A stretch of DNA of 52,774 nucleotides, counting the filler, from Dirinaria sp. TL-2023a (taxonomy: Eukaryota): the NCBI GenBank assembly GCA_051941275.1. It is 2 parts of 2 records of this genome, joined end to end, with 100 filler letters (N's around TTAATTAATTAA, not from the genome) between each part and the next. Parts side by side here need not be neighbours in the genome. Positions count along the whole stretch, not along the records: positions 26,491 to 52,774 come from JAVEBF010000164.1; 1 more part is not named here. One strand, given 5' to 3'. Below the pieces are notes generated by a model, which worked only from the letters and a program-made list of their open reading frames with translations, searched no databases and was not told where the DNA came from. Shown piece by piece: positions 1 through 52,774 of the stretch. Made by a program: the position numbers and the translations under genes. How positions within the stretch are numbered: position 1 is the stretch's first letter; each line of letters begins with the position of its first letter.

Positions 1-1407
1 GACAGCGGTTGGTGCTGAGGGAGAGGGTGTGTATAACACCAACGACTGAATCGGAGAGAAGTCGATCGAAGCCGAATGCTCCATCTCCAAGCCCTGCACC
101 GACGACTCCTGCATTGAAGAGTCCGCACTCTTCCTCTCCTCAGCCTTATCAGACCGCTTTCCCGCATCCCGCTCCTCCAAGCTCCGACAAAGCAGCTCAA
201 GGATCTCATTCCTCTCCCTCAAAACCTCCGTCTCACTAACCGCCAGCACTTTCCCCTCCAACATCCTCTCCCGCCCTTCCTTTAAACCTTCAATCTCCCT
301 CTGCAGGTTCTCCTGCTCGGCGTACATATCATGCACAACATCCCAGGCATACCTCTCGCGCTCCGAACGCGAGGATCCATTCAAGGTAGTCAATACCTCG
401 AGCTGGGCTTTCAGATCCGCGTTCTTGGCGCGCAGGGTCTGATGCTGCTGGAAGATTTTCTTGTGGCCCTCGTAGTAGAATTGGGCCGTGTTGCGTAAAG
501 AAGCGTTGTTTCGCTTGTACCGCTCTAGTCTCGTTTCTAGGGATTTGGTCTGGGCTTCGGGGTTGGCGGTTGAGGTCTGTGATCCTGGTTTATGTGGGAG
601 TTGGAACGCGGCGGTCTTTTTTTCTGTGAGGTCTTGGGCGTGCTGCTGCGCGGAGAGGAGGGCGGTGTTTCTCTCCGCGAGCGATTGGGAATGCTGGGCT
701 TTCAGGGCAGCGATTGTGGCTTCGTGTTCGAGCTCGCGCTTCTTCCGCAGCTGGATGCATTCCTTGAGCTCTATGCTTAGAGACTCGATTATCGAGTCTT
801 TCTTGTCGGCGGGCGGCTTATCCCTTTTATTCACTGACGTCGCTTGTGATGGGCCTTCGTGGCTCCCGTTTTTGTCTACATTAATATGTTAGCTTGGAAG
901 TGAGTGGTGCTGAGGAGCTTCAGCCGACCTCTGTAATTAACACCAGGCGAAGGCGACTTGGTGATGAATGTGGAGTCTCCACAGCGACAGACAGTGGTCG
1001 GGGTTGCATGTTTTCGCATCGGTGGTTGCTGCGCTGGTCCACCGGTAATTACGTCCACAGGCTGAGCTTCATTTTCAGCAGCCTAACATCATTAGTATGG
1101 ACATCCATATCACTGAGATTCTAATGATGTCAAAGCTCACCATGCCCCTGGAAGCCTTCTTCGACTTCTTAAAAACCCGCTTCATCTTCGACAACAGACC
1201 GCGGCGTGGTTTTGATGTCGACGACGACGACGACAACGATGATGATGGGGATCCGGTCCCATCAGAGGCGCCAGCATCAGAGATGGCTGCCGTACTCGGA
1301 GTGGCGGGTGGCACAGGATTATTGTGCAGTGCTTTGGCGGCGTATTTGTAGCCTGTGCCGGCTAGCCGCGAGGTTAGGGTCAGTACTTTGATGGAGACAC
1401 TGGCCAT
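1..1407 (-). CDS. Hypothetical coiled-coil protein, 3 exons (1407-1141, 1082-929, 875-<1), 3' end beyond window
   Basis: ATG at 1407. Introns 1140-1083 (GTGAGC..CTAAT..TAG) and 928-876 (GTCGGC..GCTAAC..TAG) join in frame. Exon 3 stays open to the window edge and is E/K/R/L/Q-rich (IESLSIELKECIQLRKKRELEHEATIAALKAQH; EQENLQREIEGLKEGRERMLE). The ORF track misses exon 3 because it has no stop in the window. Confidence 0.7.
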
Positions 1408-1698
1408 CGTGAGTAGACTCGGTATGAGAGGCTATAATTGATAATGAAAATGCTACTGGCCAACAGATGGTGATCTGGCTTGGACAGCGGAAGGAAGTTC
1501 AAGTGCTTCGAGAAGTACTGATGATTGAAAGGTTTTGGAGCAGAGGTGGGGCTGGAAGGGTATAGAAGCCTAGAGAGGGAGTGTAGAGAGGTGTGTGTTT
1601 TGTCTTGCAGTGATGGTATGCCGAGTGATGGAGGCTGCTGTGTAAAGCAACAAAGTGTAAAGATCGTACTGTGATCGGTGTTATATAGTTTAGAGCAT

Positions 1699-1790
1699 TA
1701 TAGTTTTTGTGTCTTAGCTTTCAAGAAAGAGCATTGAGAGAAGAGATAGTTTTGGGTCTTAGCTTTCGGGAAAGAGCATTGAAAGAAGAG
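1699..1790. repeat. Imperfect ~46-bp tandem duplication
   Basis: atagtttt..gtcttagctttc(aa/gg)gaaagagcattga(g/a)agaagaga occurs twice head to tail. Confidence 0.8.
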
Positions 1791-1935
1791 AGACCATGCG
1801 AGCGAATAAATAGTAGGATAAAGGTGTTGAACTCTTGTGTGAGACAAGTAGACAAAAAAACTTAGCTAATGTGTTTTACTTTGATCAAGACACCACAGAT
1901 CTTTATCCCTTGAGTGAGAAACGTAACAGACAACA

Positions 1936-3913
1936 TCAGATAGTGTACCGAAATTGGGGATGCCTGTATCCTAGTAGACCTTCATCGCCTTCTGCAAGGC
2001 GATAGTCTCGCTCGCCCCTGGCCCGCTTCCTATTTTCCCATTTGGCATACAGTATCATGGATGTGGATAAGACCAGGGACATGATCAGAAACCCAACGTT
2101 GATCCAGTGACCAGTGATATATTTCGGTCTAGAAAATGAGTGTGAGCTGGTGTTAAAGTCGTGCATCTCTGGTACTTACGCATCCTTCTTAAGGTACGTG
2201 AATGTGGCGATGAACGCTGCGCAGTTGGCGATAGCAATCTGAAATCCTGTCCCTGTTGCTCTTGTATAATGCGGGGCTAAGTTATTAGCCAGCCTAATTT
2301 TGTCGGTCAATCGACATTACAACTTGAACCAGTCTGCCTACCATCCCATAACGGCTGGTGCGCTTGGAAATACACCTTTATGGATGTCAGCAAGGATCGC
2401 GTTGTCAGCTAATGTTTTCTGAACCTACCAGCGGCCACAAAGAAAGTTCCACCGTAATGAACTGATGGTCTTGCGGGAACCAAAAGCAGTATATAGCCTA
2501 TAATAGCGAGTAAGCAGCCACAGATCATTATCGGACCTCGGGCCTTGAGTTTGTCGGAGACGAATCCTGCAATGAACACCGTGAAAAAGGCAGCCATGTT
2601 TGGTGGAACTGTGAGCAACTGGGCTTGAACGCTATCGTAGCCAAGACTGGATATGATAGAGGGAAGAAAAAGAGAGAACGAATATATCCTATCGAAATTT
2701 AGTGACCAGAGTACATATGCAAGAGGAATGCGTACGGTGTGATGATAGCAAAGAAGTTGAGGCTCAATGCGATAGTATTGATGTTCAGCAAGGCCCGTCG
2801 TACCTGAGATCATAGTGAGGGCTGAGGAAATTGCGCAAGATTTGGTTAGAAGTTCTTCATACCCAAAACCAAGAAAAGGTCTCTCCTTCAACCCTCGACG
2901 CTGCAGTAGCACCGTGAGAGTCAAGTTTCATACGATGAGCAGCAGCTAGCTGTTCTTCTGGGCTGAGAAAGTTCGCGTGGCTCGGTGTATGAGGAAGGAA
3001 GAAAATAGTGGTCATGCCGAAAAGGATAGTGATGATCTGCAGTGCTTGGCTTGAGCATGTCCAGCTCAGACGTGGGACGTAACTCACGCCTTCAATGATA
3101 AAAATCCATGGCCAGTCTGAACCGGTGAGCGCGACAACTACATGATGAGTCGCGATGACGCTTACGGTTCAAACCATGATACCTGATTTCTGCGAGTCCC
3201 GTGGCAAGGAGCCCACCGAAAGCACCACTGAGTGGTGCTGCACAGTAGAACATGCCGACGCGGAAAAGCAATTCCTTTCGCCGATAGAACCTGCTCTGTC
3301 AGTCAATGCGCACATCTTCAAGGTTTGTATTTCATACATTGACAAATACAGAATCATTCCCCCCAGCAATCCTCCCTCGGAGAGGCCAAGGAAGAAGCGT
3401 ACTGCCAGAAGGCCGCTGATTTTATCCTTAGTGACTCAGTCCATGAGATCAGCAGAAGACACAGTACCCGTAGCTCTTGACAAAGCCAATGCACATGCCA
3501 CACAAACCCCAGGCAATCATAAGGCCAGGCAAGTAGAAACCGGCGCCGACAGCCTGCTCAGGTCAGGTTCAGTCCTTTGGATAATCTGGGCGAGCCACAG
3601 CGTCTACCTTGATGAACCAATTGCTAGGAACATCGATCAGGATATAGGGGACATAGAAGATGGCGAGGGCGACGTTGAAGTCGTTGCCTGCGCCGTCCAT
3701 GTGCAAATCTTTGGTCAGTCCATCGATGCGAGCATTTCCAATATTGCTTCGATCGATGAAAGCCAACAGCCACAGTCCAAAGAGCCATGGTACGATGTGG
3801 AGGTCGAGTTTCCGGGTGAGACGGCGTTCAAGGGCTGGGTCGAGGTCTGCCAGTTCCCCTTCTTCGCTTTCGTACTTTTCAACCTGGGGGCTTTGGATCT
3901 CTTTCACGTCCAT
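1936..3913 (-). CDS. MFS transporter, anion:cation symporter (Dal5/Tna1) family, multi-intron
   Basis: Spliced motifs typical of the family: ERRLTRKLDLHIVPWLFGLWLLAFIDRSNIGNARIDG, FYVPYILIDVPSN, RFFLGLSEGG, FYCAAPLSGAFGGLLA, WPWIFIIEG, YSFSLFLPSII, AQLLTVPP, C-terminal ENRKR..HPQFRYTI*. About 9-10 short introns. Confidence 0.93.
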
Positions 3914-5121
3914 GGCTCAAGATAGCCTTAATAGATTGGATAGGAATTCAAGGGTAAAGAGAGCACTCAGCCTCAGCAATTGGGGAAGTAGCGTGAATTA
4001 CATAAAGAGAAGAATACTTCCAGGCTGACTTCTAGGTTGAGTGCCAGCAAAGCTCGGCCGAAAGAGCTGGTACGAGGACGAGGTACGAAGCTCTGCCCTG
4101 TTCGGCCCATTGGCCGCTTCCCATTCCATTGGGTTTCATGCAGACCGGGGGCGCGACAAACTGTTACTGGTTGGGGCTCACTGCATTATTGTGGTACAAA
4201 AACCCTGCTCGGGAAGCTCGAAAGAGCAACGATTCCATCAAGTGCCGCCTACCTGACTTTCCCTTAATCATCATGCCTGCTCGCGGACCGGGACCGTGAC
4301 CTCCCTGTCAGCGTCTCCTTATTTCCTTTCGCCAAGTCTGCCTTATCCCTTATCATGCCGCCCACCCGCTACAACTATATATGTCTACCTTACCTTACGA
4401 CTGCCCCAAAATACCAACGAGAAGGTACGTATCCCCGCCGACCGTCGCACAAATCACCTGGAAAGGGCCAGATCCGCACGGTTCTTCACCATGCTGGGCA
4501 TGCTCAAGCAATCCGAGGCGCTTGAGTACAGTAAGGTAGTAAGAGGATGGAAAAGAGATTGATCACGTGGCATAAGCACATAGAAAGGGTGGATCACACG
4601 GCACGCATACACAGAAGAGGGGAATAGCATCCTAAGCACATGGCGTGGAAGCGACTGTACGAGTACACATATTGGGATCAGACGCTTGAGAGTCGAGACG
4701 CTGAATCGGCGCGGATCAACCCCTGTCCGGCTTATGGAGGTAAGGAACCTGCACGATCCTTTGGATAGGACACGAAATGTTCTTAAGGATGCTAGCCCAA
4801 TGTCACTCATTATTCAATAACAGCCAGCCATTTATGGATAATGTTGCATCGCAAACCAAAGATTCGGAGATCTGATTCGACGGGTTGCATTCAAAAGAAA
4901 TTGCACGTCTCACAATGCAAGTTGGTAAGGTAAGCTCAGTTGTGGCACGTATCAAAACCCTCGGATACCAGCTATGCGCCATCAGCCATGATATGTATGG
5001 TAGAGACACCCTGCAACAAACAGCTCCCATTCCACTTTCGCACAAGTCGAGACGCCCAGCCAACCTTGCCAATGCACAGAAACAAGGCAATTACCTGAAC
5101 CGACATCGTCACCCCTGCGTA

Positions 5122-5944
5122 TCACGGTTCCCCAAATAGCCGCGCTGTTATATCACCCGCGTAAGCCTCCTCCAACTCGTAATCCTCTCCGTCGTTCCGG
5201 TCGATGCCGACGTATTCAAATGCTGCCACCACTCGCTCGAGGTCAAACCCCATCACGACGAAGCGGTTGATGAGGTCCTCGTTGTAGCCCCCGTATTGTG
5301 CGACCCTCTCCGCTTCTTCTTCCTCCTTGTTTCGTTTCTCGCGCTGTTTCTGGCTCTCTCCACTCCGACCTCCTCCACTCCCCTCTCCTCTGCTCTTCTT
5401 TGGCGCCCCCGCGTGCTTCACGGCCCATTCTTCGGCAACACGCGCAAACTCCTCCGGGTTTTGGATCAGCATGCTGGCTACTTCCGCATCCTGGGGATCT
5501 TTAGCTTCCGGCGTCGAAAGTAGGGACTGTAACGAAAGGAGCGCAGATTTGATGGTGAGGACGGGAGACCAAGCGCCAGAGAGTGTGTCGAGACAAATAG
5601 CTCCCTGAATAAAGAATGCCATTAGCTCTTATCGGAGGGGGATCTGCACAGATCCATTAGAGGAAGTAGAACGCGCCTACCGTTTGACTCGAGACATTGG
5701 GATGCCACACTTTCGTGTCGAACTTCATGATTGGCGGCCGAAAAGGGTATTCGCTGGGTATCCGGATATCGATGGAATATGTGCCGCCCTCGTATGGTGT
5801 ACCGGGAGGGCCTTTGAAGGAGCCTTTGAGGTGGAATAGGTCAGAGCCATCGCCGACTGGGTTGGCGGAGATGTTCGAGAGGGTGTCGGAGCGGATGTCG
5901 GCAATCTCTTTAGCTACACGGCGAGTGCGATTAGATGATGCCAT
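5122..5944 (-). CDS. UBC1: Ubiquitin-conjugating enzyme E2 Ubc1 (E2-25K) with C-terminal UBA domain; intron 5680-5605
   Basis: GPPGTPYEGG, YPFRPPIMKFDTKVWHPNVSSQT|GAICLDTL (catalytic Cys), WSPVLTIKSALLSLQSLL, DPQDAEVA, and a UBA-like INRFVVMGFDLERVVAAF. Confidence 0.96.
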
Positions 5945-6740
5945 AGCCGATCGATACGCCTGAGGGTGAAGGATGGCTGAGACGTCGTTATATTAGATTG
6001 CCCCGAGCAAAACGATGTAGGAGATATGATATGATGTTGGGGGGAGGAGATTGTGATTGGATAACCCTAAGGACTTGGGAGGATATGATGATAGAAAGAC
6101 AATGGCTTTATTAGAAGCGGAAAGATGAAGTAGAACGCTCTTTTAAAGTGGAGAGATGGGGCCGCGGAGAGGAGGCCGAAAGGGGAGAGCTGCAGTAGGT
6201 TCAAAGCTTCAGGAGGCAACAACGGTAGCCTTGTTCTTGCGGGGGGAGCTAGGATGGAGATAGAAGTCGATCTGAGGATCGGGTTCGTCTTTCCAGAAGA
6301 CAGCAGTGGGCAACGAGAATAGCCGGAGAGGCGAGGCAGACAGTGACGCTGGTATGACAGAAGTGGAAGAAATCCCGAGGTCGAGCAGTATCTTTAGTAA
6401 CAGTTACTTAGTCTACAGAATAGGTTAAGGTAGTTAGGTTTGCATGCATTACTGTGCTCGAGGGATTGTACCGAATTGGCAGCGAGTGACGTGGTTGGGC
6501 GGTGATTCGGTGAATCTCTGGCCCGAACTTGTCTGATTAGTCAGCGTCCAATGATCCTCGTCGCTATTACTTTTCGCGTCAGGAAGCTCTTGTGCTCGTC
6601 AGCTCAGAGCACCATCGATCATCGACCACGTCGCCCACACCATCCTTCTACCTCACCCTCAAGGACACAGCACATCCCCTTTACGTCTTGGTGTTTGCTT
6701 TGGCAGACTCGACCCGCTTTCTGCTGTTTGCTTCGAAGGC

Positions 6741-8321
6741 ATGGTGAGCTTGTCTATTCGCCGTGGACTACTATAGCACTGCTGATATAGACGTAGGGTC
6801 AAAATGCATCAAATTTAGGCGGAGGTCCGCCAGGTGGTGATGGGAAGGACGACAAGGATAAGAAGGTAAGTCGACGTGACAACCAGGCCACTTAATGTGA
6901 CCGCTACCGCCATCGCTCCACCATAGCTGACACAATCCTGCCGCAGAAGGAAAAGCCCAAGTACGAACCGCCACCACAACCCACCACGCGTATAGGACGT
7001 AAGAAGCGCAAAGCAGCTGGTCCGAACGCCTCTTCCAAACTCCCGGCCATTTACCCCACGTCACGATGTAAACTTAAGTACCTACGGATGCAGCGGGTCC
7101 ATGACCACTTACTACTTGAGGAAGAATTTGTGGAAAATCAGGAGCGGATACGCAAGGCGAAGGCCGCTAGCACGGCTACACCTGCAAGCGCTGGCGGGGA
7201 CTCAGATGCGTTGGATAGAAATGCAGATGAACGGAGTCGGGTCGACGATATGAGGGGAAGCCCAATGGGGGTGGGCAACCTGGAAGAGATGATCGATGAC
7301 GACCATGCCATCGTTTCCAGCGCTACAGGGCCAGAGTACTACGTCTCGATAATGTCGTTCGTTGACAAGGATCTTCTGGAGCCGGGAGCCAGCATTCTCC
7401 TGCACCACAAATCTGTCTCGGTCGTGGGAGTATTAACCGACGACGCGGATCCTTTAGTCTCGGTCATGAAGCTTGATAAAGCGCCTACCGAATCATACGC
7501 AGATATTGGTGGTTTGGAAACACAAATACAAGAAGTCCGCGAGGCTGTCGAGCTACCTTTATTGCACCCCGAACTGTATGAAGAGATGGGCATCAAACCG
7601 CCAAAAGGTGTCATACTCTACGGTGGGCCTGGTACTGGGAAGACTTTGCTCGCCAAAGCGGTCGCGAATCAAACCAGCGCCACATTCCTCCGAATCGTTG
7701 GTAGCGAGCTTATTCAGAAGTATCTTGGTGATGGGCCCCGCCTAGTCCGTCAAATCTTCCAGGTTGCGGCTGAACATGCGCCGTCGATAGTCTTCATCGA
7801 TGAGATTGATGCTATTGGTACTAAGAGATACGAGTCTACGTCTGGTGGGGAACGCGAAGTCCAACGTACTATGTTGGAGCTGCTCAATCAGCTGGACGGC
7901 TTTGATGACCGAGGTGACGTCAAAGTCATTCTAGCTACTAACAAAATTGATACGCTCGACCCGGCTCTGATACGTCCAGGACGAATTGACAGAAAGATTT
8001 TGTTTGAAAACCCTGACCGTAAGTTCCCCATCCAACGAACGCTTTAGGAGCTCTACTAAAGCAACCCCAGAAAATACGAAACGCAAAATCTTCAACCTCC
8101 ATACCTCCAAAATGTCGTTGGGCGACGATGTCGAGCTTGACGAGTTCATCAACCAGAAGGACGATCTGTCTGGGGCAGATATCAAGGCCATATGTTCCGA
8201 AGCAGGCTTAATGGCACTGAGGGAACGAAGGATGAGGGTGCAGATGGCTGACTTCAGGTCTGCGAGGGAGAGAGTGATGAAGACCAAGAGCGAGGGAGAA
8301 CCGGAGGGTTTGTACTTATAG
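6741..8321 (+). CDS. RPT2: 26S proteasome AAA-ATPase subunit Rpt2 (regulatory subunit 4); exons 6741-6743, 6797-6865, 6947-8018, 8071-8321
   Basis: [29 protein letters not shown]-terminus, Walker [26 protein letters not shown], Walker [24 protein letters not shown]-terminal HbYX PEGLYL*. Canonical introns keep the frame. Confidence 0.97.
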
Positions 8322-9689
8322 ACCAAGGCAGTTTGAGGTTCCTTCTTTCCTCCGCCTGCTGATCTATCGGACTCCAGGCTGTAGATTAATTCTTTGGATG
8401 TTGAGGCTGGCGCTGCAAAGCGCCGGCTTCACCCAATTTTACTGCCACGGCATTGACAGAACCGACTGAATGAACCCTGCTTTGGCTAATGATTATCAGA
8501 AGTGTTCGAGAGCATGAGCTAATTTCAATGACACCCCCACCACCTTTCCACTACCTTATTGTAGCATGTATCCGGGCAGCAACTGATTCCCCCACAAGTT
8601 TTGCAACGCATAGGGGAAGCACCTACCTCCCAGGATCATCAGTAGAGTCCTGGTCCCAAGAAAAGCCAAGGCTCTTCACACTTACAGGGAAACAAGACTC
8701 AGAATCACAAGCCACGACACTCTATCCTCAACATGTAACCACAGTCAGGCGACAGTACCCAACCAATAGCTAAGCTTCAAGAGCCAGGGGAAAGTCAAGG
8801 GAGGGAAAAAAAAGACTAATCGGCGCCCGCATCCTACTTTCCAACCCTCAAGAAGCAAAATGTGAAGCGAAGTGTTGCGAGTAGAGCAAGTGGCAAAAAT
8901 CTGTAGCTGTACCCACCTATATATTGCACTAAAATCCTTGACTTGATTTCGGATAAGCAGATACATTTATACTGTATAACCTGTCATATTTCCTTTATCA
9001 TGTCTATGCTGCCTTCGCTGATCATGGCCACTAGCATCAGATTAGCTCGTTCAAGGGTGGCGAGCACCACAGCAGCCTCTGCTTCTGGAATTTCTACGAC
9101 GCTTTGATTACCCATGGGTCCATCACAAGTCCAGACAGTGGTAGTGAGCCCAACACACCTGCTATTGTTACTGTCTGGGGATCAACACCTCTATCCCGAT
9201 ACAAACACTGATGTCCACAAGACAACCCGATTGTATCTCACATGTGCTGGTGATGTTCCAGTGTTGGAGAACACAGACATCACTATGTCTTGACCTCACG
9301 CCACTTAAATTATATACAACACCTCTGGAGCCCATCACCTCCAACATTATGTTCTGTCACAGCGAGTGGCAAAGCAGCACTATTCAGGAAGATGTTGCTG
9401 TTCCAGTGTCATTACGGATTTCTATCACTACATGTGATGGAGGTCTGGCATCAAACACTCGCTCTTCCTCAACCTATTTAAACCTTCTCTGACTGCACTC
9501 TCCATCTTTCTTTCTTCATCGGTCTACAGTCATTCAAACCATCCTGCAAGCAATCAATCTACCAAGCAAGACTCATACCTTGATTGTCATCACCTCCTGA
9601 TTGCTTACCTCAAGTCAACCACGACTGTGACGCAAACACACCTGACTAATATCAGCTACCTCATTCTCTACCAAAGCTGATCAATCAAT

Positions 9690-11934
9690 ATGGGCTTCAT
9701 GCGACTCTGGGGTCTATCCAAGTCTGCTAGGAAGCAACATGCAATAGAGACAAGCAGCAAGCCTATCCATACCGTTAGTACCCCTTTCTTCCACGACTCT
9801 AACCACCCATACTCATCTTTCGCAGACTCAGGCACCCCAAAATATCAAGGAGCCCCTCAACGCGTCTGGGTCTAAGCCTAGGAGTCCCTTCTTCCAACAG
9901 ATGAAGGCGAACCCAGCGGCCCCTACAGTCAGTGCCGAAGGAGCCGTTGCGATTCAGAGAGCATCTAGTCAACAGACACTGCACTCAACTATAGAATGGC
10001 TTTCAGTTATCAGCAAGGATGCCGGCCGTTCCAGCTCTGTTCGAGGGTCATGCCCAATCACTCCGTCGCCGGCTAGCTCATCATCCTCTAGGAGCAATAC
10101 GCCGGAGTCAGAGACGACTTCCACAGACAAAAATACGGAGCTATCACCACGTGTACATAGGCTTCGGTCTGTGCGGTCTGCCTATGCTCTAAGATTATCG
10201 ATGGATGGGCAAGATGATTGTGATTTATCGCGGTTTACAGCTTTGACGACAAGGTCTCGACGCTCTTCCGTACACAATGCCGCTTCTCCAGACAAAATGA
10301 ATAGACACGAGGTGGACCTTGACTTAGCCCTGACCAAATTTCAGCTTCGTTCAGCGACACTCGGTAATCTCAACGGCGTACCATCGCCGCTGCATACAAC
10401 TTCTCTTTCTTCGTCGTCCAATGGCAATTGGGGGCTTGACCGACATGATAGCGGGATTGATCTTGCCGATGCTTCAGAGGCCCAGAGATGGAAACGTGCG
10501 TACCATGTCCAGCGAGAGGCCCATGATATGGTCTTGCAGCGTCTTGCCAAACAACATGAGACAGACCTCGACTTGCTCAAGGAAAATAATACGCAGCATC
10601 TGCGGGGAATGTCTTTCATGATGCGAACCTCTGCAGAGTCGAATCGAGCAGTCGCTAACGGCCGCATCGAAGAGCTGAACAAGGCTCATGAAGAGGAAAT
10701 CGCCGATCTCAAGAAAGAGCATGAGTCCGAAATAGCAGGCAAAGATCAGCTGCTTACTGACATTCTATCGAGGTTCCAAGGTCTAAATGCTAAGCACGAG
10801 GAGCTTATGAAGAATTCTTCCGATGAGCGACTCGAAGATGAATATAAAGCCCTCAAAGTTGAGCTTCAAAACACTCGGCATCGAAACGACATCTATGCAC
10901 GTGAAGTCGCGGAGCTGCAGGGTGCATGGCAACGGAAAATCGACGGAAACTGGGAGCGCGCCAATGTTGAAGAAAGGCTGCGGACCGCCGAGGCGAAGGC
11001 CGCGGATTTTAAAAACTTGTGGGAGAAAGAATGCTCTAAGAATTGGCAGCTGCGATGTGAACAGGAAACGCTGCCTGGAACTCGACATGCAGATATGGAG
11101 CAACAGATCGAGTATCTCAAGGAGGAGCTTATGAAGTCCGAAATGGAAAACAACAAGCATCTTGCCGCCTTCAACCAACGCGAAGAGGAACATACGAAGC
11201 TGAAGTATATCCATGCCGCAGAGGTTGCCGCAGTCTGCGGTCAAACGAAGCTATACAAAAGCAATTTGTTGGCTTCCAGGAAAGAGACACATAACTTGAG
11301 GACAAAGACAATTACGCTCCTCGAGGACCTCAGCAACACCCTCAATAGCGATGAAGTCAGTGAGGCTCTGAATCGGTACTGTGATATCGTTTCAAACGAC
11401 GAGACACTCGAGTCGTCGTTGGAAGAGTATGCAAAACTACTCGATGAGGCTTACAAAAGTACTAGCTCCCTGGAGATGAAAAATTCGGCTCTGCAACGTG
11501 AGCTCAGCAGTCGGAGACTCGAACTGGATAAGATGGAGCTCCAGCGAAACCAGTACATGATCAAGGTCCAGGATCTGGAATTCAGAGAGGACAACGCTGC
11601 GGAGTTCCATGAAAAGGACCTCGAAGCGAAAGATGCCCAGATCCAAGAATTCCGATCGCAAATGAGCATCATAGAGGACAAATTACGGTCTGGCCTTGAC
11701 GCTTTCTCCAGACATCTGTTCGAGAGAAAAGACGATGCACTCGAGAGAGCCCACCAGCGGATACAGAGCCTGGAACATGACCTGAACGTTAGAGGGTTCT
11801 TCTACGGACTGGACGAATGCGAGAGAGACCAGTATATCTCTGAGTTGGAGTCATTACCTGATCAGTTGCACGAGGCTCAGATGCAGATCAAGCGTCTGAG
11901 AGAAATGCTTGGGCTGGAAGGCGAGAGTGGTTGA
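9690..11934 (+). CDS. Hypothetical protein (~730 aa): Ser-rich disordered N-terminus plus long coiled coil; exons 9690-9773, 9826-11934
   Basis: 677-codon ORF extended in frame through intron 9774-9825 (GTTAGT..CTAAC..CAG) to ATG 9690. Heptad-like E/K/L/Q-rich C-terminal two-thirds; no recognisable catalytic motif. Confidence 0.8.
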
Positions 11935-12109
11935 ACGCTGGAGATATCAACGATCCGTAAAACGAAATGGTTCCTCTCGCTCGGTTAGGCAAGGCTCTTT
12001 GGCGACGGATCAATTTGATCGAGCACTGGTGCCGCAAAGGTGGTCAATTGACGATGAAGAACGGTCTTCCCTACTCGAGCAGTCATTGCAGCTCTTTCTC
12101 AACAGCATA

Positions 12110-12249
12110 GAGCCCCGGGATCGGATCATCGTGGACGAGTACACGTACGGAGTAAATTTAGATTCAGAGCGATATTAGTGGAGCCCCGAGATCGGATCAT
12201 GGTGGACCAGTACACATACGGAGTAAATGTGGACTCAGAGCGATATTAG
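12110..12249 (+). repeat. 71-bp-period tandem duplication (2 copies)
   Basis: gagccccgggatcggatcatcgtggacgagtacacgtacggagtaaatttagattcagagcgatattag (12110-12178) is repeated from 12181 with a few substitutions. Confidence 0.92.
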
Positions 12250-12695
12250 AAGATGATGGAAGTTGGGAACAGGAAGCCTTAAATAGCTTGTCAATGGTCG
12301 GTAGTTTTCAGTTGGTAGCGGCTTCTTGCCTGGTTGTATAGAGAATTAAGTATTACTTTGTAATTATGAGTCGGATAATGTTCAAAATCCTAGTCTGAGA
12401 TGATTTTTTTACAATAGTTGAAGATAAGATAGCCTCAATATGGGTTGACTTGATGGCTTGATAGTCCTCTTTAGGGCACATCTAGGGTCTGAAACTTGGT
12501 TTTCCTTGTCACGCTTTTTGACCTCCTCTAAACCTTATACACTCGACTCGAGCTTTCGTTGTTAGATAAAGATGTGGAAAAGATTTCCTATCTCAGTATC
12601 CTGTGTTTTGAACCAAGCTGTGAGCTTTGAAACCCTGTCTTCTTGACAGCTGAAAGTCACAATGCTCGTTCTCTTCCTACATTCCAGATATCACA

Positions 12696-13956
12696 ATGAA
12701 TGAAGACAAAATCTATCGAACATCGACGCAGTACAGGCTTTGGTCATATACTCCAGACTCCCTCGCATCTATCCGCTCCACCACCAATGCTCTGGCAGCT
12801 GATGGAGTGAATGCGGCTATTCAGAGCCTCGATGCTTCCAAAGCGGCGGCGGAGGATGCCCACAACGGAACAGAGGAAAAGGCCGATGCTCAGGATACTG
12901 ATGCAGTCAGAAAGGTGGACTGTCTCACTGTGGAAGAAGAACAGAAGCTTGTCGGCTTCTATTGCTTGAAGACCATCGGCTTGGCGGATTTCTGCGAGTT
13001 CCCCACCAATGTCAAAGTTCGTTTGCCCGGCCAGTACAGCTCTCTCACAGCGCGGCGTCTGACTTACTGGATTCTAGGCTTCAGCAGTTCAGTATCTCAA
13101 GCGTTTCTACCTCTCCAACTCTCCTATGACCTACCACCCCAAAGAAATGATGCCATCTGCCCTTTTCCTTGCGACAAAGACGGAGAATAACTACATTTCT
13201 CTGAAGAATTTTGCAGAGAAATTGGATAAATTCACTCCTGAACGCGTCATCGCTCCGGAATTTCTTCTTACGCAAGGTCTACGATTTACATTTGACGTTC
13301 GCCATCCACAACGTGGGCTGGAAGGGGGTTTTATGGAACTGATGGCTTTGGCTCGCGGACAGTATCAGTCCGTGGCGGGGACTGAGATGGACCTAGGCGA
13401 ACGACAGGAGAGCATGGTGAAGCTTGAGCCTGCAAAAGGAGCTCGCGTGGTGACCAAGACTGTCGATGATGTAATTGTTCGGATACAAACAGCGCATGGA
13501 AAAGCAAAAGAGGTTCTGAAGACAACGGCTCTCCTCTCGGACGCCTATTTCCTCTACACACCGTCCCAAATATGGTTGGCTGCCTTCTTCATGGCCGATC
13601 AACCTCTGGCTCGGTTCTATATTGATACAAAGCTCCCTGCATCGTCCCCAATCAAGCCGAAACTCATGACTAATCTTCAAGCTTGCGCCGAAGTCCTGCA
13701 GACTTCTGTCTCTGCCAAGCCCGGGCCAGAGGAGATGCAGGAGCTGAAGAGGATCGACAAGAAGCTATATAAATGCCGCAATCCAGATAAAGTCGATCTA
13801 ATCAGTATCAACAAGGCGCAGAAGCGCGACGGTGAAGGGAAAGACGGTACTGGACTTGATGAGAAGGTCATTAAGAAGCGGAAACTGGAGAGGGAAAATT
13901 CTGTGAAAGAGCAAGAGGATGTCTTTGGGCCACCTTTGGTCACGAAACGACCATGA
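12696..13956 (+). CDS. CCL1: Cyclin H (TFIIH/TFIIK cyclin Ccl1/Mcs2); intron 13017-13077
   Basis: DKIYRTSTQYRLWSYT, LTVEEEQKLV, FPTNVK|ASAVQYLKRFYLSNSPMTYHPKEMMPSALFLATKTEN, EFLLTQGLRFTFDVRHP, DAYFLYTPSQIWLAA. Confidence 0.95.
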
Positions 13957-14498
13957 AAAGCGACCCTGAATAGACAGCTCAAGAGTGAGCTGATGATCAA
14001 CTATTCGCGAATGGCCACCCTACTTTGACAAGCTAGTGGGGATGAGCTTTCGGTTCTTCTCTCATCGCACTCACGCAAATAAATCGTCAGACGCCGATCT
14101 AGGAGACGAAGAAATGCATTCTCATCACGAGATGAACGGCTGCTTGGGCAATTCCCTCAATCTGGTCTCCAGCTCTCATCTACTCTAAGTCTTCGGACAT
14201 GGCCAATTGCAGTACATGCAGGCGCCAGTCAGCTGGCAGCTCAGAAATCTGATAGTAAGAATGGTAGAGTCGTATGTCTAGATCTGCATGCGACTTGTCT
14301 ATCGTATCCTCCATGCTTTCGATGGACATGACCTTTAAGAAGTTCTCACTCACACATACAAAGTGAGCGGTGACTGATCCATGCTACTGGATGGACCAAT
14401 TTTGCCACTTCCTAGGGGTGGTAGCAAATCCTTCCCAGGGGAATACTGATTTTGGGATTTCCGAACCTTGAATTGTTTCGAATGACCGAGTCATCCTT

Positions 14499-14536
14499 CA
14501 CCCTCGCGCTAGCCGGATCCAGCTAGCGCAAGGGTG
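14499..14536. repeat. 38-bp near-perfect palindrome upstream of the AAA ATPase gene
   Basis: caccctcgcgctagccggatccagctagcgcaagggtg: 17 of 19 pairs complementary. Confidence 0.85.
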
Positions 14537-14847
14537 GCTGCCTTGTTGTGCCACTACGAAGCAGATTCCATGGAACATGAAGACGTTCGACTAGTTGGAT
14601 GATTTGCAATGGGAGATTCTAGTCCAAGGCTGCCTTGCCGATGCTGCCTGGTTCAACGACTTCTAAAGGATTGAAGTTCTGACTCACGTTTGCAACCACA
14701 ACTGAATGAATCAATTCCTCCTCTATAAGAGAATCCTCCCCTTCCCTCGTTCGTTTTCTTTCACTTTCTCCTCTTTATAGAGGCCTTACATCCTTTCTAT
14801 CCTGACCCACGAACTGCTGCTACATGTGCTATTGATTCGCAACCACA

Positions 14848-17123
14848 ATGGCTGTGACACATATCGTCGAGATTAACGGCAAGGCAGCCATCACGAACGA
14901 GAGCAATGCCAAGGAAGTTGACCAGAAACCAAGGGCTAAGTCTGGTATGACTTCTGATGTGAAGAGCTTGTACGAAGGGAAGCCGGACGATCGCGGGAAG
15001 ACTACCTGGGTTGATAAGTATCCCGATGACTTGGAGGAAGCTGCCGAGAACGCGGAATCTGCTTGCTATGCCTTGCTTATCCGAAATACAAAATGTTATG
15101 ATGGGCGCAGAAAGCTCCAGATGGACTCAGTCACTGTCCAGAGCCCTTTACTTAAGAAGGCCTTTGCTGAAGCCCTTAGCGATTACCCTGGCGTGACTGT
15201 CTCGTTAGATCGCTTGACCTTCAAAGCGCCCTTTAAGCCCTTCGTTCATCGCTGGGCAAAAATAAAGAAGGCCCTTGAGGATGAGACTGATCCTGAGACC
15301 AAAGCTCACCTTGAACTATTCCACCGTGTCATGGGAGACGAGCTTCAAGATGACCTCAAAGCTAGAGACGACTACATATCAAACAAAGTCATTACCTACG
15401 ATACTTGTTGGATGATCTTTGAACCAGGCACCATCGTTTTTGGATTGGACGACAAGCAGGATTGCGCTTTCAGATTGACAAATGGGAACTACATTAACAC
15501 ACAATGCGGTCCTGCTTTCGCTCTCGACTGTGAAAGAGTCGATTGGGACGGCGAAAGTTTTGGCCTTGAATCCAAGAGACTTCTCATCTACCAATTTTTG
15601 GGAACGAGGCCCATTACGCAGTTGACGGCTTTTCCATTAGACTACCATCAGGACCTAGAAAACGTAAAGAAAGCGCTCGTTGAGAGGGGCAAGGTTTTTG
15701 AGCGCTTTTCTGGCTATCATTATAAACATTACAGAGGTGTTGCTGTTGGCTACGGTGCATGGGGCCCAGTCAAATACGATGTGAGTCTTCTACAGCAAGG
15801 ATATAGAATTGTGAACTCATCGGTACAAGGTCGACAGCCGAATCATCATTGATACCTACGCTTGGAACAGATTCAATCCAAACCGTCAAGTGTTTCTTAA
15901 CAATCTGAACAGGTCGCAATCACCGGCCAATACTGCTGATGACGAAGATTCTGTTCAAGATGAAGACACCGATTACGGTGACGATGACTTGGATGGTGAA
16001 GAGCTGACGACCCTTAGTCAGCCTGGCGAGTTCAATCCCAAAAGTCTAACAAAGGACCAGCTGCTGTTATGTAGCGCTACTCTAAGAGGCTACTCGCTGA
16101 AAAATAAAAAGTGGCGTAAGTTCCAATGGTGCTGTTCGCAAGTAGCTCCAACTAATCAAAGGTAGTCATCTTCGCTGTTGCTGCCGTCGACGACATGAAA
16201 TGGAATGACGGCGCTTTTGAGAGCCTTGTTCTACCAAGCAATCACAAAGAGCTGATCCTTGCTCTTACAGAAAGCCAAGTAGCGGATAAAGAGTCATTTG
16301 ATGATGTCATCCAAGGCAAGGGTACGCCGAAAAAATGATCTCTTCTTACTTCAAAGCTAGAAACTGACATCTCATAAAGGCAAAGGCATGATCATGCTGC
16401 TTAGCGGGCCACCTGGCGTGGGGAAGACCTTGACTGCTGAGTCAGGTAAGCTCCTGCTGCCTTACTCCGCTGCTATCCTTTTCTTAACCCACTATAGTGG
16501 CTGAAAACATGCACGTTCCGCTTTACATGATGAGTGCAGGTGATCTGGGCCTTGAATCCTCTGGAGTGGAGTCCTCGCTCTCCAACGTGCTAGAGATGTG
16601 CACTAAGTGGAATGCCGTTCTGCTCCTTGACGAGGCAGATGTTTTCTTGGAGCAGAGAAGCGCTCATGACCTCGAGCGAAACAAATTAGTATCAAGTGAG
16701 TCTACTATACGGTGCTATAGAACTATTTCCTGATACTTTTCAGTTTTCCTCCGCATGCTCGAGTACTACGAAGGCATCCTCTTCCTCACAACCAACCGCG
16801 TTGACAACATTGATGCGGCATTCCAATCTCGAATCCACCTGTCGATGGAGTATAGCGAGCTCTCGAAATCGTCACGTCGCCACGTCTGGGTCAACTTTCT
16901 GTGTGCGGGAGGGACCAAAGCTCATGGTTTCTCGGACGCGGATCTTGATCGGCTAGTTGGGTACGACATGAATGGTCGGGAGATCAAGAATGTCCTCAAG
17001 ACTGCGAAGCTGTTGGCAGGCAAGAAAAAAGAGAGCTTGGGAGTTTCGCATGTCGAGACTGTTGTGGCCATCGAGAAGAGGCACATCAAGAATGAGGGTG
17101 AAACTCAGGTGAAGAGCACATGA
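14848..17123 (+). CDS. Fungal AAA+ ATPase of unknown function (FDDxIxGKGKG subfamily); exons 14848-15780, 15830-16115, 16166-16321, 16380-16445, 16498-16695, 16744-17123
   Basis: Spliced product has RIIID, LRGYSLKNKKW, WNDGAFESLVLP, FDDVIQGKGKGMIMLLSGPPGVGKTLTAESVAE (Walker A), VLLLDEADVFLE (Walker B), ERNKLVSIFLRMLEYYEGILFLTTNRVDNIDAAFQSRIH and MNGREIKN. Confidence 0.93.
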
Positions 17124-17816
17124 CTCTGCGTGAAGGGGAGGAGGGAAAGACCACTTACGGCCATACTTTACTTCCGAGGAGTGAGTGAGCATCCAGGAGA
17201 GTCCATTTTCTGACTTTGACAATTTGCATGGCATTCATAATTACAACAAAGGTTCATTACTAAAGCTCAGGGACTTTATTTTTCCAATTTCCAAAAGTCT
17301 CTAAGAATATCGTTGCACGGCAATGACTTTCATTCATGTAAAGTTTTATTTTATCGAAATCGTTCTTTACAATACTCCCACTCCAACCTCTGATACAAAC
17401 AACCCCCATAACTCAATATAATTTGTGAAGTCCACATCCAACCCAAAAACCACAGCTGAAAAATTTTGTCCTGTCTAGATTCATCTTAAGAGAGCTTTGC
17501 TTCTTTCGTGCTTGCTTAGCTTACCCCCAAGAACATATCGAGTCTTTATCATTCCACATCTTCAGCTCATCTCATCTACAAATGCGATCTTCTACGGCAC
17601 ATCCAAGTAAATCATCGTCATGTACTATAGATCCGAGTCAGCAGTGCAACAGTGCGCTAAGAAACAGACTTCCAAACGAAGGACACTTTATTCTCTTAAG
17701 CAGCACTCAATTGAGCTCCCTAATCTATATAAGATTTTTTTACTTTACATTCATTTTATCTCATTTTACCATCTACTGCTACATCTCATTATAATCAAGA
17801 TCAATGGTAAGAATGA

Positions 17817-19100
17817 AGAAGAGTAAGAGCTAAAAGTCCAAACCTGCGGAACACCAATGGACCCCACGCAGGTCTGAAGTTCATAGAATTCACAGTGATG
17901 ACTATCCCAAGAATCGGATACACTACAGCATGGTTAGATGAAGAAAAGGTTGACATGGAGTGAGAAAAGTGCTCTGAAGAGGAAAAACTTTGTTTTCTTG
18001 CAATCATGAAGAATAGAGGCCGGCGAGAGGAAAATAGAGAGTTTCGAGGACAGTATCGGCACATCCATCTTTTGAATATTGTTTGGAGATGTGAGGGTGT
18101 AGGTTTTTGAATGATTGAATGGAAGAAAGAATTTCACTTCCCTGCGCTAGAAACAAAGTTTTATCGAGGATTGGATGAAGAAGCGGATGAATGATGGTGC
18201 TCGAAATACTGACCTTCCCAATCTTTTCTTCTTACGCGAGTTTGAAAGATGGTTCCGCTACAGCACATTTATGGGAAGAATTCTACCAACGGGCTCTATG
18301 TACAAGGTTTCTTGCAGCGGACAAGGCTGCTCAATCTTTTGGAAGCTGCTATAGCCCAAGCGTGACGGGATGGAGTGATTACATCTTACGTGGCCGCCGT
18401 TTGAATTATTGAAGGTTTGAGGGGCTTTAGTGATACTGTGACTGATGAACTATTGCGCGGACATCACAATGTCGAGAGAGCACTAATGAAGCTGCTTCTT
18501 TGCTCGAGCGCTGCTGGTGGATCGGACTTACTCTTTGGAAGATGCAAGGGGCTCCAAAACGTATCGTATTAATGGTTATCAGTCCCGTAATCCGTGGATT
18601 CTAAGTCAGTGAGCCTCTATTATTGAGGAGCTTATCAGTCTCAGAAAACTAGTAAAGATGAAGTCTGAATTGACATTTAATATCGTTGAAGCTCGAAATC
18701 GGATGACCACATTTACACTAATAAGATAAAGATTGAAAAAAACCAAATTAGTCGATTCATCAGCTCTCAACTGTACGATGAAGAAGCTGCGAGTGATGGG
18801 GAAGAAGTAGTGTCGTGACTTAAAAGCTTTCATTGCTCAAATCAAGAATGAAACGGAAGAGCGATAAATCACATCACGAAATAATGAGAGCAAGGCGGCA
18901 TGACTGACTACATAGTGCACCTAAATGCAAACAACTTGCTTCAGAGAGACGAGGAAGACCTCCTTGCTCTATTGCTCCGTGCTGAACGGGATGCAACGAA
19001 GCGCCTTCGCCGACATGTAGTTGCACTTGCTGCTGGGTATTTCACCCAGTCCGACCTAAACATCACGCGTCCACAAGAGTTGCAAGCGATTCTCGTCCAG
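17817..19100 (+). pseudogene. Decayed reading frame of unknown family
   Basis: One frame runs 17817-18569 with 7 TGA and no TAA/TAG. The same frame continues, with further stops, into the 18900 ORF (MTDYIVHLNANNLLQRDEEDLLALLLRAERDA..), which has a CAG|GTATGC donor-like site at 19101. Confidence 0.45.
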
Positions 19101-19908
19101 GTATGCTTTGAGCAAACACGCGTCTTTTTTCAATTAACAGAAAAACATTTGCCTGACAAAACGAATCATTGTTGACAATGACGATTGCGAAGACTATGAG
19201 CAAGTGTCGAACGTCAAAGCGAAGTAGAGTACGTTTTCGAAACTCTCGACTCGTAAATCATCATATCTTCAATCTTTTTACACCGAACGAAAAGTCTAGA
19301 AGGACCGAGATTTACCTATTCAAAGACGTTAAAATTAGGAGGCTAAACGCAAAACTCTAGATGTCTCGGTCCAACGATCTCAAGGAATAGACGAAGAGGG
19401 CATCATAGAATATGTCTGCCATCAACCAGAGTCACGAGATTAATGACGGTGCCCAATTGTACGAGAAATGGGTTCAATATCATCAGAGCGAGAATTGCGA
19501 GATTCGCGAAGCCGGCGGGCATTCAATCCTATTCCGCGCCAGTCTATCTCCATCGCGCATGGGAATGGACGTAAGATTCAATGAATTTCGATTCAGATAT
19601 TTAATCAACAACATCTCTTAACTCACTTGTTTTCTTCACCGTATCGAGTCATTGATTACTTCGCTCATCTTAGCTGCTCATCTTAGCATTTATCAAAAGT
19701 GAGTATTGACACATCTCATCATCAAAACAGAAAATGCAAAGGGCTAATGGAGAGACAGAGCTACGTTCTAAACTTGTTTCCGAGTCGCAGAGACTGGCGC
19801 CAGGATCACAATATAATTGTGTCTTTGCTTATCGAGTTATCGTCGCGCAAATGTACAATATTACGATGAAGCAGGTAAAGTGGCTGGCTGAGTCCAGAAG
19901 CTTGCTTC

Positions 19909-19940
19909 TTCCTTCCTTCCTTCCTTCCTTCCTTCCTTCC
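19909..19940. repeat. (TTCC)8 microsatellite
   Basis: Perfect ttcc x8. Confidence 0.95.
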
Positions 19941-22900
19941 TTTGTTTCTTTCCTTTCATTGCTTCTTTTTCCTTCCCCATTCTTCATAATCATCTAGTCC
20001 TCTCTTTTGACAAGCGTTACAGATTATCAAAAGTCTAAATTCAAACTGTATACTAAAGCTAGTCATTCGATGAAGAAATCATTCGAAAAGATTCGAATAA
20101 TCCGAGAAAAAAAAGAGAAGCTGCCAAGAGATGTTGCTATGACGGCAATCCCAATGACAAACTTGACCGCGAGACAAGAAGAATTGATAAATAATCTCGA
20201 GAAGAAGAAGATATCGGAACTAGAAGCGTATAGGCAGCAATCACAAACAATTTTGAAACATACTCAAGTCGACACAGATGAGAACGCGCAGACTATTGAA
20301 AGCAAATTCAACGTGTTCTGACGTATTCGATGGAGCTACGATCTCGTGAAAAAGCTGCATGTCAACACGCAATATGGCTCAAAGTCCTTTAGCAAATTGG
20401 CATATCGGCTTCTACTGACAAAGATACCCACCAAATCGATTTTGAAAAATCCAGAGAAGCCGCCCGTATCTGACGCTGGTACAGCCTCACAAAACATCGT
20501 GATTTGCTTATATGCATCACAACAGAGGGAAAGAGGGCGAACCAAAAGTGAAAAACGACCAGGGATAATGCAATGAATGACCTCCAAACTCACTTAAAAG
20601 ATATTAAAGATCAGACATCCGTGGACACACGAAAACTGGAAAAGAGATCTTGAATTTCTATCAAGATCCGGTGCGCACGATAATTATGTAAAACGCTGTC
20701 AATTGCATATACTTTATAAATTTCAATCCCTTTGAGATTTTGAGCCTGCTGGCTGACAGAAATATCACATTTCAAAAATCCGAGAGCTCTGTATTCTCGC
20801 TACGGCTCGATCTACTATGTAAGCGATATGCTCGAGGAAGAAACTTACGAAGTAAACCAATGACCATTCGTGAAATCAACGTGGCGATGAAATCTCCAAA
20901 CGAAGTTCAATTTTCTAGATGCACTCGTTTAGTGATTACAGGATTCTTTTTTCCCAATCTATCTAAGAGTGGAATAACGTGACATCTGAAAGTACTCTAA
21001 TCTCAGCAGATCAAAACGACATCCTCAGATACCTCAAAAGTTGTCGTGGTTGAGCAGATAGACAGATCAGCAAAAGAACGCAGAGAATAAGATCGTCTCG
21101 AGAGAGTCTTAGGACTTTCGTTCAAAGTTTGACCTAAAAACTAATGTAACTAACACGATGCAGATGTCCAAAAAAGAAGCTGCTATACATGTAGCAATGA
21201 CCGAAGCATTGCTGGAAATGATGGTCGAATCTTTCCCAGTCGATGAGACCTTTTCCTTCAGAGAAGAGAAGCATCTCCAGTTACAAAATTTTTGAGGATT
21301 ACATTCGTCTAAACAGCTGATGATATTTTCGTGTATCGATTTCAGACCGGCGACAGAGAGAAAGACAAATGCTTCGCGCGTTTGATAGCGATACGACATC
21401 AATCATTGGAGTAAAGACCCTTCTCAGTCAGAGACAATGATCGTCGAAGCATTGCACGAAGATATCGAAATCACGCTGAGAATTGACTACATAATACAGA
21501 GAATTTAAAATGCTCATTACAAGCATGTCAACATAATGTAAAAGAGTTCTCCCATCCATTCCATCGAGCATCGAGCGAGAATCAGAACAAGACGGCGACT
21601 TAATGATTTTATGAAGCTCTTGAAAAAAGGTCAGACGTCATACGACAGTGATTTTGATTATATTAGAAAGCAAAGCATTATCAGATTACAAAGGAAAAAT
21701 CATGAATCGATTATCGAGCGCTTTGATGAAAAAAAGAGACTTGGTCTTAAGGTTCCGCGGTCTGAGAGCTCTGCTCAGTGGTGAAAGAGAAATTCTTTCG
21801 CGAGACGAAAGTGGCTCTTAATATTGATTCCCTTGAAAGACTCCGCACCGGGGATGCTTACTCAGATAGCATCTACTTTTCCGTTGCTATAGAGATCATA
21901 TATTCGCACAATAGTCGATTTTCGCTCTTCTGACTCCTGGTTAGCCACCTTTCTATCTATTCCAGTCCTCCATCTTAATCAAGATGTCAAAAGATTCATC
22001 CGCACAGCTCTCAAAAAGAGACTAGAAATGAGACAAGAAAGCTGCTAAGAGATAGGGAATAATTATCTAAGATATCACCTCAGCAATATCTGGAAAGCTT
22101 CGACGTAACTCGTACAAGGACAAATTATGTTTCATGACCTTCAGGAAAAGACAATATTTATTGATAAGATTTCGGTAATCGCAGTGGAATCTTTCGACAA
22201 GAACTATTGATCTTGAGAAACTGAAAGAGATTCAAGAATAATGTTAAAATGTTGAATGACAAGATCGAGAATGAAAAGCTTCGAAAACTGTTGATCAATT
22301 CGTCTGCGAACGAAAATTGCAGATAACATCGATCACTGATCTATGAGATCGATTGGAAGAAGTATCGTATGAATTTGTTCATGATATCGTCGATCGCAAT
22401 CTTAACGTGAAAATGACAGCTGCGTCGACACTTCACGATCTTGGAATCTAAGTATTTTGTCAGTTTCTCGACGTTCTTGAGTCGATTTCAACAATTTCGC
22501 ACTCTTAATATTCGCATCTCCGCACTTCGACGCTATTTAAATAGCACTAAGAGTTTGTCGTATTCGCAAAGAAGCTCATCCAAGCTCGAAAATGACTTGC
22601 AAAGCTCGTCGTCCAGATTGAAGAGAATCTAATCTCCGAGCTAGATAGAATTACTGAAAATTTTTCGAAGGATTTTTTCAATGATCTTCTGTTCCTGCTT
22701 TTTCGAACAGATTCCATGATCAATTGCACTGTTCCATCAGAAAAGCTGACAGCTTTCCGCAACAACATTAGCTGAAGACATGATATATCTCGAAAAGCAT
22801 CTGCTAATGTGTTCAATGACGTCGAGTACCAATTGATCGCTTTTCTGAGTCCGCATGTCAATGGAAACTATATAATTCTCGTTCCTCGTTGGGTCTCAAC

Positions 22901-25900
22901 AGTAATATCTCATATCTTTGTCATTCATTCTTGGAACTCGATCTCTAAGTTACGAGTTTTCTTTCGAGTTCATCTCTCGTCATCGATACGACACTTTATT
23001 AATCTCATTTATGACTTGAACTAAAGTCCTGAGACACCGACAGAATTCTTCCAATGAAGGAATGTTATCAAAAAGTTTCGTGACTCTGGGAAATCCATGT
23101 CAATACTCAGAGGCTCTAGACGAAAAAGAACAACTTCAACTTGCAACGGCGATCCGCTGGGCGTGATCTTGCTCTTTGCTCTTTTTCCATGATCAGTATC
23201 GATTGTTGCAACCCATACTTTCATCGTTCACTCAATAAAAGACTTTCAAACGCTTGAATCTAGTCTCAGTTTTTCCTCCTTGTATCTAGATCACTGTCCA
23301 GGATCTCGTATCTTATGACTTCCGTCACTTTATCAGATCGTAAAAGATGTTGAAATTCTCCGATACTCACGTCCTGACATTCAGTGCGGAAGAATTATTA
23401 ATGACGTCGAATTCGACATCATATCTAATGTCGACGTATTTTCAGAGCGAGATACTTCGTTCTTTGTGTTTCAATTTTCGGCAGCCATGTTCTTTGTGAG
23501 TCGGGCACATATGGATTTACTGGCTGTCTCAGAAAATCAAGAAATTGATGATCTTTTTGATGAACAGTTAAACAAGCTCATGGTTTGTTTGTCTACCAAA
23601 ACATTTACTCAAAAAGACTCTGAATTGAAATTTAGATCTCTCGAATTTTAACTATGCAGCAAACTTTGCAGCACAAATTTTGAAGAGCAGTGCAATGTTT
23701 GAATTAACGATCGCTTTAGATTCAAAGAGCAGAGTTGCAACAAACAACGACCAAGCTCTATCTCTTTCAGTAAGAGATATTAGTCGTTTTAAAACAGAAG
23801 TCGATTTGAGTCATGTCGACAGCATTCGAGACGATCTGATGCACATGTCAAAAACGAGTTTCGTCAAGAGACGTGACTTGACTTCAAGAGAATGATGCAA
23901 GATTTTTTAAAAGACTGACTACAAAAATGGATTTAACGTGGATTTTGAGTCTTCAATTGACAAACTTCGAATATCAGAGATATTAAAAAAGGCACTGCAA
24001 CAAGTAGATCGAAGCTGAGCTTAAGCAGTTGAGGGAGGGCGAAGAGAAAGGAAAGCTTAAAGAGGAAGTTGCAGTAGCAAAGAGTCCAATGCGCGTCAGA
24101 AGAGAAGAACAGCAGAAAAGTCTCGATGTCCTGAAGAAAATTTTGAATATATTTTGATTTCAAACACACTGCGAATAATAATTATCACTTATCACGATTT
24201 TTCATTTCTTGACAAATTATTCAGACAGCGCGTTTTAAAGACGCTGAGAAAGCTCAGCAATGAGCTTTTCATTGCGGTCAAACCAAATGTTAAAAACCAA
24301 TGCTTGTTAATGGAGAGCAATAAAAAATCTCATTATAGCGAACCGAATGTGTTGTTTTATGACGAATCCTGAACTGATTCTTCCGAATTCGGTGATAGAA
24401 AATGCAAGCACAATTATCTAACTCGGCGTACAGCCTCATGAAAATCATGAAGGTACTAGCAATTCTAAAAACTAGAGAGAATAATGAAGAGCTGAATTGA
24501 AAAGTGTAAAAAGAGCTGAGGTTCAGGATTTTGCTCAGCAGAATGACATAGAAACAAGACAATGACGAATGTTATCGACGAAACAGTCTGTGGAAAAATC
24601 TTAGAGCTTTTGCTTCTGATAGTAAGTTTCTTGAGCGTGAGATACATGAAGACGAACCTTGCTGAACTGTCTGCACGCAATGCTCGATCCATTATCTATT
24701 CAGTCAGTTGACTTCGAATTAGCAGTCTTACAAGAAAACACCAGCTTGAAAATCAAGTCTCCGCTTGAGAATGTTTGGAAATCAAACTTGTGATTTTACT
24801 TACGCTAGAGATAAAGACTTCGCTCATCAGCGATCGATGCAGATTAGTTTGAACACTTTATCCGCATGAAATATATTTCTATCGTCGGGATACTGCTTTA
24901 GAGAAAGCTGTGACAAAACTAATACTTTTAAACCCGTACAAAATATTTTGTGATGACATTGACCTCGCTGACGCAGAACTAAACACAAGATAAAATTCGA
25001 CTATTCGAGTTCGAAAGATTCTGTTAAACTAAAGAGCAACAGCATTTACGTCTTTCTATAAAGAATTAGTACATGATTCTTCTTTGTCAGCTAGACGTCG
25101 CTCTCAACAGAAATTGATGAAACAATCTAAACAAAATTCGAATATTCTAGTGAATCAGAGAACATTTCGTACTATAGTTCACCACGATATCTCACTACAT
25201 AAACCACCTTTAGATATGTATCCCGTCATTCTCTTTCAAACTGCAATGAATCAGCACTGAGTCTCTGCTTCATAATATATATCCCTGACGATTTCGATTT
25301 ATATCGCAAAAGACAATTATCATTTACGAGCACATCTATTATCATTGCGACTTCCACGAGACAAATTCTTGTATTTTTCAAAATTTCAAGTCCTCATAGA
25401 AGCAATATCTTGAACAAGATATGTTGAGGGGAAATTGTTACCAGGGATGCTTGCTTCTATCACAGATATCTTACTTGCTACTATTGTTATGTCAAGAATA
25501 ACGCTAATTAATCATCATGCACTTAGTATTGAGCTGTTTCTGAGTAGCTCTAAACTTTTACATCTAAGATAGCTATATTCTTTTCTACCCTCAGTCCTTG
25601 CATCATGATATCATCATTGTTTTTTAAAACATACTTTTGAAAACGCGTGACTCTCGAACGATTCATGAAAGATGTCATCGATATCGTCTTGTAGGAAACT
25701 GCTTCAGAAAAAAAATCTGCTCTGATGAACAAAGAGAAGATTCAGACGAAGTCAGCAACTGAAATTAAAATCATCAAAATTTGTTTTCCAGAAGCGAGCT
25801 GTAAGACGTCGAACATCAAAATCGATACGTTGGATAAGATCACTAAGATTTAAGATATTACAATCCCGCGCTCTTTTCTGAGCTTTATCGATTTTTATTT

Positions 25901-26390
25901 CCTCTCTTCTTTTCATTTATATCTCACTGCATCATTAGTGTTTTCGTTATTGTGCGCAGCGATTCACACGCGAAATCTACAAGAGAATCAAGAGACTTGA
26001 AAACTACATCGCTACTGCCACAGCTGGGGTTCTATAATACAAGTTCGAAGTTTGAAATAAGTTTCAATTTTTGACATAACGCCTCTGAATGTTTGAAGAC
26101 ACTCTTATGTTTTCTGTTACGCGTCGACCATTGAACTGATAATTTTTACACCTTTGGTCGATTATTCTTGTAATTTTGAATCCGCTTTGTCGTGTTTGCC
26201 TTATTATGAGATTGTAATTGATAGTCTCATAGCTTTGTAGCTTAAAAGACAACAATCTTGATCTGAATTTTATCATTGTTCGACAGCATTTTCGTTGAAA
26301 ATACTTGACATAATGAATCGATACAATCTCGACGCGTTGATTTTGAAGATCAGAAAGAAGAAGATCTCCTGATGCTGGTATTTTCAAAAT

Positions 26391-26490
26391 NNNNNNNNNN
26401 NNNNNNNNNNNNNNNNNNNNNNNNNNNNNNNNNNTTAATTAATTAANNNNNNNNNNNNNNNNNNNNNNNNNNNNNNNNNNNNNNNNNNNN
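26391..26490. other. Artificial assembly spacer: N44-TTAATTAATTAA-N44
   Basis: Exactly 100 nt. The central palindromic 12-mer puts stop codons in all six frames, a standard contig-joining linker. Confidence 0.97.
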
Positions 26491-27166
26491 CCTTCCCCCT
26501 CCCTAACAACCTCTTAACATTCAACGATGCACCTATCCCACCTTTCTTTCCCCTTTGCACGATAGATCAGAATTATCATCCTTTTCCCTCATTCAAAATA
26601 ATGATTTATTTTTTGTATTTTTAAAGGGAGAGGGGGAAATGTTTCATACACTGTGAGAGTCTAAAGTTTAGAGCTCAAAGAGTAGATAGTAAGAGGAGGA
26701 TATGGCATGGATATTTACAAGTAGGGAGGGATGGGAGAACAAGGCGTGGGTGGTAAAGTCCTCACTACACTACGCTATATATTTTTTGCGGGTCGATTTT
26801 TTTAGTGCAATCGCGGCTGATCAAGGTGGCAGTAGTGCTTGCGGTCAATACGAGGGATGCTCGCCGTATGGTATCTGATGATACTTAAGGAGATGAAGGG
26901 AAAGGGGCTGTGCTATGCCTACATCGAGGTAAGCGAGATAAGCGAGGTAGGTAAGGTACGAGTCCTCGTACAATTCGGTGAAAAACAGGCCTCAAAACTT
27001 GACGGTAATGGCACTTCATTACCACTGGGGCTTAGGTATGTCTACCGTAATGTATGTAGGTCTACTGAGCGCAGTAGCTTCCCCCTTGGGAGTGCGACAA
27101 TCTCTGTCAATTTGTGGGATAATTGCCTTCATATCTCAAAGACAGTCCTGGTCTCCCAGATGTCTC

Positions 27167-27198
27167 AAAAAAAAAAAAAAAAAAAGAAAAAAAAGAAA
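27167..27198 (+). repeat. Poly(A)-rich tract
   Basis: A19-g-A8-g-aaa. Similar tracts at 29366-29396 and ~29633-29653. Confidence 0.9.
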
Positions 27199-28300
27199 CG
27201 GACGATAGATTCGCAAGACCTGCTCTCACACCTGAACGAAATCTAAGTTCCTATCTTATCTCTGTCGGGTTGTCAATGAAGAAAATGATATTCTCAAATC
27301 TCGAAGGCAGTAGTAGTATGTTAGTCCCAGAGGTCGAGAGACAGCACCGAAACTCACGCTAACCCAGATCCGGGTTTCCGAAGGATCTCTGCTGGATTTT
27401 GGGACAAAAAACCAAAATGATGGCCAAGCGAAAATTTTTGAAGCAGAAAACCCAGCTTGCTAATCATGTAAGATACATCAACACAATTCCTATAAGACAA
27501 AGCAAACTCCAAGATTCGTAATTAATTTATGTATGCATCTAAGATCATGAAAAGCTTGAATTTTTATGGAGCGTTTCTGGGTAAAAGACTGCTTCTAAGT
27601 TAATCCTTTGATATCCTTTTGGTAACATCTTTATCCCACTCACTGCTATCTTTGAAGTAATTCATCTTCCTTTCTTCCAGCTTGACTCAAGCATCTAAGG
27701 TAACAATAACATATACATATTCTTCCTTTTCAGACCATACGTTATTTCCGGAACTACTGTATCATTAATGGCTAAACCATGACGATGATGTGTATGATGA
27801 CTGAGCAGGGCTCGTGTAGCCAATCGCCCAATGTGCTCTATTCTACTTATTGAAGTAGAGTTTGAGCTATCCAAGTTATAATTTTTTTTGGAAAGGAAAC
27901 AAGGAATTATATTCCCGATTTTCGTTCAAACATCAGTCCCTTCCTCGAGTGGAAGAGAGACTTCTTCCCATTGCCTCTTAAAAAAAAAGTCAACCCGTAT
28001 CAACTTGCTCAGTAACTCAAAATAGGTCGCTAGAGACTCGTATCTTCTGTCGAATTGTAACGAAGGAAAGATAATACCTTTCGGCCCAAATAAACTGCAA
28101 TTCCTACGCTGAAAACCGATTGTCAGTCCTGAATGGCAAGGGGCCGCAAGATGAGACGAGAGACGGGACGAAACAGGACTCGAATATCAAACAAGAATGT
28201 TTAACGGATTTCCTGTCGGATTTGTTATAATGAGGAAAATACCTTACTTCAATACTTTCAAATCTCGAAGGCAGTCCCGCGGTACCGTGTTAAAACCAAC

Positions 28301-29353
28301 CTAAGGTAAGGCCAGACCCTACCACTAACCAACCCAATTCAGATTTCCACCACATCTTTGTCAGTTTCCTGTGAAGGAAACCATCACACTTTATTGCGTT
28401 TCAGATCCAAATCGCAGTCCTGGAAGAACTCACCTGACCTAAGGACTACAGGATCCTCATCCTAACCCAATTTCGGATTTTCCCACATCTTTGTTAGTCG
28501 GTTGTGAAGGAAATTTTCATACTTTATTGCCTTTCAGATCCCAACCGCAGTCCTCGGAGATCCACTTACAGAACCCCGACCCCCAACACTAACCAAATCC
28601 AGGTTCCTACCACATCTTTGTCAGTTGATTGTGAAGAAAAACATCATACTTTATTGCGTTTCAGATCCCAATCACAGTCCTAGGAGTCAAAAACCCGGAA
28701 GATAAGGGCTACAGAATCCTCACCCTAACCCAACCTAGGTTCCTACCACATCTTTGTCAGTCTAGAGTGAAGAAAACTTTCACACTTTATTGCGTTTCAG
28801 ATCCCAATCGCAGTCCTTACCTACCGGAACCTAAGGGCTTACAGAACCCGATCCCCAGCACTAACCCAATCTAGGTTCCTACCACATCTTTGTCAGCTCG
28901 TTGTGAAGAAAACCATCATACCTTACCTTATATGATTGCATTTCAGATCCTAATCGCAGTCCCAGAGTCAAAAACCAGAAGAACCAACCTAAGGACTACA
29001 GAACCCTTATCCTAACCCAATCTAGGTTCCTACACATCTTTGTCGGTTCAGTGTGAAGAAAACCATCATACTCTATTGCGTTTCAGATCCCAATCGCAGT
29101 CCCCCGGAAAACCAACCTGACCTAAGGACTACAAGACGCTCACCCTAACCCAATCCAGGTTCCTACCACATCTTTGTCGGCTCGTTGTGAAGAAAACCTT
29201 CATACTTTATTGCATTTCAGATCTCAATCGCAGTCCCCTGAGAACCGACTACCGGAACCTACAGACCCTAACACTAACCCAATCCAGGTTCCCACCGTAT
29301 CTCTGTTGGCTTGTAATCAAGGAAATAATACTTTCAGATCGAGATTGCAGTCC
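28301..29353. repeat. Tandem array of 8 imperfect ~117-146 bp units (non-coding minisatellite)
   Basis: Core ctaacccaatc(c/t)aggttcctaccacatctttgtcag..tgtgaagaaaaccatcatactttattgcgtttcagatcccaatcgcagtcc. Unit ends at about 28420, 28553, 28680, 28816, 28962, 29102, 29236 and 29353. Confidence 0.95.
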
Positions 29354-29799
29354 TTAGCGTGTCCCAAAAAACAAAAAAAAAAAACAAACAAAAAAAGGGT
29401 GTTTCTGAGGTATACAGTACGATAGATGAGCCACCATCATCATCGTCAAGGAAACCCCCATGCTTGATGCCGCAGCTTCCTTTCCGGACTTCAGGGAGCC
29501 CTGATTGATTGATTGATGATCCCTTTGAATTCCTTTTCTGTGATTGAGGGTATTTGCGAATTATGTCTTTGCTGCTACTACGGATGGATGGATATTTTTC
29601 TTATCATCATCAGGTTTCAGCTAAAGAAATTTAAAAAAAAAAAACAAAAAAAAGAAGGATGCGAACGGCCGGCTTTGTGCCCGGCACGTGGATTCTATTT
29701 TTCTATGCTTGGATTTCTTTTTGATTTGTTATACACACGACCCGCCCGATTAGGGACATGGAATTGAATATTATATCGATGATGCAATGACGAATTTTA

Positions 29800-32754
29800 T
29801 CATCCCTCTTCCCAAGCTGGGTTCTGTTTTTTTTTGGTGTCTGTTAGCATCTGCATTTGAGCCAGGGGAGGAAGGGTTGGGCTTTACCTTTCTCAAAATG
29901 ACGAGCCCTTCCAGATTGCTCGCCAAACTGATATACTGCTCATCCTCCAACTCGGCCCTCTCGCCGTACGCAAGCAGCACCGGCGTGCTCTGCGTCTGCC
30001 ACCCCGTGATCGTCTTCGGCCGCCCCGCCTGGCCCACCACATCGACCGCCTGTCCGACCCGTACATTCACTTGCAGAGGCTTAAGATCTTCATCGAGGGT
30101 AACGAGGAATCTGGGATGCATGGCGGTGACTATGAAGTAGAGGAGGTAGTGGGAATCGCTGAGGATGAACTGCTTCGCGTCGATCATGGCCACGAGAACG
30201 GTCAATAAGCCCGCCGCGGCGACTTGCGAGAGGATCTGTCGGTCGGTGTGGAACGGATGGATCGACATCGTGCCTTTACCCATGTGCAGCAGTCCTTGCG
30301 CTATCCGTACCATGAATAGGGAGTTCTGGTCGCGGTGGTAATAGCTCGCAAGCTGCCGAAGTAGTTGTGCAAGCCTTGCGTTGTTCGTGCCGGCGCCGAG
30401 GAGGCCCATGGCGAAGATGGCGTTGATAGCGACGTCGTTATCGTTGTCATGGCTGTATCGGGAGAGTGTATCGTAGACTTTCATTTGCGGGTTGCTGGGG
30501 CTGATGAGACCCATAGCGAGAGGGACTGCCTTTCGGATGTTGGCCTCGCCGTAGTGCATCAAGTGACCGAATTGGCGCAGGACCATCTCTTGACCGACGT
30601 CTTCACCCATAGAAATCAGGGATAGGCCGAGGACAGCGTATGTCTGTAGGAGTTCGTCACCCTTTTTGTCGTCGCCTTCTTCGATGTGGTCGTTGCAGAT
30701 GTGGAGAAGTTCCTGAAGCTTTAAGACTGTTCCGGTTCCGGCCCAAGCACAAACTTCGGCCAAAACTGCTGCTGGTTTCGACATTGGGTGGTCGATGGCT
30801 TTCAAAGTTTCCAATATGACTTCCACCTCCTCTTGGCGGCCAAAGAATAACAAGGCAAGCCCGAGCGACATAAACCGTGTCCACTTGTCTTTCAGCTGCT
30901 TTTGCCGCTCTTCGTCAAGAAGCGTGGTTATGATGGCTTCGCTAACGCGGTCGTTGGAAGACCCAACAAAAATCAGGCCGAGCGAAAGTGCTGCCATCGC
31001 AGATATTTGCATTTCCAGCGATGTATCTTCCACAATTGGTAACAAAAGCTCCAACAGATCCTCCTTATTAGTACCTGCACATGCTAAGCCGAGACCCATA
31101 ATGGAAGCCATCTTGATTTGTACGTTCTTGCTTCCAATAGTGTCTTCACCACTCAACATTGCGAGGGCCGGCTCTGCGTCTATACGGACTCCCGAGTTCA
31201 GGATACCAATGGCCAGGTAAGCCCCTGCCCTAATTTGATCCTCTTGCGCATATGTGAACTTGTCGATTTGGTCCAGACCTGATTCAATATCCCACCGCAA
31301 AAGCATTCCCATCGATGCAACGGTCGACATCATACCGTCGTCCTTGGTCTTCCACACCCAACTTGTCTTCTCCCCTTCCCCACTATTAAGCATCATCTTA
31401 TCATTACCGAAGCCGGCATTTGTAAATCCGTTGACGAAGGCGCTGGCAAGGTTGTGTCTTGCCGAGTCAACATTCGTCAGGCCTGCCGTTCGACTGCTTT
31501 CGAGGTGGCTTTTGTAAATGTCCTCTGGCATCTTCGGGTCCAGTATGTTGAGCTCTTTCCCTAAGGATTTGAAATGATTTGGCAACTTCTCATTACTCAA
31601 GCATTCCATGATAGCTTGATCTTCGTCTGATTCCGATGGGGCCTCCAGCCATATCTGCTGCCTTGAAACGGCCAAAGCCATCTGCTTCTTCAGAGCAACG
31701 TCTGATGTCGACTCAAAATCTTTTCGAATAAGTTCTAAGTCATTGATTCGAATAGCCAGTACCATGGCTTGGGGAAGTTTGTTGTAGGATATGTAGATAT
31801 CATGTGCCGTTTTCAAGAATTGCTGATCTTCAGGGTACGTAAGGAGGTTGACCATGCTGACCATGTACAAGCACACTCGGGCGTACGTGTTCTGATCCAG
31901 CCATTGAGGTATCTCTTCTATCCGTTCAAGCTCGCTTAGAATATCCACTGCATCAGCCTCTGCATTGTGACTGAGGAAGTATGGGACGAGCGTTCGAGCG
32001 AGCTCTATAAGCTCTTGCGTGTCCATGTCTTCGTTCAATCTTCGTTGATAATCCTGGCCGATCTCGAGCGCTAGATGTCGAACATATTCATGACCCCAAG
32101 CGCCCACGTCATCGGTTGGAGCGAGAAGTCGATATTTCAAGGTTTCTAGCTTATCTTCGTCGCCTTGTGTCATACCAAGTACTGAAAGAACGTCGGCCAG
32201 AGCATCCTAGGAAAACTTTAGCGAAAACTCGTTTGTATGCATGGACACAGTACCTTCTCTTTCCCTTTCGACCATTGCTCGTAGCACTCAGTAAGCTCGT
32301 CAAAGTGTGGGCGAAGAAATTTAAGAGGTTTCGGTACAGCGGTCATAGAGGACGTCGAGGTCTTTATGAAGTCTTTAATGGATTCAAGGGCTGGGATATA
32401 GAGGTTGGTGTCAGGTTCCTAAGAGGCGTAGATTTAGCCGATTTACAAATGATCGAGGGGAAAAGATCAAAGGTACTTTTAGTCTCGAAACGAGCATTTC
32501 CAGCTCATGCTTGAGTTGCTGGTCTTCCTCGCTCAACTCCTCTATGGAGACACCCTATCAGCTATTGGACGTTGGCGACTGCTCCTTTACACACCTTCTT
32601 GCGGCTCATCGCCCTTCTTCCCATTTATCGTGAGTTTTGCATCCTGACTAGCTTTTGCTCCATCGCGCTTTTCTTCGCCATCAAGAGACTTCTCATCCAT
32701 GGCCTTGCCTTTGCCTTTCTCTGCAGCAGTCGGCTTGCCATCTTCCTTCGCCAT
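29800..32754 (-). CDS. RPN1: 26S proteasome non-ATPase regulatory subunit Rpn1 (PSMD2); exons 32754-32595, 32541-32477, 32418-32254, 32206-29888, 29823-29800
   Basis: ELSEEDQQLKHELEMLV, KTSTSSMTAVPKPLKFLRPH, WGHEYVRHLALEI, HNAEADAVD, PC repeats, GTNNARLAQLLRQLASYY, VNVRVGQAVDVVGQAGRPKTITGWQTQSTPVLL, VILRK|NPAWEEG*. The ORF track reads through the last intron. Confidence 0.97.
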
Positions 32755-33098
32755 CCTGCCGCTACAGAGCGGTGTCGATCTCAGTCTCGGCCTGGATGAT
32801 CTGTGGCGGGCTGCTGTGAAGATCCTAGGATATATTAAGATTTCTGAGAGCTGCCTCAGCTGTTAGAGGTGTGAACAGCAATATTTGATCACCAATGAAA
32901 GCTTACTGGTTCATGTAATCAACTGTTAGTACGCGCTCCGAAAGCTCAATCGGCCGGAGTGACTTTTTGCCGGGTATTCACAGCCGAGGTCAAGCCGGAG
33001 GGCTCGCACTGCGGAGACTGGATTTATTTCGTGAATTGGTATGCCTGCTTGATCATCTCTACATAAAGTACAGTGCAAGGATCTCTCTACGTCTCAAG

Positions 33099-34385
33099 AT
33101 GAAGCTCGATACGAGGCATCTCCGCTACCTCACTACGGAGGATTGGCGGGTACTGACTGCTGTAAGGTTTCTCTCCGCAACACCACTCAAGACGGTGCGA
33201 GGACTAACAGCTAATAGACCGCTATGCATCTAGGTGGAAATGGGTAGCAAAAACCACGAAGCTGTCCCTACATCACTCATCCTTCAACTTTCAAGCCTCC
33301 GCAGTGGTAGCGGAGCTCATAAGAGTATCTCCACCCTCGCCAAAGCGAATTTGATAGCTCGAGTCAAGAATGCAAAATGTAAATGCAAATCAACTCGATG
33401 ACCTCCTGGTTTCATTGCTGACTACTATTGATTGACTATAGACGACGGATACCGCCTTACCTATGGCGGCCTAGATTACCTAGCCCTACACACCCATCAG
33501 AAGCATTCCAAGATATATTCTGTTGGCAACCAAATCGGTACCGGTAAAGAGTCCGACATCTTCGTGGTTGCCTCTGAATCCGGTCAACAATACGTCCTAA
33601 AGGTTCACCGATTAGGCCGTATCTCCTTTAGGACCGTGAAGTCCAATCGGGACTATCTCCGCCATCGATCCTCTGCTTCTTGGATGTACATGAGCCGGCT
33701 CGCTGCACTGAAGGAATATTCATTCATGGACGCTCTGAAGCAGAGGTGCTTCATGGTGCCGAATCCAATAGCGCAGAATCGACACACGATTGTAATGGAG
33801 TTTATTGATGCATTCCCACTGCGGCAGATCAAGGAGGTACCCAACCCAGGTGGGCTGTATGGGGAGCTGTTGGAGATGATTTTAAAGCTCGCAGGTGTGG
33901 GCATGATTCATGGAGATTTCAATGAATTCAATATCCTCATTAAAGAAGACGAAGTCCATGCTGTGAGACCAAATAATATCTCGGCGCCAGAAGCGGACGA
34001 CCAGTCTTCGCAAAGCGGGACAAAGCTAACACCTTACTTGATTGATTTTCCCCAAATGATATCTATCGACCACGCAAACGCCGAGATGTACTTTGACCGG
34101 GACGTTCAATGCATAAAGCGCTTCTTCGAGCGGCGATTTCACTTCGTCAGTGACGAGCCAGGGCCTTCCTTCGAGGACGCAAGGAAAAGAGCTGAGACGA
34201 ACATCGCAAAGAGGCTGGACGTCGAGGTCGAGGCATCTGGCTTCTCCAAGAAGATGGCAAGGGAGCTCGAGAAGTATATGCAAACGGTCGGTGTAGACGG
34301 TGACCGGGACGAAGTGGAAGGGGATGGAGATGAGCTTAGCAGTAGCTCTTTAACGTCGGAAGCTGGAGACGGTGGAAAAACTTGA
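33099..34385 (+). CDS. RIO2: Atypical protein kinase Rio2 (40S maturation); introns 33162-33233 and 33379-33441
   Basis: MKLDTRHLRYLTTEDWRVLTA|VEMGSKNHE, YDGYRLTYGGLDYLAL, VGNQIGTGKESDI, KVHRLGRISFR, SWMYMSRLAALKE, IHGDFNEFNI, IDFPQMISIDH. Confidence 0.97.
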
Positions 34386-34767
34386 ACACGGAGTTGATGC
34401 AATGACAGCTTATACCGCCAAACAGAACGCCCTTGAGCGACGAGAATTTCATTGGAAAGCACCTACCAAACCAGTTTAAATCTACTTTAGCAGCAGTCGA
34501 CCAGTGTTGAGCATTAACAATTCAACCTCGAACACTCTGATGACTATGTGCTGTATTTTGTGAACATGATTCTTTGAATAAAGGCTATTATAGTGTTCAT
34601 CAAGCTGAAGCAATGTCGAAGGAGTAATAATATTCCTCTCCACTCTAGAAGCACAAGCACGCTTTTGAAAATGAAGACCAGGTGCTTCAATTGACCCCGA
34701 AGTCCATCGCGGACCGAAGCAAGGCTCCCTGGAGATGCCGCTAGTAAGTGCAAAGCAGAAAACCTAT

Positions 34768-34792
34768 GATGATGATGATGATGTTGATGATG
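34768..34792. repeat. Imperfect (GAT)n microsatellite
   Basis: tgatgatgatgatgatgttgatgatg in the RIO2/RRM convergent intergenic region. Confidence 0.8.
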
Positions 34793-35066
34793 TTATAGCC
34801 CACCTTCTAAATAATGCTGATGCAATATTGGAATACACTTCGAGGAGCTTGCTGATGGGGAAATAAATAAAATACTGAAATGCTCCCTCGTAAGTCGTAA
34901 AGGCCATAAGCATATTAGAAGTCGAAAGTCGTAAGATGGTGCTTCCTAACCATTTGCCCGAGGATAAGGAGACACGGATGGTATAGGACCTAGCCGATGC
35001 CTCGAAAAGGGGATACCGGATCTCGTACAGTGAACGACGGTGCGGATGGTAGAGACTTGATTTCGT

Positions 35067-37306
35067 TCAAAGCTTGGCTTTGTTAGCGCTAGAAGGAGAC
35101 GGACCAAAATTGTCCTTGCTGTCTGCAATAGCCTCAATACTCGATGGATCGATCTTGATGGTACTCTTGGCGGCGTCCTCGTCGGTATCCGAAGTATCCT
35201 CAGCTTTAGAAACTGTATCCTTATTGCTAGGATTAGTCGCAACGCTTTCCATGGGCGTATTGACCCCAGCTGAAGCTGTACTCCCTACGAGGGTATTGCT
35301 ACCAATTGAGGTTGTCTCGTATGATGTACGCTTAACCGCAGCGGTAGCACAAGGGCTCTCAGTTGTCGGACCGATCGAAGTCGAATAAGCTGGAAACATA
35401 TTCTGCAGCTGCGACTTCGCCATTGGGACTGCATTCGTATTCGTACCCAAGAGCGACTGAGAGTTCATAAATGTCCTTTGAAGTGATCAGTAAGGAATGA
35501 TAGAAGAGCATGTGTTTTTGCTGCTTACCCAGGTGACACCGATGACTGACGTCTCCAGGATCCGCTTGAACGAGTCCCGTTGGACTGTAAGGGGCTTGAG
35601 TAGAGAGGGGTCATTGCCGAGCGATAAAAAGGCGAAGATGGGCCAAATGCTTCCATGTTATATTCATTGGCTTTGAACCCACGATGTGCGGCAGACTCTT
35701 CCTTGAGCTTCTTCTGCGCCTGACTATCAGCATAGCGGAGCTGAAGCAGTGTATCATCCTCTCCAATACGCATTGGGTGCTTGTTGAAGTGGTCCAGGAC
35801 TTGCTCGCATATTTCATGGGTTTCGAACCTTGAAATCAGTGTTAGTAGAGGCAACAGGATGTCTACCTTCTCTACTAACCGGACAAAGCCTACTCCACGA
35901 CTGATTCCCTGCTCATCCTTCAAGACCTTGGTCGACGTGACCTTGAACTGCGGGAACACTTTGGTGAAGAGGGCCTTTAGCTCCTACTAGGGTGTTAAGC
36001 CACAAGCCAGTCCAACGGCAAGGCCGGTCTTGCGAGTGGTGCTTACATTCTCAGTCATGACCTTGGGGAGATAAGAGACATAAAGGTTGTTGTTCTCTGG
36101 GTCCGCACAGTTCTTCAAACGCTCGTTATGGGATTGCTCAAGTCGTGTTAGCATTGCATGGAAGACGGTAGAGTATCTTCGAGCATACCTTGGCAAACTT
36201 GGCCTCGTAACCCAGGTAATAGAAGCAGCGAATACAGTTCTCAGCGTCTGTATAATTGTGGTACATAAGAAACCCAAACCTGTAAGGTGTGAGTATGGCC
36301 GGTAATGAACGGTGCTAAAGCCCCCTTACCCTTTACATCCACCAGTACGTAAGTCGATGATGGCTTTGCAGCTCACGATGTCACCATAGCGCGATCCGTA
36401 GCCTTCAAGCTTCTCGTCTGTCGTATCTGGATGGAGCCCTCGGATGTAGACGTTGGTAGTCCCATGCTCGTTGTCTAGTATCTTATCGAATGTACCACGT
36501 CCAGAGTCTTTCGTCAGCCTAGCAGGAACAGCGACAGGTATTCTGGGTTCGGCTCGAGTAATGGTGTAGTAGTCAACGTATTCATAACCCCCATCTCTAG
36601 TCCGCCATATTTGCTCGAATGGGAAATGTTGGGCTAATTGAATTGGCGACGGCTCTTGCCACGGGCTAAGCGAGTTGTCACCTGCAATGTTTGGAAAGGT
36701 TGCATTCGGAAAGGTCCCAAAGTTGAAAGGGGTATGCGGTGAAGGAGACCCTTCATTTGACGACAGGGAAGTACGACGGGGTGCAGCAAGCTCGGGTACA
36801 TCAACCGGTACCTGCTGAGAAGATTCCCACGTGCTGGGACGTGCAGTACCGATAAGACCTTGTGGAGTAGAAGAAGCAAAGCTATTGTATGTTGGTTGGT
36901 AGAGGTAGGGATTTTGACCAAGCCCCATGTTGTAATTTCCTGCGTACTGTTGGTAAGCACCTGGAACGGAGTTCAGACCGGACATGATCATTGTGCCATC
37001 TGGTAGTTGATGGTAGTAGACCTGCCCGTTGGACTGCATTGCGAACACTGAGCCTCCGTTGGTCCCATTTGATACGAACGAATTGTTGCCTTGCTTCCCG
37101 GCACCCATCGAAGCAACATTAGAGAGACTAGTAGCCCCCAAAGCTTGGGTTAAATTACCCATTGCGGCCTGGCCATAGCCAAGGCTGTCGGTTGAGGGAG
37201 GAGGAGTCTGAGTATACAGCGGACCATGGGACTGGTATTGGCCACGACGATACGGGCTGCCGAGGCCGTACGAGCTGGTAGGTTTGGAATTTTGAGGGAA
37301 ATGCAT
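35067..37306 (-). CDS. Two-RRM RNA-binding protein, MSSP/RBMS-Spo5-like; several introns; start codon uncertain
   Basis: RRM1 TTNVYIRGLHPDTTDEKL..SCKAIIDLRTGGCKG|FGF..YEAKFAK. RRM2 NNNLYVSYLP..STKVLKDEQGISRGVGFVR|FETHEICEQV..LQLRYADSQAQKKLK. Low-complexity S/G/Q/N/Y N-terminus. Last exon ends at TGA 35067. Confidence 0.85.
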
Positions 37307-40300
37307 GGTAGACTGCTTGTTGGCAGATCTCTCTGAAAGGAGCAAGGATAAGTAAACATTTGATGAAAATGATGAGGTGATTTGTAGAGAAAACAACAAG
37401 CCGACAATATTAGCCTGACAGAGAAGGCTAGCCCAGCTGCCCGACAATCTCAAAGGAATGGAAAGGTCTACACTGCTGCTAAAAGAGAGTTGAAGAGAGA
37501 TCACCAGCTCGAGGACAAAGGTACGATGGGATGGAGGAAGATGCAGGATGTGTTCAGGAAGTAGCAAGCGTACCAATGCCAGTAGCTTTTGTCTCGTAAT
37601 TGTGCGGCGGTACTGCCCAGGCAGTTGCAAGAGCTGGGAGAGGGATCTAAGATAAAGGTAATTAGTACGCTGGATTTCGAGCCCAACAAAAGGGACCGCT
37701 TACATGAGGTTACAGATCTCTCGTAGACAATGTACAGCTTATGGAGTGAGAACAATGTAAGCTTCGGAGATGAGACCCTTGGGACATCAATACTGCCTTT
37801 CCTCTCTCTCTTTTGCCTCAGACAGGGAACGATGAGCTTACACTGAAGCAGCGGATACAGAGAGATCCGCAGAGATCTGGGCTAGCTCGATAAGATGCGA
37901 GCAAAGAGTAGGATGTGTCGAAGTGAGTATGGAGAAGCAATTTGCAATACTTATTGGACGTGCAAATAGCTGCAGCGGATGATGAGAGGAGAGATGTGAG
38001 AAGTAGTGGGAGATGTGAGGGAGGAAAAAAAAAGAAGATGAGTGAGGGAGTGAGTGAAAGAAGAAGTAAAGAGCCAGGACTGTCTTGGCAGACCCGGATG
38101 AAAAGGCAAGTACGATTGAGGAAGGCTGAGGAGGGCTCAGGAAGGCATCAAGCAGAGAAGATGTGCACGCGGCGGCGCCCTTCTGCCGATTACCCACAGG
38201 TAGAAGGAGCTCCACAGGCAATTAAGGTAAAGTATGCGTGTTTCTTCAGAAAAGGGGGAAAGAGAGATGATGAGCAGTACAGTAAGGTACTTTAGTAAAG
38301 TACCAGTAGACTGACTTTAAGGTACTTGATGAGGTCGGAGATTTTACTCACGACGCAGGTGCAACTGACGTCGTCTGCTGCTCCCAACCCTCCAGGCAAG
38401 TCTCCACATGAGAGAGCCCGCCCACCTTATTATGCATACTGTATCTTACTTTACATGCGTCCGTGGGTGGGAGCAGCATAACAGTGCCATCTTAGGGACC
38501 GCCAGCATCTCAAGCTCACTGCGGCCAGGCTCCGCAATGGAAGGGCGTGTTGCGTCCACAACGGTCCTTTGCGTCAACCTGCGGCAAGGAAGTTGGAGTG
38601 AGAAAGCCATACTCAGACTCGGAACCTGTAAGACGTAACCGGCCATGCCCGGCGAAACGACTGTGTTCCTGGGTGGCCTGTGGATACTTAATCGGCACAT
38701 GGAACGCCTTTGGTTGAAAGTTGGTCGCAGGAATAGCTGTTCTAAACATAATGGGACAATCCACCCCCTTAATGGAGATTCGTTGATCTCTGCAATGGTC
38801 TGATGGCCCTGGCAACTGTACGCTGGCATCAGGAGGGTACCGCTCGACCCAGCTACACTATGCTATCATGGCCTTGCTCCAACCGATGCAGGTCGTCGTC
38901 CACAGACCTTGACAAATCGATCGGCAGGCAGTCCGATTCATATCTCCCTGAAGGAAAGCAAGATGGACAGTGCGCTTGCGTACTTATGCTCACTGTCGAG
39001 ATTTATAGTTTGCCATCGATATTGGATTACCGATTCGGCCAATGACACCTTTGCCATGGCCACTCGATATGCAGCGACGTTGGAAACCAACCCTTGCTCG
39101 AGCACTCCTGCAGCCGTTATTGGCGAAACATTTCCGTCGGTAATCTTCAAAAACGTATTCCTCGAATATTTACGATCTCTGGCAATGTTAGGGATTGTTT
39201 CGAAGACGATATGTTCGACGGAGAAGGGTCTGATATGTCGTTCTACAACGAGTGTCCTGGTAAATACTTATTGGATGAGGTTGAGTTGCGCCAAAGTTAG
39301 TTAGGCCCCCTTTAGATACCTCGCATTGCACCAGGTGATTGCAACGTGTGGCCAGCATTCATCTTCACCTTCATTACTGCGATGCGGCTTCGTTACTACC
39401 TGGAGCACGTTCATGGAAGGATGTAAATAAGCCTCTGTGAAGCATCATCGACTCATTCGACCATCAGACAGGAGCATATAGGTCAAGAATTAAAAACGCG
39501 TTCCAAGACACGGCGCGATCCGAGCGTCCTAACCACCTCGAGCATGAGTTCTCATGACTTCGTTCGTGGTACTCCGTACGCGTACATCTTCATGTGTCTC
39601 ATTCGAGCAGCACCGGGCTTGCAACGCATCCGCTTCCCCAGCCGCAGCAGGGAGTGGTCGAGTGCAAGGTAAGTGGTCAGCCCTATGTGTAAGTTTGAAA
39701 CACTAGATGGAGATTCCAGGGTCATCCTTCCACTGTGGCTCCAGGAACCCACTGCGGAGTCGTTACAGATTGTAGAGAGTACACACTGGGTTTTGAAAGA
39801 ACATGGAATTGTCTTTGCAGCTTGAATCCACGGCTTCTCGCATGAAAACTTGGAGATCAAATTTTTCCCTGTGTCTAGCAGCCTCGCCTGTACATTACAA
39901 CAGCTTTAGCACCGGATGGGGCGTTATTCAGTCCTGCTCGAGAATGCCATGGCTTCATGTTGGCCATGGAGTAGGTGGTTGCATATTCATCTATGTATCA
40001 AGATCGATCAGAGAATATTTCAAGATGCGCAGTCGAATAAAATAGCGAGCAGATTTATCCTAAGTAGCGAAATCATCAGGTTCAAAGTTCGGAGCAGCAG
40101 CCGACCGAGCTCAAGCAATGCGGAGCACCTCGTGTGGAGAGCGTTGCGGAGAATTAAAGGCAGTTCCCTATCAAGCTGCACATCGCCTTGCTTCATGCAT
40201 CGTCTAGCGACAACCTGATGTTATGCTTAATGTGCTGCAGTGGAGACAGCCACCAAAGTCCGTGCTTCTGGGCATCACTGTGTCGATTTTGCATTGTTTA

Positions 40301-40808
40301 TTTGACTCAACATTTTCTTGGACTTCTCCGATGAGTGTGGTAAGAGGTTCTGGATTATGAGGGAACAGGATCACTGCCATATGGCACAGCAGCAAGGAGT
40401 TCGCTGTTGCTGCTATGAAGAGACAATGGAAAAAGAACACTAAGATGGTGCCATGATTACTGACATACTAAGGTGCAGTCAAGCATTACTCTGTGCGAAT
40501 ATTCTCTGCAATTTAGCCAGGCTCCTCTTTGGAAACTACTCATCTAGCCCACGGTCTCAGATCAGGGCATGCAATGATCATAGTCCTTCAAACTGCTGAC
40601 AAGCGCCCCTATTTCTATGCTGCCTTTGGCGCCTTCTATTTACCATTAACAACTATGCAGGCTAAAAGAAATGAACGTGCTGAGCAAATCATCCAGCACA
40701 CGCACCTTTGCGAAAACCAAATAGTCTAAGGTACATCAACCTTAAGAGTAAACCGCTCAAAGATCATCTTCCCCCCTTCCTCGCTCCCTTCTTCGACTGC
40801 AAAGGAAT

Positions 40809-42957
40809 CTAACTCCATACATCCTCCTGGTACTGATTGCTACTCCTCATACTCTTGACCACCGCTTCCGCCTTCTCCGCGCTTACGCCTCGTTTTTCAG
40901 CAATGATCTGTCCGAGCACGACACTCACTTCCCGTGCCATATTGGCCGCATCACCGCAGACATAGAAGTTCGCCTTCTGCGTAAGTAGCTCATTGACCAA
41001 GTCGGCGTTCTCCTGGAGCCGCTTTTGGACGTAGACTTTTTGTCCAGGGGTCTGTCGGCTAAAGGCGAGAAAAAGCTTGAAAGAGTCGCCGAGGGACGAT
41101 TTGTATGTCTGCATCACTGTGTGAGCCCTGCCAAGAGGTATTTAATCAAGAGCATTGAGAACTTACGCTCCACTCGTCTTTATACAGGAAATCCTCTGTT
41201 TCTCTCCTGCATCCGTAAAACAGCACAGTCGTACCCACTTTCTCTCCCGCCGCCGCTTGTGCCGCTCGTTCTTGGATGAAACCCCTAAAGGGTGCCACGC
41301 CAGATCCAGGCCCGACCATGATTATTGGTTTCGAGGGATCGGAGGGGAGTTTGAAGTTCGAATGTCGAACATGCACGGGCACATGGATCCCGTCGTACTT
41401 ATTCCTTGGCCCTGTGATCGCGTAGGTCAAGCCGTGAGGATCCGGGTTCGGTTCGCCGTGCTGCTTCTGTTTGAGTGCGAGGAGATAATTCGTCGTTACC
41501 CCCTTGACGATGTTTTCTTGGGGACCGGGGACCCTGGTCTCCTCGACCACGGCGGTGATACTGATCTTCTTCTGCTGCACCAGTGATGAGGACGAAATCG
41601 AGTAGTAACGCGGTTGAATCTTGTTCACGCTTTCGATCATGAGAGAAAATGGGATCTTGGTCCATGGACCAGGTTTGACGCGTTCAAGGAGTTGGGCAAT
41701 GTTGAGATACTGTGAAGAGACTTTCTCGTGGAAATAGTCTTTGTCTTCTCCCAATTTCACCATCTCGGCCTTGGAAGCCTCGTCTGGAGAAAAAGCTGCG
41801 AGCGTCGAAACGAATTGCCGGGACACGGGGCCGCAAATCTCCATGTGGTAGCGGATAGCGGCATCGTAGGTGGTCGGTGTTGGGAAGGGAACGCGAGCCG
41901 TCGGGTCAAGACCCTTGACGCTGATAACTGTGTCGCGCTTATCCGCGAGTCCAAGGTTCTTAAGCAATCGGTCGACTTCCTTCCCAGCGTTTGTTGGCCA
42001 GACTGCGATGTGGTCACCGGTTTGGTAGGTGAGATTCGAGCCGCTGATATCGATTTCCATGTGTAGGCAGTTCCTGTCCCTGACAGTGAAAACTTCACGA
42101 GACTCGACGATAGGTGCTATGTAGGGGTTGTGGGAGTTATAAGGACCTTTGGATGTACCCTCCAAGTGGTTCTTGTTGGGTTCGCCAAGATAGACTTCAT
42201 CCGCTTCAGCGCTCAAATCTTCGCGCTCCGTTATGCCAAAGACGGGTTCGTATACGGCTTCACGCTCTTCCAGACCCATCTTCTCGGTTAGAGCGGCCCA
42301 CATTGGCTCTTTCCAGGCCAGGAAATCTTCCTCCATGGTGCCAGCGCCGTCGTCTCCTTCGCCTGCTTCGCCAATACGTACTGCGCCTAGCTTGGTAAGG
42401 GCCGCATTGACTCGACGGACCAAGGCGTTGTAGTGCTCGTAAGTATTGTTGCCCAGACCGAACGCAACGTATTTGAGGTTTGCAAGGGGCTTGTCGTCCG
42501 CGCCGGCCCCGTTAGTGAACGAGACGTCGTCGCCAGTAATGAACTCGTAGAACTCGACCGCGTTGTCTGTAGGTTCTCCCTCGCCGTAGGTAGCGAGTAC
42601 GAACATGGCGATCTTGTCCTCGGGAAAATTGTCGAGGTTGGAATAGTCATAATCCTCCAGGTCTGCTACCATGGTCTTCAGGCCGAACCTCGATGACCCT
42701 TCTTTCGACAACCGAGAGGCGTAATCTTCCGCGGTACCTGTCTGTGAGCCATAAAAGACCACGCAGTTCTTGCTCGTCTCGTCCATCTTCTCGAGGATGT
42801 CCCTCGTCTTGCCTGCCTTGTTGCCATTGGCCAGAGAGTAGGAGCTTGCGTATGGGTCCTTCGGTATGCCCCAATAGGTACCCTTTGTGAAGTATGCAAT
42901 GCTGCCGACAAGGAGAAGGCCGAGCACGATTATATCTAAAGTGTCCAGTTGCGCCAT
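40809..42957 (-). CDS. cprA: NADPH-cytochrome P450 reductase; intron 41166-41109
   Basis: N-terminal membrane anchor, FMN motifs FYGSQTGTAEDYA, ATYGEGEPTDNA, FGLGNNTYEHYN; FAD motif QPRYYSISSS; NADPH motifs IMVGPGSGVAPFRGF and FYVCGDAANMA; C-terminal YQEDVWS*. Confidence 0.98.
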
Positions 42958-44332
42958 GGTGGCCTGACTAGAGCGACGAAGTCAGCCTGATAGAGCGTCT
43001 GTGGCTTCAGCCTTCGAGATACGGCAGTGGCAATGTTCTTGACTGTCAATAACGAGGATATCGTGCTGAGTTCGAAAGTCCCGCGGTTCAGAGATAGGAG
43101 AGAAGCAGGAAGAAATTACAGAGTTAGTACCGTCAGCGTGGCGATCCTGCAGCTCTAGCCTCCGACGAGTGGAAGGCTCTGCATATGGCTGTTCAACAAT
43201 CTTTGCGCACAACAAATCCCCAAGATCCACGCCTTGAGGCAGGTTGAAATAGTCCTCTCTTCCCAACTTCAAGAAGAGCGCGAGGAGATCTTCGTTGTGC
43301 GGAATGATCGTTTCTCTACCCCGAGACTATGTTAGTTGTTAGATACGCTCCGATGAGTCCGGTCCGATGCCGCCAAGCCCCTCAGCTGAGCTGAACCGTG
43401 GTAGACAAAGATCGCAGGGCACAACTTGGACAGTCAGAACTGAGCTTCTATCCTTGATTATATGAAAGTTAGTGGCACGATGATGGGAGACTTGTAGATA
43501 GGCACTTTAAGTAAGCAAAGCTTAGAATACTGGAGGGAACCGACTAAGCGCTAAAATGATTCATCGATGTGTGCGCAGAGAGAGGCAAGGATGTTCTGGC
43601 CCATATTAATACTCTACTGTACTGTGCCTAAGCCTTACATTATATTTCAGCTGATTACCCTCATTCTTATCGATTAGACAAGTTCCCACGAAACGAAACC
43701 GAAACTCAAAACCCTCCATTATTGAGATCTACTTTCTACCATTCAGGAGATCTAGTGCTAGTGATGTGGTCTAAGGGGAATGCTTTTTACATGGGTGGAA
43801 CAGGTGAGGGCATTATTGAACAGCACTGTAGATATGTATCTGACCAGTCATGTCGCTCTGCTCTCTGTGGTCTGTTTTCCAGTGTCAGGCTTGTCGGAGG
43901 TCATGCAAGACATCAATTGGACTAGACCCCTGCAGGCGTCTTCTTTAGCTGATCACTACCTGGATGAGTACCATAGTCTGTAGCCGAAGCACGTTGTACT
44001 ACCCACTCTAGCCACTGAGCCACCACCTAAAGTATCTTCCCTAGTCCTCTCCCACTGTACCTAAAGGCCCAGGCCAAGACTAATGTAGGTCAAGGTAAGA
44101 ACGGTACCTTGTACCTTACCGAGCTTACTTCCATGGCTTCCATCTTGACCTTGGATACCATGGCACACAACTGAACTGACTGAACAGGATGTCCATCCAC
44201 CACCTGTCCTAGGAAATCCTGGCCATGGCACCACACATGTTATTTCGGTTGCAATATTGTCGGGCTTGAGAGCATCATCGTCTGACTTGGTCAGTGCCGA
44301 AGAGAATACCACAGCCTGCACAAAGATGCATC

Positions 44333-47300
44333 ATGGGTGAGCCTTCTTACGATCCTGCAGTCCACTGACAATCCATGATCATTCATCCTGTATTCTCTAA
44401 CTCACGATATCTACAGCTGGTGTCCCACAAACTCCAAAAAATAGACAGTATCCTCCTGCTGCAGACCTAAACCAGCCGCCATACTACACCCTACCATCCC
44501 AGCCCGACACAAATGGATTCACGACGCTTTCGCGCAGTGGGTCTCAATCTCGAGATTCTTCCGCCTCTCGAGGACGTGTGCCAGCGCCCAATACATCAGC
44601 TCTGCCAGTCCATCAAGGTGGATCAACGCTATCTCCACGCTCGCAATCCAGCGCACCAACCACACATTCTCCAGCCGGGCTCACAAGCAATGTAGAGCGT
44701 CGACCTTCCCTGACTCAAAACCATTATCGTCAAGCGTCCAGACCGCACGGTCCACCTGCTCATTCACGAAATGCAAGTTTTGTCAATTCGTCGGCAGCGA
44801 GCTCTTTGCTTATCGGCTCCAACGCGGCTGTCGGAGTTTCTGAGTTCTCAAGCTTGGGCATGCATCAGAATGGAATGTCCGATACTCGTTCTCACGAGTC
44901 GCCCTCTAGCACGCTGCACAGCTCCACGTCTAGCCAGGCTGCGAGCCAAGAAGGAGGCGATGCCGTCAGACAAGGCAGCGGGTCAAGGAGAACGACGAGA
45001 CCCACCGACAATCGTTTACGCCGAGGTCATAGTCACCAGCACTCCCAGGTGAAGCATCCGCATGCGCAGGAGCAGAAGTCCGTGAGCCAATGGACCCTAC
45101 ACCATCTCTTTAATTCTGTAAGCTGGCCGATAATGTACCCTCCCAGTTACTTACACACAGCAGTTCATTGCGCAAGCAGACTTTAAGATCAGCCAGTGCA
45201 TACTAGACCCTGGGGAACATGAAAGACAAGTGGAAGATATATGTGAATACGGCGTAGATCCTGGTTTCGACCAGCTGATTTCAGCACTTGGACATATTGC
45301 ACGCCAAAGACCTAAGTTCCTTATCGACACAATTATGCTATGGCGGAAGACTAAAGGTGATGAGGCGGCGAAAGCCAAGTCGGATGCTTTTCTGGTTCGT
45401 AATTAGTAAGGCTCATTTGAGACGTGCTAATCTTTGCTAGGATCGATCCCCTCAGACACTGCAACGTGGCTTGCCTAGAAGAAATACCGACTTGTCTGAC
45501 AGTTTGCCGTTGGTTACTGCTACGGAACACACCAAGTATCCCGTGTCTCCCTCTCTGCATGACATTTCAATTCAGGCTGATCGTCGGTCCGCTGTCTCGA
45601 TTTACCTTCTTTGTCGCATCTTGATAGAAGTGTACAATCAGACTAACCTAGCATCATTGACTCCGCAACTAGCTGCCAAGTTGGAGGATATCATCTTTAC
45701 CCAACTGAAGCAGATGGATCGCGATCAACTTGCTTCGCCGTTTCAGCGCGCAAACTTTTGCATCTACTGCCAGCTGCTCGGTGTCATGAGTGGGATGAAC
45801 CTCCAGGGCGTGACTCAGCGGTTCATCTCGGAATTGAGGAGCCATCAAAAAGAAGTGAATGTCAAAGGTGCAACATCGAAAGACATTGAAGATCGGCTGG
45901 TACTCATCATTTTTGCCACGAGGTATTTGCGTCTCAAAATTCAGCCGGAGTCTGCTTGGAAAGAATCAGCCGATTTTCTTCTTGTATTGGCGGATTTGTT
46001 TCTCAATTGTCACGGTCAAAACATTAAGTACGCCTACTGTCAGGCCCTCAGCGACCTGCTCTTCCCGATTGCATCTTCGGCCAGCCCATACGTCAATACT
46101 CCTCGATGGAAAGAGTTTCTGAGTGCCATCAATTCGCGGCTTTCTTCTATGCTGAGTAAACCCCGACACTGGGCGCATGCATCTGGCCTGTCAACTTTGA
46201 TATTATGTGCGTCTCCACTCGAGATATTCGCTCCACAGTGGTTTTCCGCTGTCACGTCCATGCAGGGTAAGCTCAAGGATCGCGCGACCCGGGCATTTGC
46301 TCTTCAGTCAACTTGTCGCCTTATGTGGACCTATCTAGACCGAGTCAATGAGCCTGTGGGTTCAAAGATTCGTAAAATCGAAGACATGATGAAAATGGTT
46401 CTACAGACCGGAAAGAAGGGCTACCTTTCAACCGAGCCTGCTTTTGCAGATACAAAGGTCGAAATGATTCGCATCGTAGGATATCGGTATCCGGAGTTCT
46501 GTTTTACTAAGCTCGTCTATCCCATGATACACGCCGATATATTTACACAAGGCAAAGAACCCAAACCAGAACAACTTGATCCTGAGCGAATGGTAATTGG
46601 TATCCGCGCATTCCTAGCAATCATGTCAGATCTAGAGAAAGTAGGAGACGGCCGACCACCATTCCCCCGCTTTGCGACAGCGGAGCCGCCAATGGATTAT
46701 TCAAGCTTCGAGAGCCTAAACCAAGATCCAAAGACGAGTCCAAAGTCCAGTCAAGCTGACCAGTCCTTGAGTCCCGTGGCGACTGCCTGTTTGGATGATG
46801 CCACAAGAAAACACTACACGAGGTTTTGCGAGATTCTGGGCAAGATTACCTTATTTTGTGATAGCACCTTTGGAGGTCAAGCTGTGCTAGATGAAAAGTT
46901 CGCTGGAATCACGCCAAAAACACCGATGTCCGATACCTTCAGCTTTGTGCGCAAAGACGACCATCTGGCAATGAGTGATCAACGTCAGGGCTTTTATGAT
47001 CTATTGCATGTTGCAGTTCAGGCTCTACCTCGCTGCTTGTCTGCACATATCTCTTTGAATTCTTTGATCAACCTCATGTGTACGGGGACTGCTCATGTTC
47101 GTTCTAGTATTGCTGTGTCATCCGCTCAATCCCTGAAATCAATCGCCCGACAGGGGCACGCGCAGCCTGTCACGATAGGCTTCGCAAGGTTTATATTGAA
47201 ATTCGACACCCAATACGCCACGATGTCAGATGAAGGTCTGCTAGGGCCAGGCCACATAGAGAATACCCTACATCTATACGTTGAACTGCTTCAAATCTGG

Positions 47301-50300
47301 ATTGAGGACATAAAGCAAAAGTCCAAAATTGTAGCAAATGGATACCCGGAAGAAAGCCCGTCCGGTAATCGCAGCGTTCCGTTGGATCTTACCAATGTCA
47401 CCAGCTTAGTCGATGAAGTCGAGGCTCATGGAATCTTCTTCCTATGCTCACAGTCCAGACGAGTCCGCTCATACGCAGTCAGAGTTCTGAGGTTGATCAC
47501 AGAATTTGACACTGCTCTTGGACATGAACACCCGCGGATCATTCATCTCCTGGAAGGAGATACCCTGAAAGTGATGGACATCAATGATGGACAACTTTCA
47601 GTTGCGGAACGCAGTCGACTGCAGAAAGGCAAGCGCAAGAGTATGTCTCAGAGTACGATGGTGGAGCTGTGCAGCAGCGACGTCTCCTACGATTCTACTC
47701 TATGGTTCAAGATCTTTCCGAATCTCGTTCGTATCAGCTGCGAAACCTGTCTGAACGCAATGACTTTGGCAAACGGAATAGTTTGCGCCCGTCTGCAGCA
47801 GATGCAGGATACCATTGCTCACCTCGCCTCAAGTATACGTGGGCCACAAGTTACTCCGAGTGATGGAAATCCTCTCCGCAATTTGACACGACTTGGTACC
47901 ACATCCCCAGATATCATTATTGAGCAATGGAAACTATATTTGATTATGGCTTGCACTACGATGAAAGATGCCGGTGCACAAACCCAAAGTCAGCTAGCTA
48001 ATGCGCAGCATGCGCGAAAGATATCGCAAAAGAGCACACAAGAAAAGGTATTAACCACATCATCAGGCCGCCAGCTCTTTGCTTCTGTCATACCGCTTCT
48101 GTCAGCGACTCGTGGTACCATCCGGGACGCCATTGTCATCGCACTTGGGTCTATAAACATTGCACTTTACAGGACCCTTCTCGAGTCCTTGCAATACGCT
48201 GTCACTACATGTAAAGAGGATGCCAAGCTGCGCATCGGTAAACATCAGCGAACAGGGAGCAGTCCTCGCCGAAATCGTAAAACAGATCTCCTAAGGACTG
48301 AAGTTACTCATGTTTACAGACTCACTTCTCGGTTTTTGCGTGATTCGGCTGTACTCCAAGATGAATGGATACTGAATAATCTATCTACGTACACGAAAGA
48401 TCTCATGATCTTCCTTAGCGACGCCGAGATTCAGAACGATTGGGAGTGCCAACGGCTCCGTCGTCATTACTGTGGATTATTGGAAGAGCTTTATGAAGGG
48501 ATCAGTCGGACACAGGATTCCTCCAGATGGATGGCATTTGAATCAAGAAAATCCTCGTTTGCTCTCATGGAAGAGTGGTGTGGGTACTCACCAAACCAGA
48601 GCCGGATCAGCCAACGCGAGGACAATATGCGACAAAATATCATCGACCAGCATCAAGATACAGGTGAGAGGACTAACGTAACTGCCGCCATCGAAATTGA
48701 AAAGAGAAACCTTAAGACTGCCGCATTGAGTGCTATGGCAGCGCTTTGTGCTGGGCCGATTCGGATATACTACAACAAGGGGGACCACTTAGCTTTCGAT
48801 GTTCGGAGAATGCTCTCCTGGATTGATCAGATCTTTGAAAATTCGAACGACAAGATACATCTCATCGGGCGTCGGGCACTCGAAAATCTGATCACTCACA
48901 ATCGTGATTATCCCTACCTAATGGAGCATTCTATAGAAAAGTGCTACGCACCTGACAGACCGCAAGCGTTAGAGAGCTATTTCCAAGTGGTGACTAAAGT
49001 GTTGATGGAATACGATGATTATCCGTTAGCATTCTGGAGAATACTGGGTACTGTCCTATTTACGTTGGGCAGCGACAAAAGCCACATACGGATGAAGTCA
49101 GCAAAACTACTGCGCACTTTGGAACAACGTCAACAGAAAAGCTCGAAGTTGCAAGATTTTGATATAAGCATATCGGACCGCACGGCTGCCGTGTATAAGT
49201 TGGCTCAATTCGAAGTCTCAAGGAGACTTGCAAAACAGCACGGGGAGCTCGCATTCTTTATCTTCTCTCAATTTTCGGTACACTTCAAGAACATTTCATC
49301 TGATAGTCAGCGCAACATGATTGCTGCCATTCTTCCGTGGATCCAGACGGTGGAGCTTCAACTGGATCCTGGCGGAGGTCCTACCGCCCAATCCTATATG
49401 CTGCTTGCTAATCTTCTGGAGATCACGACCAAAGTCAGTAGTACGTTACATAACGAGGTCCAAGCTCTTTGGCAAGCCCTTGCTACTGGACCGCATGGTG
49501 GCAACGTGCAATTGGTTTTAGACTTCGTTATTTCTCTATGCTTGGATCGGAGGGAGCAGAGCTTTGTTGATTACGCGAAGCAGATCGTTGTGTACCTGTC
49601 TAGCACACCGGCTGGCGAGAAAGTCGTCGAATTTCTCTTGCTCCAGATAACACCGAAAAATATGGTGCAAGAAAAGCGGGACCCTATGGTTATCCCACTG
49701 GATGCGCTGGGCCTGCCATATGTCGCAGATCTCTCGCAGGCATTGCCAATTGGTACCCGCCAGTCTGGGTTCTCTATGGGCCAGCTCTCGCTTATATTCC
49801 TCGTCGACTTGATGGTTGCCCCTGTAAAACTTGATAAAGACAGCGTACCGTTGCTTTTGCAAGTCATTCTCGTTCTGTGGGATCATTACACGCTCCTTGT
49901 TCAGGAACAATCTAGGGAGATGCTGGTACATCTTATACATGAGCTCGTGATTGCAAAGATCGAAGACAACACCACTATCCCGAATAAAGGAACGATCGAA
50001 GCGCTTGTCGAGTCCATTCGTCAGCATGAAACGAATGTTGTTTGGTCGTACGAAGATTGCAATGGAAAGGATGACGATGAAGAGGGCTCACGCGTGCCGA
50101 CCGCGATGACTTACGTGACCCAAGAAGTGGTCGATCTGTTCGCTATAGCCTATCCCAAAATTCACGAGCAATGGGCGAAGGTAACACTCAGCTGGGCCAC
50201 ATCCTGCCCGGTCCGGCATATAGCATGCAGGTCTTTTCAGATATTCCGCTGCATCCTGTCTGCAGTTGACCACGCAATGCTTGCAGATATGCTAGCCCGC

Positions 50301-52181
50301 TTGTCAAATACTATTGCTGACGAAGAGCCTGACATCCAGAATTTTTCTATGGAGATTCTCACTACACTGAAAACGATCATTGGTGCTTTGGAGCCAAGAG
50401 ATTTGCTAAAATTCCCTCAGCTCTTCTGGGCGACGTGTGTATGCTTGGACACACGATACGAGCGAGAATTTGTGGAGACGCTTGCAATGCTCGGCAAATT
50501 CCTGGAGAAAGTCGACCTTACTGACCCTGCTGTGGTCAAGATACTGAACGACAAAAGACCAGGTAATTGGCATGGCAATTTCGAAGGTATTGCACCTCTT
50601 ATCTACAAGGGCTTCAAATCTGCTTCGTCGTTGGACAAATCCCTGTCTATCATGGACAAGTTAGTCGCTCTGCCCGACAATGACCTCATTGGTAATAGAA
50701 CGAGATTACTGTTCGGAGTATTTGCGAATCTGCCTCGTTTCATGAAGTCTCTGGAAGACGGATCGAGGTGTCCGCTTTGCACTCACTCCGCGCAAGTCTT
50801 GGCCACTGTGGCCGAAACCCAAGAGCATCAAGAAATCGCATTAGTGCTGAATGCGTTTGCCAATAACCGATACACCATAGCCAAAGAATTTTTAGCGCAG
50901 GTGCTATCGATACTACGTAGAACTTTCTTCCCGACGTGGGAGCTGAAGACTTTGATATTCCTGATTGGGCTTTTGACAAACCCGCTTGCTTGGTTCAGGC
51001 TTAAAGTCCTGGAGATACTCTCTGTCTTACTACCACATATTGATACTCGAAGAACCGAGATAGCGAGCCAAGGACCTGATCTAATTTCCCCCTTACTACG
51101 ACTTTCAACGACTGAATACTGCCCTCAGGCTTTACGAGTGATGGATTTCTTTATGGTAATGTCAACAACCCCTATGGATACGCACCACATGCGAATGAGC
51201 ATGGCATCATCTGGATCGCGCTCTATACGTAAGGAATACGAGAAGACACAGAGTCTTTATGGCATTCCGGAGGACACGGGGTGGTCGATCCCAATGCCCG
51301 CGGTCCATTCAAGCACTACTCGAGCGAACATGCAAGCCGTCTTCTACACCTGCAACCAGTCCACGAGCAATGCAGCAGCCACTCCGGAGGTTGAGTTCCA
51401 TGCCGAAGAGTACAATCAAGGCTCTTACTTTCCGCTTGAACGCTCCGATACTTTGGCTTCGGAAGATCCTCGTGTTGAGATCACTTCCGAAAGCACCATG
51501 GGAGACCTCGTATCGAAGCTAGACAGTCTTGACGACTTTTTCGAGGACAGTTTGATGTCCGAAAATGGTACCACTCGACCTTACTCCACCTTGACGATTA
51601 CTGGTTTCAAGCCCGATGCTGATGGCCAAGCCGACTTATATGATCGACAAACAGCACCCATTTTGCACAAGCTCTCTCGTACGGCCAGCGTGACTTCGCT
51701 CCAGAACGGCTTTACTGAACATCATAGCTCATCGAGTCGTGATCCTGTGATGAGTCCTGCAGCTTTCGCCCCGAAACCCACACCGACTCCGACCCAAACG
51801 AATCCCCTACCGGTTCGGCCATCACTGCACTCCCGCTCTGTAACCACTCCCGCCAACAATTTACCAAAGATCGCAGGGTTGGACTTAGCCTCGGAGGATG
51901 AGACAGAGGACGTATTCTCGGAGGATGAGCGCGCTACCGGCCATGGTGGCTCTCGGATGCTTGGACCCGGGCTCAAGGCTGTCCAGAACGACTTGAGGAA
52001 AGTCCAGCCTGGCATCAGCGGGAAGGAATACCGGCAAAGGGATCTCCTGAGAGGCCAGTCGAGATCGAGAAGTCAAGCCCCGGACTCGCCGGATGTCCCG
52101 AAGGTGCCTGAGGCGTACTTGCGCGAGAATATCAAGCCGGCTGTTGACGTCCAAGAACGCCCGTCGCCTCTACATGAATAA
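44333..52181 (+). CDS. TAO3: RAM/MOR-network scaffold Tao3/Mor2/Pag1 (Furry); exons 44333-44336, 44417-45117, 45164-45394, 45441-52181
   Basis: Final exon of more than 2200 codons. LHHLFNS|FIAQAD..GVDPGFDQLISALGHIARQRPKFLIDTIMLWRK, ADRRSAVSIYLLCRILIE, FFLCSQSRRVR, IEQWKLYLI, WATSCPVRHIACRSFQIFR, YGIPEDTGWSIPMP. Start inferred from ATGG|GTGAGC..CTAAC..CAG|CT in frame. Confidence 0.95.
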
Positions 52182-52441
52182 TTCCAACGGTGTCGCCTCA
52201 CTTTCATCAAGCACTACCACCTCTCAAAACAACGACACATCCCATTCCATCCACCCTATCCGGTACTCGAGGTGGTCGAAGGTTAAACCTCCGTAAAGCC
52301 ATACCCCACCGGGTCTCGATCGCCTCACAATCTCGCTCCCATCGTCGCGCCTCTCCCCTATTTCCATGTAAATAAATTCAGCTGGTCTGCTTTGAGCTTG
52401 CAGCGTCCCACAAGCAGCAGCAGCAACCACAACAAGAACAA

Positions 52442-52477
52442 CATAGCATAGCATTACATAGCATAGTATAGCATAGC
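52442..52477. repeat. Imperfect (CATAG)n microsatellite downstream of TAO3
   Basis: catagcatagcattacatagcatagtatagcatagc. Confidence 0.85.
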
Positions 52478-52774
52478 TCTGGCGTCCGTGTCGTCGTCGT
52501 CGTTTATTCGGCGTTTTTTTCGCGCGGTTCTACGCCCTTGCTTTTTTTTATCAGGGAAGGAAGCAACCAGGTGATACATGTCATTTGTTCAGATACCTCA
52601 TAGAGCGCCAGGGAAAACAAGATTTTTTTCTCCCCTTTCCAATATTCGTCTGTGAAAGTGATTCAAAATGAGAAGAAATAGATATTGAAACCTCCCGATC
52701 AAATCCCCCCCTTTCCCACGATACGTAGTTAGTAGGAGGAATTCGGGGATCATCCCGTAATGAAAGGTTTGCTC

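Follow-up and report, generated by a model that had tools for sequence, protein, structure and literature searches.

CC/GG-poor DNA at a contig end of a lichen fungus points to RIP-like C>T decay favouring CpC

A gene-free stretch of 6–9 kb at the end of a contig from a Lecanoromycete (lichen) fungus is poor in CC and GG, enriched in TC and GA, and spares CpG and CpA. A gene relic inside it has decayed specifically at Gly, Pro and Trp codons, and an AT-rich block in a relative has lost CC and GG in full. On balance, we regard the block as the probable product of RIP-like, CpC-directed C>T decay with a context preference approximately inverse to that of Neurospora RIP. The analysed window is the whole stretch of 52,774 nucleotides, filler included, and contains the following features.

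14836..17240, + strand: intact AAA-ATPase gene with a DUF7025 domain (Pfam DUF7025), left border
17240..19999, no strand: mildly affected zone without an identified gene (CC+GG odds ratio 0.64–0.89)
20000..26390, no strand: core hypermutated block (CC/GG frequency 0.32 of that in the flanks; GC 0.377)
20247..20435, + strand: pseudogene core, a relic from an uncharacterised protein family of Lecanoromycetes (phmmer E 1.3e-11; family HMM E 7.4e-14)
20528..20611, + strand: probable C-terminal piece of the relic in another frame (weak match: domain E 0.02–0.08, Z=1)
23752..23929, no strand: CC/GG-free run of 178 nt (run-length count)
24964..25182, no strand: 219 nt free of CC/GG, the window's longest such run (run-length count)
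26391..26490, no strand: artificial contig joint, consisting of an N run, TTAATTAATTAA and an N run
26491..29500, no strand: internal control, AT-rich non-coding DNA on the other contig with CC/GG kept

The hypermutated block is joined to a normal host gene without intervening N. Orthologues of this AAA-ATPase gene in related loci L001–L006 are alignable up to approximately position 17114, and its CC+GG odds ratio (0.77–1.03) is normal. Because of the artificial joint at 26391..26490, the block forms the end of its contig and the DNA starting at 26491 is not its natural continuation. The longest open reading frame in the core is at most 124 aa, and a Pfam domain search found no transposon or other domain in the block. 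No RID- or DIM-2-type gene and no self-similarity were found within the window, and searches there and across 14 related loci yielded no further copy of the block.

Between 17240 and 26390, GC content drops to 0.389, from 0.496 and 0.484 in the flanking DNA. CC occurs 228 times versus 362 expected (odds ratio 0.63) and GG 197 times versus 331 (0.60), whereas both odds ratios are 0.92–0.99 in the flanks. In 1,000 composition-preserving shuffles within 500-nt bins, CC+GG came to 698±22 and never fell below 632, versus 425 observed. The longest CC/GG-free run (219 nt) likewise exceeds the shuffled mean of 103 nt and maximum of 203 nt, and the longest in either flank is 82 nt; the two runs listed above hold no CC and no GG, versus 5 and 7 expected in the first and 7 and 5 in the second. 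TC and GA stand at odds ratios of 1.39 and 1.42 (1.15–1.22 in the flanks), CpG is raised to 1.12 (0.84–0.88 in the flanks), CA and TG are unchanged at 1.06 each, and TA is 0.60. The CC/GG erasure proposed in an earlier sequence-only reading is thus confirmed, with composition-corrected CC/GG well below 1; the two CC/GG-free stretches it named are real, with the exact bounds given above, and CpG and CpA/TpG are still common, as it had said. An assembly or sequencing artefact is barely plausible: the block does lie at a contig end of a stitched draft assembly, but the pattern is regional and strand-symmetric, its products are context-specific, and it recurs in another species' independent assembly (L003, below).

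The loss is uneven along the block. The CC+GG odds ratio is 0.28–0.86 in 500-nt windows 20001 to 26001, 11 of the 13 being at or below 0.71, and 0.64–1.03 in windows 17001–19501, so that the strong block extends from approximately 20000 to 26390 and 17240–19999 is affected only mildly. The span originally suggested, 17240..26390, therefore holds from about 20000 onward, its start being too generous. Low GC by itself is insufficient to make the pattern, since AT-rich non-coding DNA at 26501–29501 on the neighbouring contig (GC 0.37–0.46) keeps its CC/GG (odds ratio 1.10–1.25).

All CC-containing trinucleotides of the core stand at 0.17–0.50 of their level in the flanks, while TCA, TCT, TCG, ATC and TTC are raised to 1.14–1.48; CTN trinucleotides, the products of a model in which the 3' C is converted, are not raised (0.83–1.09). 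Falling C/G together with rising TC/GA and AA/TT agrees with C>T/G>A transitions. In forward simulations that mutated the genic flanks down to the GC of the block, CpC>TpC gave the smallest distance (0.019), followed by uniform (0.046), 3'-C (0.066), YpC (0.077), CpG-only (0.115) and CpA-type RIP (0.178); the last two are the worst, and the CpA-type simulation predicts CC enrichment. The CpC>TpC simulation yielded CC 0.19, TC 1.58, CT 1.19, CG 1.26, TA 0.58 and GC 1.05, versus 0.51, 1.45, 1.11, 1.20, 0.58 and 1.08 observed.

Fits to the trinucleotide spectrum favour a 3'-neighbour model (CpN>TpN; distance 0.0100; rates C 1.00, T 0.24, A 0.10, G 0.10) over 5'-neighbour (0.0575) and uniform (0.106) models. 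Adding the 5' base brings little gain (0.0085), and relatives' DNA as the ancestor gives the same outcome (0.0131 for the 3'-neighbour versus 0.0603 for the 5'-neighbour model). Each third of the core, fitted separately, returns similar rates (CpC 1, CpT 0.22–0.28, CpA 0.03–0.19, CpG 0.04–0.18). By these fits, the 3' neighbour sets which C is converted in the block. A RIPCAL-type CpC>TpC index relative to the flanks is 0.28 in the core, 0.58 in 17240–19999 and 1.06 in the control at 26491–29500, where the fitted CpC rate is 0.03; in the mildly affected zone CpC still has the highest rate, and the CpN model fits better than the NpC model (0.0146 versus 0.0246). In a free 16-context fit, rates were high for CCN and NCC contexts alike. 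All of these fits take an ancestor as given, either the genic flanks or DNA of relatives, and it is on this, together with one short relic, that direction and context depend.

By the standard RIP indices (TpA/ApT 0.62; (CpA+TpG)/(ApC+GpT) 1.34; composite -0.72), the block is not RIP-like. Passages of a study of Cladonia rangiformis describe RIP in lichen fungi as well as RID and DIM-2 homologues in that species (PMC12542154), in keeping with ordinary CpA-type RIP, or CpG methylation decay, later blurred by drift. Such an origin is nevertheless very unlikely and is already contradicted by composition: there is no CpA>TpA preference by either index, CpA/TpG is unchanged, and CpG is raised instead of being depleted with a gain of TpG/CpA, as 5mC decay would have it. 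The corresponding simulations fit worst, and in the neighbour models CpA and CpG are mutated at roughly 0.1 of the CpC rate (0.10 for CpA). The misfit to CpA-type RIP and CpG decay claimed earlier is thereby borne out by dinucleotide odds ratios, RIP indices and simulation alike.

The relic at 20247..20435, whose family occurs in Lecanoromycetes (Cladonia, Teloschistes, Bacidia, Alectoria and Pseudocyphellaria), carries an in-frame TGA at 20319; in the weakly matching C-terminal piece, another TGA (20549) stands opposite a Trp of the family. Its 63 residues include one Gly, one Pro and one Trp, versus family averages of 12.7%, 7.1% and 1.5%. In family columns at least 60% conserved, Gly/Pro/Trp changed in 10 of 12 cases versus 17 of 40 for other residues (p=0.020). 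Changes reachable by C>T/G>A alone make up 9 of the 10 and 4 of the 17, respectively (p=0.0013), or 9/12 versus 4/40 of all columns (p=3e-5). The transition codons are GGC>GAC, GGY>GAT, TGG>TGA, GGG>AAG, GGR>AAA, CCC>CTC, CCG>CTG, CCC>TCC and CCG>TTG, and conserved CAG, CAA, CAT, CGA and CGT codons are intact. The test is small, being based on one short relic: at 80% conservation the counts are 7/9 versus 8/22 (p=0.054), and at 90% they are 4/6 versus 5/18 (p=0.15). Among the 40 other conserved columns, 17 deviate, most of them through transversions, so that the family consensus represents the ancestor poorly. With CCG>CTG, CCG>TTG, GGG>AAG and GGR>AAA falling at the 3' C or at a G followed by G, the relic would permit no more than conversion of either C of CC with the 5' one preferred.

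These codon changes also bear on an unmutated element or foreign insert natively poor in CC/GG. Every model fit assumes an ancestral sequence, which leaves room for such an origin, yet we consider it improbable: the relic belongs to a Lecanoromycete family, it has lost conserved Gly/Pro/Trp codons via transitions and falls far below the family in all three residues, a TGA lies in frame at the family's Trp, and the block runs on without a gap into a normal host gene.

In a related lichen fungus with an independent assembly, the AT-rich L003:1-2400 (GC 0.16) has 405 C on both strands and not a single CC (no CC/GG), and ACA is the commonest surviving context. A CpA-type simulation to this GC predicts CC 2.07 and CA 0.15, versus 0.00 and 0.97 observed. 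The 3'-neighbour rule does not hold in this saturated block, where a 5'-neighbour model (distance 0.097; C 1, T 0.52, A 0.26, G 0.15) beats the 3'-neighbour model (0.174), GpC is 3.6-fold enriched and TCA is depleted; none of the simple models fits well. The CC-preferring C-to-T mutator put forward in the sequence-only reading is thus partly supported, from three sides: the window fits, which are best when the first C of CpC is converted to T, the relic, which shows the Gly/Pro/Trp changes expected of it, and the independent L003 block with its complete lack of CC/GG. The repeat-directed nature proposed in that reading gained no support, as the window and 14 related loci yielded no second copy of the block and the domain search no transposon.

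UV-type dipyrimidine damage, or APOBEC3G-like deamination at the 3' C of CC, would also erase CC, and some relic codon changes at the 3' C as well as the TC depletion and 5'-neighbour effect in L003 speak for such processes. Both are unlikely, however. In the window, TC/GA (1.39–1.45) is enriched and not depleted as under UV damage, and the CT/AG gain of an APOBEC3G-like process is absent (1.11, equal to the flanks), with a minority of the relic changes fitting it. Furthermore, the 3'-C and YpC simulations fit worse than CpC>TpC, TCT survives at 0.87 in L003, and genome-wide damage would not halt at the border of the block.

We propose that C>T (G>A) transitions at C before C were the main cause of decay in a gene-free Lecanoromycete stretch, the change being CpC>TpC, or GpG>GpA on the other strand; CpT would be hit less strongly, and CpA and CpG would be largely spared. 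Dependence on the 3' neighbour is a hallmark of RIP-type cytosine conversion, and the block is therefore read as reflecting a RIP-like genome defence whose context preference would be nearly the inverse of that in Neurospora. The process may be this lineage's version of RIP, repeat-triggered, premeiotic and carried out by a RID/DIM-2-type enzyme, and the intermediate GC of 0.38 might reflect few rounds of mutation. A less probable, though real, alternative is context-biased cytosine decay limited to silent chromatin, which would be repeat-independent and hit any DNA there, through non-CpG methylation followed by deamination or a heterochromatin-acting deaminase. It would account for the fruitless search for repetition, for a block in which only a relic from an ordinary host gene family, and no transposon, could be recognised, and for the graded CC/GG loss from mild at 17240–19999 to strong. 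Two points weigh against it, though not decisively, namely the 3'-neighbour dependence and, in passages of PMC12542154, the attribution of relatives' 10–20% GC compartments to RIP.

Extending the RIP-like reading beyond this block, it is quite possible that Lecanoromycete lichen fungi possess a RIP-type defence, set by the 3' neighbour, with the inverted preference CpC >> CpT > CpA ≈ CpG. Literature searches found no published report of a RIP-like process with such an inverted preference. To our knowledge, genome surveys detect RIP almost only via CpA/TpA indices or GC content. If C before C instead of C before A is targeted, the usual tests would miss the block, and a CpC-preferring lineage would be under-called at intermediate stages, as the composite of -0.72 ('not RIP') illustrates; early or partial RIP in Lecanoromycetes would be invisible to TpA/ApT-based indices. 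Gly, Pro and Trp codons would be removed first, leaving a recognisable trace (Gly>Asp/Lys, Pro>Ser/Leu, Trp>TGA) by which pseudogenes and remnants of transposons could be sought. Such a lineage would imply that a RID/DIM-2-type enzyme has been re-specified or that another deaminase is at work, and would be a natural specificity variant for studying how RIP enzymes pick their cytosine. AT-rich compartments hinder the binning and assembly of lichen fungi, and a CC/GG-loss index would be a cheap marker of silenced fungal DNA.

The context order of Neurospora RIP is CpA>CpT>CpG>CpC. CpA dominance is described for N. crassa, P. anserina and S. nodorum in passages of PMC2621366, and as common across fungi in passages of PMC12543289. 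Like RIP in Neurospora crassa through the RID and DIM-2 pathways (CpA>TpA), the block shows C>T/G>A transitions, read here from one relic and composition only, with the 3' neighbour picking the C; similarly, coding capacity is destroyed, AT is enriched, and a bounded region adjoins intact genes. It differs in preferring CpC, roughly tenfold over CpA and CpG, and in producing no TpA (TpA/ApT 0.62). RIP-like variants act at CpG in some Aspergillus and Penicillium and at TpCpG in Microbotryum and other Pucciniomycotina. These resemble the block in a lineage-specific shift in the context of repeat-directed C>T, if the block is indeed repeat-directed, but they centre on CpG, which the block spares (odds ratio 1.12–1.20). 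APOBEC3G converts CC>CT on the deaminated strand, targeting the 3' C on a single strand; CC/GG is erased in both cases, whereas the product in the block is TC/GA and not CT/AG, and both strands are equally affected.

Low-GC 'ripped' compartments are described in lichen fungi, in passages on Cladonia rangiformis (PMC12542154) and on the LRARs of Xanthoria (bioRxiv 10.1101/2025.11.25.690456). Those of related lichen fungi are sharply bounded, consist of transposons at 10–20% GC and are attributed to RIP (passages of PMC12542154); genic GC is approximately 48%, and TE-derived regions of 10–20% GC are accompanied by an intermediate class of 20–40%. RIP is defined there by GC content or RIPper indices, and dinucleotide context is absent from those passages. 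The block fails the standard RIP indices. It comes from the same fungal class, and L003 (16%) and the block (38%) match the two GC classes just given.

The loss of CC and GG that the sequence-only reading had described at 17240–26390 (hereafter the block) is real and goes beyond what composition alone would give: 425 CC+GG are observed, compared with 698±22 in 1000 shuffles within 500-nt bins (minimum 632). CC and GG stand at 0.63 and 0.60 of expectation in the block against 0.92–0.99 in the flanks (the window's own genic DNA), TC and GA at 1.39 and 1.42 against 1.15–1.22, and CpG at an odds ratio (observed/expected) of 1.12 against 0.84–0.88; CA and TG each stand at 1.06, and TA at 0.60. The longest runs free of CC and GG span 219 nt (24964–25182) and 178 nt (23752–23929), compared with maxima of 82 nt in the flanks and 203 nt in the shuffles. 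Per 500-nt window, the CC/GG odds ratio is 0.28–0.86, not near 1, across a strong zone at about 20000–26390 (the core), and 0.64–0.89 across a mild zone at 17240–19999. The classical RIP indices are negative in the block (TpA/ApT, 0.62; the substrate index (CpA+TpG)/(ApC+GpT), 1.34), which bears out the earlier statement that a CpA-type RIP signature is missing. Separately, some 150-nt patches (for example, 17390–17690) carry a strong excess of C over G or G over C, such as 41 C vs 18 G with 14 CC vs 0 GG; we rejected these as tracts of one-strand mutation because the skew is one of purines and pyrimidines, not of G>A.

The long open frames of the window are fungal housekeeping genes, namely a proteasome ATPase, a cyclin, RIO2, RPN1, an NADPH-cytochrome P450 reductase-like protein and MOR2/PAG1. 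The RPN1 frame shares 85–89% identity with proteins from Lepraria, Puttea, Mycoblastus, Teloschistes, Umbilicaria and other lichen-forming Lecanoromycetes, and 93% with further database proteins. Upstream of RPN1, not far into the second contig, 28294–29325 holds 7–9 tandem copies of a C-rich unit of about 133–136 nt (72–82% matches) with CCCTAACCC-like motifs resembling telomere repeats, without CC/GG loss. Two short tandem duplications, at 12110–12249 and 1705–1791 in the left part of the window, where GC is normal, measure 69–71 nt and 42–45 nt, respectively, each at 90% identity. Positions 26391–26490 consist of two 44-nt N runs on either side of TTAATTAATTAA, which we take to be the usual six-frame-stop linker for stringing contigs together. 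The block thus sits at a contig end, what follows it on the right does not truly adjoin it, and in the genome the window's two halves may lie apart. Where the neighbouring contig begins, AT-rich non-coding DNA has a CC/GG odds ratio of 1.10–1.25; low GC by itself therefore does not bring about the loss.

Trinucleotide counts bear on which cytosine of CC was lost. Relative to the flanks, GCC falls to 0.17, CCC to 0.23, ACC, CCG and CCT to 0.33, CCA to 0.37 and TCC to 0.50. Products of a change of the 5' C to T are raised (TCA 1.44, TCT 1.48, TCG 1.14, ATC 1.35, TTC 1.44), and those of a change of the 3' C are not (CTA 0.98, CTT 1.09, CTG 0.83, CTC 0.86). We simulated context-dependent C>T decay from the genic flanks, halted at the GC content of the block, and scored each model by summed squared differences scaled by the observed frequency, a distance rather than a formal test. 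CpC>TpC (C>T at a C followed by C) with a small background gave a distance of 0.019 and closely matched the odds ratios, down to the raised CpG and the lowered TpA. The other models gave 0.026 (CpY), 0.038 (either C of CC), 0.046 (uniform) and 0.066 (3' C), and the worst were YpC (0.077), CpG (0.115) and CpA-type RIP (0.178), the last run with rates approximating the Neurospora order and predicting CC enrichment (1.14). Fits with four free rates took the window flanks or the DNA of relatives as stand-in ancestors.

Distances of neighbour-dependent C>T models, with fitted rates by neighbouring base in parentheses; L001 and L006 are related loci
Core, window-flank ancestor: 3'-neighbour 0.0100 (A 0.10, C 1.00, G 0.10, T 0.24); 5'-neighbour 0.0575; uniform 0.106
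Core, ancestor L001+L006 DNA: 3'-neighbour 0.0131 (A 0.10, C 1.00, G 0.08, T 0.22); 5'-neighbour 0.0603; uniform 0.0964
Control (AT-rich non-coding DNA, 26491–29500), window-flank ancestor: 3'-neighbour 0.0457 (A 0.65, C 0.03, G 0.72, T 1.00); 5'-neighbour 0.0357; uniform 0.0572

A product model using both neighbours reached just 0.0085 in the core, its 5' term being almost flat, and the thirds of the core, fitted one by one, all gave CpC 1, CpT 0.22–0.28, CpA 0.03–0.19 and CpG 0.04–0.18. RIPCAL's four product/substrate indices, as defined in the accessible text of PMC2621366, have core/flank ratios of 0.28 for CpC>TpC, 0.58 for CpT>TpT, 0.73 for CpA>TpA and 0.87 for CpG>TpG. In the control stretch the CpC ratio is 1.06 while the remaining three drop to 0.63–0.68, which leaves the CpC loss as the one change specific to the block. 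In a cruder 16-context fit, NCC and CCN alike received high rates; composition alone cannot tell the two cytosines of CC fully apart.

The longest open frame in the block has at most 124 codons, and Pfam searches of it (57 ORFs; six frames with stops as X; TGA=W readings) gave nothing above noise; no Rfam match reached the gathering threshold anywhere in the window. A word-based protein search with 19998–20597 found no match, and exhaustive phmmer with frame 0 of 19998–23597 returned five (best E 1.3e-11). A profile search from these five recovered 33 proteins (P0121–P0153; 82–629 aa), with named members from Cladonia borealis, Teloschistes, Bacidia gigantensis, Pseudocyphellaria aurata, Alectoria sarmentosa and Trizodia. 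They seem to form an uncharacterised family largely confined to lichen-forming Lecanoromycetes, with conserved motifs GTGxNxQTF and WRVRWDxDPxKGPHVN and a C-terminal Cys; no Pfam domain was found in the five first matches, or among the 33 by precomputed annotation. An HMM of the 33 proteins matches 20247–20435 (+) with E 7.4e-14, continuing weakly in another frame at 20528–20611, and has no other match in the window or 14 related loci (the block being scanned in six frames over 17000–26390); a family profile scan of genome contigs likewise found no relative. On similarity, the phmmer and HMM matches at 20247–20435 indicate that a lichen-fungus gene family has left at least one decayed copy in the block (hereafter the relic). 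Directly upstream of the relic, 19908–19942 is a perfect (CTTC)n microsatellite of 8.8 copies.

The codons of the relic bear on the target of the mutations. We aligned it to the family HMM and used columns with at least 60% agreement among homologues, twelve of them Gly, Pro or Trp. Ten of these 12 had changed, compared with 17 of 40 other columns (Fisher p=0.020); with stricter cut-offs the counts were 7/9 vs 8/22 (80%; p=0.054) and 4/6 vs 5/18 (90%; p=0.15). Changes reachable by C>T or G>A alone made up 9 of the 10 at Gly/Pro/Trp and 4 of the 17 elsewhere (p=0.0013), or 9/12 vs 4/40 across all conserved columns (p=3e-5). The nine are GGC>GAC, GGY>GAT, GGR>AAA, TGG>TGA, CCC>CTC, GGG>AAG, CCG>CTG, CCC>TCC and CCG>TTG. 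Of the 63 residues of the relic, Gly, Pro and Trp account for one each, against family means of 12.7%, 7.1% and 1.5%, and in the weakly matching C-terminal piece a second TGA, at 20549, aligns with a family Trp. No change is seen in the conserved codons for Gln (CAG, CAA), His (CAT) and Arg (CGT, CGA), and this speaks directly against CpA or CpG having been the target at the relic. About one-third of its mutated positions are the 3' C (or the G before G) rather than the 5' C, and the many transversions at other columns show how remote a stand-in the family consensus is for the true ancestor.

Related loci were drawn from metagenome contigs through the gene that borders the block on the left; L001, L002 and L004 keep the gene order of the window, and L003–L006 are further orthologues. 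These loci hold nothing alignable to the block: blastn against 14 of them gave no match, tblastn with their ORFs gave nothing past 17171, and purine/pyrimidine-recoded blast gave matches of at most 104 nt, as expected of a two-letter alphabet, for which E-values are not valid. Orthologous alignments of L003 and L001 have balanced transitions and no hypermutation. L003 starts with an AT-rich block (1 to about 3100; GC 0.16) that is absent from the other loci and, in position, replaces the proteasome-ATPase side of the synteny in L001, L002 and L004; a Pfam search of it found nothing. Its first 2400 nt contain 405 cytosines on both strands and zero CC, and nine overlapping 500-nt windows have 0 CC+GG each, against 5–12 expected. 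CpG stands at 1.6, CA/TG at about 1.0 and TA at 0.91, ACA is the commonest surviving context and the RIP indices are 1.09 (TpA/ApT) and 0.99 (substrate). A CpA-type simulation run to the GC of L003 predicts CC 2.07 and CA 0.15, the reverse of what is observed. Erasure of CC and GG that spares CpA is thus not peculiar to the window. The L003 block is nevertheless not a simple late stage of the 3'-neighbour model of the core: GpC is enriched 3.6-fold, TC is depleted and TCA and ACG strongly so, and a 5'-neighbour fit (0.097; C 1, T 0.52, A 0.26, G 0.15) beats the 3'-neighbour fit (0.174), with none of the neighbour models fitting its spectrum well. This departure could stem from saturation, from a second process or from a difference between species.

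Taken together, a CC-directed C>T process has likely acted in the block, on support that is indirect and mutually consistent; to this extent the CC-preferring C-to-T mutator proposed in the sequence-only reading holds, and its repeat-directed character stays a matter of analogy. What the data themselves demonstrate is the composition, the products, the codon pattern and the return of the CC/GG erasure in a relative. No repeats were found inside the block or window-wide (blastn word 7; transition-blind 22-mers), and the main rival explanation is a decay confined to this chromatin and independent of repeats. RIP-attributed compartments and RID/DIM-2 homologues are reported from lichen fungi in the accessible text of PMC12542154 and 10.1101/2025.11.25.690456; by analogy and from these reports, repeat triggering, premeiotic timing and a RIP enzyme may be supposed here. 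The best reading of the block is RIP-like conversion set by the 3' neighbour and led by CpC. Cytosines would have been chosen with CpC far above CpT, CpA and CpG, and conversion may have run for a limited number of rounds, leaving GC at 0.38.

There is reportedly an early survey by Clutterbuck, and an earlier mention of a CpC-dominant process is possible. In the accessible main texts, no fungus is said to prefer CpC, and nothing was found on the context of RIP in Lecanoromycetes; the literature covered, in its accessible parts, also includes PMC7882544, PMC3897900, PMC13535494, PMC9907504, PMC4943192 and PMC5555474. Where accessible, the lichen studies define RIP through GC content or RIPper indices (PMC12542154; 10.1101/2025.11.25.690456), and a kingdom-wide survey describes CpA preference as common to RIP-like defences (PMC12543289). 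RIPCAL lists CpC>TpC among four formal possibilities and reports CpA dominance (PMC2621366, accessible text). In the fungi reported there CpA leads, whereas CpC leads in the fits to the core.

Follow-up and report, generated by a model that had tools for sequence, protein, structure and literature searches.

The DNA analysed here (52,774 nt, referred to as the window throughout) contains, on the minus strand of positions 28278–29236, seven head-to-tail units of 127–146 nt each in which an intron-like cassette recurs. We consider it probable that this locus is a non-coding, partly homogenised and decaying minisatellite near a contig end and that the cassette arose accidentally and was multiplied as the units were copied in tandem. 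The units follow each other head to tail and have diverged, they are non-coding, and mobile-element ends are absent. As it stands, this is an intergenic minisatellite of the ordinary sort and matters little. It does carry a caution: verified donors share only GT(A/G) and verified branch sites only CTRA, chance intron shapes occur in about one quarter of random 136-nt units, and tandem copying makes such a chance stretch look designed.

Layout and decay of the array

The core units are numbered from U1, which begins at 29236 on the side of the RPN1 gene, to U7, which ends at 28278. Each of them was recovered by nhmmer with an E-value between 1e-33 and 1e-39. TRF described the array with a period of 136, 6.7 copies, 72% matches and a score of 747. 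A repeat finder detected seven to eight copies at a spacing of 127–150 nt and, when inverted repeat pairs were sought, returned none. A 25-nt motif representing the cassette matched seven times in the window, each time within the array (0.08 matches expected; none of 100 shuffles reached seven), and neither the motif scan nor nhmmer found a cassette copy elsewhere in the 52.8 kb of the window.

Each core unit comprises a conserved block of approximately 92 nt, with the layout GGACTGCGATTGGGATCTGAAACGCAATAAA-GTATGAnnnTTTTCTTCACnnnnnnCTGACAAAGATGTGGTAG-GAACCTAGATTGGGTTAG, and a variable, indel-rich and G/T-rich tail of approximately 45 nt. Pairwise identity among the core units is 78–93% in the block and 37–81% in the tail. 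The cause of this difference could be constraint acting on the block instead of more rapid slippage in the G/T-rich tail, which would argue against a minisatellite.

On the RPN1 side the core is bordered by a worn unit, U0 (29237–29353, minus strand; nhmmer E = 2.4e-14). In the hmmalign alignment, 12 model positions of the cassette region are missing from U0, and it has CCAAC in place of CTGAC and TGG in place of TAG. At the opposite end two relic units, U8 and U9 (28000–28277, minus strand), show partial homology to the core unit only, as judged by nhmmer (E = 0.12 at 28277–28230), blastn (22/24 for the 5' part) and hmmalign. With the same three programs, three more fragments of relic units were located at 27085–27430 (minus strand), with nhmmer E-values of 7.6e-5 (27288–27227) and 0.18 (27400–27349). 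A blastn comparison of a relic in this region with U0 gave 54/72 identical positions (E = 8e-9). Approximately 570 bp of unrelated sequence separate these fragments from the core array. Taken together, the worn U0 and the relics in both regions point to an old array that spans at least 2.3 kb and is better preserved in its core.

The differences among the core units amount to 40 transitions versus 16 transversions. Relative to the consensus we counted 16 A>G, 13 G>A, 7 C>T and 4 T>C changes. Several variants are common to units that are not adjacent: GTGTGA occurs in U4 and U7, GAAATGCAA and AACGAG in U1 and U3, the tail sequence TTTTTGACTC in U2 and U4, and the tail sequence AGGTCAGGT in U1 and U6. 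This is the mosaic expected from exchange among minisatellite units.

Directly upstream of U0 on the minus strand lies a tract rich in A/T homopolymers (29366–29396; TRF, blastn 32/37). A second tract of this type (27167–27198) precedes a relic unit. The tails of U2 and U4 end in a T5 run (GGTTTTTGACTC), and by eye both tracts look like expanded versions of it. On the plus strand the two tracts are A-rich, and we considered them as poly(A) tails of retroelements. This idea was dropped because each tract is followed by another unit and resembles the T5 run.

We infer the following course of expansion. Replication slippage or unequal exchange would have generated head-to-tail copies of an ancestral unit of approximately 120–136 nt. 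Exchange or conversion would then have partly homogenised the copies in the middle, and the outer units would have decayed.

The array adjoins a gene-free stretch of low GC content. Further down, at positions 26391–26490, two runs of 44 N surround a 12-mer (TTAATTAATTAA) in which every frame contains a stop. The N runs and the 12-mer look like an artificial linker between two contigs. The window accordingly does not represent one uninterrupted chromosomal segment, and the distance from the array to a contig end is 0.6–2.9 kb.

Intron-like cassettes and the introns of the window

The first-pass annotation had listed five cassettes on the minus strand, and on re-reading their coordinates and sequences proved exact throughout. 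The cassette of U1 (29163–29205, 43 nt) reads GTATGA..CCGAC..TAG, with the branch motif off consensus, and that of U2 (29030–29071, 42 nt) has the same signals. The CCGAC variant that had been noted for two copies is thus present in the two core units nearest RPN1. U3 (28879–28921, 43 nt) has GTATGA..CTGAC..TAG. It is preceded by AAGGTAAG, and a 10-nt insert immediately upstream adds AAG|GTAAGG, so that the extra donor reported for this third cassette is indeed there. The cassettes of U4 (28743–28785, GTGTGA..CTGAC..TAG) and U5 (28607–28649, GTATGA..CTGAC..TAG) are again 43 nt long. In the two units of lowest coordinates we likewise saw the loss of TAG that had been described. In U6 (28462–28522, GTATGA..CTAAC, including the CTAAC already noted) the TAG is replaced by GAA and the next AG follows 61 nt from the GT; in U7 (28325–28389, GTGTGA..CTGAC) it is replaced by TGG and the next AG follows 65 nt from the GT. 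In both units this next AG is part of the word GGGTTAG. All seven cassettes and homologues were read directly from the minus strand.

The signals thus vary to different degrees. The donor is GT in 7/7 core units and conforms to GT(A/G)TGA in all of them. The branch motif is CTGAC in 4/7, CTAAC in 1/7 and CCGAC in 2/7 units, and an AG stands at the 42–43-nt position in 5/7 (it is lost in U6 and U7). The full set of donor, CTGAC and TAG is found in three core units (U3, U4 and U5), with the branch A located 14 nt before the AG. In each of the remaining four, the branch motif or the AG is damaged.

No core unit differs from the others in the ten bases that separate the branch A from the AG (ACAAAGATGT). 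In real introns this stretch is not constrained. Much of the 'exon' sequence GGACTGCGATTGGGATCTGAAA is also invariant across the seven units. With these stretches fixed while the branch motif and the TAG vary, conservation tracks the block instead of the splice signals, which are conserved no better than the neighbouring bases. In the relic units, hmmalign places CCGAC, TCGAC, CCAAC or CCAGC at the branch position. From these relics and from the shorter cassette of U0, CTGAC seems to have arisen late, by a C-to-T change at a CpG, and the length of 43 nt likewise seems derived. The intron-like form of the cassette therefore looks recent and accidental.

For comparison with real introns we aligned RNA contigs to positions 27500–33500 at 90% likeness. 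The data comprise four small contig sets with a word share of 0.07–0.14, all derived from a single sample of a single study and labelled as a lichen metagenome. The contigs cover RPN1 and the next gene at 95–99% identity, which indicates that they come from a related strain. RPN1 lies upstream of the array on the same strand and, as covered by these contigs, extends over positions 29599–32883 (minus strand). It shows Pfam matches to RPN1_RPN2_N (8.5e-91), RPN1_C (1.3e-25) and PC_rep (1.6e-23), and the contigs delimit introns at 29824–29887, 32207–32253, 32419–32476 and 32542–32594. The stop codon was read at 29802–29800 from the sequence and a contig joint. Contigs of the RPN1 message end at 29696 (contig sets X1 and X2) and 29599 (X3), upstream of the array, and the furthest end is 246 nt away from the first unit, U0. 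The 3' UTR of RPN1 is therefore at least ~200 nt long and ends at least 246 nt before U0. Contig cover is absent over positions 27500–29598, which bears neither way on expression of the array.

At the first intron of the gene that follows RPN1 (33161–33237, plus strand) two runs of the same sample join differently. X1 skips 33162–33217 (GT..AG, 56 nt) and X2 skips 33165–33236 (AG..TG, 72 nt). The discrepancy may be due to alternative assembly, misassembly or a difference between strains.

Six introns between 27500 and 33500 were confirmed by the contigs of the related strain. They are 47, 53, 56, 58, 63 and 64 nt long. Their donors are GTAAAG, GTACTG, GTACCT, GTGTGT, GTAAGG and GTAAAT, their branch motifs are CTAAC, CTAAA, CTAAA, CTGAT, CTAAC and CTGAC, and they end with CAG or TAG. 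Common to all six are only GT(A/G), CT(A/G)A with its A 10–20 nt before the end, and YAG. A seventh intron was verified in the MFS gene (3337–3291, minus strand, 47 nt, GTATGA..CTGAC..CAG). Its removal fuses two exons in frame (...GGMILYLSM to FYRRKELLFRVGMFY...). GTATGA had been proposed as a real donor at two places in this gene; the proposal holds at 3337, and the donor at ~2862 was not confirmed. The MFS intron shows that near-minimal introns with a GTATGA donor are in use here. The unit and this intron have GTATGA, GATGTG and CTGACA in common, and we considered whether they are related. We treat the likeness as chance, because the words occur in a different order and nhmmer gave no match at the intron.

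With 42–43 nt, the cassettes are 4 nt below the shortest of the seven verified introns (47–64 nt), a weak contrast given the small sample. An ORF-joining screen gave no credible intron below 46 nt, its candidates of 37 and 39 nt being false or doubtful. This screen returned 31 clusters, many of them clearly false, and is used here only to set an approximate minimum for intron length.

The chance rate was estimated with a loose intron pattern (GTR, CTRA with its A 9–21 nt before YAG, and a total length of 40–75 nt). Among 5000 shuffled 136-nt units, 1249 (25%) contained the pattern on a given strand and 1897 on either strand. Outside the array, the window contains 1.3–2.6 occurrences per kb and strand. 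At a chance rate of 25% per strand, a single intron-shaped stretch in the founding unit is unremarkable. Its recurrence follows from tandem copying, and the copies are thus not independent evidence. By chance, the minus strand of the founding unit would have had a GT followed by a CYGAC motif and an AG, as in an intron. Tandem copying would then have multiplied these signals. With signals so short and loose that about a quarter of random units hold them, the cassette would be a by-product of this copying with no selected role in splicing.

We regard it as unlikely that the array is instead transcribed on the minus strand, by read-through from RPN1 or from a start of its own, and that the spliceosome removes the cassettes of at least U3–U5 from an RNA that may or may not have a use. 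The cassettes do have the same orientation as RPN1, the first unit lying 246 nt past the furthest contig end of that gene. The donor core GT.TGA is present in every core unit, GTATGA, CTGAC and YAG are all used in the 47-nt intron of the MFS gene, and the branch A, 14 nt before the AG, falls inside the 10–20 nt seen in the six contig-confirmed introns. The constant GT(A/G)TGA and the use of GTATGA with CTGAC in a real intron also count against a minisatellite, and U6 and U7 could use the AG of GGGTTAG. On the other hand, the branch or AG lesions in 4/7 units, a length under that of any verified intron, signals that do not stand out in conservation, relics that lack them, and the chance rate all argue against splicing. 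If they were shown to be spliced, the cassettes would provide a natural case of introns multiplying outside a gene and of a near-minimal fungal intron, and would bear on how introns originate.

The stronger form of this idea, in which the array is a working multi-intron non-coding transcript with one minimal 43-nt intron per unit, below the shortest verified intron of the window, is the least probable of the readings considered here. The array would then be a stack of ready-made introns, serving either as a source of newly gained introns or, downstream of RPN1, as an RNA that interacts with the spliceosome. Of the interpretations in the first-pass annotation, the tandemly amplified intron-like element agrees with our results, and the multi-intron non-coding transcript co-oriented with RPN1 found no support: full signals are confined to 3/7 units, they are not conserved beyond their surroundings, and the relics are without them.

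Coding capacity, RNA signals and telomere-like words

One 'exon' between cassettes (29162–29072) had been described as having stops in all frames, and this is true of all six inter-cassette pieces. In the spliced minus-strand product the longest open frame has 37 codons. The plus strand of positions 28310–29425 is unusually open, with ORFs of 49–99 aa that run across units in shifting frames, and the minus strand is filled with stops. This openness is probably a by-product of the base composition of the units. A Pfam search with three plus-strand ORFs of the array gave no family, and a search with the 79-aa plus-strand ORF of the core gave no candidate homologue among proteins of 43–139 residues.

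These results bear on a further explanation, namely that the unit is a duplicated piece of a real gene (the end of an exon, a true short intron and the start of the next exon) that was amplified and whose copies are now dead. The match between the cassette signals and those of real introns in the window would suit such an origin. We nevertheless consider it quite improbable. No open frame crosses any unit, a Pfam or homologue signal is absent, and the nhmmer profile of the unit had no significant match in the genes of the window (the best match beyond the locus had E = 1.2). Furthermore, the older relics are less intron-like than the young units, whereas decay from a true intron would predict the opposite.

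Relatives of the array were also sought in metagenome sequences, where the degenerate 25-nt cassette motif occurs at 18 loci. BLAST matches of the units at these loci cover only 15–32 nt and are confined to the motif. Since the similarity stops there, we discarded the 18 loci as chance matches and not relatives. Other genome windows, compared by sequence and by relatives, contained no look-alike.

An Rfam search over positions 26000–32000 at E-values up to 10 gave six weak matches, all of them below the gathering score and none inside the array. A search for tRNAs, or for the head of a SINE, gave no tRNA. The fold stability of the seven units did not differ markedly from that of 200 shuffles each (z from -1.17 to +1.15), so no stable fold was found, and the covariation term of RNAalifold was unfavourable on both strands.

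On the minus strand, GGGTTAG or TGGTTAG occurs in nearly every unit, and in U1 and U4 GGGTTAG continues as GGGTTAGGGT. A second TTAGG is located in the tail of most units, and TTAGG occurs ten times in the 959-nt core. Among 20000 shuffled units, 2.5% had two or more TTAGG and 1.9% had GGGTTAG; these statistics are post hoc. The exact hexamer TTAGGG occurs only twice in the core and GGGTTA five times. The array was rejected as an interstitial telomeric repeat, as there are one or two degenerate words per unit and no run of TTAGGG hexamers. The TTAGG words could stem from an old telomeric tract, serve as a binding site or have arisen by chance.

The conserved 92-nt block could in principle be functional, as a tandem small RNA gene or as an array of protein-binding sites, and its conservation, far better than that of the tail, would be explained by this. 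For a small RNA, the minus-strand words UGAUG, CUGA and a second CUGA resemble the C, D' and D boxes. For a binding site, the telomere-repeat-like GGGTTAG might be recognised, at the margin of the low-GC block, by a Myb protein that binds TTAGGG; almost all units contain this word or TGGTTAG, TTAGG recurs throughout the core, and the array borders the gene-free block. Both forms nevertheless appear very improbable. The C-box-like UGAUG is found in only 4/7 units, the others having UGAAGG, UGAAAG or UGAAAA. No terminal stem was seen by eye, and the flanks AAAGU and AACGC do not pair. The array has neither an Rfam match nor a stable fold or covariation. With regard to protein binding, the full CCCTAA/TTAGGG hexamer occurs just twice in the core, and the statistics of the telomere words are post hoc.

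Comparison with known systems

Clusters of box C/D snoRNAs resemble the array in combining a tandem conserved element of ~90 nt with a variable spacer, and UGAUG and CUGA follow each other in the order C, D', D. The array differs from them in that the C-like box is degenerate in 3/7 units (UGAA(G/A)(G/A)) and in lacking a terminal stem and an Rfam match.

Introner-like elements (ILEs) are known from Dothideomycetes and other fungi (PMC4457414); the words 'lichen' and 'Lecanoromycetes' do not occur in that paper. The cassettes share with ILEs the presence of several near-identical, intron-shaped sequences in one fungal genome. Each ILE makes up a single intron, and the copies are scattered over unrelated genes, whereas the cassettes in the window form one tandem array outside any gene. 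In the original 2012 description, ILEs are reportedly longer than ordinary introns and stably folded. The cassettes, in contrast, are only 42–43 nt long and have no stable fold. The array thus departs from ILEs in dispersal (within the window) as well as in structure.

Multiplication of introns by tandem genomic duplication of an intron-containing segment is a published model (PMC4974935; review, PMC3443670). The array resembles this process in having a short intron-shaped segment with its flanks arranged head to tail, and near-identical GT..AG cassettes at a fixed period. In tandem-duplication intron gain, the repeat is inside a transcribed coding gene whose frame stays open from unit to unit. 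The array, however, has no open frame and lies in no recognisable gene. A case of intron multiplication by tandem duplication is said to have been described in Cryptococcus by Sharpton and colleagues. In a limited literature search we met no report of intron-like cassettes arrayed in tandem outside genes, nor of such arrays in lichen fungi.

Among fungal repeats, Candida glabrata reportedly has compound minisatellites and megasatellites, as described by Thierry and colleagues in 2008. Compared with such minisatellite examples the copy number here is small, with seven good units and relics. In contrast to ordinary minisatellites, the unit has intron-like signals in order and one telomere-like word. 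In its other properties the array is like intergenic minisatellites of fungi: it consists of head-to-tail units of ~130 nt without coding capacity, lies between genes, and shows mosaic variants. The divergence of 7–22% among the core units, with stronger decay at the edges, is that of decayed fungal arrays.
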